From the NCBI GenBank assembly GCA_048270185.1, contig JBLWTJ010000001.1, positions 1,376,001 to 1,440,000 on the forward strand: 64,000 nucleotides of DNA. Reading direction: 5' to 3'. Numbering within the stretch: the first letter of the stretch is position 1; the number at the start of each line of letters is the position of its first letter. A model generated the notes under the pieces. The model did no database searches, was not told the origin of the DNA, and worked only from the letters and a program-made list of their open reading frames with translations. The translations under genes were made by a program, and so were the position numbers. Source of the DNA: Bacteriovoracaceae bacterium. Its GTDB lineage: Bacteria; Bdellovibrionota; Bacteriovoracia; Bacteriovoracales; Bacteriovoracaceae. Below are positions 1-64,000 of this stretch, piece after piece.

Positions 1-56
1 TTCATTTATTATTCGATGAGGTGGATAACACTTTTAAAGGAAGAAGGGTTATTTCC

Positions 57-308
57 ATGAAAACAGTAAATGAAAGATTAAATGCAAATAGTACAAAGAG
101 AATTATCAAGAAGTGCCATGTTTGTGGCCATATGCACGATACAGCAACTGAAGTTCAAAAATGTTCTAATTGTAAAAAATCATTCTTACCAACAAAATAC
201 TTTGATAAAGTTCATGCGAAAAATTCGGAAGACTTTAAGTTACTCTTCTCTAACGTATCCGAATTACATGAAGAAGATATGATTAAGGGCATAACTGTTA
301 TCTGGTAG
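57..308 (+). CDS. small zinc-ribbon-like protein
   Basis: CHVC...CSNC double CxxC motif; ATG at 57 after a purine-rich stretch (track ORF starts at GTG 21). Confidence 0.6.
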   Translation: MKTVNERLNANSTKRIIKKCHVCGHMHDTATEVQKCSNCKKSFLPTKYFDKVHAKNSEDFKLLFSNVSELHEEDMIKGITVIW

Positions 309-361
309 CCTCCTGTCGTCTTTAAGAGTAAGACAATATATATTTTCGATCCTATGTTAGC

Positions 362-2110
362 GTGATAACGTTAACTATGGAGAACACACAAACTCAGACA
401 CACAATCAAACACATAGCATCAATCTACACCCAGCAGTTCAAAGACTCTTCCAAAAGAGAGAAATGGGCCTTGAAGAAATTCAAGAGTTTCTTTCCTGGG
501 ATCTTAAAAGCTTGCCTAATTTTGCAAGCCTTATTGATATAGACGTAGCCGCAAATGAAATTATTAAGTCCATTGATAATGGAGAAAAAATTGCTATTTA
601 TGGTGACTATGATGTGGATGGAACAACTTCTTGTGCACTCTTTTATCAATTCTTTCAAAAATTAAATATTGAAGTGGACCTTATTCAACCATCACGTTTC
701 ATAGAAGGTTATGGCCTTCATAACTGCTCTATTGATCGTGCAGTAGAAGAAGGTATTGATCTTATGATCACAGTTGACTGTGGAATCTCAAATGTAGAGG
801 CAGCAGCTTATGCAAAAGAGAAAGGCCTAAAGCTTATTATCACAGACCACCACAAAGATGGCCGTGAAGTGATGCCTGATGCTGTTGCCGTTGTTAATCC
901 CTCAAGAAGAGATGAGCCAGCCGATTCAGATATAAAACCTCTTGCAGGAGTTGGCGTTGCATTTGCGATTTGTGTTGAAGTCAGAAAATACTTACTAGCG
1001 CGTGGCCAAGAAGTTGAATCAATTTACGATCTTCTTCAATATGTTGCTATCGGGACAATTTGTGACCTCGCTCCACTTACGCCAATGAATTTAAAATTAG
1101 TTCGCCATGGAATGAAGCTAATTAAGAATACTGAGTTTGAAGGAATCAAGGCTTTCTTTGATCCAACAGATCGTTCAAAAGATATTATCCCAAGCGAAAA
1201 ACTTTCATTTAATGTCGGGCCTCTAATTAACTCAAAAGGTCGCCTTGATCACCCTGAAATAGCTTTAAAGTTACTCATCTCAAAAGATTACAATGAGGCC
1301 AGAGAATATTATCAACAATTAGTGAATTGTAATAATGAGAGAAAGTTTATTCAAAAAGAAGTTTTTGAAGAAGCAAAAGAGCAAGTCATTGAAGAAATGA
1401 AAAGAAATGGTGAGCTTGATATTGCTATCGTTTACGCTCCACACTTTCATGAAGGCGTTATTGGAATTGTCGCTTCAAAGTTAGTTGAGACTTTTAAAGT
1501 TCCTGCCATCGTCTTTAGTGATGCTGAAGAAGAGGGAGTGATCAAAGCATCAGCACGCTCTGCTGGTGATCTTGATATCTACCATCTCTTAAATGAACAT
1601 CGTGATTTCTTCTTAAAGTTTGGAGGTCATAAGGCAGCTGCTGGACTTTCGATGAAGCAAGAAAATTTCGAAGTATTTAAACAGTCTATGAATGAGAAGC
1701 TTAAGGCCATTCCTCTTATTCAAAGAACAGTGCAAGACTTCTATGACTTAGAAATCACACCTGAAGAAATTGATCCGGCCTTACTTCGAGGACTTGATGC
1801 TCTTGAGCCTTTTGGTATGGGAAATCAAAAACCAATCTTTAAATTGAAAGGTGCAAAGCTTAAAAGTTTTGATCTTTTAAAAGATGTCCACGTTAGATGG
1901 AACTTCACTTCAATTAATAATCAAAAGATTAGTCTAAAAGGGATTAGCTTTAATTATATGAATAAGTGGGGAGCTCTAACTCCGAATGAAATCTATGAGC
2001 AACAAAATGATCCAAGTGTTGAACTTGATGTGTACTTCACACTTGCTCTAAATTATTTCAATGGTAATAAGTATATTCAGCTGATGGTTGAAAGAGTGGA
2101 CCTTAACTAA
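362..2110 (+). CDS. recJ: single-stranded-DNA-specific exonuclease RecJ
   Basis: DHH-family motifs YGDYDVDG, TVDCG, TDHH, GTICD, GGHKAAAG, LEPFGMGN; start may be ATG 377. Confidence 0.95.
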   Translation: MITLTMENTQTQTHNQTHSINLHPAVQRLFQKREMGLEEIQEFLSWDLKSLPNFASLIDIDVAANEIIKSIDNGEKIAIYGDYDVDGTTSCALFYQFFQKLNIEVDLIQPSRFIEGYGLHNCSIDRAVEEGIDLMITVDCGISNVEAAAYAKEKGLKLIITDHHKDGREVMPDAVAVVNPSRRDEPADSDIKPLAGVGVAFAICVEVRKYLLARGQEVESIYDLLQYVAIGTICDLAPLTPMNLKLVRHGMKLIKNTEFEGIKAFFDPTDRSKDIIPSEKLSFNVGPLINSKGRLDHPEIALKLLISKDYNEAREYYQQLVNCNNERKFIQKEVFEEAKEQVIEEMKRNGELDIAIVYAPHFHEGVIGIVASKLVETFKVPAIVFSDAEEEGVIKASARSAGDLDIYHLLNEHRDFFLKFGGHKAAAGLSMKQENFEVFKQSMNEKLKAIPLIQRTVQDFYDLEITPEEIDPALLRGLDALEPFGMGNQKPIFKLKGAKLKSFDLLKDVHVRWNFTSINNQKISLKGISFNYMNKWGALTPNEIYEQQNDPSVELDVYFTLALNYFNGNKYIQLMVERVDLN

Positions 2111-2120
2111 GGTCCACTTT
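2095..2120. terminator. hairpin terminator overlapping the recJ stop, between convergent genes
   Basis: AGTGGACCTTA-AC-TAAGGTCCACT inverted repeat followed by Ts. Confidence 0.6.
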
Positions 2121-2142
2121 AGATTGTTTATTATCTTTCGAT

Positions 2143-2679
2143 TTATCTTTCAATAGTAACTTTTTCCATCACGATATCGTGCATTGGGCGATCGTGCATT
2201 CCAGTGCGAACTTCACCGATCTTTTCAACTGTCTCCATTCCTTCAATTACTTTACCAAAAACAGTGTGACGTCCATCTAAGTGTGGAGTCGGCCCTAGTG
2301 TAATAAAGAATTGAGAACCGTTTGTTCCTGGACCAGCATTTGCCATTGAAAGTATTCCAGCACTTTCGTGGCGTAGCTCTGGACGACACTCATCTTCAAA
2401 CTTATAACCTGGTCCACCCATTCCAGAACCTTCAGGGCATCCACCCTGGATAACAAATCCAGCGATAACACGGTGGAAGATTAGCCCATCATAGTAAGGT
2501 CCCTCTTTTGCTGAAGTCTTCTGTCTTCCTTCTGCAAGGTTTACAAAATTCCATACAGTTTCAGGGCATTCCTTTGCATATAGTTCAACTTTAAAGTTAC
2601 CCATATTTGTTTCAAAGTTTGCGTATACACGATCTAATTCTTCTTTGTGTGAATCTTTCTTTGTTCCTAATCCGAACAT
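2143..2679 (-). CDS. cyclophilin-type peptidyl-prolyl cis-trans isomerase
   Basis: [41 protein letters not shown] motifs. Confidence 0.95.
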
Positions 2680-2688
2680 CTTTACTCC

Positions 2689-3432
2689 TTAATATTTTTT
2701 TAGTTGGTATTTTCCCTTAATAAATTCAGGTCTAATTGTGTGAGTGAAAACTTTTAAACTCTTAACACTCGATTGTAGGAAATCTTTTAAATAGAATGTT
2801 TCTTTTGAAGTTAAAGTTCCTTCAAGATTGTAATAAGTTAGGTACTGATAATCCACGAAGAAAGAACCTTCATAAACGACTCCCGCCTCTTTCATCTTAT
2901 CGATCATTTGAACCTTTGTTAAACAAGTTGAAAGAAAGACTGGTCTTCCTTGTAGCATTGCTTTTGTATTCATAAGTTTTTGAAGACGTGGAAGATTATT
3001 TAAGTAGCTATCAAGCCATATAATATTAACATTCTTATACTTTGGCTTTTTTAAATATCCACCGGTTGCTATAACATAATCATTTGCACTGAAGAATATT
3101 TGTTCGATTTCTTTAAGCGTTGGGCTTCTTTGCATATTCTGAGAGCGTTCGGCGTACATTCGATTAAAGGCCAGCTGAATTTGAGAAGCCATTTCATGAT
3201 CGATAGAAAAGCTGTTCATAAGATTTGCTATATTCAAATAGCGCATTTCACCCACACGCTTACACTCTCCAGCGCTTGAATAATTTCTCCACTCGGGAAT
3301 AATTGGCAACATATAAACGGCAGCACCAGAGTCGCGATAATATTCATCAGTCTGAACTCTTTGATACTCGCGATCTGTCACTGTTGTACAAGATATAGCG
3401 ACGAATAATGTTAATAATATATATAGTCTCAA
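2689..3432 (-). CDS. hypothetical lipoprotein
   Basis: 247-aa ORF with signal peptide and lipobox-like AISC. Confidence 0.7.
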   Translation of the reverse strand: MRLYILLTLFVAISCTTVTDREYQRVQTDEYYRDSGAAVYMLPIIPEWRNYSSAGECKRVGEMRYLNIANLMNSFSIDHEMASQIQLAFNRMYAERSQNMQRSPTLKEIEQIFFSANDYVIATGGYLKKPKYKNVNIIWLDSYLNNLPRLQKLMNTKAMLQGRPVFLSTCLTKVQMIDKMKEAGVVYEGSFFVDYQYLTYYNLEGTLTSKETFYLKDFLQSSVKSLKVFTHTIRPEFIKGKYQLKKY

Positions 3433-3448
3433 GTATTAACCTTCTTAA

Positions 3449-4522
3449 TTACTGCTTAGAAAAATATTTTAACATATCTTTCTCGATTTCATCTAATGTC
3501 ATCGAATTTAGTGAATAAAGGCCTTCTTCATCACTTCTTAAGCCTTTTAACTTCTCTGTCGCAAGCTCTAATCCCTGATCAACGCAAATGCGATCACATG
3601 AAAGAGTCTTTAATTGCTCACCACCACCAAGAAGATCACTTCCTTCAATAGTGACAAATAAGCCTTTACGGTCGAGTAGTTTATCAACAGATGAAACGAT
3701 TGCACTATTATAAATCATAAGCCTTGTAACTGGTTGTGGAGGCTGAGGAGTCTTGGCTTTAATATGTGGCTCAAGAGCACGCCAATCTCTGATGGCCCCT
3801 TCAAATTGAGCGATCTCTGCTTCAAATTGCTTGCGGTCTTCGGCCAGAAGACTTTGAAAGTTGGCGACTTCCTCTTTTAAGTTTGAAATATCAATATTTG
3901 AAAATGGAATCTCTTCACTTGTCACAATTTGAATAGTCTTTCTCAAGTCACTGAGAAAGCTTTCTTTAACTTTACCAAGAAGTTTTAGATTCTCTTCTCC
4001 CGTCCCGACGAGACACAAATTACGAGTTTCTAAAATAGCATCAAGTTGTTGATCATGACCTTTGTGATAAGAAATACGATCATCACTTGCTAGTGCAAGT
4101 TCATTAAGAGCATAAACTCTTGCTGCACCCATAGGGGCCGGCTTTGTTAATTCTGTTGAATAGCAGACAAAATCGAAATCCTCAAAAGACTCAATTGAGT
4201 TCTTAAGTGAGTCCAAAACATCTTTACCAAGTTTTTCAAAGATTTCAGGGTTATCTAATTTCTGTCTTTCTATTTCCGAAGTTGCATTGACTTTATAGAC
4301 CACGCGAAAAGTGTCGGCCATGCGAGAGCGATTTTTAAGATCTATTTCCGGAGCGAGAAATCTCTTATGAACACGAACAACTTCAACGTCTTTGAAATTG
4401 ATTCCTTCAAGACTTGATTCTTGGTTCATTTGACCAATTAACTTAACGTGGACACCGAGATCTTCAAAATGACGATAAGCCGCAATTGCGGCTTCATCAC
4501 TACCTAAAATAGCTATTTTCAT
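3449..4522 (-). CDS. hypothetical protein with degenerate FAD/NAD(P)-binding oxidoreductase-like fold
   Basis: N-terminal MKIAILGSDEAAIAA and internal LCLVGTGE resemble eroded Rossmann glycine motifs. Confidence 0.55.
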   Translation of the reverse strand: MKIAILGSDEAAIAAYRHFEDLGVHVKLIGQMNQESSLEGINFKDVEVVRVHKRFLAPEIDLKNRSRMADTFRVVYKVNATSEIERQKLDNPEIFEKLGKDVLDSLKNSIESFEDFDFVCYSTELTKPAPMGAARVYALNELALASDDRISYHKGHDQQLDAILETRNLCLVGTGEENLKLLGKVKESFLSDLRKTIQIVTSEEIPFSNIDISNLKEEVANFQSLLAEDRKQFEAEIAQFEGAIRDWRALEPHIKAKTPQPPQPVTRLMIYNSAIVSSVDKLLDRKGLFVTIEGSDLLGGGEQLKTLSCDRICVDQGLELATEKLKGLRSDEEGLYSLNSMTLDEIEKDMLKYFSKQ

Positions 4523-4558
4523 GGCCCGATATTATAAGTTTCAGGCCCTAATTGCAAT

Positions 4559-5020
4559 TTAAATGAAGAGTGACTTCATCTCGCCATTATCAACAACAGA
4601 GTACTCAGAGAAGGCGTAAATAAAGTTAATGAATTGCTCCATGGCCTTAAATGAATTCATTGATTTATCGAACTCACAACCATATTGCATATAAGTGATT
4701 CCATCAGCTCCCTGTGTCTTAGCACAGTGGCGAATATTTACGATTACAGGAATATAAGAACCTTTAGTAAAGTAGAACTTAAGCTTCAACTCACTACCTA
4801 ATTTCAGCTTGTTATCTGATTTTTCACTCCATGGAACATTGAATGAAAGTCCATCTTTAGAAATATCAACCATATTGATGGCATAAGAGTATCCGTCCGA
4901 CTCAATAACCGAATAAGCTCCCATAAAGTTATTAAAGCAAATACGCTCAAAGCTACGACGCTTCTTCTCGATATTTTCTTCTCTCTTTGCTTGGAAGTTG
5001 ATTACTTTATTATCTGACAT
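4559..5020 (-). CDS. PilZ domain protein
   Basis: RRSFER followed by DISKDG (RxxxR and DxSxxG motifs), later YGCEF. Confidence 0.8.
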   Translation of the reverse strand: MSDNKVINFQAKREENIEKKRRSFERICFNNFMGAYSVIESDGYSYAINMVDISKDGLSFNVPWSEKSDNKLKLGSELKLKFYFTKGSYIPVIVNIRHCAKTQGADGITYMQYGCEFDKSMNSFKAMEQFINFIYAFSEYSVVDNGEMKSLFI

Positions 5021-5056
5021 TTTTACCCCTTATTACATTCTTGGTTGCTGACTAAT

Positions 5057-5084
5057 CTATCGGCTAGCTCAGGGGTAAATTTGA
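5057..5084 (-). promoter_or_regulatory. sigma28 (FliA)-type promoter of the PilZ gene
   Basis: minus strand TCAAA-N15-GCCGATAG. Confidence 0.7.
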
Positions 5085-5153
5085 GGTTTTGATTGTTAAA
5101 ATTGGCCTCTAGGCAAGAAAATCCAATTATTAAAACACTTAGATTTCAATAAC

Positions 5154-6140
5154 TTAGTTGTATTTCTTCTTTTTTTGCCAAAAAGGAGTTGAAGATGTTT
5201 CAGAGTAAATTAATTGATAGCTATCAAGGCGAGAGTGAACCATGAGACCTTCTTCTGTTTCAGGGTCAAATTCTTCACTATAGAATGCACAGCCTTTATT
5301 TTCAGGTTCATGGGTACAATTGGAAAATTGGCATGAGCGGGAGATCTCTTTAAGGTCAGGAAAGTACTCAATAAGGTCATCTGGATCAATATCATCAAGA
5401 GAAAATGAACGAATACCAGGAGAATCAATTAAATAGAAATCTCCAAGATCCACAATTTCAGACCATGTCGTCGTATGGGACCCCTTCCCTATTTTTCCAA
5501 CTTGCTTTGTTTTAAGCTCAACTTCGCCATTGGAAAGGCATGAAATTGTCTGTGACTTCCCTACTCCAGATTGGCCAACAAAGAGTGCTGTCTTACCTTG
5601 TAAAGCATCCTTAAACTCTTGCATTCCACCTTTAAGGTATTGAGTTTCATAGTCCTTATCAAGAGCGCAGATTTCGAAATACTGGATACCAAGGCTCTTA
5701 AGTCTTAGAATTTCGTACTGTATATCAAATTCTTCAGGGTCGTAATTATCCATTTTATTGAAAACGATAATAGGCTCAACACCCCACTGAAAAGCTCTAA
5801 CAAGGAAACGATCAATGATTCCACGTTTAAACCTAGGGCGTGCAGCACTTGAGAGAATAACCAAGTAATCACAATTAGCGGCCGTTACTTTTCTCTTTGA
5901 TTCACGAACAAGGATTCGAAAGATTTCATTTTTGCGAGGCATGGCCTCTTTGATAATATACTCATTAGTTTCAGGGATAATCTCTAAATAAACATTATCG
6001 CCAACAACAAGTGTTTCACCCTTCTTAAGAAGATTCCCTAAAGCCGTTGCCTTAACCGTCTCCGGTGATCCTTCGATCAAACAATCAAACTCTCGTTGGT
6101 GAGAGCGGATAATTTTGGCCTTAATTGGAGTTTCTGACAT
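5154..6140 (-). CDS. rsgA: ribosome small subunit-dependent GTPase A
   Basis: circularly permuted GTPase motifs NKMD, GQSGVGKS, HTTT, DSPG; CQFSNCTH...C zinc site. Confidence 0.93.
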   Translation of the reverse strand: MSETPIKAKIIRSHQREFDCLIEGSPETVKATALGNLLKKGETLVVGDNVYLEIIPETNEYIIKEAMPRKNEIFRILVRESKRKVTAANCDYLVILSSAARPRFKRGIIDRFLVRAFQWGVEPIIVFNKMDNYDPEEFDIQYEILRLKSLGIQYFEICALDKDYETQYLKGGMQEFKDALQGKTALFVGQSGVGKSQTISCLSNGEVELKTKQVGKIGKGSHTTTWSEIVDLGDFYLIDSPGIRSFSLDDIDPDDLIEYFPDLKEISRSCQFSNCTHEPENKGCAFYSEEFDPETEEGLMVHSRLDSYQLIYSETSSTPFWQKKKKYN

Positions 6141-6203
6141 AGCTTCCTAGTGTGTAATCTTTCTATAGACCTTACCATCTCTTCAACATTTTTACATCTT
6201 ATA

Positions 6204-6232
6204 TTGACAAATCTGGCGGACACCATTATTTT
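6204..6232 (+). promoter_or_regulatory. sigma70-type promoter of the tRNA gene
   Basis: TTGACA-N17-TATTTT about 25 bp upstream of the tRNA. Confidence 0.65.
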
Positions 6233-6256
6233 AACTGAACACAAAGTCTAAGTCAC

Positions 6257-6333
6257 GCACTCGTAGCTCAGCTGGATAGAGCATCCGCCTTCTAAGCGGA
6301 CGGTCTCAGGTTCGAATCCTGACGAGTGCGCCA
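6257..6333 (+). tRNA. tRNA-Arg (anticodon TCT)
   Basis: cloverleaf: GCACTCG/CGAGTGC acceptor stem, anticodon arm TCCGC-CTTCTAA-GCGGA, TTCGAAT T-loop, encoded CCA. Confidence 0.97.
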
Positions 6334-6352
6334 TTTTCTACTTGGCTAATTC

Positions 6353-6994
6353 ATGAATAATCAATCATTAAAATTCACACTAATTATCGGCTCTTTCTGG
6401 ATCCTTGTGATGGGCTTTATCAACATCATCCTAAATCGTCAGATGGGATTTGATTACGATGCCGGTTGGTTGTTAATTTCCTCAGTTTATATCGTGAGTG
6501 CTTTTGGACTTAAGTACGCCTTAACTCCATCAAAAGTTAATAAGGATCTCTTTCTTTCAATTCTAAAAATCCTTGTTATCTTTTTAGTTATTACATCGGC
6601 CCTTGATTATCTCTTTCCCATTTCATTTCTTAAGAAATTAGAAATTAGAAATACAAAAATATTATTCCCACTTTTTCACTGGAATATTTCACTGACAAAG
6701 TCTGCTGATATTATTTTTCAGCAAGTTCTTATTAATATGTTAGTAGAATTCTATCTAACAAAGTACGATCGCAAGAAAAGTATAAAGTACTTTGGGATTT
6801 TCTTTGCAGTCCTACACTTACCTCTATTTTATCTTTTTGGACTACATGGACTCTACTTTATTATTCCTTCAATTGCAGGTGGATTGATCTTCGCCTACCT
6901 CATTACAAACTTTGAAAAAGGCCGTCTCCTATCTCTGAGCTGTCACTTCAGTTTCTATCTAGTCCTTGGAATATTTTTAAGATATTTTAGTTAA
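6353..6994 (+). CDS. polytopic membrane protein, CPBP (Abi/CAAX protease)-like
   Basis: multiple hydrophobic helices; FAVLH and late H motifs; the EExxxR motif appears replaced by ADIIFQ. Confidence 0.6.
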   Translation: MNNQSLKFTLIIGSFWILVMGFINIILNRQMGFDYDAGWLLISSVYIVSAFGLKYALTPSKVNKDLFLSILKILVIFLVITSALDYLFPISFLKKLEIRNTKILFPLFHWNISLTKSADIIFQQVLINMLVEFYLTKYDRKKSIKYFGIFFAVLHLPLFYLFGLHGLYFIIPSIAGGLIFAYLITNFEKGRLLSLSCHFSFYLVLGIFLRYFS

Positions 6995-7041
6995 GTTTGA
7001 CACCTAAGACACTGTAATTACTTTAATCGTCTTTTGACAGT

Positions 7042-7069
7042 TCAAGTAATTTTCTTAACTTTCCGATAG
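7042..7069 (+). promoter_or_regulatory. sigma28-type promoter
   Basis: TCAAG-N15-TCCGATAG directly upstream of the ORF at 7077. Confidence 0.55.
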
Positions 7070-7076
7070 GGATTAT

Positions 7077-7448
7077 ATGAGAAATATCCCGCTAGCACTA
7101 CTTTCAACTCTCCTTCTTACTTCATGTTTTCAAAGCTATAACATCGCTTATGACGTGGATTCGTGTGTAAAGGAAATTGATAATCGCTATGCTCACACGG
7201 GAAGAATGCCAAGCTCGATCTACCGAGTTGACGGTGTTGAAATGAATGAAAAGAGTAAAGAGCCAGAAATTAAAGTTAGCTCTTGGTCACATTCACAATG
7301 GTTCTATGAAGGTAAGAAACATCATTCTTATTTTGAGGATTCTAAATTATTCTCTTATCAATCAGTCGATTGCCCTAAGAAATTCGGCGAAGAGTATCGT
7401 CAGAAAAACCTAGGGATCGACAAGCGAATTAAAAAGATCGATATCTAA
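7077..7448 (+). CDS. hypothetical lipoprotein
   Basis: lipobox LTSC. Confidence 0.7.
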   Translation: MRNIPLALLSTLLLTSCFQSYNIAYDVDSCVKEIDNRYAHTGRMPSSIYRVDGVEMNEKSKEPEIKVSSWSHSQWFYEGKKHHSYFEDSKLFSYQSVDCPKKFGEEYRQKNLGIDKRIKKIDI

Positions 7449-7462
7449 TATTATTACTTCTT

Positions 7463-9781
7463 TTATTCAATCCTTTTTAGAAGTCTATCGTAAGCTGTTT
7501 TCTTATAGCGAACTGAAATAGCTTTCCAGATATCAACAGACTTATCTTCAATAATTTCGCCTTCAACTTCTTCTTTCATATTGGCAACAGCATCCGCATT
7601 GGCCGCAAATTCATTATTCTTCTTCATAGCATAAGCTTCAGCATCATCAGCACCGAAATCAAACTTAAACTTATCGGCCTTAGGTGTATTAATATTATTA
7701 ATACCCTCTCCACCTTTTGAATCAACTGCTAAACCTTTTGCATCGTCTTCGGCCTCACCAGATTTCGCATCACCGCTTTTACCCTGATCCATCAAGTATG
7801 GAAGTGCCGACATCAGGCCACCAGTTCTTTGATTGGCCGGAACTGATTTATTTAACTTTCCAAAATTCTTCCCAAGTGAAGCTAAACGATCTTGATTCTT
7901 TTTCTTTGTAAATTTAGATGATTTTTCAAGTAGCTTCTTCAATGCCCCTGCAGCCTTCTTATTTAAAGCATTAGCTGCTTTTCCAAGATTTTCAAAGTTT
8001 GCTTGAGTTGAAGGAGAAATTGAAGATGTATCTTGAATTCCATTTGAAGCATTTATTAATGAACCAGTAATTGAATCAGGAATCTTGAAACCAGCTCCGT
8101 TTAAACTATTAACTCCATCAACGATATACTTTTCAGCACTTGGACAAGCTTTAGATCCATTATTTGTAGCAATTTTTGGAAGGCCACCAATACATTCCAT
8201 TTCGGCCCCTAGTTTTGCTGCTTGGTAACCCGAAAAACGAGTAGTCTTCTTAGACATTGTTTTTGACTCAGTAGTAGTTACAGAACCAGCAGACTTAAAC
8301 TTCTTAATAATTGCATCAATTTTATCTATATTATCTTGGATCGTATCAGCTTCTTCTTTCTTTGCACTAGCAGATAAAAGAGCCGTTGCACCAAAGCCTC
8401 CCCATAACCATGCACGGTTGTTACTCGAAAGCATAAAGTTGGACATTCCCGCACCAACTGAAATCATATGTGGAGCAATTAACCCTACTAACACAGCAAG
8501 TGTATTTCCCATTGAGGCATGGGCCTTACCGAAAAATAGGTCTAAAACTTTTGCATAGAATCCAGCTTTAATCATTTTTGGAGTAAAGTTATTATCGCCA
8601 ACGATGGCGATCTGAGGATCTTGAGAACCTGTATCTTTCTTATTTAAACCTAAGTAAGCTGAACACTCTGTCACCATTGTCCCAAGAGCAGTATCAACTC
8701 TTCCTTTTTCAGTTGTCACAGTCATTAGCTGTGTCGAAGTTGCTCCCATTGAACTCGAAGTGTTTCTAGTACAAGCACCAATAGCAGCAATTCCTTTACC
8801 TTCTAACTTCAGACCACAAGCCTTTTCTTTTGTAGCTTCAGTCATCATTGCGGTAAGTAGTGATGGATAAACAGTTGAGGATGGAGCTGGAGTGCTCTTA
8901 ACAACTTCCATCTGTTCAATATTTGGAATAGAAATAGCACACTCAGCACCTTCTTTAACAATATCAGGAGCAATTTCAACTCCACATGCAGCAGCTGCTG
9001 CAGCAAGCTCAGTAGCTGCAAGCTGTACATTTCCTAATGAGAGCGTACAAAGCTGAGCAGCTGTTAAAGCAGTATTAGCATTAACGACAGCGAGAATTGA
9101 TGCTATTGCAAAAGCTGCACTAGCAGCATATTCAAACTTTGCCTTTTTCTCAGTTGTATCTTTTAATTCTTCAAGAGCAGACTTTTCTTCTTCAAGCATT
9201 TGCTTTTGAGAAATATCAACTTGTCCGTCTTCCCCTAGTCCTTCATATTCAATTTTAGATTTACGATCCTTAAAAGATTCAGTCTGACTAAAAGCAGACA
9301 TCAACTCATTCACAAGTAAGATACCACCAGCAACGGCAGCTACCATTACATCCCCAGGACGAGTTGGTTTAAAGTAAATCCAAATACGAGATAATACATA
9401 AGCAATTGCAAGCATAATAACTGGAGCCAAGACTTCGTTATTAAAGATTCCGAGAAGACCTCCGCCCCCTTCATCTTTTGTGTAAGTTCCACTCATCTCT
9501 TTTCTTTTTTCTCTAACATTAGCATTATCTGAATCTTGAGCATTTTGAAGTTCGAACTTTCCGTCACCCGACATTCTTTTACCATCATCACTAGTTTCTT
9601 CTTGGTTAGATCCACCAGCTCTTTCGTCCTCTCTTTCTTCACCATCTTGTTGAGACGCATAGGCTTGCTGTGCAGAGATATTCACTCGCGCTTGTTCGAC
9701 ATTGATGGCAACGTTGAGATTGATCATCGTAAAGACGATGGCCAAAGTGAAAAATTTGTTTAGTAAGCTTAAATGCTTCAT
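7463..9781 (-). CDS. large exported/membrane hypothetical protein
   Basis: 772 aa; signal-like N-terminus, several Ala/Gly-rich hydrophobic helices, Cys-rich middle, C-terminal IWKAISVRY. Confidence 0.75.
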   Translation of the reverse strand: MKHLSLLNKFFTLAIVFTMINLNVAINVEQARVNISAQQAYASQQDGEEREDERAGGSNQEETSDDGKRMSGDGKFELQNAQDSDNANVREKRKEMSGTYTKDEGGGGLLGIFNNEVLAPVIMLAIAYVLSRIWIYFKPTRPGDVMVAAVAGGILLVNELMSAFSQTESFKDRKSKIEYEGLGEDGQVDISQKQMLEEEKSALEELKDTTEKKAKFEYAASAAFAIASILAVVNANTALTAAQLCTLSLGNVQLAATELAAAAAACGVEIAPDIVKEGAECAISIPNIEQMEVVKSTPAPSSTVYPSLLTAMMTEATKEKACGLKLEGKGIAAIGACTRNTSSSMGATSTQLMTVTTEKGRVDTALGTMVTECSAYLGLNKKDTGSQDPQIAIVGDNNFTPKMIKAGFYAKVLDLFFGKAHASMGNTLAVLVGLIAPHMISVGAGMSNFMLSSNNRAWLWGGFGATALLSASAKKEEADTIQDNIDKIDAIIKKFKSAGSVTTTESKTMSKKTTRFSGYQAAKLGAEMECIGGLPKIATNNGSKACPSAEKYIVDGVNSLNGAGFKIPDSITGSLINASNGIQDTSSISPSTQANFENLGKAANALNKKAAGALKKLLEKSSKFTKKKNQDRLASLGKNFGKLNKSVPANQRTGGLMSALPYLMDQGKSGDAKSGEAEDDAKGLAVDSKGGEGINNINTPKADKFKFDFGADDAEAYAMKKNNEFAANADAVANMKEEVEGEIIEDKSVDIWKAISVRYKKTAYDRLLKRIE

Positions 9782-9907
9782 AGATCCCTCTTTATTTAAA
9801 TACTATTTTATTATAGTCGTAATAAGAGACCTAAAAAAGCCGGAATGAATGTATATATTCAATGATTTCAGGAGGATACAGTCATTCGTGACCGCCAATT
9901 ATTTGGG

Positions 9908-10639
9908 TTATTTGAGAATAAAAGAGCGGTTTTTCTTCTCGCGAACTAAGGCCACTCGCTGCTTGTCCATCTTGCGTCCTCGATAACTTGGAACATTTGG
10001 ATCTGATGCAATATCAATCTGTTTTTGAATCATCGCCTTAAAAGCGTTAATCATAGAATCTTCACTACCACTAAGCTCTTCCACACCAAATTTTCCAAGC
10101 TCCTTAATAAGAACATGAACTGACTCGACTGTTGAGAGGGCCTGCTTATGAGGTTGGTGCTTAATAAGAAATGCCGATTCCTTATCTGAAGAGAAAGAGA
10201 TTCTTGGAAGTGTGTTTATATTATTTGATAACTTCATCATCTTCTTAGCACATGGCCAAGTTCCATCAATGACAAAGATCAGCGGTCTTTTTCCTTTTAA
10301 AATTTCAATGTCATTTTCAGTTGGATCAGAAATATTTAATGCATCTTCTCCTGGATATAAGACCATTGGATAGAATTCATCACTTGCAAGTAATTCATTG
10401 ACTCTCTTGTGTTCAGTAAAATCAATTCCCATTAGTAACTCACTCTCAACTAAGGCCGTATGAGTGATACGTCCGGTTCCAAGCTTTTCTTTCTTGGCTT
10501 CCATTGGGTGAATTAAAATGATGAATTTTGTGCGAAGAGAAGTCTCTTTAATATGAGAACAAACACAGAGGTGCTCAGGTCTTGAGCACCCCATGCACTT
10601 AGCACGATATGTATTTGTATCTTTTAAATCTTTAAGCAT
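9908..10639 (-). CDS. DTW-domain tRNA-uridine aminocarboxypropyltransferase (TapT-like)
   Basis: N-terminal CxxC...CxC, HPME, TGR, LYP, IDGTW, LSTVE motifs. Confidence 0.88.
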   Translation of the reverse strand: MLKDLKDTNTYRAKCMGCSRPEHLCVCSHIKETSLRTKFIILIHPMEAKKEKLGTGRITHTALVESELLMGIDFTEHKRVNELLASDEFYPMVLYPGEDALNISDPTENDIEILKGKRPLIFVIDGTWPCAKKMMKLSNNINTLPRISFSSDKESAFLIKHQPHKQALSTVESVHVLIKELGKFGVEELSGSEDSMINAFKAMIQKQIDIASDPNVPSYRGRKMDKQRVALVREKKNRSFILK

Positions 10640-10974
10640 TATTTAATTACTTTATCCCATTCGTCTTGAGCAAAGCCTCTTAGAGTACTCTTACCTTTTT
10701 CAAGAATAGGTCTTTTAATTGCTGATGAATTTTCGATCAGTAGAGATATTTGTTGAGTTTTAGTTGCTCCTTCAAATTCCTCTTTAATTTTTCTAAAAGT
10801 TGGCCCTCTCTTATTGGCCGGAAGCTCACCAAAAGCGGCATCCCATCTTTTTAGATCATCCTTTGTTGGAGGAGTCTTTTTAAAATCAACGAAGTCATAG
10901 CTAACACCCTTTGCATCAAGGTATTTCAAAGCTTTCTTAACAGTGTCACAATTTTTAATTCCGTATACTTTCAT
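10639..10974 (-). CDS. ArsC/Spx (YffB-like) family protein
   Basis: YGIKNCDTVKKA and IKRPIL motifs. Confidence 0.9.
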   Translation of the reverse strand: MKVYGIKNCDTVKKALKYLDAKGVSYDFVDFKKTPPTKDDLKRWDAAFGELPANKRGPTFRKIKEEFEGATKTQQISLLIENSSAIKRPILEKGKSTLRGFAQDEWDKVIK

Positions 10975-11612
10975 TAAATATCCTTTTTTAAAATAACAAC
11001 TTGGCGACTTACGATTTCTAAAGTTGCATTTAGCTCTTTAGCAATATAACTAAAGACATCTTCGTTGTAAAAACCGACGTGAGTTTCATCACGAAGATAC
11101 CACCAATTCATAAATTGTTCTTTATCTTGTGGAATAAAATAAGTCATCACACCGAGATATCCACCAGGCTTAACTAAGTCCCAGCACTTCTTAATATCAA
11201 TTCTTGGTTGATAAAAATGTTCCCAAACTTCTGTGGAAGTAACAAAGTCGTACTGATTTTCTAGCAGCTGCGGTTTGTTAGCATAGTAAATATCATAATC
11301 TGACATGATATGACCGCGCTTCTTCATTTCCTTAGAGATGGTCGGGCCCGGCCCACAACCAAAATCAAGTCCGTAACTCTCAGGCGCAAGTTTTTCGCTT
11401 AAAGGTAGTAACAGACGATTTAAGAAGTCGATATAACCTTGATCCTCACTATCATTATTGTGAGTATCATAGCGACTCTTCTCGACACTACTGTCTAAGA
11501 GTTTACTTCGATCTTTAAAAACATAGGAACAAGTCTTACACTCGAAGTAGTCACTTCCAAGAGTGTGAGCATAAAGTTCAATGGAGTTTTTAGTACATAG
11601 TGGGCAATCCAT
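10974..11612 (-). CDS. class I SAM-dependent methyltransferase with N-terminal zinc ribbon
   Basis: CPLC...CKTC, LDFGCGPG, EVWEH, VKPGG. Confidence 0.88.
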   Translation of the reverse strand: MDCPLCTKNSIELYAHTLGSDYFECKTCSYVFKDRSKLLDSSVEKSRYDTHNNDSEDQGYIDFLNRLLLPLSEKLAPESYGLDFGCGPGPTISKEMKKRGHIMSDYDIYYANKPQLLENQYDFVTSTEVWEHFYQPRIDIKKCWDLVKPGGYLGVMTYFIPQDKEQFMNWWYLRDETHVGFYNEDVFSYIAKELNATLEIVSRQVVILKKDI

Positions 11613-11624
11613 GAAGTATTTTTA

Positions 11625-12332
11625 TTACATCATCGAATCATTGAAAAGCTCTTTTAGCCTTTTAAATCCATACTTTTTGAAGTTTTTCTTCATCGATTTC
11701 GATAACTTTTGATTGGCCAAAGAATTGAATGTTTTAACAAGCATATAGGCCATAACACCACCTTCACTACTGGCATTATAAGCAGCGATAGTTACAAGGT
11801 CGGCTTTTGAAGTTTTGAGTAATCTTATCTTTTGATAGGCACCACTTGATGTATCACAAAGACTAGGATTACTTACGACATTATTAGTTCGACAAACACT
11901 TGGTCGATCACTGTAGACACGACAAGCGCCTTTATCATCGAGAAAGATACATCCTCTATCTTGATATGCTAGCTTTAACCAATCCACGTTATCATTCATC
12001 ACCTTAGCTTGCTTCTCAAGCCTTTCCATATCGATCTTCACACCATCTTCTAGAAGACGCGTTACAAGTAATTGAGCTTCATCTGAATTAACTGAGACTT
12101 GCGTATGGCAACAGGCACTACAACCTTTTCTACAGCTGATGAGTTTGGCAGTTTCCTCTTCGGTTGTAATTTCACTTACATATTGATCTACGAGAGAATT
12201 AGAAAATTGGGCCCTTTCGACGGGGTCTTTATAGCGCTGAATTTTTGTCATGATGGCCACATAGAAATCTCTAAACGCAATTTCTTGAGAAAACTTCTTA
12301 AACGTCTCTAGAGCTCTTTGTGGATAATTCAG
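11625..12332 (-). CDS. YkgJ/FliB-family Cys-cluster (CxxxCxxCC) protein
   Basis: CRKGCSACC, CIFL, CRVYSDRPSVCR; start placed at CTG 12332 after GGAGG (track gives GTG 12260). Confidence 0.85.
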   Translation of the reverse strand: MNYPQRALETFKKFSQEIAFRDFYVAIMTKIQRYKDPVERAQFSNSLVDQYVSEITTEEETAKLISCRKGCSACCHTQVSVNSDEAQLLVTRLLEDGVKIDMERLEKQAKVMNDNVDWLKLAYQDRGCIFLDDKGACRVYSDRPSVCRTNNVVSNPSLCDTSSGAYQKIRLLKTSKADLVTIAAYNASSEGGVMAYMLVKTFNSLANQKLSKSMKKNFKKYGFKRLKELFNDSMM

Positions 12333-12472
12333 CTTGACCTCCTAGTCGTCGCTAAATAGTTAATTCTAGTATACCTGATTGATGGGGACTACTTTGTAAA
12401 TCGGCAATAAAGTTCATTTATGAACGATTAGTAATAATAAATTGTTGGCAAAAATCATAAAAAGGTGTAAAT

Positions 12473-12506
12473 TTCAAACAACTGTTTGAATCAAACAAGT
12501 GTTTGA
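12473..12506. promoter_or_regulatory. tandem palindromic operators, probable TetR sites
   Basis: TTCAAACA-AC-TGTTTGAA and TCAAACA-AG-TGTTTGA directly before the tolC RBS. Confidence 0.75.
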
Positions 12507-12520
12507 AAACTAGGAGTATT

Positions 12521-14005
12521 ATGAATACATTAAGGTACTTACGCCAAGGAATACTTAATTATTTCCTTATGGTACTAGCATTTGCACCATTTACGTCTTA
12601 TGCAAAAACAATCACGTTAACAGAACAGACCCTAATTAATTGGGCCATGCAAGAGAACTTTAATAAGCTTAAAATCTCTCTTGAAGAATTAGCGACTAAG
12701 CAGCAACGAGCAAAATTTGATGAGAATTTTGGACTTAAGTTCAACGCTTCTGCAAATTATCAAGAAACAAAGGAAAAATCGTTCGCGACCTTTATTCCTG
12801 TTAACTCACCTCTATCTGATTACCAAATGAAGTTGAGCCAGAATACAAAGTACGGTCTCTCATATGGAATTAAGGCCGGTGCCAATCAGTATACAAATAG
12901 TATTTTTACTGACGGAACGACGGCGACTGTAGATGCTGAGCTTGCCCTTGATCTTTATAAAGACTTCTTAGGTTCAACTTCTAGGGCCCAAGATGCAAGT
13001 CTTATGGTTCAAGAGGAAATTGCAAAGAGACAAAGAGAAATTTCTGAACATACTTTCGTTCAAGAAGTGAGAAAGCTTTATTGGCAAATTGTAGCTAATA
13101 ATGAAAGAAGAAAAATCGCTCAGGCACTTCTAGATACAACTAAGAAACTGGAAAAGGATACTCGTAAGAGATTCAAAAGTAATGTTGCCGACCGTGGTGA
13201 CCTGGCCCGTATTAACTCTCAGGTTGAAGAAAGAAATGGTCAGCTCTATTTTTTAGATTTTGAAAAGAATGAATTATTTAAAACTTTAAAATCTTTATTT
13301 CCTGAAAAGTTAGGTGGTAATGATATCAAACTAGCTCCTTATGATCTTGATGATACTGTAAAAGAAGTAATGAGCTGTACTCAACAAATTGCCACTCATC
13401 TAAAGTCACTGCCTTTAGAGTATACAGAATACGATGAAATCTTAGGGCTACTACAAAAAGACCTTGAGCTTTCAAAAAAGGTTAATGATAACTACAATAA
13501 ATCAGATCTAAAGCTAATTGGTTCATTTGGACTAGTAGGAAAAGATTATAGCTATTCAAATAGTATTGATGAACTTAAAGATAGTGGAGATACAAGATTT
13601 GCTGTCGGCCTCCAGTGGACTGTTCCACTAGGCGGAGAGACTGAGAAAACTAGGGCCATTCAAGATCGTATCCTAAAAAGACAAAACTTAGCTCAGGCTC
13701 AAGAAGTTAAAGGGAAGCTCGATGCATTCCATTCTCAAACTCTTCGATCAGTTTTTGTCCTCCAAAATGTAATTAAGGCGCAAGAACGAAATGCTAAGTA
13801 TCTTCGTGCTACTTTAAAGGACACTAAGAAAAAATTCCAACAAGCACGTCTTTCTTCTCAAGACCTACTAATAGATACAAACCAACTTCTTAATTCAAAC
13901 TTAAATGAAGTTAGTACAAAATACCAAGTTATTGAAACAATCATTAATTACTTTACTGTATTTAACCAGACTCCTTGTCAGTTAAATAAGAGAGCACAAC
14001 TATGA
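12521..14005 (+). CDS. TolC-family outer membrane efflux protein
   Basis: signal peptide, EVRKLYWQ and VGLQWTVPL OEP-like segments; AGGAG RBS before ATG 12521; adjacent RND gene. Confidence 0.85.
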   Translation: MNTLRYLRQGILNYFLMVLAFAPFTSYAKTITLTEQTLINWAMQENFNKLKISLEELATKQQRAKFDENFGLKFNASANYQETKEKSFATFIPVNSPLSDYQMKLSQNTKYGLSYGIKAGANQYTNSIFTDGTTATVDAELALDLYKDFLGSTSRAQDASLMVQEEIAKRQREISEHTFVQEVRKLYWQIVANNERRKIAQALLDTTKKLEKDTRKRFKSNVADRGDLARINSQVEERNGQLYFLDFEKNELFKTLKSLFPEKLGGNDIKLAPYDLDDTVKEVMSCTQQIATHLKSLPLEYTEYDEILGLLQKDLELSKKVNDNYNKSDLKLIGSFGLVGKDYSYSNSIDELKDSGDTRFAVGLQWTVPLGGETEKTRAIQDRILKRQNLAQAQEVKGKLDAFHSQTLRSVFVLQNVIKAQERNAKYLRATLKDTKKKFQQARLSSQDLLIDTNQLLNSNLNEVSTKYQVIETIINYFTVFNQTPCQLNKRAQL

Positions 14006-17000
14006 GCAATATTTCAAAGTTCTTTATCGAGAACCATAAATTTACAATTGTTGTTACCTTCTTTCTCTTAATCTACGGATTAATGGGACTTAATAAGATG
14101 ACAGCAGAATCTTATCCTACAGTATCATTTGCCACTGCTATCGTTACTACTGTTTATGATGGTGCTTCGGCCAATGATATTGAAATTAAAATTACAAAAC
14201 CAATTGAAGATGAGATTAGAACTGTCTCAGGGGTAAAAGATGTTAAATCAACTTCTCAGGCAGGCCTTTCTAAAATTGTAATTCGTGTCGACATGGACAA
14301 TGTTGATAGCGTTGATGATGTAATGAGTGATCTTCAAAAAGCAGTCGATCGAGTATCTGATCTACCAACAGACCTTCAAGATGCTCCTCTCTTTCAAGAG
14401 ATTAACTCAGAGGAAATTCCTGTTTATCAAATAGCTCTCGTTGGTCCAAACACTATTCGTGAACGAGATGCACTTGCAGATATCTTAAAGGAAGATATCG
14501 AAGATATCAAAGCAGTTAAAGGCGTTACACTAGATGGTTTTGCTAAGAGAAAATTTGAAATTATTCTCGATCTAAAAAAGCTTGAACGTGAGCATATAGG
14601 GATTGATGAGGTTTTAAATAAGTTACGTCTAAGAAATGTTAATATTCCAGGTGGAACACTTAAGACTGATGAAAGCCAAAAACTAGTTAGAATTGAGGCC
14701 AAGGTAAAAGATGTAAGTGAATTACAAAATATCCTAATTCGCTCAAATTTCTCGGGATCAAATATCTTCTTAAAAGATGTTGCTCAAGTAATTGACGGAA
14801 AAGAAGAGAGGAAAGTAATTACTTCGTACAATGGTGAAGAAGCAACACTTATTACTATTTCTAAAAAATCAGGTGAAGACACGATTGCAATGGTGGAAGA
14901 TATCAAGGCCCACCTTGAAAAGTTTAAAGATCGACACCCGAATTACAAATTCTTCGTCTATAATAACGAAGAGATTAAAGTTGTTAATAAACTTGAAGTT
15001 CTTGCTTCTAATGCAGTTTCAGGGCTATTACTAGTTATCTTCTTCCTATTTATCTTCTTACCAGGACGAATCGGTTTACTAGCAAGTTTATCACTTCCTC
15101 TTGCCGTTTTTGGAACAATTGGGTTTATGCCAGACTATGGGCTAACACTCAACGCCATGACTGTTCTGGCCCTTGTTATTGCACTTGGTATGCTTGTTGA
15201 TAACAGCGTTGTTATCAGTGAGAACTTTACACGTCTTATGAACGAGGAAGGACAAGGAGCAAAAGAAGCTGCTTTAAATAGTGTAAAATCATTATGGTTA
15301 CCGATTACAGGTACAGCGATGACGACAATTGCAGCCTTTATTCCAATGTTAGTAACAAAAGGGATTATGGGACAATTTATTATGGCCATACCTATCATTG
15401 TTACAGCTTCATTAATTCTATCTCTAGTCGAATCATTCTTCTTATTACCGATGAGACTTGCAAAATATTCAGGTTCAGCAAAGAAGACAGGAACAGAGAA
15501 GAAAGAAGACTGGTTTGTTAAGTTTCAATCGAAGTTTGAAGTCATCATGACAAAAGCTGTAAAACATCGTTACATCTCAGTATTCTTTTTTACTTCAATT
15601 ATTATAGGTTCTCTTGTCTTTATGGCGGTCGGAAATAAATTCATTCTCTTCCCTGCTGATCAAACAGAAGTGTATCTGACACGTTTTGAAGCAAAACGTG
15701 GAACTCCTGTTGAAGAAACAGAAAAGTATATGCTTAAAGTAAGTAATCTAATTAAAGAAAAAATTGGTGATCAAGCTAAGCATATTGTCGGTTTTGCAGG
15801 TAAAGCTGCGATTGGTTTCTCTGACCCGAAAGATAAAGAAGGAAATAGTGTTGGTATTATTTTCATTTATGTTAATGACTACGCCAAATTTAATATTGCT
15901 GAAACAGAAATGTTAAAAAAGCTTAGAGAAATAAAAGTTCCAGAGCTTCAGTCTCTAACATTTGAGTCACAAGTTAACGGACCTCCAGTTGGTGAAGCGA
16001 TTCAAGGAACATTCCGTTCAAATAGTTTTGAAGACCTAGATAATATCATTGCTGATATTTCTGCTGAACTAGGACAAGTCAAAGGTGTTCTGGATCTTAA
16101 GTCAGATGATGTTTATGGAGATGAAGAAGTTTACCTTGATATTGACTATGTTAAAGCAGATCAATTGGGTGTTTCGGCTTCACAAATAGGAACTGCTGTA
16201 AGAGCAGCTATTGCAGGGAGTATTGCAAGCACAGTTACTCTTGATAACAAAGATGTTGACTTAGAAGTAAGGTTTAAGAAATCTTTAAGAGGTAAGCCAA
16301 ATGATATCCTAAATATTCAGATAATGGATAATCGCGGAAATCTTATTCCACTTAGAGCTGTCGCCAAAATCCGTCAAGAGAATGGTACACCAAATGTTAA
16401 GAGATATGACTTTAAACGATCGAAAACTCTTATCGGCTCTGTTGATAATATAAATGCTACTTCTGCAACGGCAAACGCAAAACTTAAACAGATTTTCAAT
16501 AAGATTTCGAGCAAGTATCCTTCTGTCTCACTTCGTTTTGGAGGGGCCGCAGAAAGTACAAAAGAGTCCCTTGAGTCACTTGCTCAAGCAGGTGTCCTGG
16601 CAATCATTGCAATCTTTGCAATTCTTGTTTTCTTATTTAAGAGTTTCTTACGTCCAATGATTATTATGATGACGATTCCACTTGGCTTTATTGGTTTTTC
16701 AATAGCTTTTGCGACGCCAATTCTAAGTGGTTACCCTGATCGTTCACGTCCAATCAGCTTCCTTGCCCTTATCGGAATTATTGGTCTAGCTGGTATTATC
16801 GTAAACTCAGGGATTGTTCTTATTAGTTTCATTGATGAACTCAGAGCAGAAGGAAAGCTTTCTCTTGATGAAATTCTAGTTAAAGCCTCTGGTCTAAGAC
16901 TTAGAGCAGTACTAGTAACGTCGCTAACAACTGTATCAGGCCTTCTTCCGACGGCATATGGAATTGGTGGCTCAGATGCCATGCTTGTGCCAATGACAAT

Positions 17001-17199
17001 GTCGATGGCATGGGGATTAACATCAGGTACAATTATGACTCTTATCTTTATTCCATGTGCTTATGCCATCATTGAAGATGTTGTTAATTTCACTGATCGT
17101 ATGATTGCAAAGATCACGGGAAAAGAAGTAAAGAAAGATGAGGATGCTAACATTCTTTCAACTGAAAAAGTGGTTGAGAGTAAAGAGGTGGAAGCTTAA
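14002..17199 (+). CDS. RND efflux permease (AcrB/AcrD/AcrF family)
   Basis: 1065 aa with 12-TM pattern; ALGMLVDNSVV, RLRAVLVTSLTT motifs. Confidence 0.95.
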   Translation: MSNISKFFIENHKFTIVVTFFLLIYGLMGLNKMTAESYPTVSFATAIVTTVYDGASANDIEIKITKPIEDEIRTVSGVKDVKSTSQAGLSKIVIRVDMDNVDSVDDVMSDLQKAVDRVSDLPTDLQDAPLFQEINSEEIPVYQIALVGPNTIRERDALADILKEDIEDIKAVKGVTLDGFAKRKFEIILDLKKLEREHIGIDEVLNKLRLRNVNIPGGTLKTDESQKLVRIEAKVKDVSELQNILIRSNFSGSNIFLKDVAQVIDGKEERKVITSYNGEEATLITISKKSGEDTIAMVEDIKAHLEKFKDRHPNYKFFVYNNEEIKVVNKLEVLASNAVSGLLLVIFFLFIFLPGRIGLLASLSLPLAVFGTIGFMPDYGLTLNAMTVLALVIALGMLVDNSVVISENFTRLMNEEGQGAKEAALNSVKSLWLPITGTAMTTIAAFIPMLVTKGIMGQFIMAIPIIVTASLILSLVESFFLLPMRLAKYSGSAKKTGTEKKEDWFVKFQSKFEVIMTKAVKHRYISVFFFTSIIIGSLVFMAVGNKFILFPADQTEVYLTRFEAKRGTPVEETEKYMLKVSNLIKEKIGDQAKHIVGFAGKAAIGFSDPKDKEGNSVGIIFIYVNDYAKFNIAETEMLKKLREIKVPELQSLTFESQVNGPPVGEAIQGTFRSNSFEDLDNIIADISAELGQVKGVLDLKSDDVYGDEEVYLDIDYVKADQLGVSASQIGTAVRAAIAGSIASTVTLDNKDVDLEVRFKKSLRGKPNDILNIQIMDNRGNLIPLRAVAKIRQENGTPNVKRYDFKRSKTLIGSVDNINATSATANAKLKQIFNKISSKYPSVSLRFGGAAESTKESLESLAQAGVLAIIAIFAILVFLFKSFLRPMIIMMTIPLGFIGFSIAFATPILSGYPDRSRPISFLALIGIIGLAGIIVNSGIVLISFIDELRAEGKLSLDEILVKASGLRLRAVLVTSLTTVSGLLPTAYGIGGSDAMLVPMTMSMAWGLTSGTIMTLIFIPCAYAIIEDVVNFTDRMIAKITGKEVKKDEDANILSTEKVVESKEVEA

Positions 17200-17828
17200 T
17201 GAACAATCTTTCAACAAAAGAATTAATTATTCAAACCGCAAGTCGTCTTTTTGGCGACAGCGGTTATGATAATACTTCAATTAGAGATATAGCTAAACTT
17301 GCTGACGTCAATATCTCAGCTGTTAATTATCACTTTAGTTCTAAGGCCAAGCTCTACTCTGAGGTTCTCAATTACAATGTTTTAAAACTTAGAGAGCATG
17401 TTCATGGTTTGGCAAAGACCGGAATTTCAACATCTGACTTTGCCGTTGAGATTTATAAGCATTTTATTGACCAGAAGGATACCTTCTCAAATTCAATGCG
17501 TTTATTTCTTTTAAATAATTTACCATTAGATGAAACGATCATCCCACAAGTATGCCTGGAAGAGCCGAAAGGACCTCCAGGAACACCGGCCTTAATGGAA
17601 ATCATTAAAACGGAAATCAATTATCAGGGAGATGAAGATAATCTTATATGGGCGGCTAGAAATATTCTCCACAACGTTATCATGATTGCCCTCGTCACTC
17701 AGTCTTCTTTTATTACAATTATGAAGCAGACTGTGTGTAACTTTTCTGAAGAGGAAAAAATTGATTCAATCAGAAGAAATGTTCAATCAACTTTAAATTT
17801 TATCAGATCAAACCGATCAGACACATAG
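17199..17828 (+). CDS. TetR/AcrR family transcriptional regulator
   Basis: LFGDSGYDNTSIRDIAKLADVNISAVNYHFSSK helix-turn-helix. Confidence 0.93.
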   Translation: MNNLSTKELIIQTASRLFGDSGYDNTSIRDIAKLADVNISAVNYHFSSKAKLYSEVLNYNVLKLREHVHGLAKTGISTSDFAVEIYKHFIDQKDTFSNSMRLFLLNNLPLDETIIPQVCLEEPKGPPGTPALMEIIKTEINYQGDEDNLIWAARNILHNVIMIALVTQSSFITIMKQTVCNFSEEEKIDSIRRNVQSTLNFIRSNRSDT

Positions 17829-17838
17829 AGGGAATTCT

Positions 17839-18687
17839 ATGTGTCGATTATTTGGATTTAGATCAGTTATTTTAAGTCAGGTTCACCAAAGCTTGGTGCA
17901 AGCAGATAATGCCTTAGAGGTACAAAGTCGCGAGCATCCACATGGCTGGGGTGTTGCCTACTACGTCCGAAATTCTCCTCATATTATTAAATCAACAAAT
18001 GCGGCACTTGAAGATAAGATATTCAAGAAAGTTTCTGGTGTAGTTTCCTCACAAACAGTATTAGGACATATCCGAAAAGCAACAGTTGGTGAAACTAATA
18101 TTTTAAATACTCACCCATTTCAATACGGTCATTGGACATTTGCTCACAATGGAAACATAAAGAACTTCGACGAATGTCGTGAAGCAATACTTGAGCATAT
18201 ACCAGAATACTTCCAAAAGTTTATTCTAGGAACAACTGATAGCGAAGTCCTCTTCTATTACCTACTTTCTAAAATTTCTCGAGTCATGAATTTAAGTGAA
18301 GAGGAAATTGATATCGATGATATGTCCACAATCATCAACGATGCTATCAATGACCTTATCGAGATTATTGGTGAGCTAAACTTTATGGAAGATGCTCCCG
18401 CTACAGATAATTTCTTTACCTTTATATTAACAAACGGAAATATGATGATTGCCTTTAATGGAGGTAAGAAGTTATATTACTCAACTTATAAAAATCAATG
18501 TGTTGACCGTGATACATGTAGTAGCTTCTCTCCGGAGTGTGAAGCACCATCTAAAACAGGATTTGTTAACCACCTTATCTTTTCTAGTGAACCTCTATCA
18601 GGTGATAATATTTGGATAGCTCTAGAGCCAATGGAAATGATGGGAGTCGACTTTAAGATGCAAACTTATAAGAGGGTCTTAAGTTAA
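17839..18687 (+). CDS. class II glutamine amidotransferase (YafJ/EgtC-like Ntn hydrolase)
   Basis: N-terminal MCRL nucleophile Cys, GWG, HIRKAT, NTHPF, HNG, TDSE. Confidence 0.9.
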   Translation: MCRLFGFRSVILSQVHQSLVQADNALEVQSREHPHGWGVAYYVRNSPHIIKSTNAALEDKIFKKVSGVVSSQTVLGHIRKATVGETNILNTHPFQYGHWTFAHNGNIKNFDECREAILEHIPEYFQKFILGTTDSEVLFYYLLSKISRVMNLSEEEIDIDDMSTIINDAINDLIEIIGELNFMEDAPATDNFFTFILTNGNMMIAFNGGKKLYYSTYKNQCVDRDTCSSFSPECEAPSKTGFVNHLIFSSEPLSGDNIWIALEPMEMMGVDFKMQTYKRVLS

Positions 18688-18693
18688 TTTCCT

Positions 18694-20106
18694 CTAAGAA
18701 CTTCTAAGATACATATGGTAATCATCCATCTTAAATAACTTCAAATGATATAAAGAATAATCATAAATCACTGATTGCATAAGATCAGGATTTAGCTTTG
18801 AGCTCGCAAAAGCTTCCCATAAGATTTTATACTCAGATGCACTTAAGACGTTATCAGCATAAATAATATGACAAATTGCCAGATACTTAAGCTTTGAATC
18901 TTCAATCTTAATCCCTTTAAAAACACGTTCAATATACTTCTGATTAAGATATTCGTTAATTTTATCGAGATCATATCGATCATTTAAGACTAGATTAATA
19001 ATTAGTAGTATCTCTTCTTCAACAACCTTATCAGATAGAATTTCATCAATTGACTCAACGATATCTTTATTGCGATCAGCTTTAATATAATCGCTTAGTG
19101 CTGTAATGCGTTTCTCATCTAAGCGTAGAAAATGCTTTGCGAAAGTTAGAAAGAGCATATTGGCCATATCATAGAGTGGATGTTTCGAGTTCCACAAGCG
19201 TCCAATAAACTTGCGATTCTTCTTAAAGACTGAAGGCTCTTGAATGAGAATACTATAGAGCCAAAAAACTTGTTCAATATTTGAAACGACAAACTCTTCT
19301 TCATAATGATTGAGAAACCAATCCTCTTCTTTCGGAGATATTTCGTGGTCAGAAAGAAGTGCAATAAGAGAGATAAAAGGTGCAACGACTTGCCAACTGT
19401 CATCATGGAACTCTCCAAGGTGCATCTTTTTAACAATCCCTTTAATGGCAACGATTTCTTTCTTATGAACTTCCCCATCTGACTTAATTGCCTCAACAAC
19501 TTCGTCACGCATCTTCTGAATCTCATCTTTAGAATAAGCGTTCACGGCCAAAACATTTTTAATATCAAAAGAATGAATCGGAACCTTTGGCATATGCTTA
19601 CTAATATTTCGTAGCACTTCTCTTAGATTTTTAAATTCATTAATATCAAGGGTTCCATCATTTGAGTAAGAAACCATTAGGGAGAATAAAAGTGCATTAG
19701 AGTAATCCCTAAGTCCTGCTTTATTAAAGTATTGAGATTTGTAAAAACCGTCACGCAGTCTCTCAAAATCATTCTTTTCAATTTGCAGGCTCTCATAAGC
19801 TTCCTTTAAAATTAAGGGTGCTTTTTTATTTCTAATTTTAAGAGCAAAAATATCAAAGAGTCTGGTAAAGATATCTAGCTTTTCTTCGTATTCAAATTTC
19901 GCATTAATATACTTAAATGAACTCTTCCACTTATTAAAGAAACCTGCTTTTTCATCGAGATCTTGGACATAATCTTCGACGATATTGTAAGAGCCAAAGC
20001 TCCAGCTATAAAAATATGCAAAGAAATTACGACGATGAACCTTATCAATATGAAGGTCTTCACAAATTTCGTGACACATTAAAATTATAGCATCTTCTTT
20101 ATTCAA
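18694..20106 (-). CDS. hypothetical protein with repeated TerB-like motifs
   Basis: four [S/N/A]D-x6-E motifs (NDGTLDINE, SDGEVHKKE, SDHEISPKE, ADNVLSASE) in a helical protein. Confidence 0.6.
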   Translation of the reverse strand: MNKEDAIILMCHEICEDLHIDKVHRRNFFAYFYSWSFGSYNIVEDYVQDLDEKAGFFNKWKSSFKYINAKFEYEEKLDIFTRLFDIFALKIRNKKAPLILKEAYESLQIEKNDFERLRDGFYKSQYFNKAGLRDYSNALLFSLMVSYSNDGTLDINEFKNLREVLRNISKHMPKVPIHSFDIKNVLAVNAYSKDEIQKMRDEVVEAIKSDGEVHKKEIVAIKGIVKKMHLGEFHDDSWQVVAPFISLIALLSDHEISPKEEDWFLNHYEEEFVVSNIEQVFWLYSILIQEPSVFKKNRKFIGRLWNSKHPLYDMANMLFLTFAKHFLRLDEKRITALSDYIKADRNKDIVESIDEILSDKVVEEEILLIINLVLNDRYDLDKINEYLNQKYIERVFKGIKIEDSKLKYLAICHIIYADNVLSASEYKILWEAFASSKLNPDLMQSVIYDYSLYHLKLFKMDDYHMYLRSS

Positions 20107-21014
20107 CGTTTGCCCCTTTTACGAGCTTGAAATAATTTAACATTTGGAACATACGTATAGCATGCACCGAGATAGAATGAGCATATAATATAATACACCC
20201 AAATCATTGCCACGAGTAGATTATAAAAGCTTCCATAGTCATTCATGAGATCTTCTTGAAAGTATCTCAGATATACCCAGTACGTTGACTTCCCAACAAA
20301 GAAGCATAGAACAAATACGGCTGCACCACAAAGAGCATCCTTATATGTTACTTTTATTTGTGTTGAAAGTTTATAAACTAAAGCAAAGGTTATGATCGTA
20401 AATGGAATAAGACATAGCTCTATGAATTGATAGAGACCTGTTGCATAGCTTGTAATATTTGAAAGAAGTCCTACAATGATTTCCTTTTCCATAATGAAGG
20501 AAACGGATAGAAAGAAGAGTGCAAGAACAATCCCAAAAACTGCAGACTTAAGATCATCCTGAATCATGCCACCATCAATATCTACTTTTGAGAGAGTATT
20601 AATTCCAAAAATAAATGATGTGCTAATTCCAAGACATGCAAAGAACCAAAGTGCTAATTGGTGGAAGTCGATAGACTGACTTCGAAGTTGTTCTTCAACA
20701 ATTCCCTTAATTCCTTTAAGAATTGAGGAATCGACTTGTGGAAAGTTTGAGAAAATCATAGAAATGATGTGATTTTTTGCGACGTCATTATCGTTGAGGT
20801 AGGCACCAATAATTGAGATCAAAATAAGAACTGCGGGGCCAAAGCTTAATATCGTAAAGAATGTCGTGGCACCAGCAACAACCTCTCCTTTTCTCTTTTT
20901 AAAGAGAAAAATGGCCGCAATAAAGCGCATGACAAAAGCCTTACAAAATTCGAGGAAGTCTCTTTCAATCTTATCCGGGTCGAGCCTCGTGGCCATCACA
21001 TACTTCTTAATCAT
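20103..21014 (-). CDS. YihY/BrkB family membrane protein
   Basis: AGATTFFTILSFGP, YGSF...MIWVY...LGA motifs; about 6 TM helices; start may be ATG 20996. Confidence 0.85.
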   Translation of the reverse strand: MIKKYVMATRLDPDKIERDFLEFCKAFVMRFIAAIFLFKKRKGEVVAGATTFFTILSFGPAVLILISIIGAYLNDNDVAKNHIISMIFSNFPQVDSSILKGIKGIVEEQLRSQSIDFHQLALWFFACLGISTSFIFGINTLSKVDIDGGMIQDDLKSAVFGIVLALFFLSVSFIMEKEIIVGLLSNITSYATGLYQFIELCLIPFTIITFALVYKLSTQIKVTYKDALCGAAVFVLCFFVGKSTYWVYLRYFQEDLMNDYGSFYNLLVAMIWVYYIICSFYLGACYTYVPNVKLFQARKRGKR

Positions 21015-21021
21015 AATGTGT

Positions 21022-21049
21022 TCTTCGGCATTTACGGCCCTTGATTTTA
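21022..21049 (-). promoter_or_regulatory. sigma28-type promoter
   Basis: minus strand TAAAA-N15-GCCGAAGA. Confidence 0.5.
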
Positions 21050-21205
21050 GCTTTCGTTCATAAAATTATTCCAACAACCGAGTTATGCACACGGGTAATC
21101 GACTAATTTAATGGGAGGAGAGGTCAAGATTACCATCTGAAACCTGATGCAAAAAAGTGATAAAATGAATAGGTGGTCAATGGACTGACCACAGATGGAG
21201 TAAAT

Positions 21206-21634
21206 ATGAACAAGTTAGTATTAGCAATTTCCCTTGTCTACCTATCATCGCAATTCTCATTTGCGAGAAAGCCCGCTGTTGAAGATACCTATACTTCTTC
21301 AATAAAAGAATTTAAGGAAGTCGAGCCATCTAAGGCAAAGGGTTATGATTTTTCTCCAGCAAGAAAGCCATCTACTGCACAGACAGAAAGAACACATAAA
21401 TCTGATCTATTAAAAGTTGAATCATATACAGAGTCAAATACTTCAAAGAATCTACTCTATCTATTCTTTATCCTTCTTCCAATTTTTGTTAGTGCTTATA
21501 CATTCTTTAGAGCTAATAAAGATTCATATGCTGAAGGGCTTAAGAAAGATGCAACACCAGATGAATCAAATGTTACTCACCTATCTGATAAAAGAGAAGA
21601 ACAGAAGGTTGATGACGTTAAGAAAGCATCATAA
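21206..21634 (+). CDS. hypothetical exported protein with one further TM helix
   Basis: GGAG RBS before ATG 21206; signal peptide; internal TM segment. Confidence 0.7.
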   Translation: MNKLVLAISLVYLSSQFSFARKPAVEDTYTSSIKEFKEVEPSKAKGYDFSPARKPSTAQTERTHKSDLLKVESYTESNTSKNLLYLFFILLPIFVSAYTFFRANKDSYAEGLKKDATPDESNVTHLSDKREEQKVDDVKKAS

Positions 21635-21638
21635 ATTC

Positions 21639-22274
21639 TTACATATTTCCAGTCTGGGCCCACTTACCATTTTTTAAATGAGAGTAGGCCTTAAAGACTG
21701 AACCACTTGTAATGATAAGATCTAATTGATTATCACGATTAATATCTTTAAATTCAACTTGATGGGCCCTCTTATAAAGCCCGTAATTATCTTTATTCTC
21801 TAGCCAAATATTTCCAAAGCTCTTAAGAACTAAGTTTTCAAGTTTTCCATCCTCGACAACCATTGCCCAAACCGACGCCGATCCCATGGTATTGATGTAA
21901 TTTGTATTTCCATTAAAGAGATAAACTAAGAGAGCGACTTTGTTATTAGAGATTCTTCTTCTCTTTAATCGATAAATATGTGAATTGAAACCTGAAATGG
22001 GAAATTTTTCATCAAAGACAATATTCTTTCTTGAATCATAGATAGTAAGATGAGGAATACCATCTTCTATCTTTGTCCCAATATACTCGCGCACCTCATC
22101 TCCTGATATATCAATATGATACAGGGAAGAGTTAATTTTATAATGGACCTTATCTTTACTGTGCTTCTCGACTTTTTCGTTAGTTTTGTAGAAATCATTT
22201 AAAATCCAAGCATCTTGCGCAAAGGCACAAGGAAATAAACCTAGAAGTATTGATAATTTCAGTTTCGACATCAT
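21639..22274 (-). CDS. hypothetical secreted protein
   Basis: signal peptide ending AFA; C-terminal FG-GAP-like DINRDNQLDLII. Confidence 0.7.
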   Translation of the reverse strand: MMSKLKLSILLGLFPCAFAQDAWILNDFYKTNEKVEKHSKDKVHYKINSSLYHIDISGDEVREYIGTKIEDGIPHLTIYDSRKNIVFDEKFPISGFNSHIYRLKRRRISNNKVALLVYLFNGNTNYINTMGSASVWAMVVEDGKLENLVLKSFGNIWLENKDNYGLYKRAHQVEFKDINRDNQLDLIITSGSVFKAYSHLKNGKWAQTGNM

Positions 22275-22393
22275 ATGTTAATTATAACAAGTTCTTGAGA
22301 ATCTGCCCATTAGGCAGCCTTTTGCCCCATCAACATTGACGTATGCCACTACAATTCGATAATATTTTGTATCTACACACAGAGGGGAATTTA

Positions 22394-23158
22394 ATGCAAC
22401 GCCAAATTGGTTTTATTAAAAATCAAAATCAAATTATCATTCGACAGCTTAATCTTCAGGCAATTGAGGCCAGTGAGAAAAAAAGCAAAATAGCTGATGT
22501 CTCAGAAATAAAGAATGAGAAATTCGATTGCATTTTCTATTCTCCAGAATTCCTAGAAGAAGAGACAATCCATAACTTCCTAACGAAGGAATCAAAGTAT
22601 ACTCCAATTCAAGAAATAAAGACCTTCTTTCAAGACGCTGATCAATTTGAGGCAGAATCCCCAGAGAAACTTTCACTAGTGTTTAATCAGATCTCAAGTA
22701 ATTGGGTTCTACAAAATAATATCATTCTCTTAGAAGAATTATTTGAAGTTGTGGATCACCTAAAGGCACTTTGGCCAAATGATCGTACAAGTTTTTTCGA
22801 AGAGGTATGGCATATTTTTAAAATCAACCTTGGAGCAAATAGCTTAAAGCTAATTTACAATGATATTGAGATCGTTCAAAAGAATAGTGACCGCAAGGCC
22901 CTTGTTCACGTTTCAATTGATGGTGATAAGGTTCCAAATCCTAAAAAAGGAAAGGACTTCGAAGAGAAGTTGATGAAGCATTTTGAGTCAGAATTTATTA
23001 ATCAATTCCAGATTACTGAATATAATGAAGATAAGGGCGAGTTAACGATTTGTGGAAATATCCTGAAGAGTCCATTCATTGTCATGGCAAATGTAAGTGG
23101 TATTACAAAACTTCAAGAATCTGTTCTTTCAACTTTTATCAAAGCACTTTCTAGATAA
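22394..23158 (+). CDS. hypothetical protein
   Basis: long ORF; GAGGGG RBS before ATG 22394. Confidence 0.7.
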   Translation: MQRQIGFIKNQNQIIIRQLNLQAIEASEKKSKIADVSEIKNEKFDCIFYSPEFLEEETIHNFLTKESKYTPIQEIKTFFQDADQFEAESPEKLSLVFNQISSNWVLQNNIILLEELFEVVDHLKALWPNDRTSFFEEVWHIFKINLGANSLKLIYNDIEIVQKNSDRKALVHVSIDGDKVPNPKKGKDFEEKLMKHFESEFINQFQITEYNEDKGELTICGNILKSPFIVMANVSGITKLQESVLSTFIKALSR

Positions 23159-23187
23159 AAAAAAGCCCACTTAAAGTGGGCCTTTTC
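23157..23187. terminator. bidirectional rho-independent terminator
   Basis: A-tract, GCCCACT-TAA-AGTGGGC hairpin, T-tract, between convergent genes. Confidence 0.85.
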
Positions 23188-25104
23188 TTATAATAATTTA
23201 CATAAATCGACGACTTTAGAATTTGAAATCTCAAAAGAGACTTTGTGAGCAGCTGTCTTACGACGATCTCTCACTGTTACGTGATATTCTTTCGGAACAG
23301 AATCACCTTGCGCATTTATTCCTGTCGCAAACGGAATTCCTGGAACAAATTTGATTGGAATACTCTCCTCTCTTTGCTCTCCAAATAATTCGAAGCTAAT
23401 ACTTCCTACAAGACAGGCAGAACTAGTTTGAAGGTATCCATAGTAAGCCTTAGGCATTGATTCAACTTGTACACTGCGAGATTCTCCTGCTTGAACAGAA
23501 ACATCTTGTACAACAAAATGCTCACGGCCACTCTTTTCTACTCTCATTGTCATGACTTCATTCGAGTTCACTTTAACACGATTTAGGATGTCTACTTGAG
23601 CTTCCTTACCATTAATGTAAAGCTTATCTTTTCCTCGACTAAAGTTTTTAAGAATAAGTACCCCTTGTTCACTACTAGTTGGTTCGCGTTTTGAATTTTC
23701 ATTTTCAACAGCAGAGTTCGTTGCCACAGAACCATTACCTGTACCAATAAATGGTATTTTATCTTTAACTAAGAAACCACCTACTGCGATGGCCGCAATA
23801 GAAGCAACATGAATAAGATAGCTTTTCTTCTTTTCAACTTTCTTCTTCTTTTTAATACGTTTAATTTTTGTACTCGCACTCGTTTTACCCGCGCGAATAT
23901 CAATCTTATTAATCGTCGTTTTAGAAGACTTAGAAGCAAGATCAAGTTTAGGAATAGTTCCTTCTACTTGAATATCAGTTTGTTCATCGAGATCAAGTTC
24001 AAATAGTGCTTCCTGAGCTTTTCTCTTATTCTTTCCAGAAGATACAGATCCGCCAGCATCACTAGCTTCACTAGAAGTCCCTTTTCCTTCACTCTCATTC
24101 TTATAATCTTTAATATAAGGAGCAAGTTCAATTTGTCCAAACTCATACATCACTTCACGATCTGCTTTGATCTCTACTTTAAAGAGTTCTTTTGCGAAGT
24201 ATGAAAGATCTGACGAGTTAAAGTCAGGATATGTTGAATAAAGGAATTTATTTAGAGCACGAGCAAATTCTTCTAAAGACTGGTAACGTTTATTACGGTC
24301 TTTATGAAGTGCTTTCAGAATAATCTTATCAAGTTCTTTTGGAACGAGTGGATTAATTGAAGAAGGAACTGGAATTTTACATTCTTGAATTTTCTTTAGA
24401 ACAGCTAGATCATTTGAAGCCTTAAATAGCTTTCTTGAACAAAGCATTTCCCATAGTGTAATGGCCGTTGCAAAAAGGTCATAACGAGGGTCAAGATCAA
24501 GCCCATCCAGGTATTCAGGAGCAAGGTAAGATAATTTACCTTTGATCGTCCCAGCTTGAGTTGCCTCTGAGTTCGTTTCTGACTTTGCAATACCAAAGTC
24601 AATAACCTTAACAGAACCATCAAAAGTTAGCATGATATTGTGAGGTGAAATATCTCTGTGAACAATATTAGCGGGCTTTCCCGTTAGCTTATCTGTAAAA
24701 GTGTGAGCATAGTGAAGGCCTTGAGCGGCCTGAATTGTAATGAAAGCAGAAATCTCAACTGGAAAAACATAATTATGTTCTTTCAGCTTATCGATATATT
24801 GCTTAAGGTTTCGTCCATCACAATACTCCATTGCAACGAATAGCTGCCCCTTATGAAAACCATAATCATAAGTTTGTACAATATTCGGGTGTAAAAGACC
24901 GAAAGTCGTTTTAATTTCATCCATAAACATTGTCTGAAATGCTTCGTCAGATGAAAATTGTGGCTGAACCATCTTAATTGCGACAATCTTATCCGCCTGC
25001 TCGCCTAAGAATCGAGCACGACAAATCTTGGCCATCCCACCATCAACTAGGTGGTCTAAAATAAGGTATCGACCAAATCTTTCAAATTTCTTTTCTTCAC
25101 TCAT
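23188..25104 (-). CDS. membrane-anchored Hanks-type Ser/Thr protein kinase
   Basis: VAIK, HRDISPHN, DFG, YLAPE motifs; TM helix followed by an extracytoplasmic domain. Confidence 0.93.
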   Translation of the reverse strand: MSEEKKFERFGRYLILDHLVDGGMAKICRARFLGEQADKIVAIKMVQPQFSSDEAFQTMFMDEIKTTFGLLHPNIVQTYDYGFHKGQLFVAMEYCDGRNLKQYIDKLKEHNYVFPVEISAFITIQAAQGLHYAHTFTDKLTGKPANIVHRDISPHNIMLTFDGSVKVIDFGIAKSETNSEATQAGTIKGKLSYLAPEYLDGLDLDPRYDLFATAITLWEMLCSRKLFKASNDLAVLKKIQECKIPVPSSINPLVPKELDKIILKALHKDRNKRYQSLEEFARALNKFLYSTYPDFNSSDLSYFAKELFKVEIKADREVMYEFGQIELAPYIKDYKNESEGKGTSSEASDAGGSVSSGKNKRKAQEALFELDLDEQTDIQVEGTIPKLDLASKSSKTTINKIDIRAGKTSASTKIKRIKKKKKVEKKKSYLIHVASIAAIAVGGFLVKDKIPFIGTGNGSVATNSAVENENSKREPTSSEQGVLILKNFSRGKDKLYINGKEAQVDILNRVKVNSNEVMTMRVEKSGREHFVVQDVSVQAGESRSVQVESMPKAYYGYLQTSSACLVGSISFELFGEQREESIPIKFVPGIPFATGINAQGDSVPKEYHVTVRDRRKTAAHKVSFEISNSKVVDLCKLL

Positions 25105-25124
25105 TACTAAAGCTCCTCAGCTTA

Positions 25125-25152
25125 TTATCGGAAAATAAGTGAATTAACTTTA
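25125..25152 (-). promoter_or_regulatory. sigma28-type promoter of the kinase gene
   Basis: minus strand TAAAG-N15-TCCGATAA. Confidence 0.7.
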
Positions 25153-25165
25153 GTGTTTATATTGA

Positions 25166-25687
25166 CTAAAAATGCAGGACTCTTGTTCGGAAATTCGGGA
25201 ATTTAATAGCAATATCACCAATTTCACGTGTCGAACAAAGTGTTTTGATCTTATATAGAGACAAAAAGAATTTATTGTAATCAGGGTGATTACTTAAGGC
25301 CAAGTCAAAATCATTAGTTATAACTTCAGATAAGCTATCACTAAGAATCTGGTTATAGAACATTTGTTGAGAAATTCTGTCGGAATCAAGACTGAAAGTA
25401 ATTGAAACATAAACATTCTTACACTTATTTAGGCGACGAACTTCACTTTCTGAATACCACTGCCAAAAAGGTGAATTCTTATCCATCTTAGTTAAGAATA
25501 CATCATACATGAGATTTAGTTCTGAATACCAAGACAGGCGTTGAAATACTAGAGCATCACTCCAAGGCTCTGCACCAGCTGTTCCCCCCTTAATTAGGGC
25601 ATCTCCCTCTTTTACAAAGTTCTTTGTCATATTTCCACACGAAATTAAAATCGCAAGAAGGGATAAAGCTAAAATTCTAGTTTTCAT
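25166..25687 (-). CDS. hypothetical lipoprotein
   Basis: lipobox LISC. Confidence 0.7.
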   Translation of the reverse strand: MKTRILALSLLAILISCGNMTKNFVKEGDALIKGGTAGAEPWSDALVFQRLSWYSELNLMYDVFLTKMDKNSPFWQWYSESEVRRLNKCKNVYVSITFSLDSDRISQQMFYNQILSDSLSEVITNDFDLALSNHPDYNKFFLSLYKIKTLCSTREIGDIAIKFPNFRTRVLHF

Positions 25688-26396
25688 ATATCCAATTATA
25701 GGTTTCTTTGAAAATAATGTCTTCTTTTTTTATAGTTTTTATAGAATTAAAGTCTGCTACTTCCACTTCATCGCGGTATTCACTCATGAGTGTTTCAAAA
25801 ATCATACTATCACGATGACTACTAAAAATTAGATTACGACAATTCATAAAATAGACTTCTAATTGGACGTTCTTTATTATTTTCTGCAACACATCGTATG
25901 TTCTCTTTGTAATAAAGCCGTTTGCAGTTAGATCATTACTTTGTTTTTTTAGTTGTAACTGAAGCTTTGGTGATACAAATGGAATAGATGTTATCAATTG
26001 TCCCTTTAAGCCTTCAGTAAGCTCTGTTCGAAGCTTTGGATTGAGAAAGATATTACCTTTAACATTATCAAAGAGGGTCGCATAATACAGGGCCACAAGG
26101 GCACCTTGATTGATAGAAAGAGTGTAAATTTCACTCCCCTGAGCCAATAGACTACAACGATGTAGTTCTTCTAAAAATGATTTAACAACTTTAGTATTAT
26201 CAAAATGACCACGAGTTCCAGCACTTAAGCCGTGACCTAAATAATCAAAGACAACAACATTAAGTCCAACTTCAGTTAAAAGAGGTATAAGACTTTTAAA
26301 TGTGTCATGTCCTCCCCCAATATCATGGAAGAGAATGAGTGTTTTCGCCTGATCTTCTTTACCATAATATTCTTTAAAGTAGATCGATGTGCTCAT
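25677..26396 (-). CDS. alpha/beta-hydrolase fold protein (lysophospholipase-like), catalytically degenerate
   Basis: FDYLGHGLSAGTRGH motif present; nucleophile elbow reads SINQG instead of GxSxG. Confidence 0.75.
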   Translation of the reverse strand: MSTSIYFKEYYGKEDQAKTLILFHDIGGGHDTFKSLIPLLTEVGLNVVVFDYLGHGLSAGTRGHFDNTKVVKSFLEELHRCSLLAQGSEIYTLSINQGALVALYYATLFDNVKGNIFLNPKLRTELTEGLKGQLITSIPFVSPKLQLQLKKQSNDLTANGFITKRTYDVLQKIIKNVQLEVYFMNCRNLIFSSHRDSMIFETLMSEYRDEVEVADFNSIKTIKKEDIIFKETYNWIYEN

Positions 26397-26402
26397 CTCA
26401 AA

Positions 26403-27194
26403 TTAACCGATATAATTGCTGATTGACGTTTCAGCTTCATCAGAAAGATTCACAAAACGAAGAGCGAATCCTTGATTTCCTTCAAGGTGTCTAACAACTA
26501 GACCTGAGGCAACAAAATGATAATCATCGTTTTCGGGGTGAACATTTAAGGTAACTTCATCCCCAACATTGAATGGAAAATTAGATACAAGAATCTGCAT
26601 TCCTCCAATTGAGATATCACGACAAACACCTTCAAACACCTGTTGTGAATCATGGAAGAACATTCTTGCTACGAATGGCTTTCTTTGATTGCGTCTGCGC
26701 TCGTCCTCTGTAATCAGTGGAGGCGTCTGCCCCATCACCTTGCGAGCAATTGGAGTATCAGCAATGAAGGACCACTCATTTTCTCCTGGTATATAAGCGA
26801 GAGTTTTTTCATTAATACGATTTTCGGCATAAGCTTTCTGTAAATCAATAATACTAAAAGGCCCATACTCAACTTCATCAGCGCCACGATCAAGCCCAAT
26901 TTTAATCGTGATAATTTTCTCATCGTCTTTTAAATCATCCCATGAGTAAAGAACAACATGCTGATCATCAATAACAGGTGGCATATCAAGTGCCGGCGGC
27001 AATTCATCAACAATCTTCTTATTAAGCAAATGCCCTAATTCAGCAGTATCTGAAATATACTTCCAATTATCGAAACCCTTCGTCCATACATAGCTATCAG
27101 GTGTTAGCTTCCCACTTTGAAATAGAGTTTCTACTTCCTCTAATTCAATAGGTCCGACTCTCTCACCTTTTTCAACGTAAAACCACTGTGCCAT
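26403..27194 (-). CDS. tandem GYF_2-domain plus PilZ protein
   Basis: WFYV..GP...VWTKGFDNW and YGPF...YIPGENEW repeats; RRNQR and DISIGG PilZ motifs. Confidence 0.85.
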   Translation of the reverse strand: MAQWFYVEKGERVGPIELEEVETLFQSGKLTPDSYVWTKGFDNWKYISDTAELGHLLNKKIVDELPPALDMPPVIDDQHVVLYSWDDLKDDEKIITIKIGLDRGADEVEYGPFSIIDLQKAYAENRINEKTLAYIPGENEWSFIADTPIARKVMGQTPPLITEDERRRNQRKPFVARMFFHDSQQVFEGVCRDISIGGMQILVSNFPFNVGDEVTLNVHPENDDYHFVASGLVVRHLEGNQGFALRFVNLSDEAETSISNYIG

Positions 27195-27325
27195 GTATTT
27201 CTCCAATTTTAATAGACTCCTCTATTTTAACCTGTTGATTTCATTAACAAAATTCATGATAAATATTGCCTCTTTAAGTAATATTCGAGCTTTAAAATAC
27301 TTTAGTAAAAAAGACTGAAATCAAT

Positions 27326-27353
27326 TTAAGTTTTATTTTGCTATTTCCGAAGA
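27326..27353 (+). promoter_or_regulatory. sigma28-type promoter
   Basis: TTAAG-N15-TCCGAAGA upstream of the lipoprotein gene. Confidence 0.5.
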
Positions 27354-27358
27354 GCTAA

Positions 27359-28888
27359 GTGATGAAAAAGATAATCTTAATTCTGACATTATTATTTGTG
27401 GCCTCTTGTGCAAAGGAAGAGTTTACAACTCCTAAGCAAGACAATACTTACAGTACACCGAATGTTTCAATAACAAATGATGAATTTGAAGCGAGTATGA
27501 CTTATGTTCAGCCGCCTGTTGATATTCTCTTTGTTTGGGATAACTCAACTAGTACAAACTTTCTTGGAACAGAAACAAAAGCCGCGTTAAATAATATTGT
27601 TAATAATATTTCAAATCGTTTTGACTATCATGTCATGATTGCGCCACTTGTTCAAAATAGTGGAGAAGGAATTAACTCAAGATCATACTTCTTCTCAAAA
27701 GATGGGCTTGTACCAGGAACTGGTATTACAACAATTAATCCAGCATCTGCATCATCAGTAATTAATTACCCTCAAGCGAGCGGGAGTTACGAAGCAGGTT
27801 TAACTCGAGTGCGTGACCTTTTAAAAGTAAATCAATCAAATGGTGTCTTTAGAAAAGATAGCTATACAATTATCGTTATGATGTCTAACGATGATGATAA
27901 CTCATGGGCAACAGGAAACTTCTCGAACCCATTAAGTGATACAGCAACCAAATATCAAAGAGGGAAAGTACACGATATTCTCTGTATGCGTGGGAACTAT
28001 GACGGTCAATATTATTCAAATTCGAGTGGAACAACTTGGAATGCAGCATGTAGTGGATCAAGTAGTTACGAATTAAACTCAATTATGATGAGATTTGTTT
28101 CTATTACTGCAGCTTACGAACCAAGAACAGCAAATTGTCCTCAAATCAATAATGGAAAAACTAATACTCTTTATCGAAATACTAGTCGTGATATTTTTTG
28201 GGCATCTTATACAAATATGGGTAATAGCTTTCCATTTGAACCCGCCTACGTTCCGAACGAAGACAAAGTCGATATTTGCTACACAAGTAATTTCACAACA
28301 GTATTCGATCACGTTAATAGCGTCATCACTGATGCTATCATTGCTCACAGTTATAATTATATTAAAATTGCTGACTCTTATGAGCTTGTCGATCCAGAGA
28401 CAATTGTCGTTTATAAAGGATCATACCCTAACCTAATAGAAATTCCAGAATACTCAGGTTCAGGAAGTGGTTTTGAATATGTTGGAGTTAATACCTTCAA
28501 TACTCGTTATTCTCCAACACTAGGAGAACAAAAAACAGGGCATATGATTCGCCTTCACGGATCAGCAAGGCTAACATATCCAGAAAAAATAAGTTTCACA
28601 TTTAACGAACCAAAGAGCTATTACGGTTACGTTCACATGGCCGGAAATCCAGTTGAAAGCAGTATCGTGCTAAAAATTAATGGAGCCACGATACCTAAGA
28701 GTACTTCAAATGGATGGGAGCTTATTGGTTATCGTACGAATCAAAATATTAAGATTGTCTCACCTACTGATGACTCTTTTGGAAGTCCTCCTGAATATAA
28801 GACGGGTTACTTCTTAAAGCTTCACGGAAATGCAATTTATTCTGATGGTGCTGATGTTAATGTTAATTACCATACAACAGGTAATTAA
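27359..28888 (+). CDS. lipoprotein with vWA-like (MIDAS) domain and duplicated C-terminal beta module
   Basis: lipobox VASC; VDILFVWDNSTS, EAGL, MSNDDD; repeated G(F/W)E..G...KTG...LHG units. Confidence 0.75.
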   Translation: MMKKIILILTLLFVASCAKEEFTTPKQDNTYSTPNVSITNDEFEASMTYVQPPVDILFVWDNSTSTNFLGTETKAALNNIVNNISNRFDYHVMIAPLVQNSGEGINSRSYFFSKDGLVPGTGITTINPASASSVINYPQASGSYEAGLTRVRDLLKVNQSNGVFRKDSYTIIVMMSNDDDNSWATGNFSNPLSDTATKYQRGKVHDILCMRGNYDGQYYSNSSGTTWNAACSGSSSYELNSIMMRFVSITAAYEPRTANCPQINNGKTNTLYRNTSRDIFWASYTNMGNSFPFEPAYVPNEDKVDICYTSNFTTVFDHVNSVITDAIIAHSYNYIKIADSYELVDPETIVVYKGSYPNLIEIPEYSGSGSGFEYVGVNTFNTRYSPTLGEQKTGHMIRLHGSARLTYPEKISFTFNEPKSYYGYVHMAGNPVESSIVLKINGATIPKSTSNGWELIGYRTNQNIKIVSPTDDSFGSPPEYKTGYFLKLHGNAIYSDGADVNVNYHTTGN

Positions 28889-29952
28889 TAGGCATTCCCA
28901 GATTTTTCTTCATTGATTGATTGCCAAGCAACTTGAAAAATGAGCCCAGGTAAAACCTTTGTGAGTTTTTCAATATCCACTGTGGTTGTCATATTCCCTT
29001 GATCATCAACTAGGACATCTTCAACTAGCCCTGTTTTAATGGCCGGTTGAAGGTCTCCTGGATTGACAATGGCCTGACCTTCTTTTAATTCAGCAATAAC
29101 TGCACTTACATTGGCCCTAGCCTTTCCTTCTGTAATACCTTTTTGACGTAGTTGACGAGCAAGACTTGATAACATGAGATTACATCTCTTACTTGTTTTC
29201 GTTTTCTTCTCATCATCTTTAACTTTTTCTGCATTAACAAAAGTAACAATACTTCTTAGAGACTCAAGATTTGGAATTTTAATCATTTTAGGTTGCCCAT
29301 CTTTATCATCTTCAATAGAAATGAAGCCTTCTCTTTTTAAAAGTTCAATCATTTCTTCGAATTTAATTTCTGCAATTCCAAAAATATCGAAGAGGTAATA
29401 ACGAATCGAGTTCATATGAATTCGATGTGCGCCATCTTCACCACGTTGAGCATGGACTTTAGAAGACATATAAATACCGGCGACAATTCTTAGAACATCT
29501 GTCGTGTGAAAGAAAACATAGTCCCCTACTTTTCCATCTTTACCAAACCCAACAGAGTTAGTCTCAAGTGCTTTAACACGATCATTTGTTTTTCTTAAAC
29601 GATCAGCAAGGGTATTTACGATGGTTTTAAACCAAGGGTTTAAGCCTTTCATCGTTTTATCGAAGGCCGCAAATGTTACGCGAACAACATCAGTTTCAAC
29701 AATGGCCGAAGCTGAACAACTACGACGAGAGCCTTTGTCATCAAAGTAGGCCATCTCACCAATTACTTCACCGGCCCTAAGAACTGCGATTTCAACAAAG
29801 CCCTGACCTTTTGGAAGAAAAAGTCTAATTTGTCCTTTTTGAATTATATAAAGTGAGTCTGCAGGATCATTTTGGTTGAAAAGAGTTTCACCTGCTTTAA
29901 ATTTAACTATACCAGATTTTGATTGTTTCTGAGTTTGAGCTGCTTGGGCCAT
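28885..29952 (-). CDS. cyclic nucleotide-binding (Crp/Fnr-like) protein
   Basis: LFNQND...LYIIQKGQI...GEMA...RSCSA cNMP-binding domain. Confidence 0.88.
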   Translation of the reverse strand: MAQAAQTQKQSKSGIVKFKAGETLFNQNDPADSLYIIQKGQIRLFLPKGQGFVEIAVLRAGEVIGEMAYFDDKGSRRSCSASAIVETDVVRVTFAAFDKTMKGLNPWFKTIVNTLADRLRKTNDRVKALETNSVGFGKDGKVGDYVFFHTTDVLRIVAGIYMSSKVHAQRGEDGAHRIHMNSIRYYLFDIFGIAEIKFEEMIELLKREGFISIEDDKDGQPKMIKIPNLESLRSIVTFVNAEKVKDDEKKTKTSKRCNLMLSSLARQLRQKGITEGKARANVSAVIAELKEGQAIVNPGDLQPAIKTGLVEDVLVDDQGNMTTTVDIEKLTKVLPGLIFQVAWQSINEEKSGNAY

Positions 29953-29965
29953 CCATAGTCCTACT

Positions 29966-29990
29966 AAAAGCAGGACTATGAAAGTCCTGC
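29966..29990 (-). terminator. hairpin/terminator after the thiolase gene
   Basis: minus strand GCAGGACT-TTCAT-AGTCCTGC-TTTT. Confidence 0.65.
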
Positions 29991-29994
29991 AATA

Positions 29995-31161
29995 TTATTT
30001 AATCTTTTCTAGTATTAATGATAACGCTTCACCGCCACCGATGCAAATAGAGGCCAAACCGTACTTAGCGTTTTGGTTTTTCATTGCAGTCATAAGAGTC
30101 ACAACAATTCTTGTTCCACTTGTTCCAATTGGGTGACCAAGTGATACACCTGAACCATAGATATTAAGTTTTGCGTGATCAATTCCTAGCTCTTCCATTG
30201 CGGCCATTGGTACAGCAGCGAAAGCTTCGTTGATTTCAAATACATCAATATCCGAAAGTTTTAGTCCAGTTTTTTCAAGGTTCTTCTTCATTGCTTCAAT
30301 TGGAGCAGTTGTAAACCAAGTTGGCTCTTGTGCATGAGAGGCCCAACCAACAATTTTAAACTCTGCTTGGTCTTTATATTCTTCACCAGCAAGGACAACT
30401 GCAGCTGCACCATCATTAATAGTTGAAGCGTTTGCAGCAGTAATCGTTCCGTCTTTCTTAAAAGCAGGTCTAAGCTCTGGAATCTTATCGAATTTCGCTT
30501 TGAAAGGTCCTTCATCTTCTGAAACAACTGTATCTCCTTTACGGCCTTTAATTGTTACAGGTGCAATTTCATCCTTAAAGATTCCTGCTTCAATAGCAGC
30601 TTGAGCTCTTTTAAAAGATTCAATTGAGTAAGCATCTTGAGCTTCTCTTGATAAGTTATATTTTTCAGTACACTCTTCTGCACAATTTCCCATTGCTTGG
30701 TCAGAGTAAACATCCCATAAACCATCCCATTGCATGGCATCTTTAACTTCAGCTGCACCAAATTTTGCAACACCTGTTCTTGAGTTCATTAGTAAGTGAG
30801 GTGCTTGAGACATATTCTCCATTCCACCTGCCACGACAACTTGATTATCACCAGTCATGATAGACTGAGCACCAGAGATGATTGTTTTCATTCCTGATCC
30901 ACAAACCTTATTAATTGTTGTACATGGAGTTGAATTTGAGAGACCTGCAAAGATAGCGGCCTGACGAGCTGGTGCTTGTCCAACACCTGCTTGAACAACA
31001 TTTCCCATAAAGACTTCATCCACTTTGTCTTTTGCAATACCTGCTTTTTCAACAGCTGCTTCAATAGCAGTTGCTCCTAAGCGAGTTGCTCCAACTTGAG
31101 CTAGGCTTGAAAGAAAGCTTCCACTTGGAGTTCTTGCTCCAGATAAAATGTATACACTCAT
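29995..31161 (-). CDS. acetyl-CoA C-acetyltransferase (thiolase)
   Basis: NKVCGSG, NEAFA, GHPIG, CIGGG motifs; AGGAG RBS supports the start at 31161. Confidence 0.95.
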   Translation of the reverse strand: MSVYILSGARTPSGSFLSSLAQVGATRLGATAIEAAVEKAGIAKDKVDEVFMGNVVQAGVGQAPARQAAIFAGLSNSTPCTTINKVCGSGMKTIISGAQSIMTGDNQVVVAGGMENMSQAPHLLMNSRTGVAKFGAAEVKDAMQWDGLWDVYSDQAMGNCAEECTEKYNLSREAQDAYSIESFKRAQAAIEAGIFKDEIAPVTIKGRKGDTVVSEDEGPFKAKFDKIPELRPAFKKDGTITAANASTINDGAAAVVLAGEEYKDQAEFKIVGWASHAQEPTWFTTAPIEAMKKNLEKTGLKLSDIDVFEINEAFAAVPMAAMEELGIDHAKLNIYGSGVSLGHPIGTSGTRIVVTLMTAMKNQNAKYGLASICIGGGEALSLILEKIK

Positions 31162-31281
31162 GGTAATCTCCTTATATATGTATAATAACACTATGTGCCG
31201 ATGTTCATTTAAATTTGAGATATATTGACACACATTTAACGAGTTGTTAATTATCATCAAGACTTTTCAACGGAGTATTGA

Positions 31282-31716
31282 ATGCTTTCAAGAACGAACA
31301 ATGTTTTCTTAATTGACCTTCCAAATGAATGGGCCGACTCGGTTCTAGAACTTTTACAAGACACCTACCGAAACGAGCTAGTTGACGCAGGTAAGGTATT
31401 TGAGGTCTACGGAAAACTCTACAAAGGTGAAGTTCTAGTCATCGCCTCTCTTGTTGACACATCTAATCAAGCAGCTGCTGCCACAACATATTTTGCTTCA
31501 ATGGATCTAGCTGATGACGCAGACCACACAAAACTTCTTGAAAGCCTTGTGGACTCAGTTGGTGCCTTCTTTGATACTTTCTTTGCAGATGAAAACTGGG
31601 ATGACTACCAGGACATGTGGAAGGAAGAAGAGTTTAAGGGCCATAAGATCTTTTGTAAGGTCTCACGTGAGAACGTAGGGCTTACGATTCAAGCCGACCG
31701 TCTTCTCAACCAGTAA
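31282..31716 (+). CDS. hypothetical acidic protein
   Basis: 144-aa ORF with GGAG RBS. Confidence 0.7.
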   Translation: MLSRTNNVFLIDLPNEWADSVLELLQDTYRNELVDAGKVFEVYGKLYKGEVLVIASLVDTSNQAAAATTYFASMDLADDADHTKLLESLVDSVGAFFDTFFADENWDDYQDMWKEEEFKGHKIFCKVSRENVGLTIQADRLLNQ

Positions 31717-31816
31717 AGAAAACGCATTGCAACAGCTTAACCCTCATTAACTTGCCAGAGTTCGCTATCTTTAATAGCATTTTCTGATAGGACATTTTAA
31801 ACAAAGAGGGATTTTT

Positions 31817-32164
31817 ATGAAAAAGCTACTTTGCTTAGCACTACTACTCTTTCTAACTCAAAAGATTTGGGCACAAGAACCACAAAGACATAATGTTGTT
31901 GAAGGTCAAATTAATTGGGGAAGATTTGTAAATTGTGAAATCTACAATGATACTCACAGAAGAATGCAAGTTGTGGACTACCAATATATTATCACTTTCA
32001 CTAATGGCTTTACTCGTACATTCGATTACAAATGCCAATTTGGTTGTGAAGTGCCAACTTACTCTTTCCAGAGATTTTCAGGTCCAACAAACCAACCAAA
32101 TATTATGCATGCAAGCTGTCGAGCTCATGTCATCAAAGAAAGAAGAAGACATCCGAGAGATTAA
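31817..32164 (+). CDS. small secreted hypothetical protein (four Cys)
   Basis: signal peptide MKKLLCLALLLFLTQKIWA; GAGGG RBS. Confidence 0.7.
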   Translation: MKKLLCLALLLFLTQKIWAQEPQRHNVVEGQINWGRFVNCEIYNDTHRRMQVVDYQYIITFTNGFTRTFDYKCQFGCEVPTYSFQRFSGPTNQPNIMHASCRAHVIKERRRHPRD

Positions 32165-32179
32165 TCAATTCAAAAATAG

Positions 32180-32207
32180 AAAAGGCCCGCATCAAGCGGG
32201 CCTTTTT
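32180..32207. terminator. bidirectional rho-independent terminator
   Basis: AAAA-GGCCCGC-ATCAA-GCGGGCC-TTTTT. Confidence 0.88.
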
Positions 32208-32233
32208 AGTATAGGAGTATTAGTTTTTTAAAA

Positions 32234-33514
32234 TTAAGACTTAATTCTGAATACTTCTTGCATCATCTTATCTGCTGTCGAGATCGTCTTAGCGTTTGCT
32301 TGGAAGTTTCTTTGAGAAGTCATAAGGTTTACGAATTCATTTGCAATATCAACGTTAGATAGCTCAATCGATTTAGAAAGAACTTGTCCACGTCCTGCTT
32401 CACCTGGTTTCCCCATTGCTGGTTGACCAGAGTTCTTAGATTCTTTGAAAAGGTTTTTCCCCATCTTAAAAAGACCTTCGTTATTATCAAATTTAGCGAT
32501 TGCGATTTGTGCGATATCTCTTGTTTCACCATTATCGTAAACTGCCGTAAGGATACCATCATCATTGAATGATAGTGATCCAAGAGTTGCTGCTGATGAA
32601 CCATCTTGCGTATGTCTTGCAACAGCTGAACCAGAACCGTATTGAGTTGAAGCGTCTGTACCATCTCCACCTTCAGTGATTGACTCTCCCCAAGAGAATT
32701 CAATTTTCTGACCTTGACGAGCACCTTTATTGAAGTTGAAAGAGTTAGAGCTTTCTACTTCTTGTTGTAGCTGTCCTTTGTCATTGAAGATAAGTTGACC
32801 TTGTGCCATTTCAACCATCTTACCAGCTTCACCACCTTGAGCATCAGTCCCATCGGCCATCGCACGGTAAGTCCAGTTATTATCTGCTGTTTTGTTATAG
32901 TAAATTGTAATTAGTCTTGCTGTACCAACGTTATCGTATACAGTCATTGAAGATGAAAAGTTAGAAGTTTCATCTGGGTTTAGTGGATTAAATTCTTTTA
33001 CAGAAGCTCTTGAGTCTAGGTTCATTGAAAGCTTAACTTTCTCAGTCGCTTTCGCTGGGATCGTCGTGTTACCAAGCTTGATCTCACCTTCTTTATTCGT
33101 TAGCTCACCATTCTCGTTAGACTTGAAACCAAGTACTTTATAACCATCACCGTTAACAAGCTCACCTTCTTTATTAAAGTGCATTGAACCATCTCTTGTG
33201 AAACCGTGTCCAAATGGAGCCTGTACTTTAAAGAAACCATCACCTTGGATTGCAAGGTCTGTAATTGATTCAGTTCTAGCAACATCACCTTGAGTCATGA
33301 TTGGCTTAATGTGAGCTAGCTTTGTACCAGCACCAAATTGATCACCACCCTCAATACCTTTTAGAGAAACGGCAAGTACATCTTGGAATTCTGCTCTTGA
33401 TGACTTGAAACCGTGTGTCCCAGAATTTGAAATGTTATCTGAAACTACGTTCATTCCCGCACCAGAAGCCGCTAAACCAGATACACCAATGTTAAAAGAT
33501 CGTAAAATACTCAT
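32234..33514 (-). CDS. flgE: flagellar hook protein
   Basis: SGL...NISNSGTHGFK, DLAIQGDGFF, ELSNVDIANEFVNLMTSQRNFQAN. Confidence 0.95.
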   Translation of the reverse strand: MSILRSFNIGVSGLAASGAGMNVVSDNISNSGTHGFKSSRAEFQDVLAVSLKGIEGGDQFGAGTKLAHIKPIMTQGDVARTESITDLAIQGDGFFKVQAPFGHGFTRDGSMHFNKEGELVNGDGYKVLGFKSNENGELTNKEGEIKLGNTTIPAKATEKVKLSMNLDSRASVKEFNPLNPDETSNFSSSMTVYDNVGTARLITIYYNKTADNNWTYRAMADGTDAQGGEAGKMVEMAQGQLIFNDKGQLQQEVESSNSFNFNKGARQGQKIEFSWGESITEGGDGTDASTQYGSGSAVARHTQDGSSAATLGSLSFNDDGILTAVYDNGETRDIAQIAIAKFDNNEGLFKMGKNLFKESKNSGQPAMGKPGEAGRGQVLSKSIELSNVDIANEFVNLMTSQRNFQANAKTISTADKMMQEVFRIKS

Positions 33515-33645
33515 TCGTCCCTCCTAGACTAAAACCTAAATCTAATTCTTTAGATCTAAAGACGACTAAATGGAGTAAGGATTTTAAGGTGTGTTTACAA
33601 CGACAGGCAAACACGAAGCTTCCGTTAGGACCAGCTAATTAAATC

Positions 33646-34113
33646 TTAAACCAATACAGTCGAATCAATTTTTGTAAAAACGTTACTCTCTATACTTCCC
33701 TTATCAATTGCCGTAACGACCTTCTTTCCAGGTACGTCGACAATGTAAGCTGCTTTATCAGTTATTACTAATGAATCCTTTCCACCCTTGCTTTGAAGTT
33801 TTTGGAAAGCATCCTTTAACTTAAAAAATTCATTTGAATCTATATCAATATTTCTCTCTTGCAGTCTCTTAGCTGCATGAGTTGATAATGAAATTCCATG
33901 TTCTCTTTGTGTTTGAGACAGCTGATCAATCTGCTGTGCTCTATTGATTTTCTCATTTGAGATCTGCTCATTTAATAGATTTTTAAATTCTGATTGAGCA
34001 GCTTCATTTCCACCGTTAACACCACCAAGACGATTTCTTAAATCTACCTTCTTGCTACCAGGAACCTGGTTAACATTTGGTATTAATAAATTTGAAATAT
34101 CTTTAGTTCCCAT
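33646..34113 (-). CDS. flagellar operon protein (TIGR02530-like)
   Basis: SxHAxxRLxER...KGGKDSLV...VVTA...NVFTKIDS; lies between flgD and flgE. Confidence 0.85.
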   Translation of the reverse strand: MGTKDISNLLIPNVNQVPGSKKVDLRNRLGGVNGGNEAAQSEFKNLLNEQISNEKINRAQQIDQLSQTQREHGISLSTHAAKRLQERNIDIDSNEFFKLKDAFQKLQSKGGKDSLVITDKAAYIVDVPGKKVVTAIDKGSIESNVFTKIDSTVLV

Positions 34114-34119
34114 TTATTC

Positions 34120-34986
34120 CTATTGGTTAGTGGAATTGTTAATATTATTATAGTTTTGAGAAGCACGTTTTTGCAATGCGGCAATATTTTTCTTAGATGC
34201 TGCAGACGTGCTATCAGAAGGCAGTTTGAAACTATCTACATCACGTAAGAAAACTTTTTTTCCATTTTCTAAAGTAAAAACAGTCTCACCATTTTCAAAA
34301 TCAACTCCACGGACAACTCCAGTTGATTTTGTTTCACCTTTAAATTTATTCATACCATTATCGTATGCCCAAACTTCAAGTGTGTAATCGCCTTTTGCAG
34401 CTCTCGTATTATCAAGTTGACGTCCATCCCAAGCCAGAGTGTGCTGTCCTCTACCAAGATTTTCTGCTTCAACTCTTCCGATTAGCTGACGGTTCTTATC
34501 ATAAATATTTACCATGACATTCTTAGCTTCTTTATCTAAGAAAAATGGAATATCTTTTTTGAATCCCTTGCCATCATAACTTACTGATGCACCTTTTGTT
34601 AAAACTTCTTTTCCTAAGAAGCTTGCACCAAAGAACTTAAGTTCCTGAGGATCGTTCTTCCCCATTTTATCAAGCTTTGAATTCATATTTGTCATCTGCT
34701 CTAACTGAGAGAATTGTGCAAGGTCTGCTGAAAGTTGTTTTTGATCCATTGGTTTCATTGGATCTTGATGTGTTAATTGGTGAGATAGAAGTTTTAAAAA
34801 ACCATCTTGTCCCATTTTATTATGTTCTTTTTCATCAACGAATTTTTGATCTTGAATGTCATTACCAGCAAGACGATTTAGTCTTTCACCAACTGAAACG
34901 TTTGAATTATTTCCCTTCGTTTGACGAGGGGCCATTCTAACATTTGCAAAAGAATTTCTTTGTTGTGGTTTTCCAATTTCTGGCAT
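34120..34986 (-). CDS. flgD: flagellar hook capping protein
   Basis: FLKLLSHQLTHQDPMKP, LAQFSQLEQ, WDGR. Confidence 0.93.
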   Translation of the reverse strand: MPEIGKPQQRNSFANVRMAPRQTKGNNSNVSVGERLNRLAGNDIQDQKFVDEKEHNKMGQDGFLKLLSHQLTHQDPMKPMDQKQLSADLAQFSQLEQMTNMNSKLDKMGKNDPQELKFFGASFLGKEVLTKGASVSYDGKGFKKDIPFFLDKEAKNVMVNIYDKNRQLIGRVEAENLGRGQHTLAWDGRQLDNTRAAKGDYTLEVWAYDNGMNKFKGETKSTGVVRGVDFENGETVFTLENGKKVFLRDVDSFKLPSDSTSAASKKNIAALQKRASQNYNNINNSTNQ

Positions 34987-36446
34987 TATGCACCTAAGCG
35001 TTCGCTATATTCTTGCCATCTTCTTTGACGGCCCTCTCTTGCTTGTCTGTAATTAGCACTTTCAAGAGAGTCTTCACCATTTAATTGTCTCGTAAAATCG
35101 AACTCATTTCCACCCTTTTCTAAAGTGGAGATTTTGTCCGCTTGGCGCTCAGAATTGCGCTTATCATTCTTGAAATTCTCAGACTGAGAGGCAAAGTCAC
35201 TCATCTGACCATTTGAAGCTGTTTGAATTTTGAAATCTGCAACACGAACACCTTTCATATCAAGGTTCTTTAAAAGCTTAACTTCATTCTCTTTAAAGAA
35301 TTCTTTTGCTTCAGTCGTTGATGTTTCAATATTTAGGGCAATCATCCCGTTCATATCTTTATTAGCAACAACATTAAATTGTCCTAGATCATTGTGCTTA
35401 ACAGTCACCTGTAGTGTCTGGCTATTTTCAATTCGATTCATTTCAATATAATTTGTCACTTCATTGATTAATTGATCAGGATTTGAAACACTTGATAGAT
35501 CAATAACTTGAGAAGATTTCGCTAGATTTATTTCAGGTCTAAAATTACTTGTTTGATTATTTGCACCTAGTGCACCAATTAGATTATTTTGTACTGAAGT
35601 TACAGGTCTTGCTGTTTGTGCTTCTAATTCAAGTGGCCTAACACTTTCTGTGGCTGCCATCTCAGGCTTCACTCTAATAATAGATTGTGATTTATTTGAT
35701 GACTCATTTGAAAACTTATTTAGATGCTGACCACTAACTTGCTTTGGAAGGTTTTGTGCCTGACCTGCAATTTGGCGATTCATTAAAAAGTCATTTGAGC
35801 TTGCAATTGTATTTAAAGGCTTCTTGGCCATTGGCTTAGAAGTATTTGTCTTTAATAATTGTGGTGTAATTTTAGTGTTAACTTGAACTTCATTGAGAAT
35901 TGCTTGTGTATTCTTTCCAAGACCTTCACCTGTTTCAATTCCCTTGGCAGCAAGTTGTGGCATTTTAGGAAGAGACTTCTTCTCCCCTAGACGACTTGCA
36001 AGAGTTGTCTTGGCCTTTTGAAGATCAACAATATTCTTCGTTCCAAGAATATTATCAAGATCACTATGCTTAACACCTGTATTGGCCTGTGAATTCAGAG
36101 TAGAAAAAAGTGTATTTTGTGTGTTTGACTCTAGCTTAGACTTTCTAACATTCTTGAAACCATCAAGAGTTGGTGCTTGCGCTAGTGTTTCTTTAACTTC
36201 TACATTTTGTGCTTGTTTTTGACTTGGAAAGAAAGGCTTCTTTGCTTGTGCTTCATTCGAAGCGAGAAGCGTTTTTTTGCCCTTATGAGACTCACCCTGT
36301 TGAAGAAGTTTACTAAACTCTTCTTTTTGTCCCTTTGATAACTTTTGATTGGACTTACTTGAAAGGAGATTACTAATCGACGAAGCATCCCCTTGCTTCT
36401 TAGCACCCTTTAAGTTTTGTTGTTGTCCAATTAAGTTTTTAAGCAT
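34986..36446 (-). CDS. fliK: flagellar hook-length control protein
   Basis: long low-complexity N-terminus plus C-terminal FliK-like domain (DLGQFNV...L...L...G); position upstream of flgD. Confidence 0.75.
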   Translation of the reverse strand: MLKNLIGQQQNLKGAKKQGDASSISNLLSSKSNQKLSKGQKEEFSKLLQQGESHKGKKTLLASNEAQAKKPFFPSQKQAQNVEVKETLAQAPTLDGFKNVRKSKLESNTQNTLFSTLNSQANTGVKHSDLDNILGTKNIVDLQKAKTTLASRLGEKKSLPKMPQLAAKGIETGEGLGKNTQAILNEVQVNTKITPQLLKTNTSKPMAKKPLNTIASSNDFLMNRQIAGQAQNLPKQVSGQHLNKFSNESSNKSQSIIRVKPEMAATESVRPLELEAQTARPVTSVQNNLIGALGANNQTSNFRPEINLAKSSQVIDLSSVSNPDQLINEVTNYIEMNRIENSQTLQVTVKHNDLGQFNVVANKDMNGMIALNIETSTTEAKEFFKENEVKLLKNLDMKGVRVADFKIQTASNGQMSDFASQSENFKNDKRNSERQADKISTLEKGGNEFDFTRQLNGEDSLESANYRQAREGRQRRWQEYSERLGA

Positions 36447-36530
36447 TGAATTTATATCCTCAGTTCAATTAACGCTTTGCAATATTTTTACATAAATTTA
36501 CAAAAAGTTAAACAATGGCAAAGTTTACCC

Positions 36531-37052
36531 CTACTTCTTCATTGTCATATATTGCTTTTGCAGGCGGGCCGAAACTTCCTTATCCATCATATTAAAAATC
36601 TTCGATACTTTAACTGGAGGAAGCTCCCCTAGGATCTTAATCGAGATTGAAGGATCTTGTTGTGACAAGAGATTAGCGGCCGTTTGTGGACGCATATTTG
36701 AAACCACATCAACCATGTGAATAACACGCTTTTGTTCATCACCATCTTTCTTATCAAGACATGATAAGAAATTTGTTTGATAGGCCTTAAATTCATTAAT
36801 ACGACTTGTAAGCTCTGTTTGATTAACTTTGATCTGTTCTTGTTGATCTTTTAAAGCTTGTTCACGTTTTGCAAGTTCACTTTCTTTCTTTAAAAGCTCT
36901 GTTGAGAAATCAACTAATTTCCCACGGCCTGCTTTCTTCATGGCCTTCTCTAATGCCGCATCAAATTCTTTCTGCGTATAGATTTTCTTTTCTTGTGTTT
37001 CTTCTGCGTAAACAGACGTGAATAATAATGCCATCACAAGTAGTGCTTTCAT
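36531..37052 (-). CDS. MotE/YlxF-like flagellar protein
   Basis: signal peptide, coiled coil, then MRPQTAANLL...KIFNMM MgtE_N-like segment; follows fliJ. Confidence 0.75.
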   Translation of the reverse strand: MKALLVMALLFTSVYAEETQEKKIYTQKEFDAALEKAMKKAGRGKLVDFSTELLKKESELAKREQALKDQQEQIKVNQTELTSRINEFKAYQTNFLSCLDKKDGDEQKRVIHMVDVVSNMRPQTAANLLSQQDPSISIKILGELPPVKVSKIFNMMDKEVSARLQKQYMTMKK

Positions 37053-37067
37053 GCTTTATAAGTCCTT

Positions 37068-37517
37068 TTATAATTCTTTGAGAGCGTGCCTCTTTGCCAT
37101 CATAAGTTCATCAATGGCCTCTTGGCGCTTCTTTTCTATTTGTTTATTTTGCTTAGTTTCAAAATCAGTTTTTAAATTATCGATAACTTTCACTTCACCC
37201 TTAGCAACTGAAAGTTCTTTTACTTTTTCTTTATACTGTCTCGTCACAGCAAAGAGTTGGTTTTCTAAGACCTTGATCTCATCTCTCTTTGATTGAATAA
37301 ACATTGGAAAGAATTGTGCGTTTTGGCCCGATGTATAGGTCTTAAAGAAAGCTTCCTGGGCCACATAAGTCTCTTCGATATCTTGATTACATTTTGCAAT
37401 TGCATCGTTTAGGCGAGAAATTTCGGTATTAATTTGCCCAAGTTCGAGCTTAATTTTCTGCTCCTTGAACTCACGAAGTTTTAGTAATCCTTGTAGTTTG
37501 AATTTCTCTCTACGCAA
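37068..37517 (-). CDS. fliJ: flagellar export protein FliJ
   Basis: FKLQGLLKLRE N-terminus, coiled coil, QEAIDE near C-terminus; follows fliI. Confidence 0.85.
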   Translation of the reverse strand: MRREKFKLQGLLKLREFKEQKIKLELGQINTEISRLNDAIAKCNQDIEETYVAQEAFFKTYTSGQNAQFFPMFIQSKRDEIKVLENQLFAVTRQYKEKVKELSVAKGEVKVIDNLKTDFETKQNKQIEKKRQEAIDELMMAKRHALKEL

Positions 37518-37520
37518 CTA

Positions 37521-38894
37521 TTACTCCTGTGCTGAATTGCTATAGGCATCCTCAGCATACTTAGCTAATCCTACCATAGAATCATAAAGATCTTCTATTG
37601 ACTGGTAATGATCTTCCCCTTGCATTTGCTTTAAGAGGTCATTGAGCTGTTCAATAATGATCATGGCCTTATCAACCTTTGGATTTGAGCCACGAGAATA
37701 GGCCCCAACATTGATTAAGTCCTCGTTATCACGATAGGCCGACATGAGATCACGCATGTGACCGGCAACAACTCGGTGCTCACTTGTGACGACTTTATTC
37801 ATTACCCTTGAAAGAGATTGTAGGACATCAATGGCCGGAAATTGGTTCTTTGAAGCTAGTTCACGAGACAAAATAATGTGGCCATCACTAATCCCCCTAA
37901 CGGCATCAGCAATCGGCTCATCCATATCTCCCCCTTCAACAAGAACAGTATAGATTCCAGTAATTGAACCGGCTCCTGCCTTCGTTCCCGCACGCTCCAT
38001 AAGCTTTGGAAGTTGTGCAAAGACAGTTGGCGTATAACCTTTTTGACCAGGAGGATCTCCTGCACTTAGAGAGATTTCACGAGAGGCCATAGCAAAACGT
38101 GTAATCGAGTCCATCATCAGTAGGACGTCTTTATTTTGATCACGAAAGTATTCAGCAAAAGTCGTGGCCACATAGGCGGCCTTCATTCGAATCAGAGCTG
38201 AAGTATCAGAAGTTGCCACAACAACAATTGATTTCTTTAAACCCTCTTCTCCAAGATCGTGCTCGATGAATTCACGAACCTCACGCCCACGTTCTCCAAT
38301 TAGAGCAATAACATTAACATCGGCCGAAGATTTTTGAGCAACCATCCCAAGTGTAACGGACTTACCAACACCAGAACCGGCCATAATCGCCAGACGCTGG
38401 CCCTTTCCTGCCGTCATAAAGGCATTGATAGCATTAACTCCAGTATCTAAGACTTCTGATATCGGAGGTCTCTCTAATGGGTTAATCGGCGTCCCAAAGA
38501 TTGAACGCACTTCATTTGATTTTTTAATTGGACCTTTACCGTCGATTGGATTTCCTTGGAAATCAATAACACGCCCAAGATATTGCTCGCCGACATTAAC
38601 CTTTGTCACAAGCTCTTTTAAAAAAACTTTAGTTTCTGAGTTAATACCCGCAAGTTCTGAATAAGGCATAGTAAGACACTTTGGGCCGTCAATGGCCACT
38701 ACCTCACCTAGACACTTATCACCAAACTCAGTAACAAACTCGACGTTTGAGCCGATAACGGCACGAGAGAGATTGACTTCAAAGAGCATTCCTTTGGAAG
38801 CACAAACCTTCCCTACCTTCTGGTAAGGAGTGGCGTATTCATAGGCTTTATGAATTGCTTCAAGATCAAGTGTTTGGTAATTATTCTGACTCAT
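37521..38894 (-). CDS. fliI: flagellar export ATPase
   Basis: AGSGVGKS, IGERGRE, MDSITR, FPAIDVLQSLSR. Confidence 0.95.
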   Translation of the reverse strand: MSQNNYQTLDLEAIHKAYEYATPYQKVGKVCASKGMLFEVNLSRAVIGSNVEFVTEFGDKCLGEVVAIDGPKCLTMPYSELAGINSETKVFLKELVTKVNVGEQYLGRVIDFQGNPIDGKGPIKKSNEVRSIFGTPINPLERPPISEVLDTGVNAINAFMTAGKGQRLAIMAGSGVGKSVTLGMVAQKSSADVNVIALIGERGREVREFIEHDLGEEGLKKSIVVVATSDTSALIRMKAAYVATTFAEYFRDQNKDVLLMMDSITRFAMASREISLSAGDPPGQKGYTPTVFAQLPKLMERAGTKAGAGSITGIYTVLVEGGDMDEPIADAVRGISDGHIILSRELASKNQFPAIDVLQSLSRVMNKVVTSEHRVVAGHMRDLMSAYRDNEDLINVGAYSRGSNPKVDKAMIIIEQLNDLLKQMQGEDHYQSIEDLYDSMVGLAKYAEDAYSNSAQE

Positions 38895-39696
38895 TTGAAT
38901 CTTCCTCTGCCTGACTTGCAAGGCCTACGGACTCAAATAATTTATCAAGGCTTTCTAATTGCGTATGTAAGCTACCATTAACAATACCGTTTTGTGATTC
39001 AACGATAATTCCTGGTGCTTCAATATCAAAATCAATTTCAACTCGAACATTTGGAAGTTCACCAAGCTTTGCTTGAACGACCTCTAATACTTCAGGCATT
39101 TGCTCGAAATGTTTTTCGTTAACACGAATAAGAAGATTCTCTTTTGACTGAGCTTCAACAATAAGCTTCTCAAGGAGTCTTATAATATATTCGCCATCAT
39201 CTTTTAATTCTTTTAGAACAACCCACTTCGCAATGGTGCGAAGAAGTTGATATGTTTGCATCTTTTGATTTGAAAGTAATCCAATGCGAGAGTCAAGAAC
39301 CTCTGAAACCATATCATTTAAAAGAAGAACTTTCTCTTCTGAATTAACAGCAAGTTCAGTCTTAATTTCTTCACGACCTTGACTGCGACCTAACTCAAGT
39401 CCTTCACGGTAGGCTTCTTCTTTAATGGCTTCTAGTCTTCTTTCAACTTCTTCGGCCACGGCATTTTCAAAGTCACCATCTTCTTGCGCTCGCATTCCGC
39501 GGGCCTCGTGAACGATAGGATTTAGATCAAAGCCACTCTCTTTCACATGCTGTCTTTCAACGCGAATAATCTCTTGTCTTTGTTCGATTTCGCGAATCGA
39601 CATTCCTTCAAAATCTTGAAACTCAAAGTCTTCAACCTGAGAGTTGAGAGGCTTTTGAGAGAAGGATTGGAATGAGTAGTCTTTTACATCAGTCAT
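38881..39696 (-). CDS. fliH: flagellar assembly protein
   Basis: AYREGLELGRSQG glycine repeat; position between fliG and fliI. Confidence 0.85.
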   Translation of the reverse strand: MTDVKDYSFQSFSQKPLNSQVEDFEFQDFEGMSIREIEQRQEIIRVERQHVKESGFDLNPIVHEARGMRAQEDGDFENAVAEEVERRLEAIKEEAYREGLELGRSQGREEIKTELAVNSEEKVLLLNDMVSEVLDSRIGLLSNQKMQTYQLLRTIAKWVVLKELKDDGEYIIRLLEKLIVEAQSKENLLIRVNEKHFEQMPEVLEVVQAKLGELPNVRVEIDFDIEAPGIIVESQNGIVNGSLHTQLESLDKLFESVGLASQAEEDSNESE

Positions 39697-39722
39697 TAAA
39701 TTATGCCGCCATTAATTCATTA

Positions 39723-40754
39723 TTAAACAAGTGCATCGCCGTCTCCACCACGAGAGATAAAGGCTTTACCTTGTTGTTCAAGTTCTTTACATTTGTGAAC
39801 GATTTCTGCTTGAGCTTTCTCAACATCTGAAAGTTTTGTTGGCCCAAGAGCATCCAAGTCTTCTTGTAATAGAGTCGCCGCTCTATTAGACATATTTCTA
39901 AATAACTTCGCCTTAATTTCTTCTGGCGCAGTCTTAAGAGCAATAACAAGTTTCTGCTGATCAACTTCTTTAAGAAGTGCTTGAATACCACGATCATCAA
40001 CATAGACAAGGTCTTCGAATACGAACATAAGCTTACGAATTTCTTCAGCAAGCTCTGGATCTTTTTCTTCAACACGTCCCATGATATTTTTCTCAGAGTT
40101 CTTATCCATAAGATTAAGCATATCTGCGATTGGCTCAACACCACCAAGTTGATTCGTATCAATTGTCCCAAGAGTTGAAAGTTCAGTCTTAAGAACATCA
40201 TCGAGTTGTGCAATAAGCTCAGGAGAAACGAAGTCAAGGTTTGCAACCCTAAGAACAACCTCGGCCTGAAGCCCTTCAGGAAGACGTCTTAGAACGTCTA
40301 CCTTACGTTCAGCCGATAGGTGAGCAATAATTAGTGCAATCGTTTGCGGGTGCTCATTAATTAGGAAGTTGGCAAGAGTTCTAGTATCAACAAGTTCGAG
40401 TGATTCAAGAGTTTGGTTCGCACCAACATCAATAATTTGTCCAAGTAGTTGTTTGGCACGATCTTCACCTAGTGCATTGACGATGAAGTCACGTGATGAG
40501 TTATCAGAGAATAGTAGATCGTTTTCTTCATTAAGCTCAGAGTAGAATTCTTCAAGAACTCTCTTGATCATCCAAATTGGAGCTTTCTTAACATTAGACA
40601 TGGCATTGATTAGACGCTTTACATCGTTATCGCGCATATGGGCGAATATAAGTTGCGTCGTACTCACACCAAGAGAACTAAGCAGAAGTGCTGCCTTGTC
40701 CTGTCCTGATAGTAGCGAGTATTCTACATCTGGGTCTAATGATTGATCTGCCAC
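39723..40754 (-). CDS. fliG: flagellar motor switch protein
   Basis: KAALLL, EHPQTIA, MFVFEDL, NMSNRA motifs. Confidence 0.96.
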   Translation of the reverse strand: MADQSLDPDVEYSLLSGQDKAALLLSSLGVSTTQLIFAHMRDNDVKRLINAMSNVKKAPIWMIKRVLEEFYSELNEENDLLFSDNSSRDFIVNALGEDRAKQLLGQIIDVGANQTLESLELVDTRTLANFLINEHPQTIALIIAHLSAERKVDVLRRLPEGLQAEVVLRVANLDFVSPELIAQLDDVLKTELSTLGTIDTNQLGGVEPIADMLNLMDKNSEKNIMGRVEEKDPELAEEIRKLMFVFEDLVYVDDRGIQALLKEVDQQKLVIALKTAPEEIKAKLFRNMSNRAATLLQEDLDALGPTKLSDVEKAQAEIVHKCKELEQQGKAFISRGGDGDALV

Positions 40755-40799
40755 TTTTCTCTCCTCTTCCTAAAAGGGCCTGTTTACTTACTTATTATA

Positions 40800-42461
40800 C
40801 TACGCAATCTGCTTATCAGATTCCGAACTATGAATCATATCGTGCACAATTTGTGCTGCTTTACTTGGATTCCCCTCAACAAGAGAGATAATCTTTTCAC
40901 GAAGCATATTCCCTTCGATCTTCTCAGGGTTAAGCTTCTCTTCAAGCTGAGGAAGTGCATCCTCAAGACCTGGTAACTTCTGGTTAGCCTGTACTTTCTC
41001 AAGTTCTTCAAGAGTACGTGGTAAGAAGTCTTCAACTGTTTCAACTGCGTTATCAGTAACCCATTGAATAAATGGACGAACAACAACGAAGAAGAATAGT
41101 GAAATTGTAAGACCAATTGCAAGATACTTAAAGATATTCTTGATTAGCTCTCTATTTTCTCTTTCACGCATTAAAGCATCGATGGCAGCAAGGTCTTCTT
41201 GTTGGAATTCCATATTCTTAATCGTGATAACATCTCCACGACGAGTATCAATCCCTAGAGTTGAAGCAACAATTGCTTGGAAGTTTGCGATATCTGCTTC
41301 TGACCATGGCTCATACTTTGTAACAGTCTTACCATCAACAGTCTGAGTTACTCTTTTTCCATCAACCATAACTGCAGCTGACACTTTTCTAAGAGATGCA
41401 GTTGGTGACTTCGACTTCGTAACTTTCTTTGGTACATTGTAATTTCTTGTCGCTAATTCTTTCTTAACATCATTTCTAGTTTCAGGAACACCTGGTTGAG
41501 GTCTCTCACCTGGAAGGTTTGAACGAGCACCAGGAATACCTTGAGGTGACGGACGTGAACCTTGTAAGTTTTGAGTATTAGTTACCTCTGAAAGAACAGC
41601 TTTATTTTCTGAGTCATAAGTTGTCTGAGTTGAAACGCTTTCAGTAAAGTCCATATCAACTGAAACCTTAGCAATAACTTTTCCAGCACCAACAACACGA
41701 GTTAGAATTTCTTCAATCTGTTGTTCGTACTTGCGATTTAGTTTTGACTCAAGAGCAAGACGATTTGCCGTATTGGCCGTCATTGCATCTCCGATATTCT
41801 CAGATAGCTTCTTCCCTCTGGCATCAAGAATCACAACACCTTCTGTTCTCATCCCTTGAACAGATGATGCAACAAGAGAAGAGATCCCTTTAATTTCTTG
41901 CTCACTAAGAGTAACACCACGATTAAGCTCAAGAACAACTGAAGCCGAAGGTGGTTTCTTCTCAGAAACGAATGGTGATGATTCAGGGATATTTAAGTGA
42001 ACACGAGCTCTTTTAACACCTCTTAGGTGCTTGATCGTTTTGATAAGCTCACCTTCAAGTGCTCTTTGCTTATTTACTTTTTGAACAAATGAAGTTGTCC
42101 CAAAAGATTGATTGTCGAATACTTCGTAACCAACAGTTCCTGAGAATGAGAAACCAGAAGTCATCATTTTCAGACGAACCGTTTCGATCATATCTTCAGG
42201 TATACTTACGGTACGGCCATCTGCTGAAGTTTTCTTCTCGATATTATTTTGACTTAAGAAGACTTCAACCTTCGTCATATCTTCTTTATTTAAGTCTGAA
42301 TAGAGTACTTTGTAGTTAGTGTGTGTTGCCCAAAGTATAACTCCAAGAAGGAAGACAACGATTACCCCAGTAACAGCAAAGAGTGAAATTTTCTTTCCTG
42401 CATCGAGTTCTCCATAGAACTCTTTGAAGTTTCTAACCATTTTATCGAAAAATTCTTTCAC
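40800..42461 (-). CDS. fliF: flagellar MS-ring protein
   Basis: GYEVFD, RALEGEL, ARVHL, PSASV, GIPGARSN; GGAGG before GTG 42461. Confidence 0.95.
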   Translation of the reverse strand: MKEFFDKMVRNFKEFYGELDAGKKISLFAVTGVIVVFLLGVILWATHTNYKVLYSDLNKEDMTKVEVFLSQNNIEKKTSADGRTVSIPEDMIETVRLKMMTSGFSFSGTVGYEVFDNQSFGTTSFVQKVNKQRALEGELIKTIKHLRGVKRARVHLNIPESSPFVSEKKPPSASVVLELNRGVTLSEQEIKGISSLVASSVQGMRTEGVVILDARGKKLSENIGDAMTANTANRLALESKLNRKYEQQIEEILTRVVGAGKVIAKVSVDMDFTESVSTQTTYDSENKAVLSEVTNTQNLQGSRPSPQGIPGARSNLPGERPQPGVPETRNDVKKELATRNYNVPKKVTKSKSPTASLRKVSAAVMVDGKRVTQTVDGKTVTKYEPWSEADIANFQAIVASTLGIDTRRGDVITIKNMEFQQEDLAAIDALMRERENRELIKNIFKYLAIGLTISLFFFVVVRPFIQWVTDNAVETVEDFLPRTLEELEKVQANQKLPGLEDALPQLEEKLNPEKIEGNMLREKIISLVEGNPSKAAQIVHDMIHSSESDKQIA

Positions 42462-42510
42462 GTATCCTCCTGACACTTGAATTCTTTACTCATCCTAAGT
42501 AAAGAAATTA

Positions 42511-42885
42511 TCAGATTTGCATTCTCATTACTTCTTTATATGCGTCGATTACCTTACTTCTAACTTGATTCATTGTTTTAAAAGCAATCTCGGCCTTCTC
42601 TACTGCTAACATTGTTTCGTGGATATTCTTACTTTCTCCACTCACTAATTTTTCAATGGCAGTATTAGCTTCTTTTTGAAGATTGTTTACATCCATAATT
42701 TGATTAGCAAGAAGCTCTGAAAAACTCTGGCTTCTCTCAGATGGAGCAACTTTTGAAATCTCGTCAAAACCTTCAAGTTTAAAATCTTCTTGAGGGCGCT
42801 CAGCTCCACCTGTTGGACTTGTCCAATCACGCATTCTCTGAGAGTTAAAGACGTCATTCATTGTTTGAATATTGTTGATCGCCAT
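42511..42885 (-). CDS. fliE: flagellar hook-basal body protein
   Basis: IHETMLAVEKA...VRSKVIDAYKEVMRMQI. Confidence 0.95.
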   Translation of the reverse strand: MAINNIQTMNDVFNSQRMRDWTSPTGGAERPQEDFKLEGFDEISKVAPSERSQSFSELLANQIMDVNNLQKEANTAIEKLVSGESKNIHETMLAVEKAEIAFKTMNQVRSKVIDAYKEVMRMQI

Positions 42886-42901
42886 GGTTTAACCCCTATC
42901 C

Positions 42902-43345
42902 TTAGTTTCCACTTCCAATTTCTAGCGCTTTCATCGCCATACTCTTAGTCGTATTCATTACGTTAATATTAGCTTCATAACTTCTTGAAGCTGAAATCAT
43001 ATCGGCCATCTCTTCCATCACGTTGATGTTTGGATAGGCCACATACCCTTGCTCATTAGCATCAGGGTGATTTGGTTCATACTTTAGAATCGGTGGTCGG
43101 TCAGTCGAGATCACTTCAGTTGCATGAACAGCTTGAGCTTGCTCATCTAACTCACCTTCTAAAATATCTGAAAAGCTCTCACGTGCAGGCTCACTTCCAA
43201 AAGCGACTTCCTTCTTACGATATGGGCCACCTTCTGCAGTTCTCGTTGTTTGAGCATTGGCAATATTTGAAGAAATCGCACCCATGCGCTTCTTATTTGC
43301 CGCAATCCCCGATGAACTAATTTTTAGGCTGGTTAATAAATCCAT
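42902..43345 (-). CDS. flgC: flagellar basal-body rod protein
   Basis: NIANAQTT, GPYRKK, YEPNHPDA, RSYEAN. Confidence 0.96.
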   Translation of the reverse strand: MDLLTSLKISSSGIAANKKRMGAISSNIANAQTTRTAEGGPYRKKEVAFGSEPARESFSDILEGELDEQAQAVHATEVISTDRPPILKYEPNHPDANEQGYVAYPNINVMEEMADMISASRSYEANINVMNTTKSMAMKALEIGSGN

Positions 43346-43354
43346 TTATTCCCC

Positions 43355-43762
43355 CTACTTCTCAGAATTAATTGTATATTTCAGCATTCCAAGTTTCTTA
43401 TTCAGTAACTTTACTGATGCATCATATAGAATCTTATTTTCGGCCATTTTGGCCATTTCAGCGTCTCTGTCGACAGTATTTCCATCTTCAGAGACGATGC
43501 CATTTGGGTCTTCATATATTTCTGGTTGAAGGTTATCAAAACCACCATTTCCAACGTCGAAGTGTTTCTCGTCAGAGGTCAACATTTCAAGATTCCCATC
43601 CACGTCTAAAGCTCGCTGTAGTGCTGATTCAAAATCAACACGCTTTGCTTTATAGCCTGGTGTATCAGCATTAGCGATATTTGAAGTTAAGATCTCATGT
43701 CGGATCTGTCTTAAATTCAAAGATGCAGCTAGTGCTTGTAATGTTTTCCCTTCAACCTTCAT
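43355..43762 (-). CDS. flgB: flagellar basal-body rod protein
   Basis: NIANADTPGYK, DGNTVD. Confidence 0.96.
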   Translation of the reverse strand: MKVEGKTLQALAASLNLRQIRHEILTSNIANADTPGYKAKRVDFESALQRALDVDGNLEMLTSDEKHFDVGNGGFDNLQPEIYEDPNGIVSEDGNTVDRDAEMAKMAENKILYDASVKLLNKKLGMLKYTINSEK

Positions 43763-43770
43763 ACGTTACC

Positions 43771-44703
43771 TTATCTTAAGTTAACAAAGTATGAGTTTCC
43801 GTCACCACGATACTCATTGATTTTGTTTCTAAGAGTTCTGATTGAAACACCTAGAATTTTTGCAGCTTGCGTTCTATTTTCAGAAGTGTGAATAAGCGCT
43901 TTCTTGATAAGTAGCTTTTCTGCTTCTTTAAGAGACATAAGTCTAATACCTTCTGAATCATCTTCAGAAATAACGTTAACTGCTTTCTTTTCACCGATCT
44001 CTAGGTGCTCAGCAGAAACTTCTTCACCTTCGAAATTTGCTAGTGCATTTTCGATGACGGCCTTAAGTTCCTTAACATTGTGAGTCCAGTAGTGTGAAAG
44101 GATTTTATTCATTGCTTCGTCTTGAATTGAAACTTCTTTACCTTCTAGTGTTTCTCTAACGATATTCTTAGCGATAAACTCTAGATCTCCTACTCTTTCT
44201 CTAAGAGGAGTAAGTGAAATTGAGTTTGAAGAAATAAATGTATATAGCCCACGGTAGAAACGTCCTGCTCCTACTAGCTTTGATAAATTCTTAGTTGTTG
44301 TTGCAATCATTCTTACGTCAATTTCGTAATCAGTTAGCTCTCCAAGAATCTTGTGTAATTTCTTTTGAAATGTATCTTCAAGACCATCAACATTTACTAG
44401 AACTACTGTTCCACCGTTTGCGTTCTCGAATGCACCTTTGTTAAAACGACCTGTTTCAGGGTCTCTGTATCCAAGGATTTCATTTTCTACCTGATTTGAA
44501 TCTGCTGAACAATCAACAGTCACAAATGGCTTTCCTTGTCTTGTTGAGTTTTCGTGAATGAAACCTGCTAGTGTCTTCTTACCAACACCTGCTTCACCTA
44601 CGATAAGTACTGGTGCTTTAGTAACAGCTACGTTGTTCGCAACTTTCAAAGCTTTTACTATTTTAGGATCCTGTCCAAAAATCTCAGCTGTAAACGTATT
44701 CAT
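43771..44703 (-). CDS. atypical sigma54-activator-like AAA+/Fis-HTH protein without sensor domain
   Basis: Walker A GEAGVGKK, NRTQAAKILGVSIRTLRNK HTH; no GAFTGA, degenerate Walker B; GGAGG before ATG 44703. Confidence 0.85.
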   Translation of the reverse strand: MNTFTAEIFGQDPKIVKALKVANNVAVTKAPVLIVGEAGVGKKTLAGFIHENSTRQGKPFVTVDCSADSNQVENEILGYRDPETGRFNKGAFENANGGTVVLVNVDGLEDTFQKKLHKILGELTDYEIDVRMIATTTKNLSKLVGAGRFYRGLYTFISSNSISLTPLRERVGDLEFIAKNIVRETLEGKEVSIQDEAMNKILSHYWTHNVKELKAVIENALANFEGEEVSAEHLEIGEKKAVNVISEDDSEGIRLMSLKEAEKLLIKKALIHTSENRTQAAKILGVSIRTLRNKINEYRGDGNSYFVNLR

Positions 44704-44743
44704 TTGACCTCCTGTCTGTCGTGCCCGATCCGTGGGCAAAATA

Positions 44744-47416
44744 TTAAAGTGTACGTTTCTTTAAATTAATTAATGTTAGCTCTGTCCTCGCTAACTCTTT
44801 CAGATAATCCTTAGCTTCTGCATCTGATAGGATTTCATTTAATAATTTCTCACCAGTTGTGAAATCGTTCTGTCTTAGGCTTTCCTTTCCTAATAGGAAC
44901 TTCACACGATTCTTATAGATTGATGCTTTAAATTCATCTAAGAACGTACGGGCCTCATCTGAAGCTAGTTTATTTGTGTTCTTAAATAGAATTTCGATTC
45001 TTTGGTAATTTACTCTTTCCTTAAGTCCATCTACTACTTGATTAGCTACTTGGAATGAACTCGCATCTTTTAAAAGAGCAGCTGAAACTTTAAGATATTT
45101 ATTGTACTTCTTGCTCTCATAGATTGATTCTAGGTAGAACTGAATTGAGTCAACAAGATCTTTAGGGTCAATCGAGTTAGCATTTGCGCCACTTGCATAG
45201 AATTTCTCATATTCTTTTTCGGCACGAGCAAAGTCACCTTTCTTGTAGTGAGCTAGTGCCTTATAGAAAGTGATCTTTTCGAAATTTGGGTATGATTTTT
45301 CAGTGCTCGCGATAATGCGATCTACTGATGAGTAATTCTTTAGTTTGAGATTTCTTAGAATTTGTAGCTCGTTCTTATACAAGTCCAATTTCTTAACTTC
45401 CTTACGTGGAACCCAGAGAGGGAAAGTATGAGCGACTTCCTTAGTGCTCGCTACCATTTTCTCATACATTTTCTGAAATCCGTCCCATAGTGTAAGATTT
45501 ATATACGATTTAGCGATAATAAATTGTACTTCTGGATCTGTTCCAATTTTCTTAAAGTAAGTATTTTTATAAATTTCCCATGCTCTAATGGCACGAGCAT
45601 ACTTACCTTCATCAAAATTCGACTTGATAATACCGTAAACCACTTCAGCACCATCAGCTTCAAAAACCTTCTTCTCACTTAACTTCATTCCAGCAATTGG
45701 AAGAGCTGTTAAGAAAGTTAAGGCTTCTTCATACTTACCATCAACAATAAAGCTTCTTAAACGTGTTTGCCAAAGTAGCTTTTCAAGGTCTTGGTTAAGC
45801 TTCTTATCAGTCCCCTTATCAAGGAAGATACGAGTTTCAAGGTCTTGCTCAGTTGGACGAGTCTTTCTAATCGTTCTAAGGCCAACATAGCGGATTCTAG
45901 CCTCAAGGCTTACATCGGCGTTTTGCGCACGGTTAATAGCGTTCTTATAAAGCTCTAAAACGACATTCTTAGGCTTATCTTGGATATCTGAGATAAGTGC
46001 CATTCTAAGTCTTGCTTGAGCTGCTTCACTCATATAAGAGTACTTTGAAATGAACGTGTCATAGATTTTAAAAGCTTTATCATATTCAGAAGTTCTAAAA
46101 TACGCCTCAGCTGCGTTGTAGTAGATTGAACCTAAGAATTCACCCTTATGTGACTTTTCAAAGTTTTCATAAGCTTGGATTACTTTCTCTTCATCATTTT
46201 GCTTAAGGTAAGTGTAGATTTCATAGGCCTTAAGCTTCTGCTTTGAAATAATCTTGATAAGTGTCTTATCATTGATGAGGTTCTTCACCTTATCAACTTG
46301 ATTAAGATCAGCAAGAGATGAAAGGATATACTCTCCTGTGAACTCAAGCTCTTCATAATCAAAATTCTCTTTAGCATCACTGAAGAATCTCTTGGCGTAT
46401 TTTAGGGCCTTTACATAGTCCTTACGCTCTCTGTAGAACTGAACAAGGTACTTGTAAATCCCCTTTCTTAGATCATAGATATCTGTGCGATCAAGAATAT
46501 TTGTATACATCGAAACGGCAGTATCAACTGGCTTGATATCGCCTTTTTCAAGTGTTTCTCTTAAAAGAGCATTCGCCTTCATATAGTCGTTATATGGGCT
46601 ATATGCTTTTGGAAACTTCTGCTCATATAGTTTAATGGACTTATACATCAGTCCCCACTTCCCTTTTCTATAAAGGTTAAGTGTTAACTGCATATGGGCC
46701 TCTTGTTCATTTTTCTTATAATCAAAATTCTTGATTGGGAAAAAGTACTCGGCCGTCTTACGGTTAGTGTGAATTTGTTTTTTTAGTTCAGGTGCAAGAG
46801 CTTGATAATTCCAAATAAAAGATGCCCCGTATCTAAAGTCGCGGTATTCCTTCTCGACCTTTTTTACAGGGGCAGCCTTAACAACTTTTTTCTTAACAAC
46901 TTTACTTGGAGCCTTTTTAATAGCTTGAGCTTTACTCACAAACTTAGGCTTAGAATCTTGAACAGTATTTTTAACAAGCTCTGCAGAGTTCTTTATTGCT
47001 GCTTGCTTATTACTTACACTTCCATCTTTCCAAAAATCAACAAAGTAAGCACGATCACGGTTCTTATAGAATGAGAATACTTCAACATTCTTCTTAAGGT
47101 TTAATGTGATTGTGAAAATATTATTTCCAGAAGTTGGCTCAGTATAAGAGATATTCTTTATATACTTTGAAGATGAGAAATTCTTTAAACCATCTTTAAC
47201 TTGAGAGTAAATCTCTGCATCAAGCGTAGAGAAAGACACTTCGAGGTTTGACTTGGTTACATTTACCAATTTTTTATCAATAAAGAACTTTACTCTTAAG
47301 AAGTCTTTGTGTGACTCAGGTGTAACAATATTTGCATTGGCGAAATTAAAAAGAAGCGTACTAAAAATTAGTACAAAAAGAGATAATAAATTTTTTGAAT
47401 TAAAATCTATCTTCAT
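44744..47416 (-). CDS. large exported TPR-repeat protein heading the flagellar operon
   Basis: signal peptide; many TPR-like helices (AEAYFRTSEYDKA, ALAHYKKGDFARA). Confidence 0.8.
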   Translation of the reverse strand: MKIDFNSKNLLSLFVLIFSTLLFNFANANIVTPESHKDFLRVKFFIDKKLVNVTKSNLEVSFSTLDAEIYSQVKDGLKNFSSSKYIKNISYTEPTSGNNIFTITLNLKKNVEVFSFYKNRDRAYFVDFWKDGSVSNKQAAIKNSAELVKNTVQDSKPKFVSKAQAIKKAPSKVVKKKVVKAAPVKKVEKEYRDFRYGASFIWNYQALAPELKKQIHTNRKTAEYFFPIKNFDYKKNEQEAHMQLTLNLYRKGKWGLMYKSIKLYEQKFPKAYSPYNDYMKANALLRETLEKGDIKPVDTAVSMYTNILDRTDIYDLRKGIYKYLVQFYRERKDYVKALKYAKRFFSDAKENFDYEELEFTGEYILSSLADLNQVDKVKNLINDKTLIKIISKQKLKAYEIYTYLKQNDEEKVIQAYENFEKSHKGEFLGSIYYNAAEAYFRTSEYDKAFKIYDTFISKYSYMSEAAQARLRMALISDIQDKPKNVVLELYKNAINRAQNADVSLEARIRYVGLRTIRKTRPTEQDLETRIFLDKGTDKKLNQDLEKLLWQTRLRSFIVDGKYEEALTFLTALPIAGMKLSEKKVFEADGAEVVYGIIKSNFDEGKYARAIRAWEIYKNTYFKKIGTDPEVQFIIAKSYINLTLWDGFQKMYEKMVASTKEVAHTFPLWVPRKEVKKLDLYKNELQILRNLKLKNYSSVDRIIASTEKSYPNFEKITFYKALAHYKKGDFARAEKEYEKFYASGANANSIDPKDLVDSIQFYLESIYESKKYNKYLKVSAALLKDASSFQVANQVVDGLKERVNYQRIEILFKNTNKLASDEARTFLDEFKASIYKNRVKFLLGKESLRQNDFTTGEKLLNEILSDAEAKDYLKELARTELTLINLKKRTL

Positions 47417-47590
47417 GTTGGTAGAAACTTCCTGTTTCAAATTTAATAACGTCAATTATTTGGCAATTTCTTCTTCCTGAAGGATGCCTCAATCTATTTT
47501 ACAATATTTTGAAATAATTCAAAGGAAAATTTTTCTCGTAGGACATTTTTTCCATGTCAAAGTAATGGCATGACAGAATTCTAGGGATTT

Positions 47591-47616
47591 AAAAAGCCGA
47601 CTACAAGAGTCGGCTT
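47591..47616 (-). terminator. rho-independent terminator
   Basis: minus strand AAGCCGACT-CTTGT-AGTCGGCTT-TTT. Confidence 0.85.
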
Positions 47617-47657
47617 AAGTATTGGTGTCATAATGGCATTGAAAAAGGAATTATTAT

Positions 47658-49196
47658 TTATTGTGAAACAATATCTAAATTTCTCTTCTTCATTTTTTCA
47701 ATAAGTGTCGTACGGTTCATCTGTAGCAGCTTTGAAGCTTGGTTCTTATTTCCATTTGTCTTCGTTAGTGCTTGTTTAATTAGCGACTCTTCAACTTCAT
47801 TCATAAAATCTTTTAGATTAATACCATTATCTGGCAGACTAACTAAATCATCTGTATCAATAGTTGAACGATTTGTTAGAGCTAAAATCTTCGGCGGTAA
47901 ATCTTGCGGTCTGATCTTATTTCCACCTCTAAGAATAACTAGACGCTCGACCAGGTTCTCTAGTTCACGAACATTTCCTGGCCATTCATAAGACATAAGA
48001 ATTTCAAATGTCTCATCATCTAGCTCAATAGCATTTCTTCCATCAGCACTTACAAAGCGTGAAAGGAAGTATGAAATAAGAAGAGGAATATCTTCTCTTC
48101 TATCTTTAAGAGCTGGAATCTTTATAGGAATAACATTTAAACGGTAATATAAGTCTTCTCTAAAATTACCTTGCTGAACAGAGTCCTCAAGGTTTCTGTG
48201 AGTTGCTGTAATAATACGAACATCAACAGGAGTTGAAGTTGATGAACCAACTCTTTCTATTTCTCTTTGCTGTAGAACTCTTAGAAGTTTAACCTGCAAT
48301 AGAAGTGGCATATCACCAATTTCGTCCAGAAAGATCGTTCCACCATTAGCTACTTCAAAACGCCCAAGACGATTTGAAACAGCACCAGTAAAGGCGCCTT
48401 TCTCATGCCCAAAAAGCTCACTTTCTAAAAGCTCTCCAGGAATAGCACCACAGTTTACATTAACAATTTTATTTTCATTTCTTTGAGAACACTGGTGAAT
48501 GGCCTTGGCCACTAGTTCCTTCCCAGTTCCAGAAGGTCCACCGATTAAGACAGTCGAATTAGAAGCCGCAACTTTCTTAATACGATCGTAGATCTTTCTC
48601 ATTGGTTTCGAGCGGCCAATCATTCCACAAAACATATCGTCTTCAGTAGGCATCTCTAATTTATACTTAGTTCCAAATGACTTATTACTTGAAGAAGGCT
48701 TCATTTCAGAGTGAAACTCAAGGCTTTCACGATATTCAAGCTTATTGACAAGAGCACGAATCACAAGATCTTTCAGTGCATCGAGATCAAATGGTTTTGT
48801 TAGATAATGAAAAACACCTTTCTTTGTCGCTGCAATTGCCGTCTCAATCGAGGCAAAGCCTGTCATGACAATAGAAGCAAAGCTTAGGCCCTTCTCTTTA
48901 AGAAGGTCGATAAGGTAGAGCCCATCAGAAGAACTATCTTCAAAGCTAATATCAGTGATTAAGCAAAAACGATCCATCTCATTCTTTGTAATATGCTCAA
49001 TCGCCAAATTAGGAGAAGTGAAGCTTACAACTTCGAGATTGATCTTCTTTGAAAGGTATTTTGTGATCATCGCAGAAAGAGTTAAATCATCTTCTACGAC
49101 AATAATAACTGGTTTTGTTGTTTGATCGATTTTGACGTCGTTTGTTGACTCATCATTGGAAAATGCATCAGTCAAAAAGTTAAAATCATTCTTCAT
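47658..49196 (-). CDS. sigma54-dependent response regulator (REC-AAA+-HTH), likely flagellar regulator
   Basis: REC domain (EDD, TD, TG, KP), [31 protein letters not shown], Fis HTH. Confidence 0.93.
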
Positions 49197-49333
49197 GTGT
49201 TGTTGCCCCTCGCATGAGGTTTAAAATTGTCCCACTAAAATGGTATCGAATAAGTTGAGGACGTGTCAATTTTTTAACACCATGACAATTCTGCCTGAAG
49301 CCGCGTAAACACTGAATATTATAGAATTTCTTT

Positions 49334-49564
49334 CTAAAAGTTTCTTACAAGTTCTAAAACGAAGTGCACAATTTTATCTGGTCCACCGGCCCAAACCCAT
49401 AGTACGAGAAAGAAAGTTGAGAAGGCCGAACACACCCCAAAAAGCAAAGGCGGAAGAGTATAGCCACGCAGCCAGTAGTAATAGGCAAAGCGCGTTGCAA
49501 TAATGATGATCGGTATTGACCAGAATGGTGTGTACCTGAGGGTAAACATGAGAGTTTCGTTCAT
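49334..49564 (-). CDS. small membrane protein
   Basis: 76 aa with two hydrophobic helices, fills an intergenic gap. Confidence 0.6.
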   Translation of the reverse strand: MNETLMFTLRYTPFWSIPIIIIATRFAYYYWLRGYTLPPLLFGVCSAFSTFFLVLWVWAGGPDKIVHFVLELVRNF

Positions 49565-49588
49565 AGGATAAGTATAATCGGATTTAGG

Positions 49589-49618
49589 AAAAAAGAAAGG
49601 CTCCTTTCGGAGCCTTTT
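49589..49618 (-). terminator. rho-independent terminator downstream of metK and its duplicated 3' end
   Basis: minus strand AAAGGCTCC-GAAA-GGAGCCTTT followed by a T-tract. Confidence 0.88.
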
Positions 49619-49621
49619 ATT

Positions 49622-49823
49622 CTATAAGCAAAGAGCTTTAAGTTTCTCAACATAAGAAAGCTCTTCCCAAGGGACATCGTGTGGCAAAAGTGTCCCCAAG
49701 GACAGTTTTGACTCTCAGATGCATGTGACCCAAGGAAGCTAGCCTAGCGGAGCGACGGCACGGCTTTCGGTTAAAGACACAGGGCCTTTAACTTCTCAAC
49801 GTAGCTTAGCTCTTCCCAAGGGA
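49622..49823 (-). repeat. synonymously diverged direct repeat of the last 17 metK codons flanking a 96-bp GC-rich spacer
   Basis: 49622-49672 and 49771-49821 both encode [16 protein letters not shown]; 16-bp identical core AGCTCTTCCCAAGGGA at 49659-49674 and 49808-49823. Confidence 0.92.
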
Positions 49824-50943
49824 ATAAACCTTCTTTCGTTCTACCAAAGTGACCATAAGCTGCAGTCTCTTTGTAGATTGGTCTCATAAGATCTAGTCTT
49901 TCGATGATTGAAGCAGGCTTCATATCAAAGATTTGGTTAACAGCATTGTTGATCTTAGCAACATCAACTTTCTCTGTACCAAAAGTATCAACAAGAAGAG
50001 ACATTGGCTCAGCGACACCAATTGCATAAGCAACTTGTACTAGAGCTTTATCAGCAAGACCTGCAGCAACGATGTGCTTAGCAATTTGTCTTGTAGCATA
50101 AGCAGCTGAACGATCTACTTTTGTTGGATCCTTACCAGAGAATGCTCCACCACCGTGTGCTCCGTGTCCACCGTAAGTATCAACGATAATCTTACGACCA
50201 GTTAGACCACAGTCACCCATTGGACCACCGATAACGAATTTACCAGTTGGGTTGATGAAGATTTTAGTATTATTATCAACAAGTGATGCTGGAACAACTT
50301 TATTAATAACTTCTTCTCTTACACCTTCTTGAACTTGAGCAAGAGTCATATTATCTGAGTGTTGAGTTGAAACAACGATTGCATCAATACGAGATAGTTT
50401 ACCATCAACGTACTGTGCAGAAACTTGTGTCTTACCATCAGCTCTTAGTTCACCAAGTGTTCCATTCTTTCTTACTTCAGAAAGTCTTTGAGCAAGCTTG
50501 TGTGAAAGATCAATTGTCATTGGCATGAAGTTTTCACTTTCGTTATTTGCGTAACCGAACATAAGTCCTTGGTCACCTGCACCTAATTCAGTGTATGTAC
50601 CTTCACCAACGTTTACACCTTGAGCGATATCTGGTGATTGCTTATCAAGAGCAACCATAACGCTACAAGTGTTACAATCAAAACCTTTGTCTGAGTGATC
50701 GTAACCGATTTCTCTGATTTTATTTCTTACTACTTCTTGAAAATCAATATTTGCTTTTGAAGTAATCTCACCAGCTAGAACGACTAGTCCAGTTGTGATC
50801 ATTGTTTCACAAGCAACGCGTGACTTAGGGTCTTGCTCTAGCATTGCATCTAGAACTGCGTCACTGATTTGATCGGCCATTTTATCTGGGTGCCCTTCTG
50901 TAACTGATTCAGAAGTAAATACATAATCTTTTAGCACTGCCAC
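49771..50943 (-). CDS. metK: S-adenosylmethionine synthetase
   Basis: [35 protein letters not shown]. Confidence 0.98.
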
Positions 50944-51057
50944 ATCTCCTGTCTATAAATAATTAATACACTAATAATCTGTAGACTATACTGCTCTCGA
51001 CGCGTTTTAACAACTAGTTTAGAGCACTATTTTCAACTATTTAGACTCAATAAAAAA

Positions 51058-52761
51058 CTAGTAATCGCCCTTTATAACGAAGTATTTGAAGAAGTGTGGA
51101 TTGCGATATTGATAGAACTTTCCATCACGCGTCGCATGTACATAGACTTTATTTTTATAACGATAAACATCAAAGGCCTCACCCTGAGAGCTCTTAAATG
51201 AATAGAGAAAGTTTAAATTTTTTCTCTTTAATAAAGTCTTTAATTTTGAAGAGTTATGTATAAGAGGACCTGGCCTTTCAGGTATACTCTCATATTCATC
51301 CCAAAGACTCGACATATCCATACGTCCAAGCATTGATGCACGCGAGAAGTAACGAGTCGCTTTAAAGTCCTTATCAGGCTCACTAAGTTCTTCAAGAATC
51401 ATTTTTAAGTTCTTGGCCCTTAACTTCCTTGCCGAACGAGATTGATCAGGACAAAAGATCCCTTTTGAAGCCGGAATAAAGAAATATGTAAAAGAGAATT
51501 GTCCTCGTTTAAAAAGAACATTTAGCCATGGATACTGCTTTGTCTCTTTAATACCATTCTCCACTAATGATTTGTAGAATGGTTCATCCTCTTCAATCGT
51601 ATTATAGCTTGGATTGTCCACGCGATTAATTACAACTTTTGCAACGTCTCGTCTTTCGCTTCCGTAGCTATCATCAAGGCGTCCAACTTCATGAATGAGA
51701 ATTGTTTCAAGAGCGAAGAGCTTTCGGTAAATTTCTTTTTGTTTTTTCCAAAACTTATAGACGAGAGCTTCCTTATCATACACATAGTGACTTAGAGCAT
51801 AGCGGGCCTGATTCTTATCTTGGAAGATTTTCTTTAAAATCTCATTCTTAGATTCACTCTTTTTTAGTAGGTCGACATAGTAATCTTCACGCTCAATAAT
51901 CTTCTTTTCCCAATATTTTACACGATTAAGCATCTTCTTATGTCCAGTACGAAGAGTGCTATCAAGTCTCGATATGAGATCAGAAATATCATAGCGTAGA
52001 TCATCAGTTAGAAAAGCTTCATCAAAGCCAATAATTCGCAGATAGACTGAGTCGATAAGAGATCGAAGACTTAAGTCAGAGCGCCCCCTCTTTGCATCAA
52101 CACTACCATCTTCAATTATCTTTCTTAATAGATATGCTGAATTCGACTTTTGCTTCCCCTCTTTTGTCTCAAGGTCTTTATACTTGTCATACTCACTTCT
52201 TAAATGAAGATGATCTACTGGAAACTTAAACGAATGGAAGAAGTAAAGACTTCCAAGATATGCTTCAAAGTCTTTAAGAAACTTCTTAATTTCAACTTTG
52301 GAAGCTCGAGACATTCTAGACTTCTCATCGAGATCTTTAGCATAACGATATTTATAATTATGGCGCATGGCCTTTTCAAATTGAGTTTGAATTTCTCTAT
52401 TTCTTGATAAGACGTTACGAAAAGATCGCATTTTAAGAAGACGCTTTTTAACATCGGCAATCCACTCTCTCTTTTTCTTCATCAGAGGAAGGTATTCCTT
52501 AATTGTCCCTTCATCTAATTCACCATCAAGAGTAAAAGGAATAAAAATACCGTTACCAAGAAAACTCTTATAGAGCTTTTCCGTTTCTTTATATACCTTC
52601 ATCGAACAAGTAGCCTTGTACTGCTTGCGATGAAGATCTAAGTAACCTTTTATTAATTCATCATTACTTAAGGCTTGAACCTTGGATGCTGAAATTAAAA
52701 CAGTTAGGAGTAAAGTGAGGCGTTTAAAGCTTCTTAACAAATTCACTACTCCACAGTCCAA
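51058..52761 (-). CDS. secreted protein with C-terminal SleB/CwlJ (Hydrolase_2)-like cell-wall hydrolase domain
   Basis: signal peptide; LETILIHEVG...VAKVVINRV...VLFKRGQFS...ATRYF pattern; real start may be TTG 52740. Confidence 0.65.
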   Translation of the reverse strand: MDCGVVNLLRSFKRLTLLLTVLISASKVQALSNDELIKGYLDLHRKQYKATCSMKVYKETEKLYKSFLGNGIFIPFTLDGELDEGTIKEYLPLMKKKREWIADVKKRLLKMRSFRNVLSRNREIQTQFEKAMRHNYKYRYAKDLDEKSRMSRASKVEIKKFLKDFEAYLGSLYFFHSFKFPVDHLHLRSEYDKYKDLETKEGKQKSNSAYLLRKIIEDGSVDAKRGRSDLSLRSLIDSVYLRIIGFDEAFLTDDLRYDISDLISRLDSTLRTGHKKMLNRVKYWEKKIIEREDYYVDLLKKSESKNEILKKIFQDKNQARYALSHYVYDKEALVYKFWKKQKEIYRKLFALETILIHEVGRLDDSYGSERRDVAKVVINRVDNPSYNTIEEDEPFYKSLVENGIKETKQYPWLNVLFKRGQFSFTYFFIPASKGIFCPDQSRSARKLRAKNLKMILEELSEPDKDFKATRYFSRASMLGRMDMSSLWDEYESIPERPGPLIHNSSKLKTLLKRKNLNFLYSFKSSQGEAFDVYRYKNKVYVHATRDGKFYQYRNPHFFKYFVIKGDY

Positions 52762-54148
52762 GACATGTACTATTGCTCATAACAAGTTGAACACTATCAC
52801 TATTTGCATTGGCCTTAATAATTGTAATTAGTTTTTCTAGATCAGTTACAATATCTGTTTGAATTCCAGAAGACTCAAGATCACGCTTCATTCGATCGAC
52901 ATCAAGATCACCTTGTCCCTTCGCTGTTGTTGGCCTTGAAGGTTTAACAATTGTTGCCGAAGCAACGCCTTTAAGAGAATCAACAAAGCGCTCTTGAAAG
53001 AGGTCGCTTCGCGCAGTTGCCGATCCTGGTTCAAGGTAACCATGAATTTTCTTGCCAGGATACTTCAGTGAAATAGCATTAACTGTTTCGAGAACAGCAG
53101 TTGGGTGATGGGCAAAGTCATCAATAATTGGTGACTCATTAAAGTGCCCCTTTACTTCCTGACGACGTTGAACCATTTTTAAATCAAGAATACCTGCTTG
53201 AATTTCTTCTTGGGTCTTACCTGCTTTTAAAGCAATGATAACAACAGAAGTGAGATTGAGAATATTATGCATTCCCATTAGATTCGTTTTAAAAATATAC
53301 TCACCTGATGAGCACTTCATTGTAAAAGAAGTCACACCACCTTCGACATTAATAATCTTAACATTCTCACGACTATATTCATTCCAAGGTTTATCGGCAG
53401 TTTTAAGATCTTTAATTGATGGCCATTCAGAACAACCAATAACTTCATCAACTGCAGGTAAAATGGCCTTGAATTCATCCTTAATATCTTCAATCGACTC
53501 AAAAATATCGGCATGGTCAAACTCAAGAGAAGTAATAATCAATTTATCAATATAGTATGATCTAAACTTTGAAAATTTTTCGAAATAGGCTGAATCATAT
53601 TCATCAGATTCAATGAAGAAGTAATCACCCTCACCTATTCTAGCCGGTGGACGATCATCCATAACACCACCGATTAAGTATCCAGGCTTCATTCCTAACT
53701 TTTCAAATAGTTGAACTCCAAAGTATGTTGTCGTTGTCTTCCCATGAGTCCCTGAAACACCTACAACAGTCTTATCTTTTAAAACAAGTGCACCTATGGC
53801 CGCAGGGAATGAGCAAAAAGGAATCCCTAGCTCTTCAATAAAGCTAGCATCATCTGATACGCGAGCAACAACATTTCCCACAACAATAAGGTCATAGTCT
53901 TTTATTATTGTGTTCACATCATCTTGCTCAAATTTAAAGATATCAATACCCGAGTTTTCCAGATAGGTACTCATCGGAGGATAGAACATACGATCTGCGC
54001 CGGCCACTTCAAAACCTGCTTCTTTTAAAAGACAAGCAGCGGCTCCCATCCCTGTACCGCAGATACGATAGAAGAATACCTTTTTAATATTGTTTGAATG
54101 AGCAAGCTCAGATAGAGCTTGGATATCTTTATAATTTTCTAAATTCAT
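52724..54148 (-). CDS. mpl: murein peptide ligase (Mpl; MurC family)
   Basis: ICGTGMG, GTHGKTTT, ESDEYDSAYF, EFDHADIF, DDFAHHPTA. Confidence 0.85.
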   Translation of the reverse strand: MNLENYKDIQALSELAHSNNIKKVFFYRICGTGMGAAACLLKEAGFEVAGADRMFYPPMSTYLENSGIDIFKFEQDDVNTIIKDYDLIVVGNVVARVSDDASFIEELGIPFCSFPAAIGALVLKDKTVVGVSGTHGKTTTTYFGVQLFEKLGMKPGYLIGGVMDDRPPARIGEGDYFFIESDEYDSAYFEKFSKFRSYYIDKLIITSLEFDHADIFESIEDIKDEFKAILPAVDEVIGCSEWPSIKDLKTADKPWNEYSRENVKIINVEGGVTSFTMKCSSGEYIFKTNLMGMHNILNLTSVVIIALKAGKTQEEIQAGILDLKMVQRRQEVKGHFNESPIIDDFAHHPTAVLETVNAISLKYPGKKIHGYLEPGSATARSDLFQERFVDSLKGVASATIVKPSRPTTAKGQGDLDVDRMKRDLESSGIQTDIVTDLEKLITIIKANANSDSVQLVMSNSTCLGLWSSEFVKKL

Positions 54149-54220
54149 ATATTACCCTTTATCCCATAATTTTAACTAATTTTAGGACAAAGGGTAAGGG
54201 TAAAATACTGTCTTACTTCA

Positions 54221-57200
54221 TTACTTCTGTGATAAGAACATTTTCATAACGTCCTTACACGTACGAGTCGCCTGGACATGAGTAATACCTTTAGGGTTAA
54301 TCGAATCCCACCACTCTTTTGTTGATTTCATTCTTAATTTAGGATCACTATTAACAACATTCTTTGTTTTTTCAACTTCTCTAATCGGTCGGTTAATTTT
54401 AACTTCGACACGTGCAAAATGTGCATTGAAGTCACCATTATGTTCAATATCTATAATTTCATCCGGGAAGATAATCATTGGGATCATCTCTTCAAGTTCT
54501 CCATAATCAGAAACCATATTAAGAACACTTCGTTCAGGTGAAAGCTTAATTGCCGCCATTTTTGCTCCTCCAGATTCACTCGCAAAGTTCTTTGCCACTG
54601 AATAAACAGAAGAAGATAAGTATGGTGAACCTAGTGGTTCATGACTATGGGCCTTAAAGACAGCAGTTAAAGATTGAATATTCGTATTAATCTCAGAAGC
54701 AGCTTTTGGACCTAATTTCTTATCAAAGTAAGTCTTTAAAGATCGAAGTCTTCTTGTATAGCTTCCTTGATTTTTCGTTAGAAGCTTTGACATCAGAAAA
54801 TATCCGCCATCGTCACTTTCTCTAATTAAATCCCCACCGATTCCTCTAAATGAAACCTTAAAATCATTTCCAGGAGGAGTCTCCATTGCCTTTAACCATC
54901 TTGTCCAAGCAGCAATTTCTGTTGGCTCCATGTTTTCCCAAGGCATATAGGCTTCAATAAGTTCAACTACTTTTTTACGATTACCTTTGGCAATATAATC
55001 ATCAAGTTTTAAGTTTTGTGCTTCAAGTGCCTTATGAAGCTCTTTCCAATTTTGAGAGACACTCTTTCTAACTTTATTTTCTGCTCTAACCTTTGTTTTA
55101 AAGTTCTTGGCAATTTTATTCGCGTGCTCTTTTCTCGTCATGGCATATTCTCTCATGCGATTATTAGCTTGCGCATATTGAGAATCATTAAACTTGTAAC
55201 CCATGAAGTTTGATAATTCATCCATAGCATCAACTTCAGCTCGAGCAAGAAGTTCTCTTGATCTCATTGATCCATATTCAGCATTAAGAGCCGCTTCGGC
55301 CCAAAGCATTGGATGTTTAAAATAATTTGAATAATCGACAATTTGATTAACGTGGATCATCTCTTCTAAGATTACCATTGGATTCTTCCAACCTTCATCT
55401 GAGAATTTCACTTTTACAATTAAACCTTTCTCATCAGAGAACTCAGGAACAATTTCAGCAAGTCTTCCATCTGAAAGATTCGCACCATGTTCAACCTCAA
55501 CTGCACCGATGAATAACTCCGATTGACCACGGCTTCTTAGGCGTGAATTATATTGTTCAATTTTTTCTTTAAAAATATCTCTTGCGTCCGCATCATAAGC
55601 GGCCTTAAATTTTTCAATTGTATCAAAATCACTTAAGAGATTCTTTGTTGTCGCATCAGGCTTAAAGAATGCAAGGTGACAGAATTTATCATCCGGACAA
55701 ACTTCAGTATTATTAACTGTTGGAAGGAAATTAAATTTTAGATTTCCATTATACGTAACCTGGGCATCGAGACCTGCCTGTTTAAAGGCCGACTGAGAGT
55801 AAACACTAACGAGATAGTCGCTGTCTAAACCAACATACTTTGGAATAGTAACAAAGTCCTGAGTCGGAGGTCCTCGAACAAAGTTTATCTCACAAAACTT
55901 TGAAATATTTGAAATATTTGCATCAAGATTAGCAACGACTTCTTTATATGTATCAACAAGTGCATCAGTATCTGCATGGACATTGATAATAATTTTATCT
56001 GTTTTCGGATGCCAGTCACCTTCAACGAGATTACGACTAATTGAAATTTTTGGCATATGCCCAAGCTCTTCTAAACTTCTCAAGACATAACTAGTTGTTT
56101 CAGACGCTTCCGTTAATCTCTTTGTAAAATAGTTGTCACTGAAATTATCGACTGAATCAACTACGGCCTTAACATCACTTGCCGTTACAGACGCTTGGTC
56201 TTTTAACTTTGAAAAGACAAAGTACTTAAGAGTATTACCACGAGTTCCTAGGACTTCATCAATTATACTTCTAAGCTTCCCTATTTTATTATCATTAATA
56301 TCCACTCCGTCAGGGATTCCCACACTATCACGATCGAGCATGGCATAGAGAAGCTTGTTAAGAGAATTACGTCTCTTCGAACCTGTTGCCGAAGCAAGAG
56401 TTTCACCTTCAGAGTTTAGAACATCTGAAATAAGAAGATAGGCTTTAAGGTCATCGTCGTTACCATTAAGAATTTTTCTAAGGTGACTTACTTCAACTTC
56501 AACGAAGTCAGAGTGTTGTTTACTATCTTCTAGCCATTGTTGAGTTTCGATAAATGGTGAGTAAACGTGGTCAACAACACCACCTTCTTTGGCACCATCA
56601 ATTTGCATTGTCGTGCCTTTGAGTTTCTTACTCTCTCCATCAAGTCTTGTATGTGAAGGAATTACGAGATCCCCTACACTATAACCTTTATCAGGGAAAG
56701 CCCCCGCAGTTCCAATATAAGTGATCTTATTATTTCCAGTACTTTTTAGAGCACGCGCAAGAGGTGCGATCTCATCTCCCCAACTATTGGCAACGACACG
56801 CCAAACGACTTCTTCACCTTTCTCGTTTTTAAAAACAAGATCAGACATAGAGATAACGTAATTATCGTATTCAAATTTTTTGAAATCGTGAGGGTTTATT
56901 CCCTTTGATTCGATTTTCTTTTGCAATTTTTTAAATGCATCTTCAACGCCTTTTTTATTTTTGAAGATATCGTATTTCTTGATATCACCATCGGCCATTA
57001 GCTGCTTAAATGAATCTTTTAGCTTCTCTGGAATTTCTGCCAGCACACTGTCTGGTTCGTCATCATATAGATTTTTAAGAGCACGAATTTTCCATAATGT
57101 CTCAAAAGTTCGCTCAATAGCTCCCTTTTGACCAATGATTACTCGATCAGTTTGAGGAAGGTGCTTGAAGACACCTGCAAGCTCATCTTCCATTGCTTTT

Positions 57201-58081
57201 TGGGCCTTATCAATATCCCCAAAGATTCTTACTTTATTTTCAAGAACATTCTCACCCTTTGATAATCCAAATTGTAAAATCAGGTGATTTAGACGATCCT
57301 TTCCACCAATACCTGTAATGGCATAGCGATAAGTATCTTCTCCAGGATATTGAACCGCATAGATTTTATTATAATTATTTGCAAACGGACGAATTTCATT
57401 AATAATTGTCGCACCATTGTCTTGAAGGTTCTTTAAAAACTCACGAGAGTTTTCTAAGTGAAATTCAACATCACGTTTACTTTCGGCCGCTTCCCAGAAA
57501 ACAGCACGAGTCGTACGGTTAGAAATATAGTGATCAGCATCAAGAGTTAGCTGTGAAGACTTAACTCCTGAGTCAGGCATAACATATTCAAAGCTAGGTG
57601 CCTTTGAAGTAACGGCTGAAGCATCACCTGGTTTAATATTTGTATCAAAAAGAGTAAATCCTTCATTAAGTTTATTCTTAAAAAAATTGTATCCCCACTC
57701 ATAACTTGCTTTTGTTCCACTAGGTTTCTTACCTAGTTTATCTTTAATGATATCGTAAACAATCGCATCATAATTCTTAGCATCTTTAATACGTGAATCA
57801 TTCGCAAAATTAGCAATGATATACTCGACTTTAACTGCCTTAAGAGCCTCAAGAGATTCTTTATCAATCTTCTTACCGAAGTTATTAATATACTCGCCGA
57901 CATAATAATCAAACTTATCAACGGCCAATAAAGTCTCTAGTCTCTCCATGTCTGGAGTTGACGAAGGCCCGCGAGTATTAAAATATGAATACTCACTTCG
58001 TGTTTGAGGAGCATCGTACTTTGTCACCACAAAGACAGTTAAAAATAAAATCGAAAATAAACTTAAAACGTTTCTTTTCAT
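54221..58081 (-). CDS. large exported multidomain protein: nucleoside phosphorylase-like domain plus C-terminal ADP-ribosyltransferase-like domain
   Basis: N-terminal signal/anchor; YIGTAGA...VGDLVIP...VEVE...ISD; FRG...H...SPYLSSS...ELE. Confidence 0.7.
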   Translation of the reverse strand: MKRNVLSLFSILFLTVFVVTKYDAPQTRSEYSYFNTRGPSSTPDMERLETLLAVDKFDYYVGEYINNFGKKIDKESLEALKAVKVEYIIANFANDSRIKDAKNYDAIVYDIIKDKLGKKPSGTKASYEWGYNFFKNKLNEGFTLFDTNIKPGDASAVTSKAPSFEYVMPDSGVKSSQLTLDADHYISNRTTRAVFWEAAESKRDVEFHLENSREFLKNLQDNGATIINEIRPFANNYNKIYAVQYPGEDTYRYAITGIGGKDRLNHLILQFGLSKGENVLENKVRIFGDIDKAQKAMEDELAGVFKHLPQTDRVIIGQKGAIERTFETLWKIRALKNLYDDEPDSVLAEIPEKLKDSFKQLMADGDIKKYDIFKNKKGVEDAFKKLQKKIESKGINPHDFKKFEYDNYVISMSDLVFKNEKGEEVVWRVVANSWGDEIAPLARALKSTGNNKITYIGTAGAFPDKGYSVGDLVIPSHTRLDGESKKLKGTTMQIDGAKEGGVVDHVYSPFIETQQWLEDSKQHSDFVEVEVSHLRKILNGNDDDLKAYLLISDVLNSEGETLASATGSKRRNSLNKLLYAMLDRDSVGIPDGVDINDNKIGKLRSIIDEVLGTRGNTLKYFVFSKLKDQASVTASDVKAVVDSVDNFSDNYFTKRLTEASETTSYVLRSLEELGHMPKISISRNLVEGDWHPKTDKIIINVHADTDALVDTYKEVVANLDANISNISKFCEINFVRGPPTQDFVTIPKYVGLDSDYLVSVYSQSAFKQAGLDAQVTYNGNLKFNFLPTVNNTEVCPDDKFCHLAFFKPDATTKNLLSDFDTIEKFKAAYDADARDIFKEKIEQYNSRLRSRGQSELFIGAVEVEHGANLSDGRLAEIVPEFSDEKGLIVKVKFSDEGWKNPMVILEEMIHVNQIVDYSNYFKHPMLWAEAALNAEYGSMRSRELLARAEVDAMDELSNFMGYKFNDSQYAQANNRMREYAMTRKEHANKIAKNFKTKVRAENKVRKSVSQNWKELHKALEAQNLKLDDYIAKGNRKKVVELIEAYMPWENMEPTEIAAWTRWLKAMETPPGNDFKVSFRGIGGDLIRESDDGGYFLMSKLLTKNQGSYTRRLRSLKTYFDKKLGPKAASEINTNIQSLTAVFKAHSHEPLGSPYLSSSVYSVAKNFASESGGAKMAAIKLSPERSVLNMVSDYGELEEMIPMIIFPDEIIDIEHNGDFNAHFARVEVKINRPIREVEKTKNVVNSDPKLRMKSTKEWWDSINPKGITHVQATRTCKDVMKMFLSQK

Positions 58082-58091
58082 TAAATAACCT

Positions 58092-59777
58092 CTAGTTTAA
58101 AAAACTCTTGATTGCATATAAACAATTATTTAATTTAGGCATTTCTGCGATAACTTTTGCATTCTTTGTAGGATCAGAAGAAAGCTTATTCTTAATTCCA
58201 CTAAAGAAATTACTTACCTTCTTAACGAACCCTCCACCTTCACTTGTCGCAACTGGTGCAGCTTTAAGCTTTGGTACTAAGTAAGCTTTTTCATAATCAT
58301 TGAACTCTTTTGAGCGGGCCAGAATATCTGAAGCTATATCTGCTCCATCTTCGCCGTAAATTCTCTTCATCTCAGTTTTAAGACCGTTATGAAGTCTCTC
58401 TTTAATCTGCTCTCTCGACTCTTTTTCCATATAGTCTTCATCAAAAAAGCCAACCATCTCATCAGGAAAAGTAATTAGTGGAGCAAGATATTCCATCTCA
58501 CCTTTAAAGCCAGACATTTGATTAAACATAAGAAGTTCTGGATCCATTAAGAATGCCCCCATTGCCCCCTTTGCCGTACTAACTGTTTTGTCATCAGCAA
58601 TGCTAAAACCAAAACGATATCCAGTATCGAAGTCTGAAGTAAATGAAAGGAATGGACTCCCCTGTGCTTCAATAGAATGCTGTTTTAGCATCGTAGTAAG
58701 CCTTGCTGTCTCAACAAAGTCCGACTTAATATTTCTTGGGTTTGAAGCAATCTTCTTACCATACATAGTTTGTAGTGACCTTAGACGACGGTTATAAGTC
58801 CCTTGGTTACGAGTAAGAATGGTAGACATTGTACCAAGGTTTGCTTGTTTAACTGCGTCTTCGTACTCAAGTTGAGAACCATTGATCATTTGAGGAAATA
58901 AACGATCACCGTATGTTCCACGATAAACGAGAACCTTATCCTTAGCTTCAATTGGATTTCTCATGCGATTTAAAATATGTGTCCAATAAGAGTTTTCAAT
59001 TGGAGTCATTTGCTCCCATGGAAGGTATCTCTCAAAGAGATTGGCAACTCCGTTTCGGTCATTATTTTGAATTAAGGCCTTTAGCTGTAATTCATCATTA
59101 AGCTTATCAAGGGTATCCATAATGGCCTTACGGGCCGTCTCTTTAACTTTCATTTCTTTCTTTATTGGCTTAAATTCTTTTTCTAATTGTTCAATATTGG
59201 CTTCAACCATTTCTGTCGCAGAAGTAAGGCTTACGTCACTTTCAACGGCCTTAAGCTTTAGTTTTTCAAGCGCAATCTTGGCACGGTAATCACCTTTTTT
59301 AGCATTAAACATAACTTCAAAGAATGAATATGCATTAACAATATTTTGAGTGTTATTTACTTGCTTAAAGAATTGATCAAGAAGGCGCTTTGATGCACTT
59401 GTGACATTCTCTTCATTACTTGAGCGAATAACCTTAATGATATGAATTCCTGCTTCATCAACTTCTGTCGCAAGACCAATGGCCTGCCCTTCAGGTAACT
59501 CTGCTTCTTCAAGGACAACTTTAATGGCCCTTGTCTCACTTGAGTCATAGAGACGTTGTTGATATTCAAAATTATACTTAGCTACTAATTCTTCAAGGCC
59601 AGTATCATCTGTTACTCCCTCAACCTGTGAAAGAGATTCAATAAAGAAAGATCCAATAGGTCCTGATTCGACTTGTTCAATACTTGAGATATGCCTATCT
59701 TTGACTTCATACTGACATGAAGTCGCAAGTAAACTAATTAAAAAGAATAAACCTAAGCGTTTAACGAAATCGTTCAT
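58092..59777 (-). CDS. lipoprotein with ADP-ribosyltransferase-like domain, paralogous to the C-terminus of the downstream gene
   Basis: GGAG RBS before ATG 59777; lipobox ATSC; VYRG...H...SPFLSFTSD...EME. Confidence 0.7.
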   Translation of the reverse strand: MNDFVKRLGLFFLISLLATSCQYEVKDRHISSIEQVESGPIGSFFIESLSQVEGVTDDTGLEELVAKYNFEYQQRLYDSSETRAIKVVLEEAELPEGQAIGLATEVDEAGIHIIKVIRSSNEENVTSASKRLLDQFFKQVNNTQNIVNAYSFFEVMFNAKKGDYRAKIALEKLKLKAVESDVSLTSATEMVEANIEQLEKEFKPIKKEMKVKETARKAIMDTLDKLNDELQLKALIQNNDRNGVANLFERYLPWEQMTPIENSYWTHILNRMRNPIEAKDKVLVYRGTYGDRLFPQMINGSQLEYEDAVKQANLGTMSTILTRNQGTYNRRLRSLQTMYGKKIASNPRNIKSDFVETARLTTMLKQHSIEAQGSPFLSFTSDFDTGYRFGFSIADDKTVSTAKGAMGAFLMDPELLMFNQMSGFKGEMEYLAPLITFPDEMVGFFDEDYMEKESREQIKERLHNGLKTEMKRIYGEDGADIASDILARSKEFNDYEKAYLVPKLKAAPVATSEGGGFVKKVSNFFSGIKNKLSSDPTKNAKVIAEMPKLNNCLYAIKSFLN

Positions 59778-59803
59778 TATAACTCCGACAAAATACTTGA
59801 TCT

Positions 59804-59831
59804 TTATCGGCAATTATTAAAAAATTCTTAA
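59804..59831 (-). promoter_or_regulatory. sigma28-type promoter of the ART-like gene pair
   Basis: minus strand TTAAG-N15-GCCGATAA, with a perfect -10 element. Confidence 0.75.
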
Positions 59832-59864
59832 AAATGTGTTTAATTAACTCATGAAATCAATAGG

Positions 59865-60722
59865 TTAAGAGAGTGCTCGAGTGGCAATTTCACGGCGTAA
59901 AGCATTTAAATGACGACGATCGTACCAGTAACCTTGGACCTCATTAGTTAGAATAATGATGGCCTTTTTCACTTCCGGTTTGATCCAAATTGAGGTTCCT
60001 GTAAAACCTAAGTGGCCAAAAGTATTTGTCGTGGAATTTGATCCAGCTAGAGATATCTCAGGGTTTTGGACGCTATCCCAGCCAAGAATAAATCGATCAT
60101 CTCTTTCACGTTTTATCTGCTCAAGAAGTTTAAGCTCTTTATTAAGGTTTAGAAATGTACGACTAAGTCCTTCAATGGTTGCAAAGAGTCCTGCATGGCA
60201 AACCTTCTCACCAATAACAAATGCATTGTCATCGTGAACTTCACCACAAATGATTCTTCGGTGGCGACGTCCCGTAGGAATTGCCTCTCCCTCTAGGTCT
60301 AACCAATGAACAACTTCATTATCATAGAACTTGCTAGCTATAGCATATGGACTTTCATGCTTTTCAATTTCAAGTTGTAGCCTTAGAGCTCCAAAGTCTG
60401 AATAGCAAGTTTCACTCTCTTTAATATCATAACTTAAAACTTGCTCACGCCAAGTATCATGGGATAGTCGTCCCCAAGCGATGAGTCCACCACGATGTTC
60501 GAGTAATAGCTTCATCTCAGTAGTGAAAATATCGGGACGAGCAAGATAAGTTACCCCAAGAGTTAGAGGTTTTGTAATTGAGGCGATATCAAAGAATTTT
60601 CCTTCGCTATTAATTGAATGAGTTTCAAAACTCTCATTTGCGAAATCAATTTCAGAAATAGCAAGGGAGTTAAAATTATAACTCCCAAGCTTCTTTCTAA
60701 TATCTTCGACTATATCTTTCAT
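59865..60722 (-). CDS. beta-lactamase-family serine hydrolase
   Basis: ASITK (SxxK), YSD, GEVHDDNA, GHLGFTGT. Confidence 0.85.
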   Translation of the reverse strand: MKDIVEDIRKKLGSYNFNSLAISEIDFANESFETHSINSEGKFFDIASITKPLTLGVTYLARPDIFTTEMKLLLEHRGGLIAWGRLSHDTWREQVLSYDIKESETCYSDFGALRLQLEIEKHESPYAIASKFYDNEVVHWLDLEGEAIPTGRRHRRIICGEVHDDNAFVIGEKVCHAGLFATIEGLSRTFLNLNKELKLLEQIKRERDDRFILGWDSVQNPEISLAGSNSTTNTFGHLGFTGTSIWIKPEVKKAIIILTNEVQGYWYDRRHLNALRREIATRALS

Positions 60723-63373
60723 TATTTATTACGAATAGCTGCCTGTGCTGCCGATAGACGTGCGATTGGTACTCGGTACGGAGAACAAGAAACATAATCA
60801 AGTCCAATACGGTGACAGAAGTCAATCGACTTAGGCTCACCACCGTGCTCACCACAAATACCTACGTGAATATCTTTATTCATATTACGTCCTTGTTCAG
60901 TTGCAAACTTAACAAGGAAACCTACACCTTCTTGGTCAAGTGAAACAAATGGATCACTTGGAAGAACTGATTTTGAAATATATTCTGTTAAGAAGCGTCC
61001 GGCATCATCTCGAGATAGACCAAAAGTAGTTTGAGTTAAGTCATTCGTTCCAAATGAGAAGAAGTCTGCATGAGGAGCAATTTCTGCTGCTGTAATCGCT
61101 GCTCTTGGAAGCTCAATCATTGTTCCAAGTTTGTACTTAAACTCTTTGCCTTCAACAGTCTTATCAATAGTTGCAACTAAGATTTCTCTAAGAAGAGATA
61201 ACTCTTTTGCTGTTGCAATTAGAGGAATCATGATCTCTGGTTTAACAGTTACACCTTCGTCCATCACTTCAATCGCTGCTTGAGCGATGGCAGTAACCTG
61301 CATATTGTAAATTTCTGGATATGTAACACCTAAACGACAACCGCGGTGACCAAGCATTGGGTTAAACTCATGAAGTCTTTCACAACCATCTTCTATTGTC
61401 TTAAGCTCAACATCGATATACTCAGCAAGCTCTTTCTTCTCTTCTTCAGAATGTGGAAGGAACTCGTGCAGAGGTGGATCAAGAAGTCTGATATTAACAG
61501 GCATTCCATTCATCGCCTTAAAGATTCCTTTGAAATCCTCTTTCTGGTATGGAAGAAGTTTTGCAAGGGCCTTCTCTCTTTGAGAAGTTGAATCAGCAAA
61601 GATCATTTCACGTACAGCAAGGATTCTCTCTGGCTCGAAGAACATATGCTCTGTACGACAAAGTCCAATCCCCTCTGCACCAAACTTAACTGCTGTTTCA
61701 CTATCTTCTGGATTATCTGCATTGGTGCGAACTCTTAGAGTTCTAATTTCATCGGCCCATGCCATGAAAGTTGCAAAGTCTGCATTGATTTCGGCATCAA
61801 GAGTTGGTACTTCACCTTCGATAACTTCTCCTGTTGCTCCATCAAGAGTGATAAAGTCACCCTCAACGTATTTCTTATCGCCAATAATCATTGTGCGATT
61901 CTTGCTATCAACGAGGATTTCAGAACATCCTGCAACACATGGTTTTCCCATACCACGAGCAACAACAGCTGCGTGAGAAGTCATACCACCACGAGCAGTT
62001 AGGATAGCTTGAGCTGCGGCCATTCCAGCAATATCTTCAGGAGAAGTTTCTTGGCGAACAAGAATAACTTTCTCTCCATTGTCGTGCATACTCGTTGCAT
62101 CGTCAGAGTGAAAAACAATTTTTCCGGCACCGGCTCCAGGAGAAGCAGGAAGACCTTTAGCAACGATATTCTTTGTTGCATTCGGATCAAGTCTTGGGTG
62201 TAAAAGTTGGTTAAGGGCCTCAGGATCGATTTGCATAATCGCTTCTTCCTTCGTCACAATTCCTTCTTTTTCAAGATCAACGGCAATCTTTAGTGCAGCT
62301 GCAGCTGTTCTCTTACCATTACGAGTTTGCAGTAGATAAAGCTTATCAGCTTCAATCGTAAACTCGATATCCTGCATATCTTTGTAGTGTTTTTCAAGTT
62401 GTTGGTATAGAGAAGTTAGCTCTGCAAATGCCTTTGGCATATACTCTTCAAGAGTCTTTTCATCTCTATTAGAATCATTCTTTGAACACTCATTAATTGG
62501 CGCTGGAGTTCTGATACCTGCAACAACATCTTCACCTTGAGCATTAACAAGGTATTCACCAAAGAATTTCTTCTCACCATTAGAAGGGTCACGTGTGAAA
62601 CAAACACCTGTTGCACAGTCATCACCCATATTTCCAAAAACCATGGCCTGAACATTAACAGCTGTTCCCCAGTCACCTGGAATACTATTTAATTGACGAT
62701 ACTTGATAGCACGTGGGTTATTCCATGAACCAAAGACAGCTTCAATTGCTAGCCAAAGTTGTTCCATTGGATCTGTTGGAAATTGCTTTCCTGTCTCTTG
62801 AGCAATAATTTGCTTATAAACTTTTACAAGATTTTTGAAGTCACCTGCTTCAAGTTTTGTATCTGAATCAACACCCTTTGCTTCTTTTAAGTCTTCAAGA
62901 GTTGACTCAAGCATTGAGTGGCTCATGCCCATAACAACATTGGCATACATTTGAATAAATCTTCTGTATGAATCCCAAGCAAATCTTGGGTTATCTGATT
63001 TCTTTGATAGAGCTTCAACTGTTTCGTCATTAAGCCCAAGATTTAAAACTGTATCCATCATCCCCGGCATCGAAACTCTTGCCCCTGAGCGCACAGAGAA
63101 AAGAAGTGGGTTATCTCCTCCACCAAATGTCTTTCCAGTCGATGACTCAACAAGCTTTAAGGCCTCAATAACTTGAGTCTTAATATCTTCATTAAAAGAT
63201 TGAGTTTTTTGATAATCGATACAGGCTTCAGTAGTTACAGTGAAACCCGGAGGGACCGGTAGTCCAAGAGCAGACATCTCAGCTAGGTTGGCACCTTTAC
63301 CACCTAGAAGATTCTTCATGCTTCTATCACCTTCAGTTTTTTCTTTTGAAAACGAGTAAACCCATTTACTCAT
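60722..63373 (-). CDS. ppdK: pyruvate, phosphate dikinase
   Basis: LGGKGANLAEM, GGMTSHAAVVARG, CRTEHMF, SFGTNDLTQ, CGEHGG. Confidence 0.98.
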   Translation of the reverse strand: MSKWVYSFSKEKTEGDRSMKNLLGGKGANLAEMSALGLPVPPGFTVTTEACIDYQKTQSFNEDIKTQVIEALKLVESSTGKTFGGGDNPLLFSVRSGARVSMPGMMDTVLNLGLNDETVEALSKKSDNPRFAWDSYRRFIQMYANVVMGMSHSMLESTLEDLKEAKGVDSDTKLEAGDFKNLVKVYKQIIAQETGKQFPTDPMEQLWLAIEAVFGSWNNPRAIKYRQLNSIPGDWGTAVNVQAMVFGNMGDDCATGVCFTRDPSNGEKKFFGEYLVNAQGEDVVAGIRTPAPINECSKNDSNRDEKTLEEYMPKAFAELTSLYQQLEKHYKDMQDIEFTIEADKLYLLQTRNGKRTAAAALKIAVDLEKEGIVTKEEAIMQIDPEALNQLLHPRLDPNATKNIVAKGLPASPGAGAGKIVFHSDDATSMHDNGEKVILVRQETSPEDIAGMAAAQAILTARGGMTSHAAVVARGMGKPCVAGCSEILVDSKNRTMIIGDKKYVEGDFITLDGATGEVIEGEVPTLDAEINADFATFMAWADEIRTLRVRTNADNPEDSETAVKFGAEGIGLCRTEHMFFEPERILAVREMIFADSTSQREKALAKLLPYQKEDFKGIFKAMNGMPVNIRLLDPPLHEFLPHSEEEKKELAEYIDVELKTIEDGCERLHEFNPMLGHRGCRLGVTYPEIYNMQVTAIAQAAIEVMDEGVTVKPEIMIPLIATAKELSLLREILVATIDKTVEGKEFKYKLGTMIELPRAAITAAEIAPHADFFSFGTNDLTQTTFGLSRDDAGRFLTEYISKSVLPSDPFVSLDQEGVGFLVKFATEQGRNMNKDIHVGICGEHGGEPKSIDFCHRIGLDYVSCSPYRVPIARLSAAQAAIRNK

Positions 63374-63397
63374 AACCGCGCTCCTTGCTTAGTATAG

Positions 63398-63422
63398 AAA
63401 AAAGGCCACAAAATAGTGGCCT
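63398..63422 (-). terminator. probable terminator after glyQS
   Basis: minus strand AGGCCAC-TATTTT-GTGGCCT followed by a T-tract. Confidence 0.7.
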
Positions 63423-63431
63423 CTAATTTAA

Positions 63432-64000
63432 TTAAATGTAGATTCTATCTCTTAAATAGTTTTTCACTTGATCTAGTGCTACACGCTCTTGCTTCATTGA
63501 ATCGCGGTCACGAATTGTCACAGCATTATCTTCAAGTGAGTCAAAGTCAAATGTAATACAGAATGGAGTTCCGATCTCATCTTGACGACGGTAGCGTTTA
63601 CCAATAGATCCTGCTACATCATATTCAGCAGCAAATTCTTGTTGAAGTTCATTGAATAGCGTTGTCGCAGGTTCATTTAACTTCTTTGTAAGTGGAAGAA
63701 CAGCAACTTTTACTGGAGCAAGAGAAGGGTGGAACTTCATTACAGTTCTTTCATTTTCTCCATCTCCTTCGTTTTCGATTCTAAAAGCATCACAAAGAAT
63801 AGCTAGAAGAGAACGATCACAACCAACCGATGTTTCAAGAACATATGGAAGGAACTTCTTATTACCATCAAGTAGATCAGTGTACTTTAAGTTCTTTCCA
63901 GAGAATTCTTCGTGTTGACGAAGATCAAAGTCAGTTCTTGAGTGGATACCTTCCATCTCGTCCCAACCATGAGGGAATTTATATTCAATATCTTCTGCAG
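63432..64000 (-). CDS. glyQS: glycine--tRNA ligase, homodimeric type (3' part; runs off the window)
   Basis: EGIHSRTDFDL, PYVLETSVGCDR, SIGKRYRRQDEIGTPFCIT. Confidence 0.93.
   Translation of the reverse strand, partial: AEDIEYKFPHGWDEMEGIHSRTDFDLRQHEEFSGKNLKYTDLLDGNKKFLPYVLETSVGCDRSLLAILCDAFRIENEGDGENERTVMKFHPSLAPVKVAVLPLTKKLNEPATTLFNELQQEFAAEYDVAGSIGKRYRRQDEIGTPFCITFDFDSLEDNAVTIRDRDSMKQERVALDQVKNYLRDRIYI

What the first reader, a model, noticed from the sequence alone, without database searches (positions are those of the whole stretch)
49622..49823. metK 3' end present twice, synonymously recoded, around a GC-rich mini-element
Seen in sequence: the in-gene copy (cct tgg gaa gag cta agc tac gtt gag aag tta aag gcc ctg tgt ctt taa) and a copy 149 bp downstream (cct tgg gaa gag ctt tct tat gtt gag aaa ctt aaa gct ctt tgc tta tag) encode the same [16 protein letters not shown]. 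They differ at 15 of 51 nt in 11 codons, all silent, including Ser AGC versus TCT and a different stop. A 16-bp identical core sits at the start of both. The downstream copy abuts the terminator and uses the CTT/TCT/GCT codons typical of metK, so it looks like the displaced original end. The offset is not a multiple of 3, so in-frame readthrough is excluded. Established: integrative elements that target coding 3' ends carry a replacement end. Inference: a tiny non-autonomous element, or the scar of a larger one, that inserts into an essential gene and repairs it with a recoded tail. No recombinase is encoded nearby.
Basis: partly seen in the sequence, partly recalled or inferred. Interest (0 to 1): 0.82.

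Follow-up and report, generated by a model that had tools for sequence, protein, structure and literature searches.

The report
Small repeat element between duplicated metK tails
A 96-base structured repeat element sits just after the stop codon of the essential gene metK, between two differently spelled copies of the gene's last 16 codons; the extra piece is missing exactly in some natural relatives and has passed between species.

Summary
metK (minus strand, 49771-50943) ends in 17 codons (49771-49821) that recur 149 nt downstream (49622-49672). The two copies differ at 15 of 51 nt, all silent, after a 16-nt identical core.

The spacer is not an orphan. It is one copy of a two-hairpin repeat family with 4-15 copies per genome in six congeners. 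About half of the 32 copies examined lie between direct repeats of 13-85 nt of local sequence, and relatives without the element hold one copy.

The metK arrangement occurs in 4 of 237 family genomes. Two close relatives have a single tail. One metagenome holds both the occupied form and a form lacking exactly 149 nt, in which the downstream copy ends the gene.

In-gene tail plus element is identical (0 of 160 nt) in two species whose flanks differ by 10%. The downstream copies change almost only at silent sites.

My reading: the family duplicates its target on insertion, and at metK this has matured into a 149-nt cassette bounded by the core, lost precisely and exchanged between species. No recombinase lies nearby and the enzyme is unknown. 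RAYT genes are the only candidate found. This is a new variant of a known kind.

The parts
49771..50943 (-). metK (S-adenosylmethionine synthetase) coding sequence, intact, 390 aa
   Evidence: ORF list; Pfam PF00438, PF02772 and PF02773
49771..49821 (-). In-gene tail copy (I): last 16 codons and TAA. Uses rare codons (AGC, CTG, GCC). Moves as one block with the element.
49808..49823 (-). Upstream copy of the 16-nt identical core
   Evidence: the block shared by G002 and G004 starts here
49675..49770 (-). Family-A repeat element, 96 nt (97 if the T at 49674, shared with the core, is counted), 55.7% G+C. Starts directly after the metK stop codon.
   Evidence: family found; alignment A1; composition
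49734..49768 (-). Hairpin P1 of the element
   Evidence: consensus fold with compensatory changes, (columns 3-38)
49675..49721 (-). Hairpin P2 of the element (long imperfect hairpin). Its end is the element's fixed 3' boundary.
   Evidence: columns 51-98; conserved 3' module
49659..49674 (-). Downstream copy of the 16-nt core. It is the junction of the 149-nt-less form.
   Evidence: joint 49661->49811, 13 letters fit both sides
49622..49672 (-). Downstream tail copy (D): the same peptide and TAG, out of frame with metK. It is the working end in the allele without the cassette.
49596..49617 (-). Intrinsic-terminator-like hairpin with T run, shared by the occupied and empty forms
   Evidence: conserved in relatives

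Best explanation
The spacer is one copy of a small structured repeat family (about 87-98 nt). It has hairpins P1 and P2, a fixed 3' end and a looser 5' end. Insertion of this family goes together with duplication of 13-85 nt of the target.

At metK the duplicated stretch is the last 16 codons and the stop. The element lies directly after the first stop codon, so the gene was never interrupted and needed no repair.

With time the two copies diverged until only a 16-nt core stayed identical. From then on, the in-gene tail and the element form one 149-nt cassette that behaves like a tiny integrated element. It can be lost exactly, by recombination or replication slippage between the two cores that flank the hairpins, and the downstream copy then becomes the gene's end. 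The cassette has also been passed between species.

The downstream copy keeps a coding-like pattern because it is the working tail in alleles without the cassette, and it recombines with them.

Shown: family membership, the architecture, empty sites, the exact 149-nt-less allele, the core-to-core identity block, and the silent-site pattern.

Inferred: that the metK duplication arose as a target duplication, the route of loss, the route of transfer (homologous recombination after DNA uptake, or re-integration at the core), and the enzyme. The enzyme is unknown; a REP-associated tyrosine transposase acting in trans is the only candidate seen.
For: 1. Family. Three clear copies and one weak copy in the window's genome. 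The covariance model finds it in 10 of 13 genus genomes at E<=0.001. Hits below 1e-13 occur only in G000, G002, G004, G008, G009 and G011. Of 22 predicted pairs, 9 show compensatory changes.

2. Architecture. Of 32 distinct copies, 15 have an upstream/downstream repeat scoring above every shuffle (maximum 12.5), and the downstream repeat starts 0-3 nt after the element's 3' end. Repeat lengths are 13-85 nt. Some are exact or nearly so: 59 of 59, 56 of 57, 60 of 61.

3. One copy in relatives without the element. This holds at the terminator locus (G008, G004, G000), the REP locus (G004, G002), queC (5 of 5 relatives) and metK (G009, G011).

4. Run X2. A contig of the occupied form (depth 19.8) coexists with a 107-nt contig (57+50 letters, depth 7.14) that joins 49661 to 49811 and skips 149 nt.

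5. G002 versus G004. There are 30 differences in the 300 nt upstream, the last at -1. There are none in the next 160 nt, then 7 in the next 37 nt.

6. The four downstream copies need at least 13 changes: 3, 0 and 10 at codon positions 1, 2 and 3, with only 2 changing the residue. Random changes would be silent 18-28% of the time. P(<=2 of 13) = 3.6e-5.

7. In X2 the occupied allele carries a Leu-to-Val change in the downstream copy that the empty allele lacks, and a silent change in the in-gene copy (table 3).

8. Second case. The queC tail (7 codons, 2 stops, terminator) is duplicated around a family copy in G002. Its 3 coding differences are all silent, and one terminator stem pair is changed on both sides.
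Against: 1. If the two tails were identical at insertion, the Ser AGC/TCT switch (3 nt) and the run of five consecutive recoded codons next to the core in the G002/G004/G008 type are hard to reach by point mutation. They fit a foreign tail better.

2. Neither tail resembles the single tail of the closest empty-site species. G011 differs from the G004 and G008 downstream copies at 10-12 of 51 nt, although metK differs by only 2-3%.

3. No known enzyme makes target duplications of 13-85 nt. The candidate searches gave: reverse transcriptase in 5 of 13 genomes and lacking in three element-rich ones; TnpB in 0 of 13; Y2 transposase in 2 of 13. RAYT genes are flanked by a different 16-nt repeat, and only one element copy lies near one.

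4. Several of the direct repeats are themselves repeat modules or array units, so not every one is a fresh target duplication.

5. The empty allele in X2 rests on one short contig from one study. It differs from the co-occurring occupied allele by a SNP, so it shows polymorphism, not ongoing excision.

6. The window's copy folds no better than shuffles (z = +0.38). The structure rests on covariation alone.
Confidence: 0.55

Rival explanations
1. A 149-nt non-autonomous integrative cassette (core, foreign synonymous tail, element) enters metK by Campbell-type recombination at the 16-nt core. It arrives already carrying a tail that evolved as a working metK end in another lineage. The downstream copy is the recipient's own displaced end.
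For: - The identity block between G002 and G004 runs from core to core.
- The in-gene tail uses rare codons and Ser AGC, while every downstream copy and every single-tail relative has TCN.
- Both tails evolve like coding DNA.
- The 149-nt-less allele ends in the downstream copy.
- At the terminator locus in G011, the upstream copy and its neighbouring hairpin look like G000's version, while the downstream copy carries the terminator stem of its close relative G004 and continues into the native flank.
Against: - Copies of the same family at unrelated targets have exact duplications (59 of 59, 56 of 57). An incoming element could not carry these.
- No AGC-type native tail was found in 237 family genomes.
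- No recombinase lies nearby.
- The downstream copies cluster with each other (4-8 differences) rather than with the tails of their closest empty-site relatives (10-12 differences).
- A 149-bp double-stranded circle is strained. This last point rests on general knowledge and was not tested.
Confidence: 0.28
2. A static, ancient duplication. The element and second tail were fixed once in an ancestor and are kept because the element is a useful 3'-UTR RNA structure (stabiliser or terminator). There is no mobility today, and the empty sites are old losses.
For: - The hairpins covary.
- The apical part of P2 followed by a T run serves as the repeat unit's end in arrays and sits right after a stop codon in G008 and G009.
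- All copies seen lie downstream of a gene on the same strand.
- G000's cassette differs from the others about as much as its metK does (22 of 148 against 12-14%).
Against: - Zero differences in 160 nt between G002 and G004 against 10% in the flanks.
- Occupied and empty alleles coexist in one metagenome.
- The empty-site species G009 and G011 sit inside the clade of occupied species, and their tails are not the product expected from recombination between the two copies.
- The silent-only pattern of a supposedly dead downstream copy.
Confidence: 0.12
3. Assembly chimera of two strains' metK ends, or chance resemblance.
For: None found. The two tails do differ at many silent sites, as two strains' alleles would.
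Against: - The same order (tail, element, tail, terminator) occurs in four separately assembled species genomes and in single contigs of runs X1 and X2.
- A 17-codon identical peptide 149 nt apart is far beyond chance.
Confidence: 0.01

Closest known systems
REP / REPIN / BIME repeats with REP-associated tyrosine transposases (RAYTs). Bertels & Rainey 2011, PMC3116915: passages read. Other papers were seen only in the search listing.
   Same: Short, G+C-rich, hairpin-forming extragenic repeats just downstream of genes. They are mixed with other repeat modules in mosaics and tandem clusters, are non-autonomous, and can be lost from a share of molecules. RAYT genes are present in 12 of 13 genus genomes. 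One is a curated-threshold match to NF047646.
   Different: Copy number is low (4-15 per genome, not hundreds). The unit is asymmetric, with two different hairpins rather than two inverted REPs. The RAYT gene examined is flanked by a different 16-nt repeat. Long direct duplications of the target flank the element. In the passages I read, no target duplication is described for REPINs.
Integrative elements at the 3' end of tRNA, tmRNA or protein genes that carry a replacement end, and their integrase-less derivatives (cis-mobilizable elements, CIMEs). This comparison is recalled from general knowledge; no paper was read here.
   Same: Direct repeats at both ends with an identical core. The gene stays intact because a second copy of its end precedes the insert. 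The displaced original end lies downstream. Exact loss restores the original gene.
   Different: About 150 nt instead of kilobases. No integrase in or near it. Members of the same family sit at many unrelated targets. Young copies have exact duplications of the local target, so the repeat is made at the site, not brought in.
MITEs derived from DDE transposons, and IS200/IS605-derived palindrome-associated elements (recalled)
   Same: Small, non-coding, structured, multi-copy, and dependent on a function in trans.
   Different: No terminal inverted repeats. The duplication is long and variable rather than short and fixed. IS200/IS605 elements make no duplication at all. TnpB was found in 0 of 13 genomes.

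Membership tests
REP/REPIN-RAYT system | Short extragenic repeat that forms a conserved hairpin | tested here: met
   22 predicted pairs, 9 with changes on both sides, in 17 copies. The single window copy is not more stable than shuffles.
REP/REPIN-RAYT system | Unit made of two inverted copies of the same REP (a REPIN) | tested here: not met
   P1 and P2 are different hairpins joined by a conserved linker.
REP/REPIN-RAYT system | A cognate RAYT gene flanked by the same repeat | tested here: not met
   The RAYT gene in G011 (NF047646, 81.6 bits, cut-off 80) is flanked by a different 16-nt repeat. One family copy lies about 300 nt away, between two copies of that repeat. Only this one RAYT gene's flanks were read; by coordinates, none of the others listed lies beside a family copy listed.
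REP/REPIN-RAYT system | Tens to hundreds of copies per genome | tested here: not met
   4-15 matches per genome in the six genomes that have it.
Integrative element with a replacement gene end (integrase type, or CIME) | Direct repeats with an identical core at both ends; the gene is kept intact by a second copy of its end | tested here: met
   16-nt core and two tails encoding the same peptide.
Integrative element with a replacement gene end (integrase type, or CIME) | Exact loss restores a single functional end | tested here: met
   One contig in run X2 joins 49661 to 49811, skipping 149 nt. This shows that such an allele exists, not that excision is ongoing.
Integrative element with a replacement gene end (integrase type, or CIME) | A site-specific recombinase, in the element or known to act on it | tested here: not met
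   None among the six ORFs from 44.7 to 54.1 kb. No cognate enzyme was identified elsewhere.
Integrative element with a replacement gene end (integrase type, or CIME) | One specific target site for the family | tested here: not met
   Targets include the metK tail, the queC tail with its terminator, a terminator module, a REP, and other repeat modules.
MITE of a DDE transposon | Terminal inverted repeats and a short target duplication of fixed length | tested here: not met
   The 5' and 3' ends are not inverted copies of each other. Duplications are 13-85 nt.
IS200/IS605-derived element or TnpB guide RNA | No target duplication; TnpA or TnpB present | tested here: not met
   Long duplications. 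PF07282 in 0 of 13 genomes. Y1 transposase-like genes are present.
Diversity-generating retroelement (template and variable repeat) | Differences that change residues at template adenines; a reverse transcriptase nearby | tested here: not met
   All 15 differences are silent. No reverse transcriptase near metK, and one in only 5 of 13 genomes.
Any Rfam family | Match at the gathering score | tested here: not met
   In 49000-51500 only four sub-threshold matches, none over the element. The best, Histone3 (25.5 bits against 34), lies on the terminator hairpin.

The most novel reading that the evidence does not exclude
In this clade several families of small G+C-rich elements insert with target duplications of 13-85 nt by a mechanism not yet described. 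At essential genes (metK, queC) such a duplication has evolved into a recombinase-less mini-cassette of about 150 nt. It consists of a short identical core that serves as its own attachment site, a synonymously respelled 'rescue' copy of the gene's tail, and the element. The cassette leaves exactly, re-enters at the core, and crosses species boundaries. That would make it a natural counterpart of a recoded-rescue insertion.
Probability: 0.3. Interest if true: 0.85.

Novelty: new variant of a known kind. Interest (0 to 1): 0.66.

Why it matters
It shows how a small repeat element can live at the coding end of an essential gene without harm. It also shows how a plain target duplication may turn into an attachment-site-like core with a replacement gene end, the layout otherwise known only from integrase-borne islands.

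The function-preserving differences between the two copies recur at three places: silent changes at metK and queC, and compensatory changes in terminator stems. They give a handle on how often such elements are gained and lost in nature.

Long, variable target duplications point to an insertion route not covered by the known bacterial transposition mechanisms.

For annotation, gene-end fragments just downstream of intact genes in these genomes are part of this architecture. They are neither pseudogenes nor assembly errors.

Tried and rejected
- Related loci: the search for related loci with MetK in genome contigs gave only distant relatives (51-69% identity) and was of no use.
- Metagenome scans: 0 matches for the element/downstream-tail junction. 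There was 1 match for the 3' module (L122). Read, it shows the same layout as the G002 copy L136, with a 13-nt flank repeat.
- Viral contigs: 0 matches.
- Rfam: nothing over the element.
- Folding energy of the window's copy: z = +0.38, no support.
- A reverse-transcription (SINE-like) origin of the variable duplications: reverse transcriptase in only 5 of 13 genomes and lacking in G011, G002 and G004.
- RNA-guided nuclease with the flank as guide, which would explain respelling next to the core: TnpB in 0 of 13 genomes. IscB and Cas9 were not searched.
- IS91-type rolling circle: Y2 transposase only in G003 and G007, which lack strong family copies.
- Diversity-generating retroelement, ribozyme and intron readings: no support.
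- Empty-site tails as the product of recombination between the two copies: rejected. They are downstream-like in codons 4-6 and in-gene-like in codons 9-15, the reverse of what such a deletion leaves.
- Earlier notes of this scan: nothing.
- A literature search under a guessed genus name gave nothing usable (listing only). One search call failed on a term that was too long and was not repeated.
- I have not searched the literature specifically for long target duplications of bacterial repeat elements, so I do not claim that none is in print.
- Runs X4 and X6 have no contigs over 49485-49754. This proves nothing.

Full report
THE OBSERVATION

metK lies on the minus strand at 49771..50943 and carries all three S-adenosylmethionine synthetase domains. 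Read on the minus strand, the last 16 codons and TAA (49771-49821) are followed directly by a 96-nt stretch, then by a second copy of the same 16 codons and TAG (49622-49672), and then by a terminator-like hairpin at 49596-49617.

The two copies start with an identical 16-nt core and differ at 15 of 51 nt in 11 codons, all silent. The offset is 149 nt.

The spacer has 55.7% G+C in a genome of 36.6%. The downstream copy uses the codons usual in the rest of metK. The in-gene copy uses AGC, CTG and GCC, which occur 1, 0 and 1 times elsewhere in the gene.

THE SPACER BELONGS TO A REPEAT FAMILY

A sensitive search of the window's own genome found related copies at C1:853516 and C2:347745, and a weak one at C1:1710539. 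All lie downstream of a gene on the same strand.

In relatives of the same genus the element is multi-copy. An alignment of 17 copies gives a consensus of two hairpins, P1 and P2, joined by a conserved linker. Of 22 predicted pairs, 9 keep pairing through changes on both sides.

The window's copy alone folds no better than shuffled sequence (z = +0.38), so the structure rests on covariation only.

A covariance model finds the family in 10 of 13 genus genomes at E<=0.001. Matches below 1e-13 occur only in six of them: G000, G002, G004, G008, G009 and G011, with 4-15 matches each. Several form tandem arrays.

In a DNA search of 237 genomes of the taxonomic family, the element appears in those six genomes only. 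Rfam has nothing over it. Public metagenome contigs gave one further copy and viral contigs none.

THE FAMILY'S HALLMARK IS A DUPLICATED FLANK

I collected 32 distinct copies with their flanks. In 15 of them, the 110 nt upstream and downstream share a local alignment that scores above every one of 640 shuffles (maximum 12.5), and the downstream repeat starts 0-3 nt after the element's 3' end. Repeat lengths are 13-85 nt.

These 15 come from about eight different loci. Four are the metK orthologues and three are array members. Some repeats are exact or nearly so: 59 of 59 in G002, 56 of 57 in G000, and 60 of 61 in a divergent member in G001.

Where a relative lacks the element, it has one copy of the repeated stretch:
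- the terminator locus in G008, G004 and G000;
- a locus where the duplicated 21-22 nt is a REP next to a RAYT gene, with G004 and G002 empty;
- queC, with 5 of 5 relatives empty.

So the element's arrival goes together with a duplication of the local sequence. The other 17 copies show no such repeat, and some repeats are themselves modules of the local repeat mosaic, so the rule is frequent but not universal.

THE metK LOCUS IN RELATIVES

Six genus genomes share the tail [16 protein letters not shown]. G000, G002, G004 and G008 have the full arrangement. These are the only four among the 237 family genomes.

G009 has a single tail followed by a terminator. G011 has a single tail followed by a different small repeat element.

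By metK (1086 nt) and by the small gene downstream (231 nt), the species group as follows: G004, G008 and G011 are 2-7% apart, G009 comes next, and G002 and G000 are the most distant. The two single-tail species therefore sit inside the group of occupied ones.

All in-gene copies have Ser AGC. All downstream copies and both single tails have TCT or TCG.

THREE RESULTS BEAR ON WHAT THE ARRANGEMENT IS

1. The in-gene tail and the element form one block with its own history. G002 and G004 differ at 30 of the 300 nt upstream of the tail, the last difference 1 nt before it. They differ at none of the next 160 nt (tail, element, and the first 12 nt of the downstream copy), and then at 7 of the next 37 nt. 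G008 differs from them at 2 positions in the block. G000's block differs at 8 of 51 and about 14 of 97 positions.

2. The downstream copies evolve like coding DNA. The four need at least 13 changes, 10 at third and none at second codon positions, and only 2 alter the residue (Val to Phe in G008, Leu to Phe in G002). Random changes would be silent 18-28% of the time. The probability of 2 or fewer replacements in 13 is 3.6e-5.

3. An allele without the block exists in nature. In run X2, a plastic-associated metagenome stored as contigs, a 256-nt contig of depth 19.8 carries the occupied form. A 107-nt contig of depth 7.14 (57+50 letters, so nothing lies between) joins 49661 to 49811. It skips exactly 149 nt, and 13 letters fit either side. 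In that allele metK ends in the downstream copy.

The occupied contig in X2 carries a change that turns codon 11 of the downstream copy from Leu to Val, which the empty allele lacks. It also carries a silent change in the in-gene copy (table 3; codon positions are my calculation).

This is one short contig from one study, and the SNP shows it is a separate allele rather than a fresh excision product. Run X1 has one 12,672-nt contig over the whole stretch, but it may be the source sample.

A SECOND AND A THIRD CASE

In G002 the last 7 codons of a 231-aa ORF that I take to be queC (named by eye from its sequence, not checked against a family library), with its two stop codons and its terminator, are repeated behind a family copy. 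The 3 differences in the coding part are all silent, and one stem pair of the terminator is changed on both sides.

At the terminator locus in G011, the two copies differ by compensatory changes in two hairpins. The upstream copy and its neighbouring hairpin resemble G000's version. The downstream copy has the terminator stem of the close relative G004 and runs on into the native flank.

Function-preserving differences between the two copies are therefore a recurrent feature, not a peculiarity of metK.

HOW IT MOST LIKELY WORKS

I favour a two-stage reading (confidence 0.55).

Stage one is the family's usual insertion with duplication of the target. At metK the duplicated stretch runs from the core to the stop codon, and the element lies right behind the first stop. 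The gene was never broken and needed no repair.

Stage two follows once the copies have diverged, so that exchange between them is confined to the remaining 16-nt core. The in-gene tail is then linked to the element, and the rest of the downstream copy to the chromosome. The 149-nt block now behaves like a minute integrated cassette.

Loss between the cores is known for short direct repeats that flank hairpins (general knowledge, not tested here). It restores a gene that ends in the downstream copy. Occupied and empty alleles coexist and recombine, which keeps the downstream copy under selection. The block can pass to another species.

The insertion step, the route of loss and the route of transfer are all inferred. 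The enzyme is unknown.

RAYT-type Y1 transposase genes occur in 12 of 13 genus genomes, 2-5 in the element-bearing genomes and 0-2 in the others. One reaches the curated threshold of NF047646. But it is flanked by a different 16-nt repeat, and only one family copy lies near one. Reverse transcriptase (5 of 13), TnpB (0 of 13) and Y2 transposase (2 of 13) do not fit.

- The AGC/TCT switch and five consecutive respelled codons next to the core are hard to reach by point mutation.
- The in-gene tail uses rare codons.
- The identity block ends at the cores.

Against that model:
- Exact duplications at unrelated targets cannot be carried in.
- No native AGC-type tail was found.
- The downstream copies resemble one another (4-8 differences) more than they resemble the tail of their nearest empty-site relative (10-12 differences).

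The last point is explained by neither model. Seventeen codons give little resolution. A static ancient duplication (0.12) is contradicted by the identity block and by the coexisting alleles. An assembly artefact is excluded.

COMPARISON AND NOVELTY

The element works like a REP/REPIN/BIME-type repeat in where it sits and how it clusters. The metK arrangement works like the attL/attR layout of an island that replaces a gene's 3' end. It is a member of neither family by their defining features (see the membership table).

I rate it a new variant of a known kind. The new features are the long, variable target duplications, their function-preserving divergence, and a cassette of about 150 nt that is exchanged between species without any recombinase of its own.

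Noticed in passing
L015 (G011 metK locus); L007 about 4180-4260; L008 about 4215-4260: A second small repeat family has a hairpin with a conserved AACAAGCC...GGCTTTGTTG stem. In G011 it follows the metK stop codon in place of the element studied here. In G000 it precedes two family-A copies.
   Followed up: partly
L031, L039, L041, L125 (G011, G004, G009): A 21-nt motif (GTCTCAGGAGCAATGGGAAAG and variants) recurs right after the 3' end of family-A copies and of the second family. Short hairpin modules follow it. Together they form tandem units of 110-247 nt, a mosaic like the BIMEs of enterobacteria.
   Followed up: partly
L191 (G008:C2) about 1600-1864; L187 (G009:C34): In G009 a family-A copy abuts the 3' end of tRNA-Arg(TCG) on the other strand. 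In G008 an exact 21-nt copy of that tRNA end and about 187 nt of another G+C-rich element lie between them. This is a second element type with a long target duplication.
   Followed up: partly
L148 about 1670-1930 (G011:C2); L163, L165: Arrays of a hairpin repeat of about 50 nt (CCCGCGTAGGCGCAGCCGATCGCGG type) lie downstream of the terminator locus in G011, G008 and G004.
   Followed up: no
L170 1453-2079 (G011:C1) and orthologues in G004:C9 and G002:C1: A 208-aa REP-associated tyrosine transposase gene. In G011, where I read the flanks, a 16-nt repeat (AAAGTATCGACGTACC) stands before its start and right after its stop codon. The same repeat also occurs near the orthologous genes in G004 and G002.
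   Followed up: partly
window 49334-49564 (minus strand): A 76-aa predicted membrane protein with no Pfam match follows metK. A similar small ORF follows metK in many of the family genomes compared.
   Followed up: no
L007 about 4060-4110 (G000:C1:853560) against L034 and L035: The G000 copy behind the nqrF-like gene has a 50-nt insert inside the element. The insert is the reverse complement of a sequence that lies downstream of the element in G008 and G011. The rearrangement is unexplained.
   Followed up: no
window 49594-49639: The best Rfam match in the region, the histone 3' UTR stem-loop (25.5 bits, cut-off 34), is a chance hit on the metK terminator hairpin.
   Followed up: yes
window 49399-49838, run X1: A 736-nt contig joins 49399 to 49838 with 290 other letters in between. 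It is probably another organism's arrangement of this neighbourhood.
   Followed up: no
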